From Actinomycetota bacterium (lineage in GTDB: Bacteria > Actinomycetota > Thermoleophilia > Gaiellales > Gaiellaceae), in contig JBKOYZ010000115.1 in NCBI GenBank assembly GCA_046725655.1, forward strand, positions 1 to 53,137: a stretch of 53,137 nt of DNA, in the 5' to 3' direction. The notes beneath the pieces are model-generated. The model was not told the DNA's origin, searched no databases, and worked only from the letters and a program-made list of their open reading frames with translations. The first letter of the stretch is position 1, and every line of letters starts with the position of its first letter. Positions 1 to 53,137 of this stretch are shown in pieces. The position numbers and the translations under genes are program-made.

Positions 1-2
1 TG

Positions 3-875
3 CAGGTCGACCGGAACGACGACGCGGCCCTGCGCGAGGCGCTCGGGGGCAACGTCGACGTGCTCGTCGATTTCGTCGCCTTCGAACCGCAGCACGCCGA
101 CCAGCTGCTCGCGCTGCGCGACCGAGTCCGGTCGCTCGTCGTCCTCTCCAGCGCTGCCGTGTACGTGGACGGCCAGGGCCGCGGCTTCGAGCCGCCGGAC
201 GAGTTGCCGCAGCTTCCCGTGCCCGTCGGCGAGCGCCAGCCAACGGCGAAGCCCGGGCCGGCGAGCTACGCGACGAGGAAGGCCGCAATCGAGCAGACCC
301 TCCTCGGGCAGCGAGACGTGCCGGTGACCGTCGTCCGGCCCGGCACGATCTACGGGCCGCACAGCGTCCTCCCGCGCGAGTGGTTCTTCGTCAAGCGCGT
401 GCTCGACGGGCGTCCGCTCGTCGTTCTCGGCGACCGTGGGCGGAGCCGGTTTCAGCCCGTGTCGGTCCACAACCTCGCGGAGCTGATCTGGCTGGCCGCC
501 GAGCGGCCCGGTCGGAGGGCGCTCAACGGTGCCGATCCGGAGGCGCCGACCGTCCTCGAGATCTCACGCGCCGTTGCCGCGGAGCTCGGCCACGAATGGA
601 CCGAGATCCTGGTCGAGGGGACGCCGGGCGTCGGCGAGACCCCGTGGTCCCTGCCGCACCCGTTCGTCCTCGACATGACCGAGGCGGGGTTCGAGGTCGG
701 CTACAGACCGGTCACGCACTACCGCAAGGCGCTACCGGAGGCGGTCGAGTGGCTGGTCGGAGAGACGAAGGCGCGGCCGTGGCAAGAAGTCCTGCCCCGC
801 GCGGCCGAGTTGATGAAGGACGACTTCGACTACTCGGCGGAGGACGATTTCGTCCGCGGGCTCGCGGCCGGTTGA
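3..875 (+). CDS. NAD-dependent epimerase/dehydratase (extended SDR) family protein, 5' end outside window
   Basis: Frame is open from the window edge (QVDRNDDAALREALGGNVD precedes the GTG at 60) to TGA 873-875. Family call rests on general sequence resemblance only. Confidence 0.5.
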   Translation, partial: QVDRNDDAALREALGGNVDVLVDFVAFEPQHADQLLALRDRVRSLVVLSSAAVYVDGQGRGFEPPDELPQLPVPVGERQPTAKPGPASYATRKAAIEQTLLGQRDVPVTVVRPGTIYGPHSVLPREWFFVKRVLDGRPLVVLGDRGRSRFQPVSVHNLAELIWLAAERPGRRALNGADPEAPTVLEISRAVAAELGHEWTEILVEGTPGVGETPWSLPHPFVLDMTEAGFEVGYRPVTHYRKALPEAVEWLVGETKARPWQEVLPRAAELMKDDFDYSAEDDFVRGLAAG

Positions 876-978
876 ACCTGCCCGCGGACCCGGCGGAATT
901 CCTGCAAACATGCGCTAACGGACCCCTTACAATCCCCTCATCGAGAACACACCTGCGGCATCGATACTGCACACGGCG

Positions 979-1491
979 ATGAGGCGTCTCGTCGTATTCA
1001 CGCTACTTACTGTCGCGCTGGCGGTGCCCGCGGCCGGCTTGGCCGGCCCCACCGGAATCGACGACGGCACGCTGTCGGTACGCAACGGCTACGGCAAGGT
1101 GGGGCTCGCCGGCAGGAACGGGCTGCAGTTCGACGGGTCGGTCGTCGGTCGGATCGCGCTGCACGGGAGCGTTCGCGTGATCGATCCCTTCGTTAACTCG
1201 GGGGAGGGACTGCAGGTCTGGGGGTATGACGAGCGCTTCGACAGCGGTCCGCTGACGGTGTACACGGGAGACGGTCTCCGCTTCCGCGCTTCCGGCGGCT
1301 CGTACAAACTCTCCGTCAAGGGAATTGGGGTGAGCCTGTCCGCGGTCGGTTACGGCACGGTGACGCTCGACGGCGCCGGCAACAACCCCGATATCGGCTT
1401 CGACGGCAGGTTCTCGATCAATGACGCGCCTTACAGGTCGCTGCCGGACTACGCCCGCGCGTTCGACATCGCGGCGCCGGCTGGGCAGTGA
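979..1491 (+). CDS. secreted hypothetical protein
   Basis: N-terminal signal-like segment MRRLVVFTLLTVALAVPAAGLAG; Gly/Val/Ser-rich mature part; no family recognised. Confidence 0.55.
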   Translation: MRRLVVFTLLTVALAVPAAGLAGPTGIDDGTLSVRNGYGKVGLAGRNGLQFDGSVVGRIALHGSVRVIDPFVNSGEGLQVWGYDERFDSGPLTVYTGDGLRFRASGGSYKLSVKGIGVSLSAVGYGTVTLDGAGNNPDIGFDGRFSINDAPYRSLPDYARAFDIAAPAGQ

Positions 1492-1509
1492 CGCGGGCAA
1501 ACTGAGGCC

Positions 1510-2217
1510 GTGGCAACGTCATCGGCCCCGGGGGTTCTGGTCGTCGAGGACGAATCCTCGATTGCCTCGTTCATCTCGCTGTACCTGAAGAACGCCGGCT
1601 ACGGGGTCAGGGCTGTGGGCACGGGCGCGGATGCGCTCGCGCAGGTCGAGGCCGAGCAGCCCGCGCTGATCGTGCTCGATCTGATGCTTCCCGACATCGA
1701 CGGGATCGAGGTCTGCAGGCGGATCCGCCAGCGGCGCGACGTCCCGATCCTGATGCTTACGGCGCGCGACGAGGACATCGACAAGATCATCGGCCTCGAG
1801 GTCGGGGCCGACGACTACATGACGAAGCCGTTCAACCCGCGGGAATTGGTGGCGCGCGTCAAATCGATTCTTCGTCGATCCGCTCCCGCCGCCCGCGACA
1901 TGGAGTCCGCGCAGATCCACCACGGCGACCTCAGCATCGACGCCGGCCGTCGGGAGGTTCACGTCGGCGACGAGGAGATCCAGCTCGCGCCTAAGGAATT
2001 CGACCTGCTCTGGGAGTTGCTCGATCACCGGGGCCTCGTTCTCACACGGGATCAGCTGCTCGAGCGGGTCTGGGGGTACACGTTCGCCGGCGACACGCGC
2101 ACCGTCGACGTCCATGTCCGGCAGCTGCGACGAAAGCTCGGCGATGCGTCGCCGATCGTCACCGTCTGGGGGGTCGGGTACAAGGTCGCGCCTGCGCGGG
2201 ACTCGGTGAGCGCCTAG
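1510..2217 (+). CDS. OmpR-family response regulator (canonical receiver plus winged helix)
   Basis: Receiver motifs VLVVEDE, LIVLDLMLPDIDG, LTA, TKPF. C-terminal VWGYTFAGDTRTVDVHVRQLRRKL winged helix. GTG start. Confidence 0.9.
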   Translation: MATSSAPGVLVVEDESSIASFISLYLKNAGYGVRAVGTGADALAQVEAEQPALIVLDLMLPDIDGIEVCRRIRQRRDVPILMLTARDEDIDKIIGLEVGADDYMTKPFNPRELVARVKSILRRSAPAARDMESAQIHHGDLSIDAGRREVHVGDEEIQLAPKEFDLLWELLDHRGLVLTRDQLLERVWGYTFAGDTRTVDVHVRQLRRKLGDASPIVTVWGVGYKVAPARDSVSA

Positions 2218-2234
2218 CGAAGTAGCAGACGGCG

Positions 2235-3629
2235 ATGTTTCGCTCGCTCCGGTTCCGTCTGCCAGCGCTGTTCCTCGCGGCGATCGTCCTCGCAGGGCTC
2301 GTCTCGACTGCCGTAGCCTTCAGCGTCTCGAGGGGATACGCGCAAAACAACGCACGCAAGCAAGCATTTCGGGAGCTCGGGCGGGAGGCGTTTGGGCTCA
2401 CAGAGATCTACAGGACGCGCGCCTCCGATCCGACGCTCAAGCCGTCCGTTCTCGAACTGGCGACCGGCGACCGGATCTTCTACGCGCCGCGCGCGCGAGG
2501 GATCGACCCGTTCATCGACGTCCCCGCGTATACGCGGGTCCCGCCGAGCACGGTCGACATGCGCGCGATCCTGCGCGGGCGAGTGCTCCAGTTCGAGTTC
2601 ACCCCGCCGGACGACAAGCGGCGCTTTCTGGCGGTGGCGCGGTCGTACGGGCTCGGACGCGGAGAGAACATCTTCGGCGCGCTGATCGTCGCCAAACCGA
2701 AAGCGCGAGTCGACCAGGGCCTGATGCCGCTCGTCTGGCGGCTGCTGCCTGCCTTCTTCGCCGGGGTCCTCGTGGCCGGGCTGCTCGGCTGGTACCTGTC
2801 GCGCCGGATCACGCAGCCGGTGCTCGAGCTCTCGGATGCGGCGGACGAGGTCGCCGCGGGCCACTACACCGTCGTGGTGCCGGAGGTTCCGGGCGGCGGC
2901 GAGATCAGCCACCTTGCCGACCGGTTCCGCGACATGGCGGCGCAGCTCCAGGAAGCCGACCAGATGGAGCGCAATTTCCTGATGACGGTCTCGCACGAGC
3001 TGCGCACGCCGCTGACGGCAATCCGTGGGCACGTCGAGGCGCTCCTCGAGGGCGTCGTCGAGGACGAGGAGGCACGGACGAGCTCGCTCGACGTGATCAG
3101 CCACGAGGCCGAGCGGCTCGAGCGCCTGGTCGGCGACGTGCTCGACCTCGCGAAGCTCGACACGCGGAGATTCCAGCTGCTGCGCGAGGAGGTCGACATG
3201 GAGCGCCTCGTCGACAGGGCGTACTCGACCTTCGGCGAGGAGGCGCGACGGCGGGGGATCCGCTACGAGCGTTCGGTCGGCGCGAAGCCGGTCATCGAGA
3301 CCGACGGCGACCGCGTCCTTCAGGTGATCACGAACCTGCTCTCGAACGCCTTCCGCTGGACCCCCGACGGCGGTCACGTCGACCTCATGCTCACGCAGGT
3401 GGACGGCACCATCCGCGTCGCCGTCGCAGACGACGGGCCCGGCATCGCCGATTACGAGCGCGAGCGGATCTTTCGGCCGTTCTGGTCGCGCGACGGCAGC
3501 GGGACGGGGCTCGGGCTCGCGATCGCGCACGAGCTCGCGGCGGCGCTCGGCGGGACTATCGAACTGGACTCTGCGCCCGGGCACGGCAGCCGGTTCGAAC
3601 TCGTGCTGCCGACGAGGCGGGCGCTCTAG
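2235..3629 (+). CDS. sensor histidine kinase (TM-HAMP-HisKA-HATPase)
   Basis: Two hydrophobic segments; H-box MTVSHELRTPLTAI; N-box NLLSNAFRW; G-boxes DDGPGI and GTGLGLAI. Lies 18 nt downstream of the regulator. Confidence 0.9.
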   Translation: MFRSLRFRLPALFLAAIVLAGLVSTAVAFSVSRGYAQNNARKQAFRELGREAFGLTEIYRTRASDPTLKPSVLELATGDRIFYAPRARGIDPFIDVPAYTRVPPSTVDMRAILRGRVLQFEFTPPDDKRRFLAVARSYGLGRGENIFGALIVAKPKARVDQGLMPLVWRLLPAFFAGVLVAGLLGWYLSRRITQPVLELSDAADEVAAGHYTVVVPEVPGGGEISHLADRFRDMAAQLQEADQMERNFLMTVSHELRTPLTAIRGHVEALLEGVVEDEEARTSSLDVISHEAERLERLVGDVLDLAKLDTRRFQLLREEVDMERLVDRAYSTFGEEARRRGIRYERSVGAKPVIETDGDRVLQVITNLLSNAFRWTPDGGHVDLMLTQVDGTIRVAVADDGPGIADYERERIFRPFWSRDGSGTGLGLAIAHELAAALGGTIELDSAPGHGSRFELVLPTRRAL

Positions 3630-4096
3630 GGCCGGACGCTAGGCGCCGGAGCGGCGTTCTTCGAGCCGTGGACAACGGCGTCCTCGTGGGCGCCGAGCGC
3701 CCGTTCGAGCCGGGCGAGCCGTTCGTCGACCCCCGTCCAGCCGGACGTGATCAGGTCGACCAGGAGCCCCAGGTCGTCGACGCGCGCGTGTCGCTCGGCG
3801 AGCGAGTCGCCTTCGAGCCGCTCGAGTCGGCGGACGAGCTGGGCGGAGAGCCCGCGAACCTCGGCGAGGTGGCGCGCGACGGGAAGCACCTGCTCGCGCA
3901 TGCCTTCGCGCACCGCGTCGCCGACCCGGTTCGGCAGGGTCGCCTCGAGGCTAGCCGCCGTCTCGGCAAGCGCTTCGACCTGGTGACGCGCGCGCTCGAG
4001 CGCGGCGTCGACGGCGGCCGCCTGGGTGCGCGCCTCGGCCGCCTGCCTCAGCCGCTCGTTGGCCCGCTCGATCGCAGCTGGGTTCACGGTCGGCAA
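3626..4096 (-). CDS. hypothetical coiled-coil protein
   Basis: 156-aa ORF, Ala/Glu/Arg/Leu-rich heptad-like sequence. Its stop overlaps the kinase stop in CTAG. No family recognised. Confidence 0.45.
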   Translation of the reverse strand: MPTVNPAAIERANERLRQAAEARTQAAAVDAALERARHQVEALAETAASLEATLPNRVGDAVREGMREQVLPVARHLAEVRGLSAQLVRRLERLEGDSLAERHARVDDLGLLVDLITSGWTGVDERLARLERALGAHEDAVVHGSKNAAPAPSVRP

Positions 4097-4114
4097 CGCT
4101 AGCGTTCGGGTCGG

Positions 4115-6580
<2,466 letters not shown>

Positions 6581-6598
6581 CCTTCGAGCCCAGCGCGG

Positions 6599-9361
6599 AT
6601 GACAAATCGCCGCTCGCACCTGATCCTCGTCGGCCTGCTTCTCGCCGCTTTGGCGGGAGTGGCGGCGCTCGCCATCCCGGGCTCGCCGGTGCACAAGAAG
6701 CTGAACCTCGGGCTCGACCTCCAGGGCGGGCTCGAGGTCGTCTACAAGGCGCACCCGCCGAAGGGCGAGAAGGTGACCTCGCAGGGGATGGACCTCTCGG
6801 TCAACCGGATGCGCGACCGCGTCGACAAGCTGGGCGTGTCGGAGCCGGAGATCCGCAAGCAGGGCTCGGACCAGATCGTCATCGAGCTTCCGGGCGTGCA
6901 CGACCCGGGCCGCGCGGCGCAGATCATCGGCACGACGGCCCAGCTCGAGCTCTACGACCTCGAGACCTCGCTCGTGTCGCCCTACTCCGTGTCGGTGACC
7001 GGGACGCCGCAGGCGACCACCGACCTCTACTCGCTGCTGAAGCGCGTGCAGCCACAGGCGGAGAAGGGCACGCCGTCGGCCTTCTACGCGTTCGGGAAGA
7101 CGAAGTCGAAGCCGGTGGGGCCCGCCGACACGAAGGCCGAGGCGCTGAAGCTGGCGCAGGACCAGAAGTTGAAGGAGCCGATCACGGTCCTCGCCGTCCC
7201 CGAGAACATGATCGTGCTCACCTGCGGCCCGAACGAGGTCGTCTGCCCGGGGGACGGCGGCCAGGGAGGCGGGAACACGATCGCTCCGCCCGCCCCGGGG
7301 ACGAGCTACTACTACCTCTTCAAGCACGACAAGGAAGCCGAGGGCATCCCCGGCGTCAAGGGGATCCCGCAGATGACCGGCTCCGACCTGAAGCTCTCCG
7401 GGACGCGCCAGGACTTCGACCCGAGCACGAACGAGCCGGTCGTCCTGATGCAGTTCACGGGCTCCGGCTCCGACAAGTTCCGCCGCGTCACTTCCGAGGA
7501 GTACAACCGCGGCAGGAACCGCAACGAGCCGCAGCACTTCGCGATCGTGCTCGACCGCGAGATCCGCTCGTTCCCGCAGATCGACTACACGAAGTCCGAC
7601 CTCGCGGGCGGCATCAGCGGCAATGCCGAGATCAGCGGCATCAAGTCCCTCAGGGAGGCCAAGGATCTCGCTCTCGTGCTCCAGACCGGCGCGCTTCCCT
7701 ACAGCTTCCAGCAGATCGAACGGACGGACGTCTCCGCCACGCTCGGGAAGGACTCGCTCAAGGAAGCCGAGCGGGCAGCCCTGGTCGGCTTGCTCGTCGT
7801 CGCGCTGTTCCTGCTCGTCCTCTACCGCTTCCTGGGGCTCGTGGCGGTGGTCGGCCTCGGGATCTACGCAGCCCTCCTCTACGCGGCGATCCTGCTCTTC
7901 AACGTCACGCTTACGCTCCCGGGCTTCGCCGGCCTGATCCTGACCATCGGCGTCGCGGCCGATGCGAACGTTGTCGTCTTCGAACGGATCAAGGAAGAAG
8001 TGCGCGCCGGGAAATCCGTGCGCGCGGCGATCGCCGCGGGCTACGCCAAGGGCTTCCACACGATCATCGACGCGAACGTCGTCACCCTGATCACGGCGCT
8101 GGTGCTCTTCGCGGTCGCGACCTCGGGCGTGAAGGGGTTCGCGCTGATGCTGATCATCGGGACGGTCATCTCGCTGATCACCGCGGTCGCGGCGACGCGC
8201 GCGATGCTCGGCCTGCTCTCGGGTTTCTCGTGGTTCGACAACCCGAGCTTCATGGGCGCCTCGCCCCAGCAGCATGGCCGCTGGCTGCAGATCGACTTCA
8301 TGCGCCGCCGCTACCTCTGGTTCGCGATCTCGGGTGCGGTCGTCGCGATCGCGATCGCCGCACTGGGAATCCGCGGCCTCAACCTCGGCATCGACTTCAA
8401 GGGCGGGACGCAGGTCACGTTCAAGACGCCGCAGCCGGTCTCGTTGTCGGACGTCCGCAACCAGGCGAAGCTGATCGGCCAGGGCGACGCGGTCATCCAG
8501 GGCCGCGGCAAGACATTCGGCAGCGACAAGTACGAGAGCTTCCAGATGCGCATGAAGTCGCTCACGGAAGCCAACACGACCAAGCTCGGCGACGACCTGA
8601 AGGGGAAGTACGGCCAGAACCTCTCGTTAAGCGTCAAGAACGTCTCCGCGAGCTTCGGCAGACAGATCGCGCGAGGGGCGATCATCGCGATCATCGTCTC
8701 GCTGCTCCTGATCGTGCTCTACATCGCGATCAGGTTCGACTTCAAGTTCGCGCTGCCGGTGATCGTGGCCTTAGCGCACGACATCGTGATCACCGTGGGC
8801 GTCTACGCCTTGACCGGGAGAGAGGTCTCGAACGCAACCGTCGCGGCGGTTTTGACCGTGCTCGGCTACTCGATCTACGACACGATCATCATCTTCGACC
8901 GCATCCGCGAGAACATCCCGCTCATGCGGCGCTCGTCGTTCGCGACGATCGCCAACGTCTCCCTCTGGGAGACGATCCGCCGCTCACTGGCGACGACGCT
9001 CATCACGCTGCTGCCCGTTCTCTCGCTGCTCCTCTTCGGCGGCGCGACGCTCAAGGACTTCGCCTTTGCGCTCCTGGTCGGGATCGCCTCGGGCGCCTAC
9101 TCGTCGATCTTCATCGCCGCCCCACTGCTGACGATGTGGAAAGAGCGCGAGCCGGAGTTCGCGCGGCGGAAGGACGTCGTCGAGCCGGCAGGCGACGGCC
9201 GCGCCGCGGAGGCGGTGCTCGTCCAGGCCGAGGAGGCCGCGGCGGCCGAGCCGACGCCGGAGCTCTCCCCGGTCACCGCGATCGAGAACGCCGCCGCACA
9301 GGCGAAGCGGGAGCGCCGCCGCCAGCGCCGCCGCGCGCGACCGCATGGCCGAGCGCGGTAG
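6599..9361 (+). CDS. secDF: fused protein-export membrane protein SecDF
   Basis: 920 aa. SecD-like N-terminal TM plus large periplasmic domain plus 5 TM, then a second SecF-like TM/loop/5-TM module (GIDFKGGT), in one ORF. Confidence 0.9.
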   Translation: MTNRRSHLILVGLLLAALAGVAALAIPGSPVHKKLNLGLDLQGGLEVVYKAHPPKGEKVTSQGMDLSVNRMRDRVDKLGVSEPEIRKQGSDQIVIELPGVHDPGRAAQIIGTTAQLELYDLETSLVSPYSVSVTGTPQATTDLYSLLKRVQPQAEKGTPSAFYAFGKTKSKPVGPADTKAEALKLAQDQKLKEPITVLAVPENMIVLTCGPNEVVCPGDGGQGGGNTIAPPAPGTSYYYLFKHDKEAEGIPGVKGIPQMTGSDLKLSGTRQDFDPSTNEPVVLMQFTGSGSDKFRRVTSEEYNRGRNRNEPQHFAIVLDREIRSFPQIDYTKSDLAGGISGNAEISGIKSLREAKDLALVLQTGALPYSFQQIERTDVSATLGKDSLKEAERAALVGLLVVALFLLVLYRFLGLVAVVGLGIYAALLYAAILLFNVTLTLPGFAGLILTIGVAADANVVVFERIKEEVRAGKSVRAAIAAGYAKGFHTIIDANVVTLITALVLFAVATSGVKGFALMLIIGTVISLITAVAATRAMLGLLSGFSWFDNPSFMGASPQQHGRWLQIDFMRRRYLWFAISGAVVAIAIAALGIRGLNLGIDFKGGTQVTFKTPQPVSLSDVRNQAKLIGQGDAVIQGRGKTFGSDKYESFQMRMKSLTEANTTKLGDDLKGKYGQNLSLSVKNVSASFGRQIARGAIIAIIVSLLLIVLYIAIRFDFKFALPVIVALAHDIVITVGVYALTGREVSNATVAAVLTVLGYSIYDTIIIFDRIRENIPLMRRSSFATIANVSLWETIRRSLATTLITLLPVLSLLLFGGATLKDFAFALLVGIASGAYSSIFIAAPLLTMWKEREPEFARRKDVVEPAGDGRAAEAVLVQAEEAAAAEPTPELSPVTAIENAAAQAKRERRRQRRRARPHGRAR

Positions 9362-9662
9362 TAGCGGCCGCCCCGGCGAAGCCGACACGGCCTCTTCTGG
9401 TCGGCGTCGCGAGCGAGCGCCTCAGAACCTCGCGGGCGCCGTCCAGCGGGTCGGGCGGGACGAGCTCCAGGGGGTCGCCGACGACCTCCGCGCTCTCTGG
9501 CGTGGCGACGCCTCGGTCGCCGAACGCACCGCGGCGCGACTCGCCGGCCTCCTCCGCGAGCTCGGGCTCGTGACCCGCGACGAGCTGGAGGAGATGCAGC
9601 TGCGGATCGCCCAGCTGGAGCACCGGCTGCGGCTGCTCGAGGACGGACGACCGCCCTCGTGA
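9345..9662 (+). CDS. small coiled-coil protein, UbiK/BMFP-like C-terminus
   Basis: LGLVTRDELEEMQLRIAQLEHRLRLLE resembles the LxLVSREEFD...LE segment of UbiK/YqiC-type proteins. Overlaps the secDF end; its stop overlaps the plsC GTG. Exact start uncertain. Confidence 0.4.
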   Translation: MAERGSSGRPGEADTASSGRRRERAPQNLAGAVQRVGRDELQGVADDLRALWRGDASVAERTAARLAGLLRELGLVTRDELEEMQLRIAQLEHRLRLLEDGRPPS

Positions 9663-10435
9663 CCCAGCCGCTGACGCGGCTCGGCGTTCCGAAGCTCTGG
9701 GGTGAGGATTCAGAGCGGCTCTACCCGTATGCGCGGCGCGTCGTCCACCCGATCACGCTGTGGCTCGCACCCGCCGCCGCATACGGCGTCGAGCGCATCC
9801 CGCCGGAGGGGACAGGCGCGGTTCTCGCCGCGAATCACTTCTCCGGAATCGACCACCCGCTGATCGGGACCTTCTGTCCGCGGGACATCCACTTCCTGGC
9901 GAAGGCGGAGCTGTTCGAGATCCCGTTCGTCGGCGACATCGTGCAGTGGATCGGCTCGATTCCGATCCGCCGCGGCGAGGGCGACAGGGACGCGCTCCGC
10001 CGCTCGCGCGAGGTCGTCCGCGACGGCGGCATCGTCTGCGTGCACATCGAGGGAACGAGACAGCGGCTCGGCTACCCGGGCCCGATCCACACCGGCGGGC
10101 TGATGATCGCGATGCAGGAAGGCGCCCCGGTCGTCCCGTGCGGCGTCGACACATTCCGCTGGTCGCCGACGAATCGGCGTCTCTGCGCGCTCGTGTTCGG
10201 CGAGCCGCTCGACCTCACACACTTGCCGCGGAACCGCAGCGGGTACGACGAGGCCGCCCACATCCTGAGAGACGAGATGGTGCGATTGTGGCGGCAGGCC
10301 GTGGAGGCGGCCGCCGCGGGGCTGCCTGCGCGGCTGCCGGACGGGACGAGGCGCAGCGGTCCCTTCCTGACCGAACGACGGGCTCAGCCCGCCCCGGCGG
10401 CGGACACGGGCTCGCAGGAACGCGTGTCAGACTGA
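9659..10435 (+). CDS. plsC: 1-acyl-sn-glycerol-3-phosphate acyltransferase family protein
   Basis: HX4D motif NHFSGIDHP, FxxK (FLAKAELF) and EGTR (VHIEGTRQ). Confidence 0.8.
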   Translation: MTQPLTRLGVPKLWGEDSERLYPYARRVVHPITLWLAPAAAYGVERIPPEGTGAVLAANHFSGIDHPLIGTFCPRDIHFLAKAELFEIPFVGDIVQWIGSIPIRRGEGDRDALRRSREVVRDGGIVCVHIEGTRQRLGYPGPIHTGGLMIAMQEGAPVVPCGVDTFRWSPTNRRLCALVFGEPLDLTHLPRNRSGYDEAAHILRDEMVRLWRQAVEAAAAGLPARLPDGTRRSGPFLTERRAQPAPAADTGSQERVSD

Positions 10436-10439
10436 CCGG

Positions 10440-12116
10440 ATGGCCCGCCCGGCCACGCGCAACATCGGCCGCCTCTCGGAGATCGCGCAAGTGGCGGTCA
10501 AGCACGGCTTCGGCTACTTCTTCGAGCGCCACCGGCTGACCGACCTGTTGCCGTGGACGAGCCGGGACGGCGCCGCGGCGGCCGAGGCGGTGTCACCGTC
10601 CGAGCGCGGACGCCATCTGCGGGAGATGCTCGACGAGCTCGGGCCGACCTTCGTCAAGTTCGGACAGCTGCTTTCGACGCGGCCCGACGTCGTGCCGCCG
10701 GACATCGTGATCGAGCTTCAGAAGCTCCAGGACGAGGTGCGACCCGTTCCGTTCGAGGACGTCGAGCGCGTCGTGCGCGAGGAGCTCGGCCTCTCGGTCG
10801 AGCAGGCGTTCCTCGAGTTCGACGAGCGGCCGACGGCGGCAGCGTCCATCGGCCAGGTCCACCACGCGACGCTGCCGAACGGCGAGCGAGTCGCGGTCAA
10901 AGTCCAGCGCCCGAACGCGCCTCGACAGATCGAGGCCGACCTCGCCCTCCTCTACCAGGCAGCCCGTCTGGCCAAGGAGCGCGTTCGCGCGCTCGACTTC
11001 ATCGACGCCGAGCAGCTCGTCGACGAGTTCGCCCGCTCAATCCGGGCCGAGCTCGACTACCGAGCCGAGGCGAGGAACGCCGAGGGCTTTCGCCGCAACT
11101 TCGCCGGCGTGTCGGCGGTGAAGATCCCGCGCGTCTTCTGGAGCTACACACGCCAGCGCCTCCTCGTCCTCGAGCTGCTCGATGGGACGCAGCTCGCCGA
11201 TCTCGACTTCGTCTCGATGACCGAGGAGGAGCGCCGCACGATCGCGTATCGCGTCGCCGAGGCCTGGATGACGATGATCTTCCGGCACGGGTTCTTCCAC
11301 GGCGATCCGCATCCCGCGAACGTGTTCCTGATGGACGGCGGCGAAACGGTCGGCCTCGTCGACTTCGGCCAGGTCGGCAAGCTGACCGAGGACGACATGT
11401 CGAAACTGACGCGGCTCTTCATCGACGCCGCGAGCGAGCGGGTCGATGCGCTGCCGCGCGACCTCGCCGACCTCGGGGTCCGTTACCCGCGCGAGCGCGA
11501 GGACGAGTTCGCCTCCGAGCTGCAAGACTTCTACTACCGCTACTACGGCGTCACGCTCGCGGAGATCGACCCGCTGCAGGTGATCCGCGAGGCGTTCGAC
11601 CTGATCTATTCGCTGAACCTGCGGCTGCCGACGCGCTTCGTCCTGCTGGACAAGGCCATCGCAACTCTCGCTTCGGTCGGCATCGAGCTCTATCCGGACT
11701 TCAACGTCTTCGAGGTCGCGAAGCCGTACGCGCAAGGACTGATGCTCGAGCGCTTCTCGCCGGGACGGGTTCTCTCGCGGGCGCAGAAGCAATCGACGGA
11801 TCTCGCCCGCGTCGTGACGACCATGCCGTTTCAGGTGCACGACTTCCTCGAGGAGATCCGCGATGGCCAGATCGAGGTCGGGTTCGTGCACAAGGGGCTC
11901 GACGAGTTCATGCACAAGGTAGACGTTGCGTTCAACCGCCTGGTCGTCGCCCTCATCGTCGTCGGCGGGCTGATCGGGTCGAGCCTGATCGGGATCTTCG
12001 CGAAGCACGGGCCGTTCGTCTGGGGGGTCAACTTCCTCTCGTTCATCGGCTTCCTGCTCTCCGGCGCGCTCGGCGTCTGGCTGCTCTGGGGCGTCATCCG
12101 CTCGGGGCGCCTCTGA
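10440..12116 (+). CDS. ABC1/UbiB-family atypical protein kinase with C-terminal TM segments
   Basis: FVKFGQLLSTRPD, AAASIGQVHHA, VAVKVQRP, HGDPHPANV, VDFGQVG; two hydrophobic helices at the C-terminus. Confidence 0.85.
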   Translation: MARPATRNIGRLSEIAQVAVKHGFGYFFERHRLTDLLPWTSRDGAAAAEAVSPSERGRHLREMLDELGPTFVKFGQLLSTRPDVVPPDIVIELQKLQDEVRPVPFEDVERVVREELGLSVEQAFLEFDERPTAAASIGQVHHATLPNGERVAVKVQRPNAPRQIEADLALLYQAARLAKERVRALDFIDAEQLVDEFARSIRAELDYRAEARNAEGFRRNFAGVSAVKIPRVFWSYTRQRLLVLELLDGTQLADLDFVSMTEEERRTIAYRVAEAWMTMIFRHGFFHGDPHPANVFLMDGGETVGLVDFGQVGKLTEDDMSKLTRLFIDAASERVDALPRDLADLGVRYPREREDEFASELQDFYYRYYGVTLAEIDPLQVIREAFDLIYSLNLRLPTRFVLLDKAIATLASVGIELYPDFNVFEVAKPYAQGLMLERFSPGRVLSRAQKQSTDLARVVTTMPFQVHDFLEEIRDGQIEVGFVHKGLDEFMHKVDVAFNRLVVALIVVGGLIGSSLIGIFAKHGPFVWGVNFLSFIGFLLSGALGVWLLWGVIRSGRL

Positions 12117-12233
12117 CGCCACCCGGCGCCCCGGCTGCTCCGGCCGGGTGTGGAGCGAGCTGTCGATCGTTCGTCGCACTTTCGCGGCAAAGGACATCTA
12201 GTCGGCTGGCGAAGGCGGCGCTAGCTTCGGGTC

Positions 12234-12905
12234 GTGAACGCCGCGTTGCTCCTCGCCGAGTCCGAGCCGACGACGCGGGAGTTCCTCGAGCGACATCTTG
12301 CGGACGACGGGTTCGACGTCCTCGGCGCGAATGCGGAGCGCGAGGCGCTCGATCTCGTCGAGCGGCTGCACCCGTCGCTCGTTCTCACGTCAACGGAGCT
12401 CTGCCGCCGCCTGCGCGAGGGCGCGCCGGGCAGGTCGTGGGACCGTGAGGTCCCGGTGATCGTGCTCGGCGACACCCAGGAGGATGCCGTCGACCGGGTC
12501 CGCGCCTTCGACCGCGGCTGCGACGACTACGTGCCGCGGCCCTTCCACTACGACGAGCTGCTGGCACGGATCCGCGCCGTCCTGCGGCGGACGGCCCCGC
12601 CCCAGCACGAGCGCCTTCACGCCGGACCGATCCTGGTCGACCTCGTCACCCGCCGCGCGACCGTGCACGGGAGGGCCGTCAGCCTGGCGGCCAAGGAGTA
12701 CGAGCTGCTCGCCAAGTTCGTGACCGACCCGACCCGCGTGTTCACGAAGGAGCAGCTGCTCCGCGAGGTCTGGGGCTATCGATCGCTCGGTCGCACGCGC
12801 ACCTTGGATTCACACGCCTCGCGGCTCCGGCGCAAGCTCCGCCTCGCCGGGGCCGGGCCGTGCGTGATGAACGTCTGGGGCGTGGGCTACCGGCTGCGGG
12901 AATGA
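12234..12905 (+). CDS. atypical (pseudo-receiver) OmpR-family transcriptional regulator, orphan
   Basis: Winged helix KEYELLAKFV...VWGYRSLGRTRTLDSHASRLRRKL is intact. The receiver lacks the phospho-Asp (SLVLTS-TELCRRL aligns to LIVLDLMLPDIDGIEVCRRI), T->G, K->R. No kinase adjacent. Confidence 0.8.
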   Translation: MNAALLLAESEPTTREFLERHLADDGFDVLGANAEREALDLVERLHPSLVLTSTELCRRLREGAPGRSWDREVPVIVLGDTQEDAVDRVRAFDRGCDDYVPRPFHYDELLARIRAVLRRTAPPQHERLHAGPILVDLVTRRATVHGRAVSLAAKEYELLAKFVTDPTRVFTKEQLLREVWGYRSLGRTRTLDSHASRLRRKLRLAGAGPCVMNVWGVGYRLRE

Positions 12906-12931
12906 GCTCGGCGCCGGGCGGCGCCGAGCTC
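12904..12931. terminator. perfect 12-bp hairpin between convergent genes (candidate bidirectional terminator)
   Basis: GAGCTCGGCGCC-gggc-GGCGCCGAGCTC. It starts inside the TGA of the regulator and ends 13 nt before the stop of the minus-strand gene. No U-tract. Confidence 0.55.
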
Positions 12932-12943
12932 GGTCGGAAACCG

Positions 12944-13345
12944 CTACTTGAAGATGTTGAGTAGCTGCTGGAAGACGTTCACCGTGGCGGTGTTCGGCGC
13001 GCGCGCGACGGTCGTTCCGGTGACTTTGCTCAGGTCGCTGCACGTCTGGTAGTCGTTCACCGGGTTCGGCGGCGCCGCGAATGCAGGATTGCCGCTCCCG
13101 GCGAACGCGTCCGCGGTGGCGGCCGTGCTGCAGCCTCCGTAGAGCAGCGCGACGACGGCGATCGCCTCCGTGCGCGCGAGCAGCGCGTTCGTCTTCTTTA
13201 CTTGTTTCTGCAGCGTCTTGACCTGCTTCTGCAGCGTCTTGACCTGCCCCGCCAGCTGCTTCGTGCTCGGTGTCGCGGCCGTTGCTGGCGCCGTGAGCGC
13301 GATTCCTACTGCGAGAGCGACAACGGCTACGAATGCCCGCCTCAT
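12944..13345 (-). CDS. secreted protein with heptad tandem repeat
   Basis: Start chosen at the ATG preceded by GGAGGAAATC. Signal peptide MRRAFVAVVALAVGIALTAPATAA. KQVKTLQKQVKTLQKQVKK is encoded by a 21-nt tandem repeat. Confidence 0.65.
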   Translation of the reverse strand: MRRAFVAVVALAVGIALTAPATAATPSTKQLAGQVKTLQKQVKTLQKQVKKTNALLARTEAIAVVALLYGGCSTAATADAFAGSGNPAFAAPPNPVNDYQTCSDLSKVTGTTVARAPNTATVNVFQQLLNIFK

Positions 13346-13406
13346 GATTTCCTCCTCAGGTTGGACCCCTTGTGCAATTCCGTATATCCCACTCCGGAGC
13401 ACAGCG

Positions 13407-13970
13407 TCAAGCTGCGAGAGCGCCCTCGAGCTGGAGCAAGGCCTGCTTTCGCTCGAGCCCGCCGCCGTAGCCGACGAGGGAGCCGCTCGCGCCGACGACG
13501 CGGTGGCAGGGCAGCACGATCGGGATCGGGTTGCGGTTCATGATCGTTCCGACCGCCCGCGCCGCGCGCGGCTTCCCCGCTTTCGCGGCGAGCGCGCCGT
13601 AGGTCGTCACCTCGCCGAACGGCACCCGTGCAAGCTCTCCGAGCACGGCGCGACCGAAGTCGCGGGTCAACCGCAGGTCGACGTCCAGGTCGAAGCGACG
13701 GCGCTCCCCCTCGAAGTACTCGTGCAGCTGCCGCCGCGTCGGGTCCACCGGCCTCGCCGACCGCAGGACGCGGCTGCCGAAGCCACGGGCCAGGCGCTCG
13801 AGTTGCCGCTCGGGATCGGCCTCGTAGGAGATGACGCACAGGCCGCGGTCGGACACGCCGACGAACAGCTCGCCGAGCGGCGAGTCGACGAGGTCGTAGG
13901 CGAGGTCGAGCAGCCCGTCCGCCGCGGCGGCGGCGCGGAAGCGCTGGTCGAGTTCGGGCGAAACGGTCAT
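13407..13970 (-). CDS. ogt: methylated-DNA--protein-cysteine methyltransferase
   Basis: Active site NPIPIVLPCHRVV, GEVTTYGALA helix-turn-helix, N-terminal Ogt-type domain. ATG overlaps the sigma gene stop (ATGA). Confidence 0.9.
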   Translation of the reverse strand: MTVSPELDQRFRAAAAADGLLDLAYDLVDSPLGELFVGVSDRGLCVISYEADPERQLERLARGFGSRVLRSARPVDPTRRQLHEYFEGERRRFDLDVDLRLTRDFGRAVLGELARVPFGEVTTYGALAAKAGKPRAARAVGTIMNRNPIPIVLPCHRVVGASGSLVGYGGGLERKQALLQLEGALAA

Positions 13971-14428
13971 GGGGTCTTGCTCCTTTCACGTAAACGGCGG
14001 ACGCCGGAGGACACCGCCTGGCGGGCCGCGTCCTCGGACGAGCCGAGGGCGCCCGCGATCTGGTCGTAGGGGAGATCGAAGCCGTAGCGCAGGACGACGG
14101 CGACGCGCTCCTTCGGCGGCAGCTCGTCCGTCAGCGGACCGAGCTCGGCGTGGGGTGGGAGTCCGTCTTCGACTGCGACCTCGGGGAGCTCACCCCGGGG
14201 TCGCCGCTGGCGCGTCTCGTCGATCGCGACTCGGGTCGCAATCGTGAACGCCCAGGCGCGCAGGTGGCGCCCGTGGCGGAGGCTCGGGTAGGCACGCAGA
14301 GCGCGCAGAAAGGTCTCCTGGAACGCGTCTTCGGCGCGGTCACCGAGCAAGCGACGCAGGTGCGCGAACACGGGGCCCTTCTGCTCCTCGTAGAACACCT
14401 CAAACGGTGGAACTCGCACGGCCTCCAT
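13967..14428 (-). CDS. ECF-type sigma-70 family RNA polymerase sigma factor
   Basis: Start set at internal ATG 14428 of the 311-aa ORF. Region 2 is AEDAFQETFLRALRAY...RAWAFTIATRVAIDETR; region 4 is LPPKERVAVVLRYGFDLPYDQIAGALGSSEDAARQAVSSGVRRLRE. Confidence 0.8.
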   Translation of the reverse strand: MEAVRVPPFEVFYEEQKGPVFAHLRRLLGDRAEDAFQETFLRALRAYPSLRHGRHLRAWAFTIATRVAIDETRQRRPRGELPEVAVEDGLPPHAELGPLTDELPPKERVAVVLRYGFDLPYDQIAGALGSSEDAARQAVSSGVRRLRERSKTP

Positions 14429-14480
14429 CTTCTGCTTAAACGACGCGGCGCGTCGAGGTGTGAGATGTGGCGCGCAAAGG

Positions 14481-14521
14481 TTGCCAAGTGGGGAATCGTG
14501 GTTTAAAGTGGTGTGAAGTGG
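14481..14521 (+). promoter_or_regulatory. candidate mraZ/dcw promoter overlapped by four phased GTGG boxes (MraZ operator-like)
   Basis: TTGCCA(14481-86)-N17-TAAAGT(14504-09). GTGG at 14488, 14498, 14508 and 14518 (exact 10-nt phase), in contexts AAGTGGGG, TCGTGGTT, AAGTGGTG, AAGTGGAC. Confidence 0.5.
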
Positions 14522-14524
14522 ACC

Positions 14525-14959
14525 ATGCTGGTAGGTGAACACGAGCACACGATCGATGACAAGAACCGCCTCACGCTCCCGGCCAAGTTCCGTCAGGCGT
14601 TCTCCGACGGACTGGTGCTCACACGCGGGATCGAGCGGTGCCTCGCCGCCTACCCGCGCGCCGAGTGGACCGCGAGCGTGGAGTCCCGCCTCGAAGAGCT
14701 CGACCCGCTCAGCCGGGAGGGCCGCGTGATGCAGCGGTTCTTTTTCTCGGGCGCTGCCGAGGCGGAGCTCGACAGGCAGGGCAGGGTGATGATCCCGGCG
14801 CCGCTCGCCGAGCACGCCGGGCTCGGAAAGGAGGTCGTCGTGGCCGGCATCCGCGACCACCTCGAGATCTGGGACCGCGCGGCGTGGCGCGATCACCTGC
14901 ACGAGATCGAAGGGAGTGCAGAGGATGTTGCCGAACGTCTTGCAACCCGACGCGACTGA
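14525..14959 (+). CDS. mraZ: transcriptional regulator MraZ
   Basis: MLVGEHEHTIDDKNRLTLP and a second DxxxR repeat LDRQGRVMIP. The ORF track start GTG 14513 is an alternative. Confidence 0.9.
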   Translation: MLVGEHEHTIDDKNRLTLPAKFRQAFSDGLVLTRGIERCLAAYPRAEWTASVESRLEELDPLSREGRVMQRFFFSGAAEAELDRQGRVMIPAPLAEHAGLGKEVVVAGIRDHLEIWDRAAWRDHLHEIEGSAEDVAERLATRRD

Positions 14960-15881
14960 TCACGTTCCCGTCCTCGCCGACGAGGTTCGGCAGCTGCTGG
15001 CGATCCGGCCCGGCGAGACGGTCGTCGATGCGACCTTCGGCGCCGGCGGCCACGCCGCCTTGCTCGCTGCCGACCTGCGCGGCGAGGGGCGGCTGATCGC
15101 GATCGACCGCGATCCGACCGCGCGCACGTACTTCGAGCGGTTCCGCAAACGGACCGGCGTCCAGGGCCGCTTCCTGCGCGGCGACTTCGCGGTTGTGCTG
15201 GAGCAGCTCGCCGAGAATGGCATCCGCGCCGACGCGATCCTGTTCGACCTCGGCGTCTCGTCGATGCAGATCGACCGCCCCGAGCGGGGGTTCACCTACG
15301 CGGCCGACGCGCCGCTCGACATGCGGATGGACCCCTCCGCCGACTTTTCGGCCCGCGAGCTGGTCAACGAGGCCTCCGAGCGCGAGTTGACCCGGATCTT
15401 CCGCTCCTACGGCGAGGAGCGTTACGCGAAGCAGATCGCCCGGGCGATCTTGCGCCGCCGGCGTGAGCAACCGTTCGAGCGGACAGGCGAGCTCGTGGAG
15501 ACGATCAAGGCGGCGATTCCGGCGCCCGCGCGCTTCGGCGACGGGCACCCGGCGAGGCGGGTCTTCCAGGCGCTGCGGATCGCGGTCAACGACGAGCTGA
15601 CGGCGCTCGAGGATGCGCTCCCGGCGGCCGTCGAGTTGCTCCGCCCGGGCGGCAGGCTCGCTGTGATCAGCTTCCACTCGCTCGAGGACCGGATCGTCAA
15701 GAGGTTTCTGCGCGAGCAGGAGCGTGGCTGCACGTGCCCGCCGGACTTCCCGGTCTGCGTCTGCGGCAACGAGCCGATCCTGCGGGCGACGCCGCGCCGG
15801 GCGATCCGGCCGAGCAGCCGAGAGACGGCGGCGAACCCGCGGGCGGCGTCAGCGCGGTTGAGGGCCGCCGTAAAAGTTTAG
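14916..15881 (+). CDS. rsmH: 16S rRNA (cytosine1402-N4)-methyltransferase
   Basis: HVPVLADEV, DATFGAGGH, DLGVSSMQID, SFHSLEDRIVK. Start uncertain (14916, 14925 or TTG 14940); all candidates overlap the mraZ end. Confidence 0.92.
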   Translation: MQRMLPNVLQPDATDHVPVLADEVRQLLAIRPGETVVDATFGAGGHAALLAADLRGEGRLIAIDRDPTARTYFERFRKRTGVQGRFLRGDFAVVLEQLAENGIRADAILFDLGVSSMQIDRPERGFTYAADAPLDMRMDPSADFSARELVNEASERELTRIFRSYGEERYAKQIARAILRRRREQPFERTGELVETIKAAIPAPARFGDGHPARRVFQALRIAVNDELTALEDALPAAVELLRPGGRLAVISFHSLEDRIVKRFLREQERGCTCPPDFPVCVCGNEPILRATPRRAIRPSSRETAANPRAASARLRAAVKV

Positions 15882-16044
15882 TGTCACGCCCAGCGACACA
15901 TGCCGGCTTCTGGCCCGCGATCACGCGGCGCCAGAGCCCACCCTCGCTCTTGCCAAGGTTGGAAGCCTTGGCCGTGAGCGAGTGCGACCTCTGGCTTGGT
16001 GCTCGCGACCCAGAAACTCGGCGGCATCACTGGGCGGGACACTG

Positions 16045-16422
16045 ATGGCGTCCTGGCAAGCGACGGCCTCCGACGCCCCGGCGCCCGCCCGGCGGCCGCG
16101 CCCGAAGCCGCGGCGGGCGCCGAACCGCAGGACGAGGAAGCGGACCGGCGTCGCGAGCGGCGTTGCCTGGATCGCCGTCGCCGGCGTCCTGCTCTCGGGA
16201 ATCGTGGCCCTGAATGTGGCCGTGCTCCGTCTGAACGTCCAGCTCGACCGGCTGAACACGGAGCGCGAGCAGCTCCGCGCCGGGAACGCCGCGATCGCGT
16301 CGCAGCTCTCGAGCGCCGCCTCCTCGCCGAGGATCCAGAACCTGGCGCAGAAGCGCTTCCAGTTCGTGCCCGCCGATCCCGCGACGACGACGTACGTCGA
16401 CCTGTCGCGCCGGGCGCGGTGA
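16045..16422 (+). CDS. ftsL: cell division protein FtsL-like (bitopic, coiled coil)
   Basis: Basic N-terminus, one TM (VAWIAVAGVLLSGIVALNVAVL), coiled coil QLDRLNTEREQLRAGNAAI. Positioned between rsmH and ftsI. ATG 16045 chosen; 15982 possible. Confidence 0.6.
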   Translation: MASWQATASDAPAPARRPRPKPRRAPNRRTRKRTGVASGVAWIAVAGVLLSGIVALNVAVLRLNVQLDRLNTEREQLRAGNAAIASQLSSAASSPRIQNLAQKRFQFVPADPATTTYVDLSRRAR

Positions 16423-18104
16423 GCGGGCGGCTCGCGAACCGCAGGATCCGCCTCCTCCTCGCCGTCTTCGCGATCGTGTTCGGCGTCACGCTCCTACGCG
16501 CCGTCTGGCTGCAGGGCGTGCAGGCCAGCTCGCTGAGCCGGATGGCCGCGAACCAGCACCGGCAGACGGTGATGATGCCTGCCGGCCGCGGGGCGATCTA
16601 CGACCGGACGGGCGTCCAGCTCGCGATCGGGCGGCAGGCGACCACGGTCTATGCGGATCCGTTGCAGATTCGCGACCCGACGGCTGCGGCGGCGGTGGTC
16701 GCGCGCATTCTGCGGCTCGATCCGAAGCAGGTCTACGCGAAGCTCGCCGACCGCAGCCACGGCTTCGTATACATCCGGCGCAAGGCCGACCCCGCCCGCG
16801 CAGCGCGTCTCGCCAAGCGCGGCATCGCGGGGATCGGCTTCTACCCGGAGGAGCGGCGTTTCTATCCGCAGCGCGCGGTCGCCGCGCAGGTGCTCGGCTA
16901 CGCCGGCGTCGATAACCGCGGCCTCGCCGGGCTCGAGCTTTCGATGGACAAGGCGCTCGCCGGGCGGAACGGACGCGAGACGCTGGTGCGCGACCCATTC
17001 GGGCGCGTGCTCGACTCCGTCACGCCACGGCCGGCCGTCGACGGTAGGGACGTCTACCTGACCATCGACCACACGATCCAGGCTCAGGCCGAGACCGTGC
17101 TGCGTGAGACGGTGCAGAGATGGCAGGCGAAGAGCGCGACCGCGATCGTGCTCGACCCGCATACCGGCGACGTCCTGGCCATGGCCGTCGCCCCGACGTA
17201 CGACGCGAACAACTTCGGCGGCATCGCGCGTCAGTTCCAGCGCAACCGGGCAGTGACCGACACGTACGAGCCGGGCTCGACGTTCAAGCTCGTCACCGTC
17301 GGCGGGTCGCTCTCGAGTGGCCTCGTCACGCCCGGTACGTCCTTCACGCTGCCGTACGAGATCCAGGTCGCCGACCGCCGGATCCACGACGCCGAGCCTC
17401 GCGGCACCGAGACGATGACGGTCGCGCAGATCCTCTCGCGGTCGTCGAACGTCGGCGCGATCACGCTCGCGCGCCTGCTGGGGAAGGAGCGGCTGCTCTC
17501 CTGGATCTCGCGCTTCGGCTTCGGCCATTCGACCGGGATCGACTACCCGGGTGAGAGCAGCGGGATCGTGCTTCCAGGCGACAAGTGGTCTGGCTCGACG
17601 ATCGGCAACGTTCCGATCGGCCAGGGCATCGCGGTCACCCCGATCCAGATGGCCACGGCCTACGCGGCGATCGCGAACGGAGGGGTCTCGGTGCGGCCCC
17701 ACCTCGTGGCGCGCGTCGGCGGCCGTCGTGCGAAGCCGCCCGCTCGCCGCCGGATCGTCGGCCGACGGATCGCGCGCCAGCTGACCTCGATGCTCCAGAA
17801 CGTCGTGCTCGACGGGACCGGGACGCTAGCGCAGATTCCCGGCTACCGCGTCGCCGGGAAGACAGGAACGGCCGCGAAGCCCGATCCGCACGGCGGCTAC
17901 TCGGATTCGCGGTACGTCGCATCGTTCGTCGGCTTCGTGCCCGCTTCCCGGCCGCAGATCGTCGTGCTCGTCGCGGTCGACGAGCCGCGCGGCGCGATCT
18001 GGGGCGGCGTCGTCGCCGCACCCGCGTTTCGCGAGATCGCGGAACCCACGTTGCAGTACCTCGAGGTACCGCCCGACGCAACGCGCGCGCCCGCGGCTCC
18101 CTAG
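16419..18104 (+). CDS. ftsI: class B penicillin-binding protein (division transpeptidase)
   Basis: GTG overlaps the ftsL stop (GTGA). TM, then SxxK (GSTFK), SxN (SSN), KTG (GKTGTA). The upstream 141 codons of the 702-aa ORF are out-of-frame overlap with ftsL. Confidence 0.9.
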   Translation: MSGRLANRRIRLLLAVFAIVFGVTLLRAVWLQGVQASSLSRMAANQHRQTVMMPAGRGAIYDRTGVQLAIGRQATTVYADPLQIRDPTAAAAVVARILRLDPKQVYAKLADRSHGFVYIRRKADPARAARLAKRGIAGIGFYPEERRFYPQRAVAAQVLGYAGVDNRGLAGLELSMDKALAGRNGRETLVRDPFGRVLDSVTPRPAVDGRDVYLTIDHTIQAQAETVLRETVQRWQAKSATAIVLDPHTGDVLAMAVAPTYDANNFGGIARQFQRNRAVTDTYEPGSTFKLVTVGGSLSSGLVTPGTSFTLPYEIQVADRRIHDAEPRGTETMTVAQILSRSSNVGAITLARLLGKERLLSWISRFGFGHSTGIDYPGESSGIVLPGDKWSGSTIGNVPIGQGIAVTPIQMATAYAAIANGGVSVRPHLVARVGGRRAKPPARRRIVGRRIARQLTSMLQNVVLDGTGTLAQIPGYRVAGKTGTAAKPDPHGGYSDSRYVASFVGFVPASRPQIVVLVAVDEPRGAIWGGVVAAPAFREIAEPTLQYLEVPPDATRAPAAP

Positions 18105-18149
18105 TTTCGAGCCGACCGAGCGGGGATAGGCTTTCGTCCGGAGGTGACG

Positions 18150-18455
18150 ATGGCGAAACGACGCGATGTGATCGCCGACGAGCTGAAGACGCTGGCGGAC
18201 GACCTGGAGAGCCTCTGGCGTGCGGTCACGCGGGATCCGGACAAGGAGGCGCGTCGCGAGCGCGTGTGGATGCTCCTCTCCGGGGCGCTCGCAGCCGCTG
18301 CGACGATGGCGTCGCGAAGGGCTGTCGCGAAGCTCTGGCCGATCCTGACGGGCGAGGAGCCGCTGATGGGCCCGCGGCCCGTGAAGCCGGCCGCCGGCAT
18401 GCCCGAGCGCGAAGCGCAGGCTCGCGCGGCGGAGTCCGAGCGAGCCCCCGTCTAG
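18150..18455 (+). CDS. small hypothetical protein, possibly DUF4235-like
   Basis: GGAGG lies 8 nt upstream of ATG 18150. Contains the hydrophobic stretch VWMLLSGALAAAATMA and KLWPILTGEEP. Family resemblance is weak. Confidence 0.4.
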   Translation: MAKRRDVIADELKTLADDLESLWRAVTRDPDKEARRERVWMLLSGALAAAATMASRRAVAKLWPILTGEEPLMGPRPVKPAAGMPEREAQARAAESERAPV

Positions 18456-20371
18456 GGCGTGGTCGTCGTCGACGAGGTCGGCTTCGGGCGCACGCCGAAG
18501 AAGGCCGAGTAGATCTCCCTCGCCGCCGGCGCCGCAGCCTCGGCGCCGAAACCGCCGTGCTCGATCATGACGACGACGACGACGCGAGGGTTGTAGGCCG
18601 GCGCCCAGGACGCGTACCAGGAGTGGTCGCTGCCGGGCGGGGCTTCGGCGGTGCCCGTCTTGCCGGCCACCGGGATCGGGAAGTCGCCGAACACGGAGCC
18701 GGACGTTCCGAAGTGAGCGCCTGCGTAGAGGCCCTCACGAATCGCCGAGATGCCGTACAGCTTCACGTGACGGCGCGGCGGAAATCGGAGCGGACGGACG
18801 ACCCGGCCGGTCGAATCGAGGACGGCGCGCCCGACGTGTGGCCGGACGACCGTGCCGCCGTTCGCGAGCGTCGAGTACGCGACCGCCAGCTGCAGCGGCG
18901 AGATCGCGAGCTGACCCTGGCCGACCGCGAGGTTGACGGAGTAGCCCTCGTACCAGATCCGCTGCCAGCGCTGCTTGAACGTCCGCCTCAGCCACCCGGG
19001 AGTCGGGACGAGCCCGTGCGCCTCGCCGGGGACGTCGAAGCCGGTGGGCCGGCCGGCGCCGAGCCGCCACGCCCAGTTCTGTATGTCGAGATGCCCCTGC
19101 TGCTGGCGCCAGTAGAACTCGGAGCCGAGCCGGTAGAACCACGTGTCGCACGAGACGGAGAGCGCCTGCGGCAGCGTCAGGCTCGCGTTGACCCCGCGCT
19201 CGACGTTGAAGAAGGTGTGGTTGCCGACCGTGTAGGAGCTCGTGCACGGCAGGGTCGAGTACGGCGAGATGAGGCCGGACGCGAGAGCCGCTTCGGCGAC
19301 GATCGGCTTGAAGCTCGAGCCGGTGGGATAGATCCCCTGCGTCGCCCGGTTGACGAGCAGGTGTCGCGGGTCGCCCGGGTTCAGCAGCGCCCTCAGGTAT
19401 TCGGGATTCGTCGCCGCGCGCCGCTGATCGAAGCGTGGGTAGCTGGCCAGCGCGTAGACGGAGCCGTTGCGCGGGTTCATGACGACGGCCGACCCGGCGG
19501 TCGCGTCGTAATGGCCGTTCGCGCGTGCGAGGGTGATGCCGTCCTGGACCGCGCGCTCGGCGGCGCGCTGGAGCCGCAGGTCGATGGTCAGTTGCAGGCC
19601 GTTGGCCGGCCGCGGTACGCGGACCACTCGGGCGGGCCCGATCGGTCGGCCCTCCGCATCGACGACCACGCGAGCCTTTTCGAGGCCGCCGTTCAGTAGG
19701 CGGTCGTACGTCGCCTCCGCGCCTGACTGGCCGACGGTCGCGCCGGCCTTGAGCCCTCGGTAGCGGTGCGTTGCCAGCTGCGAGGGGCTGATCTCGCCGA
19801 GCAGGCCCAGGAACTCACTGCCGCTCGACCCGTACCGATAGCTGCGATCGGGCAGAGTGACGACGCGAACGCCGGGGAATCGGCGCGCGTGCTCGTCCAG
19901 GAAGTACCCGAGGTCGTTCGAGACGCGCGGCAGCACGACGGCCGACGAGTACGGAGACTTGAACTCGCTATGGCGGATCCGGCGGATGAACGTGGCCGCC
20001 GGCACGCCTGCCAGCCTCCCCAGCCGCTTGAGCAGCATCCTCCCCTGGTGTGTCGGCCACCAGCGGCCGTGACTGTCGATCACGCCGAGGACGGCCGTGT
20101 CCACCGAGACGGCCAGCCCGCCCTTCGTCGCGGCGAGAAGCCGTCCGTTCGCGTCGATGATCTGGCCGCGCGGCGCGGGGAGGTCGATCAGCCTGAACGT
20201 CTGTCGCTGCGCGGCCGCCGCGAAGTGCGGGCCGCGCAGGACCTGCAGCGACCACAGCCGAAGCGCCAGCACGCCGAACAGCCCGATCGTCGCGAGGCCG
20301 ATGATCCCGACGCGGAGGTAGAAGCCCGCGCTCCCGTGGAAGTCGCCGACGACGACCGACACCGGGCGCAC
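18452..20371 (-). CDS. mrdA: penicillin-binding protein 2 (elongation-type transpeptidase)
   Basis: RLWSLQVLRGPHF...APRGQIIDANG N-terminus, SxxK (GSSFK), SxD (SCDTWFY, PBP2-like), KTG (GKTGTAE). Confidence 0.85.
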   Translation of the reverse strand: MRPVSVVVGDFHGSAGFYLRVGIIGLATIGLFGVLALRLWSLQVLRGPHFAAAAQRQTFRLIDLPAPRGQIIDANGRLLAATKGGLAVSVDTAVLGVIDSHGRWWPTHQGRMLLKRLGRLAGVPAATFIRRIRHSEFKSPYSSAVVLPRVSNDLGYFLDEHARRFPGVRVVTLPDRSYRYGSSGSEFLGLLGEISPSQLATHRYRGLKAGATVGQSGAEATYDRLLNGGLEKARVVVDAEGRPIGPARVVRVPRPANGLQLTIDLRLQRAAERAVQDGITLARANGHYDATAGSAVVMNPRNGSVYALASYPRFDQRRAATNPEYLRALLNPGDPRHLLVNRATQGIYPTGSSFKPIVAEAALASGLISPYSTLPCTSSYTVGNHTFFNVERGVNASLTLPQALSVSCDTWFYRLGSEFYWRQQQGHLDIQNWAWRLGAGRPTGFDVPGEAHGLVPTPGWLRRTFKQRWQRIWYEGYSVNLAVGQGQLAISPLQLAVAYSTLANGGTVVRPHVGRAVLDSTGRVVRPLRFPPRRHVKLYGISAIREGLYAGAHFGTSGSVFGDFPIPVAGKTGTAEAPPGSDHSWYASWAPAYNPRVVVVVMIEHGGFGAEAAAPAAREIYSAFFGVRPKPTSSTTTTP

Positions 20372-20690
20372 GCCGAGCCGGCGGGGGATGCGGACGCTGC
20401 GGCGGGCGCGAGGATGCGAGACGAAGTCGCTCAGCGGCTACACCGGGTCGGCTACAGGCACGTCGCGGCCGCTGCGGCGCACTGTCTTCGGACGGGTCTG
20501 ATCGGTCGGGGCGAGTGCCATCGCCATGTGTCGTTGCAAGCATGCCGACTTTGGCGACGCGTTGGCAAGCGCCTGCCCCGGCGGCTCGCCACTGCGGCGG
20601 AGTCTCGTAAAAAGTGGCTGCAAACGGGCGGGTTTTAGCAGCTCAGTCTGTTCGGGGGCGGCAGGTCGCGTTGGTAGACTCGCCCGCCGG

Positions 20691-22139
20691 ATGAATTTGG
20701 AGCGCGTCATCTCAGCGCTCGCTCCGACGGACGTGGTGCAACGCGCTTCGGTCGAGATCTCGGACCTCGCGTACGACACGCACACCGTCGTTACGGGCGC
20801 CCTCTTCTTCTGCGTCCCCGGCGAGCGGCACGACGGGCACGGATTCGCGCGCGAGGCGGTACGGTGCGGAGCGGCCGCGCTCGTGGTCGAGCGGCCGCTG
20901 GCGCTCGACGTGCCGCAGCTCGTCGTGCGCGATTCGCGCGTCGCGATGGCGCAGGCGGCCGTTGCCTTCTTCGCCGACCCGACGCGTGAGCTCGACGTCG
21001 CCGGCGTCACCGGCACCACCGGGAAGACGACGACCGCTTACCTCGTGCATTCGATCCTCGGCGCGGCGGGGCGCCGTCCGGGCCTTCTCGGCACGATCGA
21101 GAGCCGCATCGGCGGCGAGAGAAAGCAGGCGATTCGGACGACACCGGAGGCGATCGACCTCCAGCGGGCATTCAGGCAGATGCTCGAGGCGGGCGACCGC
21201 AGCGCGGTGCTCGAGGCGACTTCGCACGGGTCGGAGCTCGGCCGCCTCGACGGTGTCCGCTTCGCCGCGCTGGCGTTCACCAATCTCGGCCAGGATCATC
21301 TCGACTTCCACGGCACGCTCGAGCGCTACTTCGACGCGAAGCGGCGCCTGTTCGTCGAGGGCGAGCGGCCGCCGGCCGCGGTCAACGTCGGAGACGGGCA
21401 CGGGCGCCGGCTGGCCGAGGAGCTGCGCGCGCTCGGGCACGGGCCGCTGCTCACCTTCGGGTTGGCCGATGACGCCGACCTACGTGCGGAGGGTCTCGAA
21501 CTGGACGCTTCCGGCGCCCGTTTCTGCGCAGGCGGCCTAGAGCTCGAGACGAGCCTTCGGGGCCGGTTCAACGTGGAGAACGTGCTCGCCGCGGTGGCGC
21601 TGGCGCGCCTGCTCGGGGTCGGCGACGAGGCGATCGCGGCCGGTGTGGCCGAGCTTCGCGGTGTTCCCGGGCGATTCGAGCCTGTCGACGAGGGCCAGCC
21701 CTTCACGCTGGTCGTCGACTACTCGCACAAGCCCGACGCGCTCGAGAACGTCCTCCGCACGGCGAGGGACCTGGCCCGGAACCGCGTCGTCTGCGTCTTC
21801 GGTTGCGGCGGCGACCGTGACCGTGGCAAACGGCCGCTGATGGGCCGGATCGCGAGCGAGCTCGCGGACGTCGCCATCGTCACCTCCGACAACCCTCGCT
21901 CCGAAGACCCCGACGCGATCATCGCCGAGGTGCTCGAAGGCGTGGCGGCGCCGGTGGACGTCGAGCCCGACCGCGCGGCGGCGATCGAGCGCGCCGTCGG
22001 CCTCGCCGAGCCGGGCGACGTGGTCGTGATCGCCGGCAAGGGCCATGAGCAGGGACAGGAGTTCGCGGACCGGACGCTGCCTTTCGACGATCGCGAGGTC
22101 GCGCGCGAGGCACTCCGCCGCCTCGGAGCAGCGCTGTGA
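20691..22139 (+). CDS. murE: UDP-N-acetylmuramoyl-tripeptide synthetase
   Basis: Start set at ATG 20691 (MNLERV). GVTGTTGKTT P-loop; MurE-specific DNPR (TSDNPRSEDP). Confidence 0.93.
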   Translation: MNLERVISALAPTDVVQRASVEISDLAYDTHTVVTGALFFCVPGERHDGHGFAREAVRCGAAALVVERPLALDVPQLVVRDSRVAMAQAAVAFFADPTRELDVAGVTGTTGKTTTAYLVHSILGAAGRRPGLLGTIESRIGGERKQAIRTTPEAIDLQRAFRQMLEAGDRSAVLEATSHGSELGRLDGVRFAALAFTNLGQDHLDFHGTLERYFDAKRRLFVEGERPPAAVNVGDGHGRRLAEELRALGHGPLLTFGLADDADLRAEGLELDASGARFCAGGLELETSLRGRFNVENVLAAVALARLLGVGDEAIAAGVAELRGVPGRFEPVDEGQPFTLVVDYSHKPDALENVLRTARDLARNRVVCVFGCGGDRDRGKRPLMGRIASELADVAIVTSDNPRSEDPDAIIAEVLEGVAAPVDVEPDRAAAIERAVGLAEPGDVVVIAGKGHEQGQEFADRTLPFDDREVAREALRRLGAAL

Positions 22140-23374
22140 TCGTGCTCGCGCTCGACACTGTCGAGCAGCTTGCGGCCGGGGAGCTGGAGCGGGCGGCGTG
22201 GGCGACGGAGATCACGGGCGTCCAGGTCGACTCCCGGCGCGTCGAGGAGGGAGACCTCTTCGTCGCCGTCGGCACGGGAGCCGACTTCCGCAAGCATGCC
22301 TTCGCCCGCGGTGCGGCCGCGACGCTCGTTCCCGAAGACGCGTTCGCGGCGCTGGGCGCGATCGCGCGCGCGGTCAGGGACCGCAGCTCGGCACACGTGG
22401 TCGGGATCACCGGCTCGATGGGCAAGACGTCCACCAAGGACCTGCTCGCGGCGCTCTGCGCGCCGGCCGCGAGGACGATCGCTGCGGAGGCCAGCTACAA
22501 CAACGAGATCGGCGTGCCGCTGACGGTCTGCCGGCTCGAGCCCGACACGGAGCTCTGCGTGCTCGAGCTGGCGATGCGCGGGTTCGGCCAGATCGCCGAG
22601 CTGTGCGAGATCGCCCGTCCCGACATCGGCGTGGTCACGAACGTCGGCCCCGTGCACCTCGAGCTCGTCGACTCGCTCGAGGGCGTCGTCCGCGCGAAGA
22701 GCGAGCTCGTCGCGGCGCTGCCGCCGGGCGCCACCGCGATCGTGCCGAAGGACTTTCCGGTCGAGCGCGACGACCTGAACGTCGTCCGGCTCGGGCGGCC
22801 CGACGCCGAGGTGCACGATGGTCGCACCGTCGTCGGCGGCGTCAGCTTCAACTTCACAGCCGCCCACCAGGCGGCGAATGCCGCGGCCGCGCTCGCGGCG
22901 CTCGACGCGCTCGGGCTGCCCCGGCCGGGGCGGGTCGACGTCGACTTCTCCCAGTGGCGCGGCGAGGAGCGCGAGCTGCCGGGCGGCGGGCTCCTGATCA
23001 ACGACGCCTACAACGCGAACCCGGTCTCGATGCGCGCGGCGCTCGGCTACCTCGCCGAGCGTGCCGGCGACCGGAGGCGGGTGGCCGTGCTCGGCGACAT
23101 GGCAGAGCTCGGCCGGACCGGCCCCGGCTATCACCGCGAGGTCGGCGCAGCGGCCTCCGAGCTCGGCGTCCAGGAGCTGCTCGCGGTCGGACAGCTGGCG
23201 CGCGGCTACCTCGAAGGCGCCGCCGGAGTGCCGTCGCATTGGGCGCCGAACGTGCACGAGGCGCTGCGTGAGCTCGACGAGGTCGTCCGGCCCGGGGATG
23301 CCGTGCTCGTGAAAGGCTCCCGGGCGATGGGACTGGAGGCGGTCGCCGAAGCGCTAACGGTGGTGAAGGCGTAA
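22136..23374 (+). CDS. murF: UDP-N-acetylmuramoyl-tripeptide--D-alanyl-D-alanine ligase
   Basis: GTGA overlap with murE. GITGSMGKTSTK, NNEIGVPLT, DAYNANP. Confidence 0.9.
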   Translation: MIVLALDTVEQLAAGELERAAWATEITGVQVDSRRVEEGDLFVAVGTGADFRKHAFARGAAATLVPEDAFAALGAIARAVRDRSSAHVVGITGSMGKTSTKDLLAALCAPAARTIAAEASYNNEIGVPLTVCRLEPDTELCVLELAMRGFGQIAELCEIARPDIGVVTNVGPVHLELVDSLEGVVRAKSELVAALPPGATAIVPKDFPVERDDLNVVRLGRPDAEVHDGRTVVGGVSFNFTAAHQAANAAAALAALDALGLPRPGRVDVDFSQWRGEERELPGGGLLINDAYNANPVSMRAALGYLAERAGDRRRVAVLGDMAELGRTGPGYHREVGAAASELGVQELLAVGQLARGYLEGAAGVPSHWAPNVHEALRELDEVVRPGDAVLVKGSRAMGLEAVAEALTVVKA

Positions 23375-23538
23375 AATGCGCCGCCCGGCACCGTCCGGCG
23401 CACTTCTGGCGGCTGCAAGGCGGCGCCATGCAGCGTCCTCGGTCGCGCCCGTATCTACGGATACGGGCGCTCCCTGCGTCCTTGCCTGGCTTGCTTTTCG
23501 CGCGCCAGAAGCACGCCAACGGCACCGGGCGGCGCATT
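23375..23538. repeat. 164-nt palindromic spacer: 37/36-nt inverted arms plus central perfect 11-bp hairpin
   Basis: Arms 23375-23411 and 23503-23538 match at 31/37 positions as a reverse complement. Central hairpin is GCGCCCGTATC-tacg-GATACGGGCGC at 23445-23470. The element fills the whole murF-mraY gap. Confidence 0.7.
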
Positions 23539-23539
23539 A

Positions 23540-24544
23540 GTGGTCCGCGTCCTGATCGCGGGTCTCGCCGCGATGCTGATCTCGATCCTCGCCGGGCCGC
23601 GCTTCATCGCCTTCCTGCGCCGCCGCGAGTACGGACAGACGATCCGCGAGGAGGGGCCCGAGCGCCACGTCACCAAGCAGGGAACGCCGATCATGGGCGG
23701 GCTGCTGATGATCGGCGTGGCCACGGCCGCCTACCTGGCGTTGGCGAAGTACACCGTGCCGGCGCTGACAGTCCTCTTCGTCACCCTCGCCTGCGGCGCG
23801 GTCGGCTTCATCGACGACTTCATCAAGGTGACACACCGCCGCTCGCTCGGGCTGAAGGGGCGCTGGAAGCTCCTGCTGCTCGCCGCGATCACCGTCGGCG
23901 TCGCGTTCGCAGCGCGCCACCAGCACCTGCCCACGAACGTCTACGTGCCCGGCCTCGGGCACATCGAGCTCTCGTGGGCCTGGTACGTGTTGCTCTTCCT
24001 CGTCATCGCCGGCACCGCGAACGGCGTCAACCTGACGGACGGCCTCGACGGCCTCGCCGCCGGAACCGGGATCATCGCCCTCTTCACCTACACGGCGATG
24101 AACGTGATCGCCTGGATCCGCTCCGGCCCCCCGGGCGACCGCTTCGACACGAAGCTCGACCTCGCGATCGTGGGCGCCGCCTTGATCGGCGGCGCGATCG
24201 GCTTCCTCTGGTACAACGCCTTCCCCGCGGAGGTGTTCATGGGCGACACCGGCTCGATGGCGATCGGCGGTGCGCTCGCCGGCTTCGCGATCATGACGAA
24301 GACGATCTTCCTGCTGCTCCTGATCGGCGGCATCTTCGCGATCGAGGCGATCTCTGTGATCCTCCAGGTCTTCTCGTTCCGCTACTGGGGCCGCCGGATC
24401 TTCCTGATGACACCGATTCATTACCACTTCGAGATGAAGGCCTGGTCCGAGACGAAGGTGATGGTCCGGTTCTGGATCGTGACCGGCCTGCTCTGTGCGG
24501 CCGCGTTCGCGTTGTATTACCGCTACTTCCGCGGATTCCGCTGA
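23540..24544 (+). CDS. mraY: phospho-N-acetylmuramoyl-pentapeptide transferase
   Basis: GTPIMGG, NGVNLTDGLDGLA, FMGDTGSMAIGG, PIHYHFE; about 10 TM segments. Confidence 0.95.
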   Translation: MVRVLIAGLAAMLISILAGPRFIAFLRRREYGQTIREEGPERHVTKQGTPIMGGLLMIGVATAAYLALAKYTVPALTVLFVTLACGAVGFIDDFIKVTHRRSLGLKGRWKLLLLAAITVGVAFAARHQHLPTNVYVPGLGHIELSWAWYVLLFLVIAGTANGVNLTDGLDGLAAGTGIIALFTYTAMNVIAWIRSGPPGDRFDTKLDLAIVGAALIGGAIGFLWYNAFPAEVFMGDTGSMAIGGALAGFAIMTKTIFLLLLIGGIFAIEAISVILQVFSFRYWGRRIFLMTPIHYHFEMKAWSETKVMVRFWIVTGLLCAAAFALYYRYFRGFR

Positions 24545-24561
24545 GCGAGCTGCCGAACCGT

Positions 24562-25725
24562 GTGCTCGTGCTCGGGCTCGCACGCTCCGGGCTCGCGGCG
24601 GCGGCGGCGCTCGAGCGTCGCGGCGTCGACGTCGTGCGCGCGGACCGCGAGTTGGGCAACGACGAAGACGTCGGGCTGCTCGACGGGGTGGGGCTGCTGG
24701 TCAAGAGCCCTGGCGTCCCGGGAGAGGCGAGGCTCGTTGCGGAGGCGCGCGAGCGCGGCGTGCCCGTGTGGAGCGAGGTCGAGCTCGGCTATCGGCTGCT
24801 GCCGAACCCGATCCTCGGCGTCACCGGCACGAACGGGAAGACGACGACTGCCGAGTGGCTCGGCTTCATCCTGGACACACCCGTGGCTGGAAACGTCGGT
24901 CGTGCTTTGACCGACCTCGACGGCGAGGTCCGGCCGGAGCAACTGATCGTGTGCGAGCTGTCGTCGTTCCAGCTCGAGGACATTCACGAGCTCCGGCCGC
25001 GAGTCGCCGTGCTGCTCAACCTCGAGCCCGACCATCTCGACCGCCACGGCTCGTTCGGCGCCTACCGCGAGGCGAAGCTGCGGATCTTCGAGAACCAGGC
25101 CGCCGATGACACCGCCGTCGTGCCGCGTGGCTTTCCGCTCGCGCGCGACGTCCGCCGCGTCGAGTTCTCGGCGGGCGATGAGCTCCCGGCCGAGCCGGCA
25201 CTGCGCGGCGCCCACAACCGCGAGAACGCGGCCGCTGCGACGGCAGCCGCGCGCGCGGCGGGCGCAGACGACGAGCAGATCGCGCGCGGGTTGCGCGAGT
25301 TCAGGGGGGTGCCGCACCGGCTGGAACTCGTCGGGGAGCGGCGGGGTGTGCGCTACGTCAACGACTCGAAGGCGACGAACGTCGCGGCGGCCGTGCGGGC
25401 GCTCGCCGCGTACGAGGACGAGCCGTTGCGCCTGATCCTCGGTGGCTCGCGCAAGCGCGAGGATTTCGCGCCGCTGGCAGCAGCCCTCGGTCCGAACATC
25501 CGCGCCGTCTACGTGATCGGCGAGACGGCCGACGAGCTCGCGCGTGCGATTCCGGACACGATCCGGGCCGACGACCTCGCGACTGCGGTCGACCGCGCGG
25601 CGGCCGCCGCCCAGCCCGGGGAGGTCGTGCTGCTGTCACCTGCGTGCGCGAGCTACGACCAGTTCCGCGACTTCGAGCAGCGCGGCGAGGAGTTCAAGCG
25701 CCTGGTGGCGAACCTGCCTATGTGA
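24562..25725 (+). CDS. murD: UDP-N-acetylmuramoylalanine--D-glutamate ligase
   Basis: VLVLGLARSG Rossmann start, GVTGTNGKTTT, DSKATN. Start uncertain: GTG 24562 or CTG 24541 overlapping the mraY stop. The rest of the 765-aa ORF is out-of-frame mraY overlap. Confidence 0.88.
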   Translation: MLVLGLARSGLAAAAALERRGVDVVRADRELGNDEDVGLLDGVGLLVKSPGVPGEARLVAEARERGVPVWSEVELGYRLLPNPILGVTGTNGKTTTAEWLGFILDTPVAGNVGRALTDLDGEVRPEQLIVCELSSFQLEDIHELRPRVAVLLNLEPDHLDRHGSFGAYREAKLRIFENQAADDTAVVPRGFPLARDVRRVEFSAGDELPAEPALRGAHNRENAAAATAAARAAGADDEQIARGLREFRGVPHRLELVGERRGVRYVNDSKATNVAAAVRALAAYEDEPLRLILGGSRKREDFAPLAAALGPNIRAVYVIGETADELARAIPDTIRADDLATAVDRAAAAAQPGEVVLLSPACASYDQFRDFEQRGEEFKRLVANLPM

Positions 25726-26957
25726 GAAAAGGGCAGTTCGAGGCCAGGCTTCTGCTTCTGGTCAGTTTCGCCCTGGTCGCGTTCGGCCTCGTGATGGTCT
25801 ACAGCGCGACCTCGGCATCGGCCGCGCTGCAGAACGGCGACCCTGCTTACTACGTCAAGCGCCAGGCGATCTACGCCGGGCTCGGCCTCGTGCTGATGTT
25901 CATGCTCGCGCGGCTCCGCTTCGCCGCGCTCCGGCGGCTCGCCCCGACGCTCGTGGTGACGAGCCTCGTCCTGCTCGCGGCGGTGCTGGTGGTCGGGCAG
26001 GCGGTCAACGGTGCGCGCCGCTGGCTCACGTTCGGCCCCTTCGTCTTCCAGCCGTCGGAGTTCGCGAAGCTCGCGCTCGCCGTCTGGGCGGCGGCGTTCG
26101 TCGCGCGCCGTCGGCCACCGATGACGCTGAAGCAGCTGTGGCGGCCCGTCGGCGCGCTGGCGTCGCTGTACGCGGGCCTACTGCTGCTCGAGCCGGATCT
26201 CGGGACGGCGATCACGATCTTCCTGATGCTCGCGGGGATGCTGCTCATCTCGGGCACCCCGGTGCGAGCCCTGGGCGGTGGGCTGTCGATCGCCGCCGCA
26301 GTCGGGCTCGTCGCGATCTGGTTCGAGCCCTACCGGCGTGCGCGGATCTTCGCGTTCGTCAATCCGTGGCACGACGCGCAGGGAGCCGGGTTCCAGATCG
26401 TCCAGGCGATGATCGGCCTCGGCTCCGGCGGGCCTTTCGGCGTCGGTCTCGGGCAGAGCGTGCAAAAGGCGAATTACCTGCCCGAGGCGCACACGGACAT
26501 GATCTTCGCGATCATCGGCGAGGAGCTCGGGCTCGTCGGTACGACGGCGCTGATCGCCGCCTACGTCATCTTCGCCTACGTGGGATTTCGTATCGCCCTG
26601 CGCTGCCGCGATCCCTTCGGCAAGGCCCTCGCATCGGGGCTGACGATCCTCGTCTGCGGCCAAGCGGCGGTCAATCTCGCCGCCGTGATGGGGCTGGCGC
26701 CGCTGACGGGCATCCCGCTGCCATTCGTGTCCTACGGTGGCTCGAGCCTAATCGTCGCTCTCGCCGCGGTCGGCATCCTCCTTAACATCGCGGTCGGCCA
26801 TGGCGGAGAGGCGAGAGCTGGCGTGCGTGATCGCGGCCGGGGGGACGGCGGGACACGTGCTGCCGGCGCTCGCCGTCGCCGAGGCACTGCAGGCGCGCGG
26901 CGTCCGCGTGAGCTTCGCCGGGTCGCCGGATCGCGTCGAAGCGCGGCTCGTTCCTGA
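25722..26957 (+). CDS. ftsW: SEDS-family peptidoglycan glycosyltransferase FtsW
   Basis: GTG 25722 overlaps the murD stop. 10-TM SEDS sequence (VMVYSATS, QPSEFAKL, LPEAHTDMIFA, PLPFVSYGGSS). Arg/Gly-rich tail runs 158 nt into murG. Confidence 0.88.
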   Translation: MRKGQFEARLLLLVSFALVAFGLVMVYSATSASAALQNGDPAYYVKRQAIYAGLGLVLMFMLARLRFAALRRLAPTLVVTSLVLLAAVLVVGQAVNGARRWLTFGPFVFQPSEFAKLALAVWAAAFVARRRPPMTLKQLWRPVGALASLYAGLLLLEPDLGTAITIFLMLAGMLLISGTPVRALGGGLSIAAAVGLVAIWFEPYRRARIFAFVNPWHDAQGAGFQIVQAMIGLGSGGPFGVGLGQSVQKANYLPEAHTDMIFAIIGEELGLVGTTALIAAYVIFAYVGFRIALRCRDPFGKALASGLTILVCGQAAVNLAAVMGLAPLTGIPLPFVSYGGSSLIVALAAVGILLNIAVGHGGEARAGVRDRGRGDGGTRAAGARRRRGTAGARRPRELRRVAGSRRSAARS

Positions 26958-27870
26958 CGCCGGCTACGAGTTCGATCCGTTCGACAGCGCGGGCCTGCCA
27001 CGGCGGCCGGGGATCGCGTTGGGACGCGCGCTCGTGACGGCGGCGCGCGCGCCGGGCGCATGCCTGCAGATCCTCAGCCGGCGGCGACCGGACGTCGTTC
27101 TCGGCGGTGGCGGCTACGTCTCCGGGCCGATGGTGCTCGCGGCGGCCCTCCGACGGACCACGACGGCCGTTCTCGAAGCGGACGCGCACCTCGGGCTGGC
27201 GAACCGGCTCTCGGCGCCGTTCGCCGAGCGAGTCTTCCTCGCACTGCCGGTCGATGGACGGGACGGCGCGAAGTACCGCGTCACCGGCAGGCCGGTCCCT
27301 GCGCGCTCTAAGGCGTCGCCGCGCGCGGACGCTCGTCGCTTGTTCGACCTCCCGCCGGAGGGTCCCGTCCTGCTCGTGCTCGGCGGCAGCCAGGGCGCCC
27401 GGCGGCTGAACGAGCTTGCGGTGGAGACGTGGGCCGATGACGGGCCCGCCGTGCTCCATCTTTGCGGCGAGCGCGACCATGAGTCTCTGCGCGGGCGAGT
27501 TACGCGGCCGGACTACCGCCTGCTGCCGTTCACAGACCGGATCGGCGCCGCGTACGGGGCCGCCGACGTTGCGCTCGCGCGCGCGGGCGGGTCGGTCTGG
27601 GAGCTCGCCGCAGCCGGCCTGCCTGCCGTCCTCGTCCCGTATCCGCACGCGACCGCCGACCACCAGGCGAAGAACGCGCGCCATTTCGAGGCTGCCGGCG
27701 GCACGGTCGTCCTGCCGGAAGACGAGCTGGAGCGCGTTCCAGGCCTCGTGGACGAGCTGCTGGGCGACGCGTTGCGACGCGACCGGATGCGCCAGGCGAT
27801 GCTCGCGGCTGCTCGTCCGCAGGCGGCGGAGGAGATCGCCGAGGAGCTGATCGCACTTGCCTCCGCTTGA
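26800..27870 (+). CDS. murG: undecaprenyldiphospho-muramoylpentapeptide beta-N-acetylglucosaminyltransferase
   Basis: N-terminal G-loop AAGGTAGHVLPA, GGSQGA, ADHQxxNA. Confidence 0.95.
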   Translation: MAERRELACVIAAGGTAGHVLPALAVAEALQARGVRVSFAGSPDRVEARLVPDAGYEFDPFDSAGLPRRPGIALGRALVTAARAPGACLQILSRRRPDVVLGGGGYVSGPMVLAAALRRTTTAVLEADAHLGLANRLSAPFAERVFLALPVDGRDGAKYRVTGRPVPARSKASPRADARRLFDLPPEGPVLLVLGGSQGARRLNELAVETWADDGPAVLHLCGERDHESLRGRVTRPDYRLLPFTDRIGAAYGAADVALARAGGSVWELAAAGLPAVLVPYPHATADHQAKNARHFEAAGGTVVLPEDELERVPGLVDELLGDALRRDRMRQAMLAAARPQAAEEIAEELIALASA

Positions 27871-29035
27871 GGGCCGCCGGATCTGGTTCGTCGGCATCGG
27901 CGGAGCCGGGCTGTCAGGCTACGCGGTTCTCGCGCGCGCGTGGGGGGCCGAGGTCGGCGGCTGGGATCGCGTGTCGACGCCGTACCTCAGGCAGCTCGAA
28001 GGCGTGGTCGTCGAGCTTGCACGGGAACCGGTTGTCCCGGAGGGCTGGCCGGAGGTCGTCGTCTCGACCGCATACCGCGACCGCGCCCGGGGCAAGCCGC
28101 GGGCCGAGTTCCTCGCCGAACTCGTCTCCCTCCAGCGCTCGATCGTGGTCGCGGGCGCGCACGGGAAGACGACGACCGCGGCCATGATCGCCTTCTGCCT
28201 CGACCGGCTTGGCAACGACCCGTCGTTTCTGATCGGCGGCGAGGTGCCGCAGCTGGGCGGAAACGCTCGCGCCGGGAGCGGGTGGCTCGTCGTCGAAGGC
28301 GACGAGTCCGATCGGACGATCGCGGCTCTTCGGCCGGAGATCGCGGTCGTCACGAACGTCGACCTCGATCACCACAGCGAGTTCGCCGCGCTGGCGGAAG
28401 TCGAGGAGCTGTTCGCGCAGTGGGCCGCCGCGGCGCCGAGGTCGGTGCTGGGGTCGGAGCTCGAGTCCGTCGATCTCGAGCTTGCTATCGCCGGCGAGCA
28501 CAACCGTCGGAATGCGGCCGTGGCGCTGGCGGCGCTCGAGGCGGCGGGCGTCGATCGGGACGAGGCGGCGCAGGTGCTCGTCGGGTTCGAAGGCGCAGGC
28601 CGCCGGCTCGAGGTCCGCGGCCATCCTGGCGGCGTCGATGTGATCGACAGCTACGCGCACCACCCAGCGGAGATCGCAGCAGATCTCGCCGCCGTTCGAG
28701 ACGGCGGGCGCGTCCTCGCGCTCTTCCAGCCGCACCTCTATTCGCGGACGCGGCATCTCGCGAGTGAGCTTGGCGAGGCGCTGGCGGCGGCTGATGTCGT
28801 CGCCGTTACCGAGGTGTACCGGGCGCGCGAGGAGCCCGTCGAGGGCGTGACTGGCAAGTTGGTCGTCGACGCGGTCGTCGAGGCACGCCCCGGGATGGAG
28901 GTGGGGTGGACGCCGGCGGTGAAGGACGGCGCCCGTTTCCTTGCGCGGCGTGCGCGCGCGGGTGACCGCGTGCTGACTCTCGGGGCCGGCGACGTCGATC
29001 GGGCGGTGCCGTTTCTGCTCGAGGCGCTGGCTTGA
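27857..29035 (+). CDS. murC: UDP-N-acetylmuramate--L-alanine ligase (compact, 392 aa)
   Basis: TTG start. FVGIGGAGLSGYA, GAHGKTTTAAM, EGDESD, HNRRNA. Confidence 0.88.
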   Translation: MPPLEGRRIWFVGIGGAGLSGYAVLARAWGAEVGGWDRVSTPYLRQLEGVVVELAREPVVPEGWPEVVVSTAYRDRARGKPRAEFLAELVSLQRSIVVAGAHGKTTTAAMIAFCLDRLGNDPSFLIGGEVPQLGGNARAGSGWLVVEGDESDRTIAALRPEIAVVTNVDLDHHSEFAALAEVEELFAQWAAAAPRSVLGSELESVDLELAIAGEHNRRNAAVALAALEAAGVDRDEAAQVLVGFEGAGRRLEVRGHPGGVDVIDSYAHHPAEIAADLAAVRDGGRVLALFQPHLYSRTRHLASELGEALAAADVVAVTEVYRAREEPVEGVTGKLVVDAVVEARPGMEVGWTPAVKDGARFLARRARAGDRVLTLGAGDVDRAVPFLLEALA

Positions 29036-29910
29036 AGATCGAGCACGACGTCGGGCTCGGGCGGTTCACGACGCTCGGCGCCGGCGGGGCCGCTCGTGCA
29101 TTCGCCCGGCCGAGCACTGTCGAGGAGGTCGCCGAGGCACTTGTCTGGGCGCGTGAACGTGAGCTTCCAGTCGCGACTATCGGACTGGGGTCGAACCTGC
29201 TCGTCGCCGATGAGGGTGTCGAGGCGCTCGTCCTGAAGCTGGGCGGCGCGCTTGCGGCCGCGGAGGTGCGGGGGGATCTGCTCGCCGCGGGAGGCGGGGC
29301 GCCCAACGCGGTCTGCCTGCACCGTGCGCGGGCGGCAGGCCTCGGCGGCTTCGAGTTCGCCTGCGCGATCCCCGGCACGACCGGTGGGGGCGTCTGGATG
29401 AACGCGGGGGCGTACGGCAGCGACTGGTCGCAGGTCCTGGAGCGCGCGCTCGTGGTCGACGACGGCGGGGCCCGGTGGCTGACGCCGCCCGAGCTCGGTC
29501 TGTCGTATCGCCGCTCCGCGCTACAGCAGGGTCAGGTCGTCGCGCGGACGGAGTTCCGGCTCGCGCCCAAGCCCCAGGACGAGATCAAGGCGAAGGTGGG
29601 CGAGCTGCAGGCACTGCGCAAGGCCGCCCAGCCGACGAACAAGCGCACCTTCGGCAGCGTGTTCAAGAACCCGGAGCACGAGCTGAGCGCCGGCCGGATG
29701 CTCGACGCCTGCGGCCTGAAGGGGCATCGGATCCGCGGCGCTCAGATTTCTCCGCGTCACGCGAACTTCATCGAGAACGCAGACGGAGCTCGGGCCGCCG
29801 ACGCCGTCGCCTTGATGGCCGAGGCGCGCCGCCGTGCGCATCAGCAGTACGGCGTCGAGCTCGAGCACGAGGTCGAGTTCCTGGGGCCGATCGAGCTTCC
29901 GCCGCTCTGA
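29032..29910 (+). CDS. murB: UDP-N-acetylenolpyruvoylglucosamine reductase
   Basis: TTGA overlap with murC. FAD-binding GLGSNLLV, GSVFKNP, ISPRHANFIEN. Confidence 0.9.
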   Translation: MKIEHDVGLGRFTTLGAGGAARAFARPSTVEEVAEALVWARERELPVATIGLGSNLLVADEGVEALVLKLGGALAAAEVRGDLLAAGGGAPNAVCLHRARAAGLGGFEFACAIPGTTGGGVWMNAGAYGSDWSQVLERALVVDDGGARWLTPPELGLSYRRSALQQGQVVARTEFRLAPKPQDEIKAKVGELQALRKAAQPTNKRTFGSVFKNPEHELSAGRMLDACGLKGHRIRGAQISPRHANFIENADGARAADAVALMAEARRRAHQQYGVELEHEVEFLGPIELPPL

Positions 29911-29984
29911 GCGTGCGGGCGTCCTGCGCGACCCAGTTGCGAGGCGTACGCAAACGGCTCGCCCCGCGAACCCGAAACCCAGCT

Positions 29985-30029
29985 GCAGCCGCGGCCCGGG
30001 CAGCCGTGGCCGCCGCAGCCGTGGCCCCT
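29985..30029. repeat. 15-nt tandem repeat x3 in the murB-ftsQ gap
   Basis: GCAGCCGCGGCCCGG / GCAGCCGTGGCCGCC / GCAGCCGTGGCCCCT, head to tail. Confidence 0.7.
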
Positions 30030-30326
30030 GCCAGTCGGCACAAGATTGCCGCACTCCTGTCACCCTGGCGTACGACGATCGTCGGTAGCCTCGACGGCGA
30101 GGGAGGAGGGAAGGAGCCCCACCCTGGGTGGGGGTTACCCCACGCGCGCGCACGCGTGCTGAGAGCGCAATGAGCGGGCGCTGGCGCGGGCCTCCTTCGC
30201 GTCCGCCTGAACCGTCGGGTCCGGCCGCGGCGGCGCGCTGCTCGCCCGTTGCTCGCATGCGCCCTTCGCACGCCGTCGCCGTCCGCGGCGCGTAGGAGCC
30301 GCAGCCGCAGTGGCGAACCCAGCTTC

Positions 30327-31136
30327 ATGGCGGCGGTGTCAAAGCCGGCTCGCGCGCGCGCGGCCGTTCTCGCGTTCCCTCGTACGCACTCCGTCCCGCA
30401 AATCGGCCTCGGGCGATTGGTGCCGTCGGGCCGGGCTCTCGTCGTCGCTTTCGGTCTGCTCGTGTGCGGAGCGCTCGCGTACGTCGCGGCGAGGGAGACG
30501 TCGATCTTCGCTCTGCGTTCGATCGAGGTGACTGGAGCACCGCCTCGGGTCAAGGCGCACGTGCGCGCGGCACTCCGGCCACTCGAGGGGCGCAACCTGA
30601 TGACGATCGATGCGAGCGACATCACCACCCGGCTCGACCGTCTTCCGGACGTGGCTCGTGCGACCTTCAACCGAGATTTCCCGCACACGCTGCGCGTCGT
30701 CGTCGCGCCTGCGCACTCCGTTGCCGTTGTCCGGCGTGGCGCCTCCGCGTGGATCGTCTCGAGCGACGGACGCATCGTCCGTGAGATCGGCCCGAGTGCC
30801 GCGCCGCGCCTGCCGCGCATCTGGGTCGTCCGGACAACTGACGTCCAGGTCGGGAGTACGGTCGAGGACGCCGACGCAGGCCGGGCGATCGCCGCCGTCG
30901 TGGCCGCAAGGGCTTCCGGGTTCGCGACGCGGATTCGCGCGGTTCGGTCGAACGACCGCGAGCTGACGTTTGTGCTCGCGTCGGGCCTCGACGTCCGCCT
31001 CGGGGATGCCAGCTCGTTGCGGACGAAGTTCGCGGTCGCCCGCCGGATCATTCCGCTCGTCAGCGCTCCAGGCTATCTCGACGTCAGCGTGCCGGAGCGG
31101 CCGGTCAGCGCCTTGAACCCTCAAGTCGGAGGTTGA
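30327..31136 (+). CDS. ftsQ: cell division protein FtsQ (POTRA domain)
   Basis: One TM (ALVVAFGLLVCGALAYV), then POTRA-like FALRSIEVTGAPPRV. Positioned before ftsZ. Start uncertain (ATG 30327, or TTG 30249). Confidence 0.7.
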   Translation: MAAVSKPARARAAVLAFPRTHSVPQIGLGRLVPSGRALVVAFGLLVCGALAYVAARETSIFALRSIEVTGAPPRVKAHVRAALRPLEGRNLMTIDASDITTRLDRLPDVARATFNRDFPHTLRVVVAPAHSVAVVRRGASAWIVSSDGRIVREIGPSAAPRLPRIWVVRTTDVQVGSTVEDADAGRAIAAVVAARASGFATRIRAVRSNDRELTFVLASGLDVRLGDASSLRTKFAVARRIIPLVSAPGYLDVSVPERPVSALNPQVGG

Positions 31137-31164
31137 GGCTGAGGGTACACATGGCTGCTAGCCG

Positions 31165-31193
31165 TTGACACGCCTTGTGATCCGGCGTACCCT
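31165..31193 (+). promoter_or_regulatory. candidate ftsZ promoter
   Basis: TTGACA(31165-70)-N17-TACCCT(31188-93), about 60 nt upstream of the ftsZ start. Confidence 0.4.
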
Positions 31194-31252
31194 GCGGCCT
31201 CGGGTGGGAAGCGTCAAACCGACGCTCCAGTAAAGCTTCAGGTCGAGCAATC

Positions 31253-32350
31253 TTGAGCGTACGCGATCAGTCAGGGAACTACCTCGCGGTGATCAAGGTC
31301 GTCGGGATCGGCGGCGGTGGCACCAATGCCGTGAACCGGATGGTCGACGCCGGTCTTTCGGGCGTCGAGTTCATCGCCGTAAACACCGATGCACAGGCGC
31401 TGCTGATGTGCGACGCCGACGTGAAGATCCACATCGGGTCGCAGGCGACGCGCGGGCTCGGAGCCGGGGCCGACCCGGGGGTCGGGAAGTCGGCGGCGCA
31501 GGAGAGCCGCGACGAGCTGAAGGAGGCCCTGAAGGGCGCCGACATGGTCTTCATCACCGCCGGCGAGGGCGGCGGCACCGGCACCGGCGGCGCGCCGATC
31601 CTCGGCGAGCTGGCCGCGCGTGAGCTCGGCGCGCTCACCGTCGGTGTCGTCACGCGGCCGTTCGGATTCGAGGGCCGCCAGCGGGCGCAGCAGGCCGAGC
31701 GGGGAATCGACGAGCTGCGTGATCAGGTGGACACCCTGATCGTGATCGAGAACGACCGGCTGCTGCAGGTGGTCGAGAAGCGCACGTCGATCGTCGACGC
31801 CTTCCGGCTCGCCGACGACGTCCTCCGCCAGGGCGTCCAGGGGATCACCGATCTGATCACGATTCCCGGCCTGGTCAACCTCGACTTTGCCGACGTCCGC
31901 ACGATCATGCGCGGCGCCGGGTCGGCACTGATGGGCATCGGCTCCTCGTCCGGCGAGAACCGGGCGACGGAGGCTGCCCAGGCGGCCGTCTCGTCGCCGC
32001 TGCTGGAAGCGTCCATCGAGGGTGCGACCGGAATCCTGCTCAACGTCACCGGCGGTACCGACATCGGGCTGTTCGAGGTGAACGAGGCGGCCGAGGTCGT
32101 GACGAGCGCAGCCGACCAGAACGCCAACGTCATCTTCGGCGCGGTCATCGACGAGTCGCTCACCGACGAGGTGCGGGTGACCGTCATCGCGACCGGATTC
32201 GGGCCGCATCGCCCCCGGCGGCGGCGCCCGGTAGAGGTTCAGGAACCGGCTCCGGCAGGCGCCGAGGAGCAGCCTCAGCCGGTCCGGCGCGAGGGGTTCG
32301 ACGTGCCGGACGACATCCTCGAGGTCCCGTCCTTCCTGCGCGACTCGTAA
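31253..32350 (+). CDS. ftsZ: cell division protein FtsZ
   Basis: [12 protein letters not shown] and tubulin signature [12 protein letters not shown]; C-terminal [11 protein letters not shown] peptide. TTG start. Confidence 0.97.
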
Positions 32351-32362
32351 CCGCGCAGGTTT
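32335..32362 (+). terminator. hairpin spanning the ftsZ stop codon followed by TTT
   Basis: CCTGCGCG-actcgtaac-CGCGCAGG, then TTTA. 8-bp stem; the loop contains the TAA. Confidence 0.4.
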
Positions 32363-32506
32363 AGGCGCCGACGCGCTGCGGTAGGTTCGCATTGCCCTCT
32401 CGGGCTACCCGCTCTGGGCGGGGGCCCGCGATGACCCGGTCCGGCCGTCCCGGCCCCTTCGCTCGGCGGGGGGACCGGGGCGGCTTCCTTTAGCATCAGC
32501 CGCCGG

Positions 32507-33574
32507 ATGCAGACCCTGCAGAGGACGCCTCTCTACGACCGTCACGTCGCGCTCGGCGCACGGATGGTCCCGTTCGCAGGCTGGGAGATGCCCGTCCAGT
32601 ACGAAGGCGTCATCCCGGAGCACCTGGCGGTGCGCCGCGATGCCGGCGTGTTCGACGTTTCGCACATGGGCGAGCTCGAGGTCGAAGGGCCGCGGGCGCA
32701 CGAGCTGCTCCAGTCGCTGCTGTCGAACGATCTCGACCGCCTCGAGCCGGGTCATGCGCAGTACACGCTGCTGACGAATGACACCGGTGGGATCGTCGAC
32801 GACCTGATCGCGTACAGGCTCGACCGCTTCCGGTACCTGCTGATCGTGAACGCCGCGAACCGTGAGCACGACTTCGCCTGGCTCAAGGAGCGCGAGATCG
32901 CAGGCTCCGACGTCCGTGACGTCTCCGATGCATACGGCCTCCTCGCTGTGCAGGGACCTCGAGCGATCGAGCGCCTCGGCCTCCCCGACGCTCCGGGCTT
33001 CACGTTCGCCGAGGGAGACGTGGACGGCGTGGCCTGCATGGTCAACCGAACCGGCTACACCGGCGAGGCGGGAGTCGAGCTGCTCGTGGCGGCCGAGGAC
33101 GCGGGCGAGTTGTGGGACCGCGTCGTCGCGCGCGGCCCGAAGCCGGCAGGACTGGGCGCCCGCGACACGCTACGACTCGAGGTCTGCTACCCGCTGCACG
33201 GGAACGACATCGGCCCCGAGTCGGACGCGATCTCGGCCGGCCTCGGCTGGGTCTGCGCACTGGACAAGGACTTCTCGGGGGTCGAGGAGCTGCGCCGGAT
33301 CAAGAAGGAGGGGCCGGAGCGCCGACTGGTCGCCTTCGTCATGGAGGAGCGGGCGATCCCGCGGCAGGGAATGGGGATAGACGGGGGCGGCGAGGTGACG
33401 TCGGGCTCGCTTTCGCCGATGCTCGAGCGTGGTATCGGCATGGGCTACGTGCCCAGCGGCCAGGCAGAGCCCGGGACGGAGCTGACAATCGACGTCCGCG
33501 GCCGACCGCGCCGCGCGCGTGTGGTGAAGAAGCCGATCTACAAACGAGAGGAGAGCTCGAGTGGCGGCGACTGA
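32507..33574 (+). CDS. gcvT: glycine cleavage system aminomethyltransferase
   Basis: [40 protein letters not shown]. Confidence 0.95.
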
Positions 33575-33956
33575 GACCTATCCCGACGAGCTCCGGTACC
33601 ACCGCGAGCACGACTGGGCGCGGATCGACGGCAGCGAAGCCACTCTCGGCATCACGTGGTTCGCGCAGGACGCGCTCGGCGAGCTCGTCCACTTCGAGCC
33701 GCCCGAGCAGGGCTCGGCTGTCGAGAAGGACGCCGCTTACGGGGAGGTCGAGTCGGTGAAGGCGGTGTCCGACGTGATCTCGCCGCTGTCGGGCGAGGTG
33801 CTCGAGGTCAATGAGAAGGTCGTCGACGCTCCCGAGACGGTGAACGAGGATCCGTATGGCGAGGGCTGGCTCGTGCGCATCCGGCTTGCCGACTCGGCCG
33901 AGGCCGACGCCCTCCTCGACGCGGCCGCCTACCAGCAGCTCCTCCAAGAGCAATAA
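33561..33956 (+). CDS. gcvH: glycine cleavage system H protein
   Basis: Lipoyl-lysine motif VESVKAVSDV; EDPYGEGW. Confidence 0.95.
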   Translation: MAATETYPDELRYHREHDWARIDGSEATLGITWFAQDALGELVHFEPPEQGSAVEKDAAYGEVESVKAVSDVISPLSGEVLEVNEKVVDAPETVNEDPYGEGWLVRIRLADSAEADALLDAAAYQQLLQEQ

Positions 33957-33971
33957 GGACGGAAAGCAGTA

Positions 33972-35303
33972 GTGAGCTTCCTGTCGCTGACCGAACAGGA
34001 TCGTAAGCAGATGCTCGAGTCGATCGGCATCGACTCGATTGACGCTCTGTTCGAGCAGATCCCTCCGGGTGTCCGCCTCGACCGGCCACTCGATCTCGAG
34101 CCGGCGCTCTCGGAGCCGGAGCTCGTCGCGCACCTGACGGAGCTTGCCGCTCGAAACACCGACACGGGCAGCGAGATCTCGTTCCTCGGCGCCGGAATCT
34201 ACGACCACTACGTCCCTGCAGTCGTCGATGCCGTGCTCGCCCGCGGTGAGTTCCTCACCGCGTACACGCCCTACCAGCCCGAGATGAGCCAAGGCGTGCT
34301 CCAGGCGATCTTCGAGTACCAGACCGCGATCTGCGAGCTGACCGGCATGGACGTCTCGAACGCATCCGGCTACGACGGGACGACCGTCGCCGCGGACGCC
34401 TGCTACCTCGCGAAGCACGCGACGGGCCGGTCGCGGGTCGTTGTCGCCGAAACGCTGAACCCGCAGGTGCGCCAGGTCGTCAAGACGTATGCGCCCGGGT
34501 TCGGCCTCGACGTCGTCGAGGTTCCCCATTCCGGCGGCATGACCGACCCGGACGACCTTCGCCGCGCCGCTGACGGTGCGGCGTGCGTCATCTTTCAGCA
34601 GCCGAACTTCTTCGGTTGCCTCGAGCCTGCGCCCGAGCTCGCGTCCGCAGCCGACGATGCGGGAGCGCTCCCGGTCGCCCACGTCGACCCGGTGTCGCTC
34701 GGCGTCCTCGAGGCACCCGGCGCCTACGGCTGTGCGCTTGCGATCGGCGAGGGGCAGGCGGCCGGCAACTACCAGGCCTACGGCGGTCCGCACTATGGGT
34801 TTTTGGCGGCGCGGTCCGAGTACATCCGGCGAATGCCGGGCCGGATCTCCGGGGAGACGCTCGACGCCGAGGGCAGACGCGGCTTCGTCCTGACGCTCCA
34901 AACGCGCGAGCAGCACATCCGCCGTGAGAAGGCCACCTCCAACATCACGACGAACCAGACGCTGCTCGCCCTTGCCGGGCTCGTGCACCTCTCGTGGCTC
35001 GGACCGCAGGGGCTCCGCGAAGTGGGGGAGACCTGCCTCGCGCTCGGCCGCTATGCGAAAGAGCGACTCTCCGAGGCCGGCTTCGGTCTTGTGTTTCCTG
35101 ATCGGGCAACGTTCAAGGAGTTTGCCGTACGCGTCGGACGGCCTGCGAAGGAGGCGATCGGGGCTGCTCGCGGGCAGGGCATCCACCCCGGCTACGCGCT
35201 CGGCCGCGACTACCCGGGACTCGACGATGCCCTGCTGGTCGCGGTCACCGAGAAGCGGACGACCGACGAGATCGACCGGCTCGTCGAGGTGCTCGCGGCG
35301 TGA
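33972..35303 (+). CDS. gcvPA: glycine dehydrogenase (decarboxylating) subunit 1
   Basis: FLGAGIYDHYVP, YTPYQPEMSQG, REKATSNITTNQ. Confidence 0.95.
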   Translation: MSFLSLTEQDRKQMLESIGIDSIDALFEQIPPGVRLDRPLDLEPALSEPELVAHLTELAARNTDTGSEISFLGAGIYDHYVPAVVDAVLARGEFLTAYTPYQPEMSQGVLQAIFEYQTAICELTGMDVSNASGYDGTTVAADACYLAKHATGRSRVVVAETLNPQVRQVVKTYAPGFGLDVVEVPHSGGMTDPDDLRRAADGAACVIFQQPNFFGCLEPAPELASAADDAGALPVAHVDPVSLGVLEAPGAYGCALAIGEGQAAGNYQAYGGPHYGFLAARSEYIRRMPGRISGETLDAEGRRGFVLTLQTREQHIRREKATSNITTNQTLLALAGLVHLSWLGPQGLREVGETCLALGRYAKERLSEAGFGLVFPDRATFKEFAVRVGRPAKEAIGAARGQGIHPGYALGRDYPGLDDALLVAVTEKRTTDEIDRLVEVLAA

Positions 35304-36799
35304 AGCTGATCTACGAAAAGTCCGAGCCGGGGCGACGGGCGTCGTCGCTTCCACGGCCGGATCTGCCGCCGAGCGAGATCCCGGAGGAGTTGCGCCGTCA
35401 GCGGCCGCCGCGCCTACCGGAGGTCGCCGAGCCCGAGGTCGTACGTCACTTCACGGCGCTCGCGGACCGCACCTTCGGGATCGACACGGGCTTCTATCCC
35501 CTCGGCTCCTGCACCATGAAGCACAACCCGCGCGTCAACGAGCGCGTTGTGTCACTCCCGGGGTTTCGCGATCTGCATCCGCTGCAGGAAGAGGGAGCGG
35601 CGCAGGGCGCGCTGGAGCTGATGTGGCGCCTGCAGGAGATCCTCGCCGAGATCGTCGGCCTGCCGGCCGTTTCGCTGCAGCCCGCCGCCGGCTCTCAAGG
35701 GGAGCTGACCGGCTTGATGCTGATGCGGGCCTACTTCGCCGAGCGCGGCGAAGACGAGCGGCGGCGCGAGATCGTGATTCCGGACACGGCGCACGGGACG
35801 AATCCGGCAAGCGTGACGATGGCGGGCTACGCGCTCGTCGGAGTCGCCACGGATCCGCGCGGCAACGTCGACCTCGACGACCTGCGCTCGAAAGTCGGTC
35901 CCCAGACGGCCGGCCTGATGCTGACCAATCCCTCGACGCTCGGTCTCTTCGACGAAGGCATCGAGGAGATCACCCGGATCTTCCACGAGGCCGGCGCGCT
36001 CATGTACTACGACGGGGCGAACCTGAACGCGATCTGCGGGATCTCACGGCCCGGCGACATGGGATTCGACATCGTCCATTTCAATTTGCACAAGACGTTT
36101 TCGCAGCCCCATGGCGGCGGTGGTCCCGGGGGCGGTCCGATCGCCGTGCGCGAGAGGCTGGAACCGTTCCTCCCGGTCCCGGCGGTGGTGCGCGACGGCG
36201 AGCGGTTCCGCTTCGACTTCGATCGGCCGAAGACGATCGGGAAGGTACGCGGCTTCTACGGCCCGTTCGGCGTCTTCGTCCGGTCGTATGCCTACATCCG
36301 CTCGTTCGGACCCGCGTTGAAGGAGATGTCGGAGGTTGCGGTCCTCAACGCCAACTATCTGCTCGCCGGGCTGAAGGACGTGTACGAGCTGCCGTTCGAT
36401 CGCCTCTGCATGCACGAGTTCGTGCTCTCCGGCAGGCGCTTCAAGCGCGAGCACGGTGTAACGACGCTCGACATCGCGAAGCGGTTGATGGACTACGGCT
36501 TCCATCCGCCCACGATCTACTTCCCGCTGATCGTGCCCGAGGCGCTGATGGTCGAGCCGACGGAGACGGAGCCCAAGGAGACCCTCGACGCGTTCTCAGA
36601 CGCCATGCTCGCGATCGCCCGGGAAGCCGCCGACGAACCTCAGCTCCTCAAGGACGCGCCCCACGTTCGCCCGGTCAGCCGGCTTGACGAGGTGCGGGCG
36701 GCCAAGCAGCCGATTGTCCGCTACCGGTTCGAGGAGCACGAAGATCTGGGCAGCGAGCGGGCAGAGCCGCGTCAGCTCGAGGCGCAGAAGGGCGCCTAG
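35300..36799 (+). CDS. gcvPB: glycine dehydrogenase (decarboxylating) subunit 2
   Basis: GTGA overlap with gcvPA. LGSCTMKHNP, HGTNPAS, PLP-lysine context FNLHKTF. Confidence 0.95.
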   Translation: MKLIYEKSEPGRRASSLPRPDLPPSEIPEELRRQRPPRLPEVAEPEVVRHFTALADRTFGIDTGFYPLGSCTMKHNPRVNERVVSLPGFRDLHPLQEEGAAQGALELMWRLQEILAEIVGLPAVSLQPAAGSQGELTGLMLMRAYFAERGEDERRREIVIPDTAHGTNPASVTMAGYALVGVATDPRGNVDLDDLRSKVGPQTAGLMLTNPSTLGLFDEGIEEITRIFHEAGALMYYDGANLNAICGISRPGDMGFDIVHFNLHKTFSQPHGGGGPGGGPIAVRERLEPFLPVPAVVRDGERFRFDFDRPKTIGKVRGFYGPFGVFVRSYAYIRSFGPALKEMSEVAVLNANYLLAGLKDVYELPFDRLCMHEFVLSGRRFKREHGVTTLDIAKRLMDYGFHPPTIYFPLIVPEALMVEPTETEPKETLDAFSDAMLAIAREAADEPQLLKDAPHVRPVSRLDEVRAAKQPIVRYRFEEHEDLGSERAEPRQLEAQKGA

Positions 36800-36863
36800 G
36801 CGCAGCGAGTCGAAACAGGGCTGCGTCTCTTCGGCGCGAGCTGTGCGCCTGCAGAATAGGGGC

Positions 36864-37907
36864 GTGATCGACCTCCGCTCGGACACGAAGACGAAGCCGA
36901 CGCCGGGCATGCGAGCGGCGATTGCCAACGCCGAGGTCGGCGACGAGCAGCGCCGCGAGGACCCGACCGTCAACGAGCTCGAGCGGCGCGTCGCCGCGCT
37001 GCTTGGCCAGCAGGAGTCCGTCTTCGTTCCGACAGCGACCATGGCGAACGAGATCGCGCTGCGGGCGCTGTCGGAGCCCGGCGACGAGTTGATCGCCGAG
37101 GAGAACGCGCACGTCCTACTCTTCGAGCTGGGAGGTCCTGCCGTCCACGCAGGGCTGATGACGCGGCCGGTTCGCGGAAGGCACGGCCGGTTCGGCCCCG
37201 ACGAGGTGCAGCGGATGGTTCGACGCACCGACGGGACGCACGTCTCGCCGACACGTGTAGTGGCGATCGAGAATACGCACAACGCCTCGGGCGGCCGCGT
37301 TTGGCCACTCGAGGAGATCCGAACACTCGTCGGCGCTTGCCGCGAGCTCGAGCTTGCGGTGCATCTCGATGGAGCCCGGTTGCTCAACGCCGCGGTCGCC
37401 AGCCGTGTTCCCGCTGCCGAGATCGCAGGCCGCTTCGACACGGTGACGCTCTGCCTGTCGAAGGGCCTCGGCTGTCCGCTCGGCGCCCTCGTGGCCGGCT
37501 CGAGCGACCTGATGCGGAAGGCCCGGCGCCTCAAGCACCAGTTTGGCGGCGCCATGCGGCAGGCCGGGATCGTTGCCGCCGCGGGCGTGTATGCACTCGA
37601 CCATCACATCGAACGGCTCGCGGACGATCACGCGCGGGCTCGCCGCCTCGCGAAGGCGCTTCACGCCGCCGGCGTGCCGCTCGATCTTGAGCAGGTGGAG
37701 ACGAACTTCGTGCAGATCGACGTCGGGAAGCTCGGCCTGGATACCGCCGACGCCCTCGCACGGCTCGAGCGCGAGGGGGTCGGGCTGTCGCTGACGCCGA
37801 GCCCGGGCGTCCTCCGCGCGCTAACCCACCTCGACGTGGCCGACGAAGACATCGACCGGGCGGCCGACGCGATCCCGCGCGCGCTCGGGATCCTGGCGCG
37901 AGCGTAG
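36864..37907 (+). CDS. ltaE: low-specificity L-threonine aldolase
   Basis: GTG 36864 preceded by AGGGG. IDLRSDTKTKPT, GDEQRREDPT, PLP-lysine context CLSKGLGCPLGA. Confidence 0.8.
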   Translation: MIDLRSDTKTKPTPGMRAAIANAEVGDEQRREDPTVNELERRVAALLGQQESVFVPTATMANEIALRALSEPGDELIAEENAHVLLFELGGPAVHAGLMTRPVRGRHGRFGPDEVQRMVRRTDGTHVSPTRVVAIENTHNASGGRVWPLEEIRTLVGACRELELAVHLDGARLLNAAVASRVPAAEIAGRFDTVTLCLSKGLGCPLGALVAGSSDLMRKARRLKHQFGGAMRQAGIVAAAGVYALDHHIERLADDHARARRLAKALHAAGVPLDLEQVETNFVQIDVGKLGLDTADALARLEREGVGLSLTPSPGVLRALTHLDVADEDIDRAADAIPRALGILARA

Positions 37908-38039
37908 AGACCCGCTCCGCCTTGCGCCGTTGCGGCGGTCCTGGTTAAGGCACAGCCGACCTGCTCCCCGCGGCGAGCGCAACGCCGTTCGACGCACGCG
38001 TGTGAAACGCAGCCGTGACGAAGGTGTGACGATCCGCGC

Positions 38040-39089
38040 TCAGCGGTCGCCGGCGAAGCCGAAGGCGACTGCGAGCGCGACGTACGCGACGACGAGCGCG
38101 AGACCCTTCCAGCGCGCCGAGTACGAATCCACGACAACGAGCGCAACCGCGATCGTCGCGCCGGCCATCCCGGCGACCTCTTCCCAGCGGAATGCCAGCG
38201 GGAGGGCCGGCTGGACGAGCCATGAGAGCAGAGCGATTGTCGACATCACCAGGAGGGCTACCTGCGCGCTCGAGGAGATGGCGATCTCCGTCGCCAGCCG
38301 CATGTTCCCGCGCCGCGCGATCACGATCGCGCCGCCGTGCTCGGCGGCGTTGCCGACGACCGCGACGATGACGATCGAGATGAAGAACTGCGACAGCCCG
38401 GCCGTCTTGGCAAAGCCCTGCAGGGAGTGGACCAGGATCTCGCTGATCACCGCCGTCGCCGCGGTGGCGAGCCCGAGTGCCAGGAGCGCCTGTCGAAGCG
38501 ACCACACGCCCTCCCGTGCCTTCTGTGCACCGGCCTCGTGGGCCTGCTTCTGACGCCGGAGCTGCCACGTCTGCACGACCACGTAGACGACCAAGAGGAT
38601 CACGGCGATCGGGATCGTCACGACCGCGAGCGAATGACGGTCGGGATCGCCGTGCCAGCCTGGAATCGTCGGAACGAACACGATGGCGACCGCGAAGGCG
38701 ACGAGCCCGAGTTGCAGCAGCAGTGAGTCGCGGTCGATCCGCTTGCGGCTCGGGCCTGCAGCCATCGCCAACCCGAGCACGAGCAGGAGGTTCGAGATCA
38801 CGCTGCCGGCAAGCGAACCGCGGACAACGTTCGGCAGCGAGTCGGCAACGGCAAACACGGCGATGATCAGCTCCGGCGCGTTGCCGAAGCTCGCGTTCAG
38901 AAAGCCCCCCATGCCCGGGCCGGTGTGCTCGGCGGCGTGCTCGGTCGCCTCGCCGATCAGCCACGCCAGTGGCACGAGCGAGATCGCCGCGAGCACGAAC
39001 AACGGGACGTCACCCGCGTGGAGGGCGAAGTCGACGACGAAGGTAATCGGAGCCAGCGCGAGAGACGCCCAGAGGAGCTTCCGCGCCAC
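38040..39089 (-). CDS. Ca2+/cation:proton antiporter (CaCA/CAX family)
   Basis: Two alpha-repeats, GNAPELIIA and GNAAEHGGA; about 11 TM segments. Confidence 0.85.
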   Translation of the reverse strand: MARKLLWASLALAPITFVVDFALHAGDVPLFVLAAISLVPLAWLIGEATEHAAEHTGPGMGGFLNASFGNAPELIIAVFAVADSLPNVVRGSLAGSVISNLLLVLGLAMAAGPSRKRIDRDSLLLQLGLVAFAVAIVFVPTIPGWHGDPDRHSLAVVTIPIAVILLVVYVVVQTWQLRRQKQAHEAGAQKAREGVWSLRQALLALGLATAATAVISEILVHSLQGFAKTAGLSQFFISIVIVAVVGNAAEHGGAIVIARRGNMRLATEIAISSSAQVALLVMSTIALLSWLVQPALPLAFRWEEVAGMAGATIAVALVVVDSYSARWKGLALVVAYVALAVAFGFAGDR

Positions 39090-39106
39090 GCGGATACCCT
39101 ACCCGC

Positions 39107-39832
39107 GTGCCGGAGGCGGTCCTCTTCGACTGGGGCGACACGCTGATGCAGTTCGCCTACGACCCGCAGCTCGTCGAGGCGGGTCAGCGTGCCGGTCTCG
39201 ACGCCCTCGGGCGGGACGACCTTCCGGATGTCGCTCGCGTGGCGGCGCACTTCCGCGAGCGCTACGAGCCGTTCTTCTGGATCCCGGGGACGGTGGAGGA
39301 GCTCGAGTATCCTGGCCTCGTCCGCCAGCTGCTCGGCGACTTCGGGGTCGAGATCGCCGACGTGGAGCTCACGCGCTACCTCGAGGCCGAGCATCGGGCG
39401 TGGGAGCCCGCGCGTCGGCTCGCCTCGAACACGCACGCGCTGCTGGACTCGCTGCGCGCGAGGGGGCTCAAGCTCGCTCTCGTCTCGAACGCCTTCGACC
39501 CGGGCTGGTTGCTTCACCGCGACCTCGAGCAGATGGGGCTCGGCGACCGCCTGGACTTCGCCGTCTTCTCGTCGGAGGTCGGCAAGCGCAAGCCGCACCC
39601 GGCGATCTTCCTGCGCGCGCTGTCCGAGCTCCGCGTCGCGGCGGAGGATGCGGTCTTCGTCGGCGACCGCCTCTACGAGGACATTCGCGGCGCCGGCGAG
39701 CTCGGTATGACCACGGTCCAGGCGGTGTGGTTCCGCGCGGACGAGCACCCGGAAGGCGGTGAGCCCGATTTCCAGGCTTTCACGCAAATGGACGTCCTGA
39801 ACGTCGTCGACCGTCTCGCCGCGGCGGCCTGA
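39107..39832 (+). CDS. HAD-superfamily hydrolase (subfamily IA-like)
   Basis: Motif I LFDWGDTL, motif II VSNA, KRKPHP, motif IV VGDRLYEDIRGA. Confidence 0.75.
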   Translation: MPEAVLFDWGDTLMQFAYDPQLVEAGQRAGLDALGRDDLPDVARVAAHFRERYEPFFWIPGTVEELEYPGLVRQLLGDFGVEIADVELTRYLEAEHRAWEPARRLASNTHALLDSLRARGLKLALVSNAFDPGWLLHRDLEQMGLGDRLDFAVFSSEVGKRKPHPAIFLRALSELRVAAEDAVFVGDRLYEDIRGAGELGMTTVQAVWFRADEHPEGGEPDFQAFTQMDVLNVVDRLAAAA

Positions 39833-39916
39833 GCCGGCGCGGCCACGGCGCCTAGCCCGTCACGCCGCGCTTGTCAAGTCTTGCGGCCGGTATACGCCGT
39901 CGCCCAAAATCCATCC

Positions 39917-40345
39917 ATGGAGACCGAGCGCGACCTCGTCACGCGGGCGAGCGACCTTCCGCTCCACCCGCAGGACGAGCTCGAGTGCCGGCGCTGCGGG
40001 GTCCACTGCGACAAGGTCGTCTACCCGGCGTCGTGCGTGGAGCGCGGCTGCTCCTTCCTCTATTCGTACGAGGAGTTCGGCCACACCTACGTCGGCTGCA
40101 TGCAGAAGGTCTTCGACGTCGAGATCGACCTCGACCTGCTGCGCGCGGCCGAGGCGTCCGGCGAGTTCGGCGCCGTGAAGGCCGCGCGGAACCCGCTGCC
40201 GATGTGCCGCGTCGAGGTCGAGAGCTGTTACGAGAGCAGGACCGAGGACGTCGGCTGCCTCAACCCCGAGTTCTACGAGCTGCCGGTCGGCGAGCCGACA
40301 TTCCGGGTATTCGCGCAGCTGCGTTCCAGCCTGCCTGACGACTGA
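39917..40345 (+). CDS. Cys-rich conserved hypothetical protein
   Basis: ATG 39917 (METERDL). CRRCGVHC plus further Cys residues. Its last 39 nt are duplicated downstream. Confidence 0.5.
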   Translation: METERDLVTRASDLPLHPQDELECRRCGVHCDKVVYPASCVERGCSFLYSYEEFGHTYVGCMQKVFDVEIDLDLLRAAEASGEFGAVKAARNPLPMCRVEVESCYESRTEDVGCLNPEFYELPVGEPTFRVFAQLRSSLPDD

Positions 40346-40479
40346 ACCGGGATTAGCGGTCGCGCCGCCATGTCGGCGCGACCTCTTAGGCGGCGCCGCA
40401 AGCGACGCCTCGGCGTGTATTCGCGCAGCTGCGCTCCAGCCTGCCTGACGACTGAGCCGGGATGAGCGGTCGCGCCGCC
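40307..40479. repeat. 63-nt direct repeat pair (period 110 nt, 3 mismatches)
   Basis: 40307-40369 and 40417-40479. Each contains GTATTCGCGCAGCTGCGyTCCAGCCTGCCTGACGACTGA plus rCCGGGATkAGCGGTCGCGCCGCC. Confidence 0.85.
40347..40415. repeat. double-hairpin interspersed element, copy A
   Basis: CCGGGATTAGC + 10-bp perfect hairpin (GGTCGCGCCG/CGGCGCGACC) + TCTTAG + second hairpin with GCAAG loop + GGCG. Lies between convergent genes. Confidence 0.7.
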
Positions 40480-40480
40480 T

Positions 40481-41371
40481 TCAAGCAACGCGGCGCTTTC
40501 GCGCCGACCCGCCGCGCCGCTTCTTCGTAGCGCGGGCGTGTAGCTCCTTCAGCTTCCGGACCTCGTCGGCGTCAGGGCCGTGCCCGTCCTTGCCCGGCAC
40601 CTCGAGGAGCGCGGGCAGCCGCTGCAGCTTCGGGTGCGAGAGGAAGACGCCGAGATCCTCCCCGAGCAGACCTGCGCCGATGTTGTCGTGCCGGTCGCGG
40701 TTCGAGCCCAGCGGCGCCTTCGAGTCGTTGACGTGCAAGACGCGGAGGCGGTCGAGCCCGATGGAGGCCTCCACCTCCGCGAGGACGCTGTCGAGCTCCT
40801 TGCGCTTCGTGACGTCGTACCCCGAGGCGTAGAGGTGGCACGAGTCGAGGCAGATGCCGAGCCGCTCGTGTCGCTCGAGTGCCTCGTACAACGCCGCGAG
40901 CTCCTCGATCGAACGCCCGATCGTGTCGCCGGCGCCGGCCGTGTTCTCGATCAGCAGCCACGTCGTCTCGGAGCAGCGCTCGAGCGTCGAGCGCAGCGCC
41001 GGCACGACGCGCTCGAGCGCAGCCTCGAAGCCGGCGCCCTGGTGCGAGCCGACATGGAAGACGACGCCGTCGGCCTCGATCGCACAGGCGACGTCCATCG
41101 TGTTCTGCAACGAGGCGACGGACTTCCCGTACAGCTCGTCGTTCGGGCTCGCGAGGTTGATCAGGTACAGCGCGTGGCAGACGACGCCACCGATCCCGGC
41201 CTCCGCCCGCCGCTCCTTGAACCGCTCGAAGTTCGCCGGATCGTGGTTCGTCGGCCGCCACGCGCGCGGGCTCTGCGTGAAGATCTGGACGGCGTCGCCG
41301 TCCATCGCCTCGATCCGGTCGATCGCGGTGTGAATCCCGCCGGAGGTGGAGACGTGGGCGCCGAGCTGCAC
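40481..41371 (-). CDS. nfo: deoxyribonuclease IV (AP endonuclease, Nfo family)
   Basis: MQLGAHVS, HALYLINLASP, VFHVGSH, LIENTAG, CLDSCHLYASGY, LHVNDSK. Basic C-terminal tail KKRRGGSARKRRVA. Confidence 0.9.
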   Translation of the reverse strand: MQLGAHVSTSGGIHTAIDRIEAMDGDAVQIFTQSPRAWRPTNHDPANFERFKERRAEAGIGGVVCHALYLINLASPNDELYGKSVASLQNTMDVACAIEADGVVFHVGSHQGAGFEAALERVVPALRSTLERCSETTWLLIENTAGAGDTIGRSIEELAALYEALERHERLGICLDSCHLYASGYDVTKRKELDSVLAEVEASIGLDRLRVLHVNDSKAPLGSNRDRHDNIGAGLLGEDLGVFLSHPKLQRLPALLEVPGKDGHGPDADEVRKLKELHARATKKRRGGSARKRRVA

Positions 41372-41381
41372 GAGCCGGACG

Positions 41382-42416
41382 CTAGCGAAGCCACGCCGCG
41401 AGGCCGCGCGCCTCGGCCTCGAGCTCGCGGCGGGTCGTTCGCGGCAGCGGCGCGAAGGATTCGAGCACGATCCGGTGGTCTTTCCGGTGCCACAGGCCGG
41501 CGACGAACCCGTCGGCGAGGAACGTCTGCTGCACGTCGCCGTTCTTGTGGATCACGGTCTTCCGGTACTCGTCCGGCAGCACGCGCGTGCGGTCCTTGTG
41601 CGCGAGCAGGAGCTCATCCCAGCGCGGCAGAAGGCGCGGCGGCGCCGACTCGTCACCCGCCGCGAGCGGCGCGCGCGGGAGGTCGAGCAGCTCGCGGCCG
41701 TGCTCGTCGCGGAGGGAGCGAAGCTCAAGCGCCTCGAACCCGGCCTCGAGGTCGCGGATCGCCACTCCGCTCCACTGCGAGACGTCGCCCCTTGTCGCGG
41801 GCCCGAACGCGGCGAGGTAGCGCCTGATCAGGTGCGCGGCCGCTTCGGGCTGCGACGGCAGCTCGTGCTCCATCGGCCGGTACGTCGGCGAGCCCTGGAA
41901 GTCGTACGCAGCGCATTCCGGCAGCTGCTCGAGCCGCGCCAGCGAGACCACCCACGAATAGGTGCGTAGCTCGTCGTACTCGGTCGTTCGCGAGTGGAAC
42001 CCGAGCGCCTTCATGATCTCCGTGCGCGTCCGCGGCTGCTCGCGCGTCAGGCGGACGACCTTGTCGACCAGCCTGCGCGGCGGCGGCTTCATGCCCCGCA
42101 CCCGGCCGGCCGTCCGCGACTCGCGCACAGCGGCGTCGAAGAACGGGTAGTCGGTTGTGGCGACAAGGTGCATCGTCGCGCGCATCAGCAGCGCCTTGAC
42201 GACGCGCCCCTGAAGAAGCGCCCGCTCGAGCGAGCGGCGCTCGAACCCGTCCAGCCGCGACCAGAGCGCGAGGTACGGCGAGGACGGCAGCTGCGCCTGG
42301 AGCCCCGCCAGCCGCTCGGCGGCGCGCGTCGGAGACAAGCGCGCACGGCGAAGCAGGAGTTGCCGCAAGAGCGTCGTCCGGTTGAGCTCGCGCAGGCTGA
42401 GGACGCGCTCGGCCAC
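41382..42416 (-). CDS. winged-helix DNA glycosylase of the AlkZ/YcaQ (HTH_42/DUF1006) family
   Basis: LNRTTLLRQLLLRR...AGLQAQLPSSPYLALWSRL, typical of the family. Q-A-Q at the position of the catalytic Q-phi-Q/D motif. 10 nt upstream of nfo on the same strand. Confidence 0.7.
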   Translation of the reverse strand: MAERVLSLRELNRTTLLRQLLLRRARLSPTRAAERLAGLQAQLPSSPYLALWSRLDGFERRSLERALLQGRVVKALLMRATMHLVATTDYPFFDAAVRESRTAGRVRGMKPPPRRLVDKVVRLTREQPRTRTEIMKALGFHSRTTEYDELRTYSWVVSLARLEQLPECAAYDFQGSPTYRPMEHELPSQPEAAAHLIRRYLAAFGPATRGDVSQWSGVAIRDLEAGFEALELRSLRDEHGRELLDLPRAPLAAGDESAPPRLLPRWDELLLAHKDRTRVLPDEYRKTVIHKNGDVQQTFLADGFVAGLWHRKDHRIVLESFAPLPRTTRRELEAEARGLAAWLR

Positions 42417-42433
42417 GGCAGTACGCTACTGCC

Positions 42434-43714
42434 GTGGCCGTTCGCGTCCGCTTCGCGCCGAGCCCGACGGGTTACCTGCACATCGGCGGCGCCCGCACGG
42501 CGCTCTTCAACTGGCTCTTCGCCCGCCACGACGGTGGCGAATTCCGTCTGCGGATCGAGAACACGGACACGAGCCGCGAGGTCGCGGAGGCCACGGAGCA
42601 GATCCAGGACTCCCTACGCTGGCTGGGGCTCGACTGGGACGGCGACCTGACGTTTCAGCTGGATCGGATGGAGGACGCGCAGCAGGCGGCGCGACGGCTG
42701 CTCGACGAGGGCAGGGCCTTCGAGGACGAGGGCGCGATTCGCTTCCGCATGCCCGACGAGGGGATCACAGCCTGGGACGACCTCGTGCTCGGGCGGGTCG
42801 AGGTGCCGAACGAGAGGCTCGAGGATGTCGTCCTCGTCCGCTCAGACGGGCGGCCGACGTACAACTTCGTCTCACCGCTCGAGGACGCGCTCGACGGGAT
42901 CACTCACGTGATCCGCGGCCAGGACCACGTCTCGAACACGCCGAAGCAGCTTCGCATCCTCGAGGCGTTGAACGCAGAGCTGCCCGCGTACGCGCACGTG
43001 CCGTTGATCAACGGCCCGGACGGTCGCAAGCTCTCGAAGCGGCGGCACGAGACCGTCGCGGTCGAGGACTTCCGCCGGGAGGGGTACATCCCGGAGGCGC
43101 TCTTCAACTTCCTCCCCCTGCTCGGGTGGAGCTACGACGACCGCACGGAGCTGATGACGCGCGAGGAGCTGGTCGAGCGCTTCTCGCTGGAGCGCGTCGG
43201 CAAGAGCGCCGCGATCTTCGACTACGAGAAGCTGAAGCACATGAACGGGGTCTACCTGCGAGCATTGCCTCCGGACGAGTACGCCGACCGGCTGGTCGCC
43301 TACCTCCGCGAGCAGGGCTACGACTGGGACGAGAGCGTGATCCGGAGAGTGGCGCCGCTCGTGCAAGAGAAGATCGCCACGTTCGGCGAGTTCCCGAGCT
43401 TCGCAGGCTTCTTCTTCGAGCGCGTCCCGCCCGCGGAGCTCGAGGACGGACGCGTCATCCCCGCGGCCGTCGAGACGCTGGCCGCCGTCGAGCCGTTCGA
43501 GGCGGCGGAGATCGAGTCGGCGTTACGGGCGCTCGCGGAGCGCCTCGGACTCAAGCCGCGGCAGGCGTTTCAGCCGATCCGTCTCGCCTTGACCGGGTCC
43601 TCCGTGTCGCCGGGTCTCTTCGAGAGTCTGGAGGTGCTCGGGAAGGAGGAGTCGCTGGCGCGGATCGCCGCAGGCAGCGGCCTCGGCGGCGCGAGCGGGT
43701 CGAGCGCGAGCTGA
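42434..43714 (+). CDS. gltX: glutamate--tRNA ligase
   Basis: FAPSPTGYLHIGGARTA (HIGH), KLSKR (KMSKS), C-terminal RLALTGSSVSPGLFESLEVLGKEE. GTG start 17 nt from the divergent gene. Confidence 0.95.
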   Translation: MAVRVRFAPSPTGYLHIGGARTALFNWLFARHDGGEFRLRIENTDTSREVAEATEQIQDSLRWLGLDWDGDLTFQLDRMEDAQQAARRLLDEGRAFEDEGAIRFRMPDEGITAWDDLVLGRVEVPNERLEDVVLVRSDGRPTYNFVSPLEDALDGITHVIRGQDHVSNTPKQLRILEALNAELPAYAHVPLINGPDGRKLSKRRHETVAVEDFRREGYIPEALFNFLPLLGWSYDDRTELMTREELVERFSLERVGKSAAIFDYEKLKHMNGVYLRALPPDEYADRLVAYLREQGYDWDESVIRRVAPLVQEKIATFGEFPSFAGFFFERVPPAELEDGRVIPAAVETLAAVEPFEAAEIESALRALAERLGLKPRQAFQPIRLALTGSSVSPGLFESLEVLGKEESLARIAAGSGLGGASGSSAS

Positions 43715-43839
43715 AAATCGCGCCAGGCTCGCCGCCGGAACTCCGCCGTGGGGCGCGGCAGCAGCTGTTCGGTCCAAGTCAACGCAAGACAGACAGGTTT
43801 TAGGGCTCCTTAGCGGTAACGACCGCCCTGCCGGTGCGG

Positions 43840-44421
43840 TTACGGCCGCGGCACGTAGACGAGCAAGCCGCCGGCGAAGAGCGCCAGTCCGAGTACCCAC
43901 ACCGGCCAGAGCGCGAGCGTCGCACCGGCCGCGAAGACGAGGGCCCCGCTGAGCGCGAGCACCGTGGCCGTGAGAGCGCTTGCGCCCCCCGGGAGATCAG
44001 GCCGAGCCGCCTCGGCCTGGAGCGGCCGCGGCGTGGCCACCCGAAGCCGCGCGAGCCGCACCCGAAAGAGCGCGCCGCGCCACTCGTGGAGCAAGGGCTC
44101 GGCGGCCGCCGGCCCTCCGACCTCGAGCGCCTCCGCCACGTCCGCCGTCGCGTCGCGCGCCGAAGCGAGTGCCGCAGCGAGCTCGGCATGCGCGGCCTCG
44201 CCGCCGGGCGGCGGCTGCAGTCCCAGAGCCAGCTCGGCAGAGGCGTGCAGCCCGTACTGCAAAGAGGGGAGCCGCTCGAGCACGTCGTCCTCGTCGACCA
44301 GCTCGTCGAAGTCGGACGCGATCGCCTCCAGCTCGCGCAGCGCGCGGCCGAGTCGCCGCCACAGTCCCGTGAGTGCGGCCGCGTAGCCCTCGCGCTGCCC
44401 GCTGGCGACGCCCGGTCTCAC
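43840..44421 (-). CDS. hypothetical membrane protein (helical N-domain, 2 C-terminal TM)
   Basis: 193-aa ORF with TM segments ALTATVLALSGALVFAAGATL and VWVLGLALFAGGLLVYV. No family recognised. Confidence 0.45.
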   Translation of the reverse strand: MRPGVASGQREGYAAALTGLWRRLGRALRELEAIASDFDELVDEDDVLERLPSLQYGLHASAELALGLQPPPGGEAAHAELAAALASARDATADVAEALEVGGPAAAEPLLHEWRGALFRVRLARLRVATPRPLQAEAARPDLPGGASALTATVLALSGALVFAAGATLALWPVWVLGLALFAGGLLVYVPRP

Positions 44422-44504
44422 GGCGCGATCTTACCGCGAGACCCACGCCTCAAAGGACGGGGAGCGACGGCCGGAGTGCGACGCTCAGCTAAATTGCAGC
44501 GCCC

Positions 44505-46016
44505 ATGAGCGTCACGGCAGTCCGCACGCCTGCGGAATACGAATCCGAGCTCCGCCGCTATCTGTACGAGCGGTCCGAGGAGGGCCGGGCCGTGCGCGTG
44601 GGTGAAAAGGAGGTCTCGGAGCGCGCCGAGATCGTCGCCCGATACCGCGATCTCTTCTCCCGCGAGCAGGTGGACGCGCTGCGATCCGCCGAGGAGGAGG
44701 CCACCGAAGCGGGCGAGCGGGAGCGGCTCTACCGGCTGCGCAAGACCTGTGAAGGCGGCATCGTCGCCGCTGAGCTCGCCGAGCGGGAAGACGCGCTGGA
44801 GAACGCGATTCTCGCCGCGCGCGTCAGCTTCGAGGACGAGGAGCTCCCGCTCCGCTCGGCGCAGGCTCGGCTGGCCGTCCTCCCGGACTACGGCAGGCGC
44901 GAACAGCTCGGCACGCTGAGCGCCGACCGCTCGGCGCAGTTCAACGACGAGCGGCTCGACGTTCTGCGCGCCGGCGAAGAGCTTGAGGCGGAGATCTCCG
45001 GTGAGCCCGGGCCGGTCGCGCGCAACGAGGAGGAGAAGGGAATCTCGCTCCGGGAGCTCGAGTCCGCCCTCGCTCAGGTCAGCGAGCGCTCGACGAGCGC
45101 GTACGTCGTGCTCCGCGACCGCTGGTTCGAGGGGCTGCTCGGGCCCGAGCGCGACGAGGTGCCGTCGTCGTACCACGTCGCTTACCTTCGGCGCCTTTCG
45201 CCGCTCGAGTCGACGTACACGAAGGACCGCGCGGTCGAGGTCTGCATGGATACGGTGAAGCGGCTCGGCTTCGACCTGGAAAAGGAGCCGAACGTGCGGC
45301 TCGATCTCGACGACCGGCCGCAGAAGTCGCCGCGCGCCTGTGTGATTCCGTCCGACCCGCCGACCGTCGTCCACCTGATCACGCGGGCCCAGGGTGGCCT
45401 CCACGACTACCAGGCATTCCTGCACGAGGCCGGGCACGCGCTCCACTACGCCGGCTGCGACCCGGGTCTGCCGTACACCTTCCGGAACCTCTCGCGCGAT
45501 CACGCGCTGACCGAGATCTACTCGTACATCTTCGAGGCGATCACGCGGGAGCCGGAATGGCACGCACACTACTTCGGCCTCTCCGACGACGAAGCCGAGC
45601 GAAACGCGGAGGCGACCACCTTCCTGGAGGCGCTGCTGTATCGGCGCTACACCGCGAAGCTGCAGTTCGAGCTCGACTTCTGGTCACGCTTCAACGAGGA
45701 CGGCGGCAGCGCGGACGGCTACGCCGAGCGTCTGACGGAGGCGGCGGGCGTCAAGTACCGGCCCGACGGCTACCTCGCCGACATGGATGCCGGGTTCTAC
45801 TCGGCGGACTACCTGCGCGCGTGGATCCGCTCGGCCCAGCTGCGTGACCACCTCGTGCGCGAGGTCGGGGACGACTGGTGGCGGAACGCCGAGACGGGCG
45901 AGCGCCTGCGCACGCTCTTCGCCGAGGGAACGCAACCCTCGAGCGAGGAGGTCGCGGCACGCCTCGGCTATCAGCCGCTGGATACCGGGCCTCTGGTCCG
46001 AGAACTCGGCGCCTAA
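44505..46016 (+). CDS. zinc metallopeptidase, M3 (oligoendopeptidase F)-like
   Basis: HEAGHALHY HExxH motif, with a downstream Glu in LTEIYSYIFE at M3-like spacing. Confidence 0.55.
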   Translation: MSVTAVRTPAEYESELRRYLYERSEEGRAVRVGEKEVSERAEIVARYRDLFSREQVDALRSAEEEATEAGERERLYRLRKTCEGGIVAAELAEREDALENAILAARVSFEDEELPLRSAQARLAVLPDYGRREQLGTLSADRSAQFNDERLDVLRAGEELEAEISGEPGPVARNEEEKGISLRELESALAQVSERSTSAYVVLRDRWFEGLLGPERDEVPSSYHVAYLRRLSPLESTYTKDRAVEVCMDTVKRLGFDLEKEPNVRLDLDDRPQKSPRACVIPSDPPTVVHLITRAQGGLHDYQAFLHEAGHALHYAGCDPGLPYTFRNLSRDHALTEIYSYIFEAITREPEWHAHYFGLSDDEAERNAEATTFLEALLYRRYTAKLQFELDFWSRFNEDGGSADGYAERLTEAAGVKYRPDGYLADMDAGFYSADYLRAWIRSAQLRDHLVREVGDDWWRNAETGERLRTLFAEGTQPSSEEVAARLGYQPLDTGPLVRELGA

Positions 46017-46040
46017 GTCGCACCTGTGAGGCAAGTCCGA

Positions 46041-46109
46041 CCGGGATTAGCGGCCGCGACGGCAAGCCGCCACGGCCTCTTAGTCGGCACCGCAAGAGGT
46101 GCCGAGGCG
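46041..46109. repeat. double-hairpin interspersed element, copy B
   Basis: CCGGGATTAGC + imperfect 11-bp hairpin + TCTTAG + TCGGCACC-gcaaga-GGTGCCGA + GGCG. Lies between convergent genes. Confidence 0.7.
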
Positions 46110-46129
46110 AACTCGGCGCCTAGCTGCGC

Positions 46130-46588
46130 CTACAGTCCGGGAAGGCTGAAGGCGCCCCGGATCAACGTGTCAAGCGGGGCCTTCTCGACCAGCTCGCGGA
46201 GGAGAGGGGCGAGGAAGGCCGGAACGTCGCCGCGCTGCGTCGCCTCGTCGAGCGCGCGCAGCATCCCGGCGCGGACGGCGGTCTCGATCGTGTGACGGTC
46301 CCACCGCGGCCCGCGCTCGGTGGTTCCCGGGCCCAACGAGAGCACGAGATCCTCCCGCGTGACGCCGAGACGACAGGCGGCGCCGTCGAGGCCGTCGAGG
46401 ACCACCCGCTGCACGGTCGCGTCGAAGCCACCGCCCGGAAACGCAGCGCGGTGCTGGCACGGCTTCGCAGGGACCGGGGAGACGGCGTTCGTCGCGCCCT
46501 TGCCGAGCTCGACCGCGATCAGCGTGACGCCGGCGACGACGAGCGCCGCGAGGAGTGCGGTAGCGCGGTTGCGTCTGGCCGCGATCAC
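46130..46588 (-). CDS. hypothetical membrane-anchored protein
   Basis: GTG 46588 overlaps the MFS stop (GTGA). N-terminal TM ALLAALVVAGVTLIAV. The upstream part of the 313-aa ORF is out-of-frame MFS overlap. Confidence 0.5.
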   Translation of the reverse strand: MIAARRNRATALLAALVVAGVTLIAVELGKGATNAVSPVPAKPCQHRAAFPGGGFDATVQRVVLDGLDGAACRLGVTREDLVLSLGPGTTERGPRWDRHTIETAVRAGMLRALDEATQRGDVPAFLAPLLRELVEKAPLDTLIRGAFSLPGL

Positions 46589-47979
46589 TCGACCGCCCTC
46601 CGGCGAAAGACGAGCGCGGCGACGAGCGCGAGTGCGGCGAACGCCGCGGAAAGCAGGAACGCCGGGCGAAAGGCGCGCGTGATCGTGCCCTCGATCGTCG
46701 CGATCAGCCGGTCGCGGACCTCGGCGACGCCGCTTTCGTCTCGGGCGCCGTGGTCGTTGAACGGCTTCGCCAGGTCGGGAATCTCGCCGTCCTGCGCACG
46801 CTCGAACTCGCGCGCGAGGTCGATCGCGACTGGCACCTTCGTCCCCAGGCCGATGTGTCCGTCCAGGAGGACGGCCGTCGCCTTCAGCTTCGCTTCGTCG
46901 CCCGCCGCGGGCAGCTTCGCCGCCAGCAGTGGAGCGATCGAGGCGAGCGCGAGGACGAGCCCGAGGTGGCGGACGCCGATCGTGAACGTCGCCCTCCTCG
47001 TCAGTCCTGGACCCGAGCCGAGCGCAGCGGCGGAGAGCACCGGGATCGCAAGCCCGAGCCCGGCGCCGCACAGCGCGAGCGCGCTCGCGGCGAAGGCGAC
47101 GCTCGACGACGGCAGCAGCGCGAGCGCGACGAGCCCGAGCGCGAGCAGGGCCGCGCCACCGCAGACGGCGGTCAGCCGCGCCAGGCGCCGCTCCAGCGGC
47201 CGAGCGCAGACTGCCGCCAGCGGAAGCGTGCTCACGATTGCCGCGCCGGCGAGCGGCGAATACCCCCAGACCGTGATCACGAGCAGGACTGCGAGGAAGA
47301 GCGCGCCGACGAGCGCGCCGAAGATCAGAGCGAGACAGAGGTTCGCGGGCGTCGCTCGGACGAGCGAGCGACGCCAGCCCTCCTCTAGTGGAGGCGACTG
47401 CGGGCCCCCGAAGGTCGCGACCAAGCCGGCGGCTGCGACCGGCGCCTGGGCGACGAAGATCGCCCGCCAGTCGAAGGCCTGCGTCAGCGCACCGCCGAGG
47501 GCCGGCCCGAGGGCGGCCCCGTACGTGCCGGCGAGCGTCCAGACGGCGGCGGCGCGCGCTGCCGAGCCGGTCAGCGAGGTGAGCACGGGCAGGGAGCCCG
47601 CGAGGAGCAGGGCGGCGCCGGTGCCCTGCACGGAGCGGGCTGCGACGAGGAAGGGAAGACTGTTTGCGAGCGAGCAGGCGACAGACGCGGCAAGGAAGAG
47701 GAGCAGACCGGCGCGGAGCACGGCCTCGGCGCGAATCCGGTGCACACGCACGACGAGCACGAGCGCCGTCACTGCGACTGCGGCGTTGTACGCCGTCACC
47801 ACCCAGGCGACGCCGGCGATGGTCGTGTGCAGCTCTCCGTACAGCTGCGGCAGCGCGAGCACGACGATCGAGGAATCGGCGAAAGCAATCGCGACCGCGG
47901 CGGCGACGAGTGCCGCCAGCGGCAGAGCCCGTCGCCGGACTCGAACCTCGGCGGGAATCGTGGGCGCGACGCCGTTCAT
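46585..47979 (-). CDS. MFS transporter (DHA2-like) with soluble insert before the last TM
   Basis: ATG 47979 preceded by AAGGAG. Multiple TM segments with FADSSIVVLALPQL and ARSVQGTGAALL-type motifs. Confidence 0.75.
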   Translation of the reverse strand: MNGVAPTIPAEVRVRRRALPLAALVAAAVAIAFADSSIVVLALPQLYGELHTTIAGVAWVVTAYNAAVAVTALVLVVRVHRIRAEAVLRAGLLLFLAASVACSLANSLPFLVAARSVQGTGAALLLAGSLPVLTSLTGSAARAAAVWTLAGTYGAALGPALGGALTQAFDWRAIFVAQAPVAAAGLVATFGGPQSPPLEEGWRRSLVRATPANLCLALIFGALVGALFLAVLLVITVWGYSPLAGAAIVSTLPLAAVCARPLERRLARLTAVCGGAALLALGLVALALLPSSSVAFAASALALCGAGLGLAIPVLSAAALGSGPGLTRRATFTIGVRHLGLVLALASIAPLLAAKLPAAGDEAKLKATAVLLDGHIGLGTKVPVAIDLAREFERAQDGEIPDLAKPFNDHGARDESGVAEVRDRLIATIEGTITRAFRPAFLLSAAFAALALVAALVFRRRAVE

Positions 47980-48107
47980 GGGTGACTCCTTACACCAAAA
48001 CCACGCCGCTCGGGGGCGCCCGCCGAGCTGGGTCAGCTCAGGGTCGCCGTCGAGCACGAGCAGCGGGACCCTGTACGCGCTCGGCAGGAACGCGTGCGGG
48101 GTGAGTA

Positions 48108-48197
48108 AAGGGCGACGAGGCAGCCAACGACCAGGGCGATCTCGTCGATCGACGGGTCACGCTCCGGCAGGTGGCGATGCAGCCACCGTACGGCGAA
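48108..48197 (-). other. conserved peptide-coding-like segment, copy 1 (no canonical start)
   Basis: Encodes FAVRWLHRHLPERDPSIDEIALVVGCLVAL. 23/30 aa identical to the plus-strand copy at 52966-53055; 7 of the differing codons are synonymous. Confidence 0.35.
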
Positions 48198-48216
48198 GCC
48201 CGACCGCGAGTCGAAC

Positions 48217-48510
48217 TTAGCGGCGGCCGTCGCGGCGCACTTGAGCGAGGACCTCGGCGCCGTCGTTGATGCTGCGGACAGCCTCCGCCAGCCCGTTCCC
48301 GGCGGCGATCGGAGAGGAGGAAGCACTGATCGCAGCCGGCACGAGCACCACGGTCGCATCAAGGCGCAAGAGCGGGATGCCCAGGAGACGGGCACGGACC
48401 GACGCCTGGACGAGCGCTCCCTCCGAGAGGCGTCTGTTGCGATCAATCGCCGCCGTCAGTGCGACCGGAGCCGACGTGTTGACGCCGCGGGCAGCGCGAA
48501 CCCGCTTCAC
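48217..48510 (-). CDS. hypothetical protein (97 aa)
   Basis: GTG 48510 overlaps the stop of the upstream gene (GTGA). Mostly G/C at third codon positions (hand count). No family recognised. Confidence 0.5.
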   Translation of the reverse strand: MKRVRAARGVNTSAPVALTAAIDRNRRLSEGALVQASVRARLLGIPLLRLDATVVLVPAAISASSSPIAAGNGLAEAVRSINDGAEVLAQVRRDGRR

Positions 48511-48824
48511 GAATCTTCCTCCACCCGGCGCCGGAGCGACGAGATGGCGGCGCTCCCCGCGGTGAGCGCAGCCACACCGCCGGCAATCAAGCCCGCTTTC
48601 AGGAGCGTGCCCCGGTGCGTGCGGCCGCGCAGAGCGGCAAGCGAGTCGCTCGCCGTGTCGAGAAGCTCTTTCGGTTCGCTCTTCGGGGGCAAAAGTCTCA
48701 TAACATCGGTCGCGTTGTCGAGAAGCTTTTCCGCCGCCTCGCTCTTCGTGCGAAGAAATCTCACCACTTCGGTCGCCGTGTCGAGAAGCTCTTTCGGTTC
48801 GCTCTTCGTGCGAAGAGGACTCAT
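48507..48824 (-). CDS. tail-anchored membrane protein with three ~21-aa repeats
   Basis: AAGGAG RBS; ATG overlaps the upstream stop (ATGA). Repeats KSEPKELLDTATEVVRFLRT / KSEAAEKLLDNATDVMRLLPP / KSEPKELLDTASDSLAALRG. C-terminal TM LLKAGLIAGGVAALTAGSAAI. Confidence 0.7.
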   Translation of the reverse strand: MSPLRTKSEPKELLDTATEVVRFLRTKSEAAEKLLDNATDVMRLLPPKSEPKELLDTASDSLAALRGRTHRGTLLKAGLIAGGVAALTAGSAAISSLRRRVEEDS

Positions 48825-49726
48825 GGCCGCGCTCCTTGTCTCCCCCGCCTTCGAGCGGCCTGCGTGATGGCCTCAACGAGCTCGTCCTTCGTCATGTCGG
48901 TTCTTTTCTCGATGCCGATGCTGGCCGCTAGCTCGACCAGCTCCGACTTCTTGTAGGCATCGAGACCGTCCGTCCCCTCCCGATCGAGCTCCCGCGCCGT
49001 CTGCTTCGCGGTTGCCGCTGCGCGTTCTCGCAGTGCCTCGGCCGCCTCGACACGCGCCTCGGCGTCGCTCGCTCGCTGCTTCGCTTCGTTCTGGAGCTGC
49101 TGCGCCTGGCGGTTGGCCTCCTCGGCGGCCGAGCGCGCAGCTTCGGCGGCCTCGTCGGCTAGCCGTTTCGCCTCGGCCAGTGCCTGGGCCGCGTCCTCGA
49201 CAAATTCTTCGGCCCGCCGCCGGGACTCCTCGGCAGCATTCTCGGCTTCGGCCATCTCGTTGTCGACCTCTTCCTCGACTTCCTCGCGGCGTTCTTTGGC
49301 GTCCGCCTCAGCATCTTGGCGTTCGCGCCTCATGAATTCTTCGGCCGCTTTCTGAGCCTCCGCAACTCGCTGCTTGACTTGCCGACTCGTTTCGCGGTCG
49401 ATGTCCTTCAGGCGGGCGCGACCACGCGCGTTGACCGCGCGAGCCTGGTCGGCGAGCGCCTTGGACTCCCGCGCGGCCTCGACGGCCTGCTCTTCGGCCT
49501 CCCGAGCGCGCTCCGTGGCGTCGTGCGCGCGCCTCGCGCGGATCTCGACAGAGTCACCGACAGGGCCGGCGTCGACCACGGCTGCCGTCACCTTCCGCCC
49601 CTTGTCGCGAGCGCCGGCCGCAGCGCCTCCGATTAGGTCCGCAGGCTTAACGGCCTGGGACACGAGCCAGGCAGCATTCGAGGGCATCTCCAGTAGACCA
49701 GTTCGCATTCGCTCAAGCACGGACAT
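48821..49726 (-). CDS. Ala/Glu/Arg-rich coiled-coil protein with C-terminal Rho_N/SAP-like domain
   Basis: Start set at ATG 49726 (MSVLERM), preceded by GGAAGGGG. About 200 aa of charged coiled coil. C-terminus LDAYKKSELVELAASIGIEKRTDMTKDELVEAI resembles the Rho N-terminal domain. Confidence 0.65.
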   Translation of the reverse strand: MSVLERMRTGLLEMPSNAAWLVSQAVKPADLIGGAAAGARDKGRKVTAAVVDAGPVGDSVEIRARRAHDATERAREAEEQAVEAARESKALADQARAVNARGRARLKDIDRETSRQVKQRVAEAQKAAEEFMRRERQDAEADAKERREEVEEEVDNEMAEAENAAEESRRRAEEFVEDAAQALAEAKRLADEAAEAARSAAEEANRQAQQLQNEAKQRASDAEARVEAAEALRERAAATAKQTARELDREGTDGLDAYKKSELVELAASIGIEKRTDMTKDELVEAITQAARRRGRQGARP

Positions 49727-50065
49727 CAGCCCCTTCCGGGTGGAATGACACGGAAACTCCTCACAGGCGCGCGTTCCCTTGTCGAGCCTGATCAAACCGG
49801 TGAAAACCTTCTGGCCGAGGGCCTTCGGCTGCTGGCCGCGGGCAGCCAGGGCCCGTGAGATCGCAGACCAGGCGGGCTTTCGCGCTCCCGGACCGTCAAG
49901 CGAGGCTCCAATCTCTAGGAAGGAGGCAACATCGGCTCCGACGGCAGAGTTGGCCACAGGCGCGCAGAGCGTCAGGCGCCGCTAGGTGACGACGTGCAGA
50001 ACGGTAGGGCGGCCCGACGTCTCATCCCACGTCGCGCCATCGTTCGACGATCGTTCGTTCCGGGA

Positions 50066-51691
50066 ATGGTTCTGGCCGTGCTCGAGCCGTGGTATCAAAA
50101 CGCCGTCTTCTACAGCCTCTCCGTCGAGACGTTCATGGACGGAAATGGGGACGGAGTCGGCGACTTCGCCGGGCTTCGCGATCGGCTCGACTATCTCGAG
50201 AGCCTCGGCGTCGATGCTCTCTGGCTCGCCCCGACACAGCCGACGCCAAACCGTGACGATGGCTACGACATCACGGACTACTACGGGATCGACGGGCGGC
50301 TTGGATCAAGCGGCGACTTTGTTGACTTCCTTTTCGAGGCTGAAGGGCGCGGGCTGCGCGTGCTGCTCGACCTAGTCGTGAACCATACGTCCGAGCGCCA
50401 TCCGTGGTTCGTGGACGCCAGGAGTAGCGACGAGTCCCCCTATCGCGATTGGTACGTCTGGTCGCGGAAGCGGCCACGCGCCGCTCGGTCCGGTGTCGTA
50501 TTCCCTGGTGTCCAGAGTTCGACGTGGTCGTACGCGCGAGAGGCGCGCTCGTGGTACTTCCACCGCTTCTACGACTTCGAGCCCGACCTGAACCTGGAGA
50601 ACCCGAGCGTTCGCGAGGAGATCCATCGGATCGTCGGCTACTGGCTGCGGCTCGGTGTTTCCGGTTTCCGTGTCGATGCTGTTCCCTTCCTGCTCGAGAA
50701 GCCGCAGCCGGACGGCGGCCGAGCACGGCTCCGGTTCGAGTACCTGCGCGAGCTGAGAGAAGTCGTCCAGTGGCGGCGTGGAGACGCAATCCTCCTCGGC
50801 GAGGCGAACGTCGTGCCGCGCGACGACCAGGCGTACTTCGCCAGCGGCGACGGACTCCACATGATGTTCAACTTCTGGGTGAACCAGCATCTGTTCGCGG
50901 CGCTTGCGACCGCCGACGCGCGCCCGCTTGCCGGGGCCCTCGCAGCGACCCGAAACATCCCCGCCGGCGCTCAATGGGCGTACTTTCTGCGCAATCACGA
51001 CGAGCTCGACCTCGGTCGGTTGGCCGACGACCAGCGCGAGGCCGTCTTCGCTCGGTTCGGACCTCAACCGTCGATGCAGCTCTACGGCCGTGGCATCCGA
51101 CGGCGCCTCGCAACAATGCTCGGCGACCAGCGCCGCTTGGAGTTCGCCTACAGCCTGCTCTTTTCGCTGCCAGGAGCGCCGGTGCTCCGATACGGAGAAG
51201 AAATCGGGATGGGCGAGAACCTGCGGCTCAAAGAACGCGATGCGATTCGAACCCCGATGCAGTGGACAGACGGGCGCAACGGCGGCTTCTCGACCAGCGA
51301 CCGCGTCGTGCGTCCGCCCATAGACAAAGGCCCCTACGGCCTCGCGTCCATCAACGTCCAGGACCAACTCCGGCGGCCGACGTCTCTACTGCGCTGGATG
51401 ATTCAAATGATCCGTGTCCGAAAAGAATGTCCCGAGATCGGGGCGGGCGCCTGGCGGATCCTGCCGACCGGCAGCCGCCGGGTACTCGCAATCGCTTACG
51501 AACGACACGGCTCCGGGGTGCTGTGCCTTCACAACTTCGACGAGGAGCCGCAGGAGATCACGCTCGATGTAAAGATCTGCGGCACCAACCGTTTGCGGAG
51601 CCTGCTTGGCAGGGGCGAAAGCGACGCGACTGGCGGGCGCCACCGGTTACGCCTCGAGCCGCTCGGCTACGAGTGGTATCGCGCAGGCTGA
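50066..51691 (+). CDS. GH13 alpha-amylase-family enzyme, trehalose synthase/alpha-glucosidase-like
   Basis: WYQNAVFYSL, DGNGDGVGDFAGL, DGYDITDYY. Conserved GH13 regions DLVVNHTS, GFRVDAVPF, LLGEA, FLRNHDEL. ATG 50066 chosen. Confidence 0.8.
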   Translation: MVLAVLEPWYQNAVFYSLSVETFMDGNGDGVGDFAGLRDRLDYLESLGVDALWLAPTQPTPNRDDGYDITDYYGIDGRLGSSGDFVDFLFEAEGRGLRVLLDLVVNHTSERHPWFVDARSSDESPYRDWYVWSRKRPRAARSGVVFPGVQSSTWSYAREARSWYFHRFYDFEPDLNLENPSVREEIHRIVGYWLRLGVSGFRVDAVPFLLEKPQPDGGRARLRFEYLRELREVVQWRRGDAILLGEANVVPRDDQAYFASGDGLHMMFNFWVNQHLFAALATADARPLAGALAATRNIPAGAQWAYFLRNHDELDLGRLADDQREAVFARFGPQPSMQLYGRGIRRRLATMLGDQRRLEFAYSLLFSLPGAPVLRYGEEIGMGENLRLKERDAIRTPMQWTDGRNGGFSTSDRVVRPPIDKGPYGLASINVQDQLRRPTSLLRWMIQMIRVRKECPEIGAGAWRILPTGSRRVLAIAYERHGSGVLCLHNFDEEPQEITLDVKICGTNRLRSLLGRGESDATGGRHRLRLEPLGYEWYRAG

Positions 51692-51781
51692 CGCACCTTC
51701 GAAGAGCGGACCTTGCGCAGTGGGACTTCGTGCACTGCCCCGCCGAGACGAAGCACGTGATCGTCGGCGCCGGCGCGAACG

Positions 51782-52882
51782 CTAGTGCGGCTCTGACGTT
51801 GGGAGGATGACCGTTGGACGATCCTCCCGGCTCGGGTCGCGATCGCGCACGATGACGTCGAAGAGGGTCGCGAGAACTGCCGCGAATGGTGTCGCAAGCG
51901 GAACCGCCGCGGGCCCGATCAAGATCCCTACAGCCGTGACGGAGAAGAGAACGACGAGCGGAGAAAGCTCAACGATTCCTCCAAGGACGCGGGGATTGAG
52001 GACGTAATCCTGTACGAGCCGAAACCCGTAGAACACCGCCGCCGTCTTCAGCGCGAGTTGCCACGAGACCGTGAGCGCGGCGCCGATCGCGGTCACCCCT
52101 GCAATCAGCGGCCCAATCACGGGCAGGATCTCGATCACACCCGCGAAGGAGCCAAGGAGAAGCGGGTATGGCACTCCCAGCAGCCAAAAGCACGACGAGA
52201 GCACGCTGCTGACGAGAAGCACCATCAGGAGGACGCCGCGGACATAAGCACCGAGGCGTAGGTCGATCAAGAGCCAAGTCTCCCGCGCAACGCGTCGCTT
52301 CGCGGGCGGCAACAGCGAGGTCACGAAGTCGATCGCGCGGTCGCGCTCGAAGATCCAGTACGTCGCAACGGCAAGCGTGAAGAAGATGCCCGCAAGCACT
52401 TCGAGGGCCGTTCTCGTCACCGAGCGCAGTGGGCCCACGAGGCGGCTCGCCGGAGGCAGATGATCGAGCCTACGCTTCACGGCGACGAGGATCGTCTGTT
52501 CGATCCCGCTTCTCCTCTTCGCGGCCCCAACTTCGGAACTCGACGTGCTCGCCAGCGCACGGTTGACTTGGTGAGTTGCCGTCGGAACGACGAGCCAGAG
52601 AAAGAGCGCGAGCAGACCCAGTAGAGCCACGTAGTGGAGCAACACCGTCATCAGCCGTGGTATGCCCCAGAGCGCAAGACGATGGACTGCCGGCCGCATG
52701 GCCGCCGCCAGCGTGATGGCGAGGAAGAGGAGGACAATCACGCCGCGCAGCCTCCACAGCGCCAGCGCCACGGCCACAAGCACCAGCACGACAAGTCCGG
52801 CGACGAAAACCTGCCTCGGCCGCCAAAGGAGATGTGACTCGCCGCTCGTGTTCACCCGCCTGTCTCGAATCTGCCCGCGCAT
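51782..52882 (-). CDS. AI-2E (PerM/YhhT) family transporter
   Basis: 366 aa, about 8 TM segments; family-typical C-terminal half (FAGVIEILPVIGPLIAGV, VQDYVLNPRV). Confidence 0.75.
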   Translation of the reverse strand: MRGQIRDRRVNTSGESHLLWRPRQVFVAGLVVLVLVAVALALWRLRGVIVLLFLAITLAAAMRPAVHRLALWGIPRLMTVLLHYVALLGLLALFLWLVVPTATHQVNRALASTSSSEVGAAKRRSGIEQTILVAVKRRLDHLPPASRLVGPLRSVTRTALEVLAGIFFTLAVATYWIFERDRAIDFVTSLLPPAKRRVARETWLLIDLRLGAYVRGVLLMVLLVSSVLSSCFWLLGVPYPLLLGSFAGVIEILPVIGPLIAGVTAIGAALTVSWQLALKTAAVFYGFRLVQDYVLNPRVLGGIVELSPLVVLFSVTAVGILIGPAAVPLATPFAAVLATLFDVIVRDRDPSREDRPTVILPTSEPH

Positions 52883-52971
52883 GAGCTGATTACTCGCCGG
52901 TGCGGCGTGCCGGGAGGTTCATTGCGGATGACTAACGCAGAAGAAGCCGAGCTCGGCACGGACCGTTCGCG

Positions 52972-53106
52972 GTGCGCTGGCTCATGCGCTACCTGCAGGA
53001 GCGCGACCTGTCGATCGAAGAGCTCGCCATGGTCGTTGGCTGCCTTGTCGCCCTCGCCGGGCCCGGACGGACGAGGGCGCTGTCGGCGCTACGCGGCGCG
53101 ATTTGA
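52972..53106 (+). CDS. small ORF (44 aa from GTG, or 40 aa from ATG 52984), conserved peptide copy 2
   Basis: VRWLMRYLQERDLSIEELAMVVGCLVALAGPGRTRALSALRGAI. In-frame TAA at 52933-35 upstream, TGA at 53104-06. Paralogous to 48108-48197 on the minus strand. Confidence 0.35.
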   Translation: MRWLMRYLQERDLSIEELAMVVGCLVALAGPGRTRALSALRGAI

Positions 53107-53137
53107 GGGAAGAGAGTCTCGTACGAGTCTCATGCGC

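Follow-up and report, generated by a model that had tools for sequence, protein, structure and literature searches.

Two short stretches of G+C-rich DNA, each able to fold into a pair of hairpins and each placed between convergent genes, raise the question of whether the 53,137-nt stretch analyzed here (the window) carries a structured RNA, a terminator or a small mobile repeat. Both copies of the ~69-nt double-hairpin element described in an earlier note were confirmed: copy A (40347..40414, + strand, the E(+) orientation; covariance-model match of 89.5 bits at 40345-40416) lies between a convergent Cys-rich gene and nfo, and copy B (46041..46108, + strand; 81.3 bits at 46039-46110) between convergent genes for an M3-like peptidase and a small membrane protein, as the note had stated. 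The two copies of the element, which we call E, align without gaps at 79% identity across 70 nt, and a search for the composite pattern CCGGGATNAGC-N18-40-CTCTTAG gave exactly two hits in the window and none in 100 dinucleotide-preserving shuffles.

In copy A, the 5′ motif CCGGGATTAGCGG (40347-40359, + strand) leads into hairpin 1 (40358-40383, + strand), and the inter-hairpin motif CCTCTTAG (40382-40389, + strand) is followed by hairpin 2 (40392-40409, + strand) and a tail TCGG(C) at 40410-40414. Copy B, also on the + strand, has its hairpin 1 at 46052-46077, CCTCTTAG at 46076-46083 and hairpin 2 at ~46085-46104. The pairing claimed for hairpin 1 was reproduced, with a perfect 10-bp stem in copy A (40358-40367 with 40374-40383) and 9/11 positions paired in copy B, where both mismatches are A.C and become G.U on the opposite strand. 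Hairpin 2 has a stem of 7 bp closed by a CAAG loop; copy A pairs 6/7 of its positions on the + strand and 7/7 on the − strand. The 3′ GGCG that had been listed as conserved is not kept family-wide, the consensus 3′ of hairpin 2 being K-C-R-G.

The count of two copies was correct as far as A and B are concerned but incomplete. A third, more diverged copy (9353..9428, + strand; 43.7 bits, E-value about 1e-10) lies directly 3′ of secDF, and no flank duplication is recognizable there. A second-element remnant, E′ (CCGGGATGAGCGGTCGCGCCGCC, comprising the 5′ motif and the 5′ arm of hairpin 1; 40456..40479, + strand; weak match of 16.9 bits at 40455-40525), adjoins the nfo stop codon (40481-40483), and it is the sole element sequence remaining at the Cys-rich gene/nfo site in relatives L022 and L027-L029, which are 97-98% identical. 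Elsewhere in the window, positions 28332-28397 gave a weak covariance-model match (21.2 bits, rough E-value 4e-4, filters off), which is either a badly decayed copy or chance. Separately, a near-perfect inverted repeat (42401-42449; 23-nt arms, 91% complementary, 3-nt spacer) is located at the 17-nt gap between the divergent AlkZ-like (41382-42416, − strand) and glutamyl-tRNA synthetase-like (42434-43714, + strand) genes, and could be an operator.

We surveyed other contigs with a covariance model made from 14 copies, which then found additional, more diverged copies, and with pattern scans. Family E was located at ~22 independent loci, represented by 29 distinct sequences, in Gaiellaceae-type contigs of soil origin; the host assignment to Gaiellaceae was made by contig names and by the names on homologues of window proteins. 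A scan of species-representative genomes returned a Gaiellaceae MAG contig (L001) with two tandem copies, and a looser-pattern metagenome scan returned 20 loci, 15 of them true E members. The interspersed family proposed in the note extends well beyond the two original copies, the third window copy being among these ~22 loci. E occurs three times in the 53-kb window and once per 21.5 kb in contigs picked regardless of the element (L030, L031), contig densities that extrapolate to 100-200 copies per genome, and contig L008 holds six copies within 12.7 kb. Near-identical copies of a GAGTGAATC-loop subfamily are present at at least eight unrelated loci.

Two further repeat patterns were seen in these contigs. 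The L008 copies at 10430-10500, 11747-11817 and 11853-11923, 1.3 kb apart, carry a private hairpin 1 sequence (GGCCGGCCGAGTGAATCGGCCG…) that is absent from other loci, which suggests local hopping or gene conversion among neighboring copies. A different palindromic repeat, containing GGGGCTGTCCCC/GGGGACTGTCCC/GGGGACAGTCCCC several times, is found 3′ of the element array in L001 (265-350) and may be a second small repeat family of these organisms.

The earlier note did not recognize a named family, and family E is indeed absent from Rfam: release 15 gave no match across the whole window at gathering thresholds, and at E-value ≤ 10 over 40200-40600 the best matches scored 7.8-17.4 bits, far below the gathering cut-offs of 37-124 bits. 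A known RNA family was thereby ruled out, as was a viral origin, since viral contigs contained no match. Its position at gene ends and its duplication of 25-76 bases of the landing site, described below, suggest an undescribed REP/MITE-like small mobile element rather than a known RNA.

We then examined the conservation of the fold. E is ~70 nt long and consists of two G+C-rich hairpins, hairpin 1 of 25-27 nt and hairpin 2 of 18 nt; TTAG precedes each stem on the + strand (ATTAGC, CTTAG), and CTAA follows each stem on the − strand. In the 14-copy alignment, 98.1% of the cells at 19 pairs were paired, and nine pairs had changed on both sides. None of 500 shuffles reached any observed covariation measure, and pairing dropped to 24-53% when the registers were slid by 1-3 columns. 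The stem covariation first suggested by copies A and B is thus borne out in the 14-copy alignment and by its comparison with shuffles. Hairpin 1 varies freely with compensation, and hairpin 2 is nearly invariant (− strand GGCRTCG-CTTG-CGAYGCC, with a CUUG-type tetraloop); together with the AGAGG motif, it remains nearly invariant across all 29 copies, old ones included. RNAalifold additionally predicted a closing helix joining the element ends, which was kept out of the model because its 3′ partner is an invariant CCGG plus flank and its 5′ side does not covary. Small ORFs in the unit were likewise rejected, as the ATG in the hairpin 1 loop of copy A and the ATG in the L001 unit are not kept elsewhere.

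The two strands are not equivalent in this respect. Over the 29 distinct copies, the − strand showed 490 Watson-Crick, 34 G.U and 19 mismatched cells, compared with 490, 6 and 47 for the + strand; the G.U pairs of the − strand are distributed over ten pair positions, and the − strand folded better by 4-11 kcal/mol in three copies. The pairing-preserving strand is therefore the minus strand, and not the + strand on which the structure had initially been drawn. Since wobble pairs are almost confined to it, the relevant single-stranded form has minus polarity. Judged from the pairing pattern, this form could be either RNA or ssDNA; ssDNA hairpins tolerate G.T, and the strand bias does not require RNA.

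The suggestion of a terminator cassette did not find support. A consensus scan found no terminator-like site at copy A or copy B on either strand, and a T-run or U-tract 3′ of E is absent for every copy, the sequences after the stems being TCTTAGG and TCGGCG on the + strand and CUAAGAGG and CUAAUCCCGG on the − strand. A classical intrinsic terminator was thus ruled out, the hairpins having no T-run.

The feature that sets E apart lies outside the hairpins: E is flanked by a direct duplication of its own upstream flank, in the layout X-E-X′. At copy A, X is the final stretch of the Cys-rich gene, 13 codons and the TGA (RVFAQLRSSLPDD*; 40304..40345, + strand), and serves as the functional copy of the duplicated target, and the second gene-end copy, X′ (40414..40455, + strand), begins right after the 3′ end of the element. 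X′ differs from X at 3/42 bases; both differences inside codons are synonymous, and the TGA is retained. The full repeat (40304-40369 versus 40414-40479) spans 66 nt at 94% identity with a spacing of 110 nt, and includes the first 24 nt of the element, giving the site order gene-X-E-X′-E′(remnant)-nfo. The ~69-nt element of the earlier note is real, but copy A lies within a 110-nt tandem repeat whose unit takes in the last part of the Cys-rich gene as well. The oldest gene-end copy, X″ (TTTCGCGCCGACCCGCCGCGCCGCTTCTTCGTAG; 40497..40530, + strand), now forms the nfo C-terminal tail on the − strand; it is homologous to the gene-overlap region of element-free relatives, and the right flank of the window aligns to L031 from ~position 27. 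The difference between the window and its 97-98% relatives (L022, L027-L029) is exactly one 110-nt unit. Unequal crossover between X and X″ was rejected as the source of this unit, because the junction lies at the exact 3′ end of the element, outside the 25-nt homology. A SECIS element or readthrough at the TGA that precedes copy A was also rejected, as 110 nt does not make a whole number of codons and E stands in different frames relative to X′ at A, B and L001.

At copy B, X consists of the peptidase gene end (…RELGA*, TAA 46014-46016) and 24 nt of 3′ flank (46000..46040, + strand), and X′/X″ is represented by GCGAACTCGGCGCCTAG (46107..46123, + strand), which repeats the end of the peptidase gene and contains a stop in frame. 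The layout is clearer in the 97% relatives L027 and L028 (X-E-X′-X″), where 27 additional bases provide an X′ of 30 nt plus X″; the window lost these 27 nt via a deletion between 10-nt TCGGCGCCTA repeats.

Across loci, X′ starts exactly at the 3′ end of E, with no microhomology at the E 3′/X′ junction in six young events, whereas X ends 0-30 nt ahead of the 5′ end of E, with 0-29 nt of filler in between (for example TGCAAA, CACAAG or CAAGTCCGA). Flank-to-flank similarity ranked in the top 0.55% of 2000 random controls at 9/22 loci. Significant duplication was found for 8/13 copies scoring at least 78 bits and for 1/9 weaker copies, the pattern expected if the duplication formed with insertion and then decayed; four or five high-scoring copies are without a clear duplication. 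The duplicated length ranges over ~19-76 nt: ~19-35 nt at L008, 25 nt at the Cys-rich gene/nfo site, 33-45 nt at most loci and 70-76 nt at a thiolase locus. Measured from start to start, the unit is 106-116 nt long at eight loci; the thiolase locus, with 144 nt, has a longer one. Tandem arrays comprise 1.5 units at copy A and two units in L001, L008 and L013. The duplicated piece is not always a gene end, since at the tRNA-Pro(GGG) locus it consists of the 23-nt upstream spacer and the first 19 nt of the tRNA. In this setting (L013 1-246, L007 424-594) the element lies 23-26 nt upstream of tRNA-Pro(GGG), co-oriented with it on the minus-polarity strand, and the 5′ end of the tRNA recurs, cut down to 19 nt, in every unit of the array.

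We next compared orthologous sites, which were retrieved via the two flanking proteins from relatives 86-98% identical in those proteins. The element-free relatives L030, L031 and L040 have the Cys-rich gene and nfo on opposite strands, with an overlap of ~83 nt between them. When filled sites (L023, L039 and the window) are set against the empty site, the left flank aligns up to ~position 55 and the right flank from ~27-33, and these overlapping alignments indicate that ~25 nt of target is present on both sides. The strand antisense to the old Cys-rich gene end encodes the basic tail at the C-terminus of nfo (window 40481-40535 versus L031 6514-6596). The right target copy still codes for this tail on the opposite strand; the left copy, which now ends the Cys-rich gene, has drifted from …AQIRPAASS* to …AQLRPKPA* or …AQLRSSLPDD*. 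In L023, the element exactly spans the gap between the stops, with the Cys-rich TGA in the 5′ motif and the nfo stop being the TCA of the terminal TCAG.

A second polymorphic site was found between the HAD and Cys-rich genes, where L024-L026 carry a 103-nt insertion (the element plus a decayed HAD gene-end copy) that is absent from the window, L023, L027, L030 and L031. Arrival of the element with foreign DNA at a recombination breakpoint was rejected for the L024 insertion, as identity to L031 is ~92% on both sides. Flank duplication (25-76 nt of target) and presence/absence polymorphism together point to a mobile element over a conserved regulatory RNA; the earlier note had overlooked both features. 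At the Cys-rich gene/nfo junction, L024 (2400-2460) has a different, 57-nt insertion consisting of a second TTCCGGGTYTTCGC copy, CTTAG and the 10-nt palindrome TCGGCGCCGA, which may be a collapsed single-hairpin remnant of the element. The same segment also contains CTAATCCCG on the + strand; elsewhere this is the minus-strand form of the 5′ motif, which is thus inverted here.

Gene positions around the copies were determined by a crude GC3-based gene call plus manual inspection. The 5′ end of E(+) lies at most 45 nt from the 3′ end of a co-oriented gene at 13 loci, and at most remaining loci the other end of E adjoins the 3′ end of an opposite-strand gene. The terminal motifs hold stops in both directions (TAG in GATTAGC and, on the other strand, TGA in CTGAGG), and neighboring genes often use them: the secDF stop TAG (9359-9361) is inside the 5′ motif of the third window copy, and stop codons inside E were also found in L006 (TAG of GATTAGC, used by the upstream ORF), L002, L023 and L039. 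GTAG-tagged REP ends similarly often supply TAG stops to flanking ORFs (PMC3733652).

The displaced gene-end copies keep their reading frame and a stop codon within it. In nine comparisons of X/X′ pairs (window 40304-40455 and L001, L011, L016, L027, L030), we counted 15 synonymous, 5 non-synonymous and 3 stop-to-stop codon changes; of the five non-synonymous changes, three lay within three codons of the element, two of them affecting the first codon beside it and one the third codon. The synonymous share expected under free drift since duplication is ~43% (P about 0.004). From the pattern of changes, the simplest reading of this frame retention is gene flow, whereby element-free alleles would keep overwriting X′ by recombination; an alternative cause would be exchange within (X-E)n arrays. 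A diversity-generating retroelement was rejected, since the differences between X and X′ are not adenine-specific and no reverse transcriptase is present in the contigs examined.

The reading that we favor, at a probability of roughly 60%, is that E is a REP/BIME-like non-autonomous mobile repeat of Gaiellaceae with unusually long and variable target duplications. The preference of the earlier note for a REP/MITE-like cassette over random GC-rich spacer holds. E would land at gene 3′ ends and at junctions where genes are tightly packed or overlap, and its arrival would leave 25-76 bp of target on either side, an arrangement (X-E-X′) through which both neighboring genes keep complete ends and overlapping genes become separated. 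The element is probably recognized or copied as a minus-polarity single strand, ssDNA or RNA, and mobilized in trans by an enzyme not encoded in the window. Arrays of the form (X-E)n, of which copy A with its 1.5 units is one, may subsequently grow and shrink through the X repeats, and the hairpins of an inserted E may form a barrier where genes end without being a terminator of the classical type.

Three candidate routes could produce this footprint. The first is an HUH/RAYT-like ssDNA route: the CTAA after each minus-strand hairpin, if cut between C and T, would recall TnpA-REP, which cleaves between C and T (PMC8266576). The second is target-primed or template-switch copying of a minus-strand RNA, and the third a transposase making very long staggered cuts. 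We saw no transposase, RAYT or reverse transcriptase among the annotated syntenic contigs or the 20 window proteins scanned, the other window proteins being judged by synteny, and no RAYT among the annotated genes of L022-L041. The L008 copy cluster contained none of the three either, its neighbors being, by translation, a DksA-like gene, lspA and rluD, and a REPtron at the inverted copy pair in L008 was rejected because the enclosed gene is lspA and not a RAYT. Terminal inverted repeats are absent from E, whose 5′ end (CCGGGATTAGC) and 3′ end (...GCCKCRG) are not inverted copies of each other. To our knowledge, no bacterial transposon produces duplications as long and variable as those of E, and full-text literature searches turned up no account of repeats in Gaiella or of a bacterial element that duplicates its target in this way. 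The junctions, precise on the 3′ side but uneven and filler-containing on the 5′ side, tip toward a copying mechanism, as does the spread of duplication lengths; we nevertheless hold its probability low, since no reverse transcriptase was seen and E has no tail. It is a tentative and rather improbable refinement that E spreads by copying a single-stranded minus-polarity template (RNA or excised ssDNA) into gene junctions, leaving target duplications of 25-76 bp.

SINE-like retroposition or template switching, as a rival reading, is unlikely. It would have a discrete minus-strand RNA, processed from the 3′ UTRs of convergent genes or from tRNA leaders, copied at a DNA 3′ end, with a nick or fork 3′ end as primer and synthesis resuming 25-76 nt back to yield the long, variable duplication. 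Duplications of this kind are typical of target-primed copying rather than of transposases, and the asymmetric junctions, the one-strand pairing with G.U tolerated (as expected of an RNA template) and a minus strand co-oriented with a gene upstream of it at many loci, and with tRNA-Pro at two, all agree with it. Against it stand the want of a reverse transcriptase near any copy in the annotated syntenic contigs, the L008 cluster or the 20 window proteins, the lack of a tail or poly-A-like 3′ end and of junctional microhomology in the young events, and the wobble tolerance of ssDNA hairpins; we also know of no bacterial precedent.

Quite unlikely, too, is an immobile host signal, a cis-acting RNA or DNA feature at gene ends (a 3′-end stabilizer, a U-tract-less terminator or insulator, or a protein-binding site) selected locus by locus, with the flank duplications as secondary rearrangements. 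Such a signal would fit the near-invariance of hairpin 2 and AGAGG in 29/29 copies while hairpin 1 covaries, the invariable placement at gene boundaries, and the presence of E at the same position in genomes 8-14% different at the Cys-rich gene/nfo, thiolase, tRNA-Pro and AAAH* gene loci. It does not fit the near-identical GAGTGAATC-loop copies at unrelated loci, the clear empty sites in relatives, duplications that go with better-preserved copies and fade in diverged ones, or the missing U-tract. Orientation is also mismatched, as most copies are placed such that read-through from the upstream gene would transcribe the + strand and not the pairing-keeping strand, a mismatch that counts against the favored reading too. 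At the thiolase locus, about 13% of positions differ in the adjoining coding sequence and about 7% in E; this slower divergence, together with the near-invariant hairpin 2 and AGAGG, suggests some host-level function or homogenization, so that the mobile repeat would not be purely selfish.

Replication slippage alone, in which hairpins stall replication to give local tandem duplications and the likeness between loci reflects convergent G+C-rich palindromes, is very improbable: it could have made the window's own 110-nt repeat, tandem arrays exist at copy A, L001, L008 and L013, and the 27-nt deletion between 10-nt repeats at copy B shows slippage active at such sites, but it appears close to refuted by the unpaired 11-13-nt motifs common to ~22 loci, and cannot account for insertions of element plus duplication at sites empty in relatives.

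For a mobile repeat of this kind, the footprints matter beyond this contig. How REP-type palindromic repeats spread is an unsolved question (PMC8266576), and the footprints of family E make it testable, since exact ends, long duplications, (X-E)n arrays and pairs of empty and filled sites allow the insertion chemistry to be inferred and tested. E also remodels genes in a compact genome: it separates the overlapping convergent Cys-rich gene and nfo, donates stop codons, alters C-termini (…AQIRPAASS* to …AQLRSSLPDD*) and leaves gene ends and the 5′ end of a tRNA behind as silent copies. In practical terms, gene callers can extend ORFs into E arrays, and such arrays may break metagenome assemblies, given that contig L001 starts inside one. 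If the template-copying reading is true, no small bacterial element before E would have been shown to spread that way, the 25-76-bp target duplications left by E insertions would pull overlapping genes apart and give them new stops, and the family would provide a natural record of REP-type dissemination.

Among known systems, the closest are the REP/BIME repeats (E. coli REP, Stenotrophomonas SMAG), GTAG- or CGTC-tagged repetitive extragenic palindromes that are thought to be mobilized by RAYT/TnpA-REP; the gene for RAYT (a Y1 HUH TnpA-REP) is typically flanked by REPs, forming a REPtron. E shares with them short, G+C-rich imperfect palindromes with a conserved tetranucleotide beside each stem, and an extragenic position, often between convergent genes, with ends that often supply stops to neighbors. 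REPs are present in many copies per genome, often above 100, a number that E would match if the extrapolation from contig densities holds. REP palindromes are G+C-rich stem-loops of 20-40 nt, and the hairpins of E, at 25-27 nt and 18 nt, are comparable structures that both covary. REPs carry the conserved GTAG or CGTC at one end (PMC3733652) and are recognized strand-specifically in single-stranded form (PMC8266576). In E, by contrast, the tag is TTAG, analogous in position only; two unlike hairpins, both facing the same way, are joined by a fixed linker and accompanied by an additional 5′ motif (CCGGGA), where REPs use inverted doublets; and the host is an actinobacterial lineage (Gaiellaceae), with no RAYT found in the contigs examined. 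Target duplications of 25-76 bp at insertions, as seen for E, are not reported for REPs in PMC3733652 or PMC8266576, the only duplication mentioned in the latter being gene duplication rates.

With MITEs (Correia/CREE, ERIC, RUP, BOX, IS-derived), E has in common that it is small, non-coding, interspersed, foldable and near gene ends, that it changes C-termini or supplies stops, and that it is polymorphic for presence. In MITEs, the ends are inverted repeats matching those of a parent IS, and the parent transposase fixes the target duplication at a short length of 2-10 bp, whereas E is without such repeats and its duplications are long and vary by locus (~19-35, 25, 33-45 and 70-76 nt). Long staggered cuts are possible in bacteria, as seen in the IS1202 group (ISNCY), whose direct target repeats of ~24-29 bp come close to the ~25-nt duplication at the Cys-rich gene/nfo site. 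Members of that group are 1.3-2 kb long and carry inverted repeats along with a DDE transposase, and the length of their target repeat varies rather little; E measures 70 nt and is without inverted repeats, and duplications as long as 42 and 76 nt accompany it.

Eukaryotic SINEs resemble E in footprint only: both are small, structured, non-autonomous units flanked by duplications of variable length up to tens of bases, with one exact and one ragged junction, but E is bacterial and without a known reverse transcriptase partner, tail or internal promoter. Phage 21 and e14 in E. coli icd are integrative elements that bring a replacement 3′ end for the target gene; they are kilobase-sized, encode an integrase and use one fixed site. 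As with E, the gene end is then present twice, the displaced copy differing mostly at synonymous sites (15 versus 5 changes in E), but one and the same 70-nt E occurs beside the ends of many different genes, and also beside the 5′ end of a tRNA. Integron attC sites have inverted core sites, R″ (RYYYAAC) and R′ (GTTRRRY), that pair across a variable center; an attC site was ruled out, as the two TTAG motifs of E are in direct orientation, each preceding its own hairpin. E thus works like a REP/BIME yet lacks the defining tag, falls outside the definition of a MITE and is not a classical terminator. As a small interspersed palindromic repeat it is ordinary in kind; what makes it stand out is the length of its target duplications and what it does to overlapping genes.
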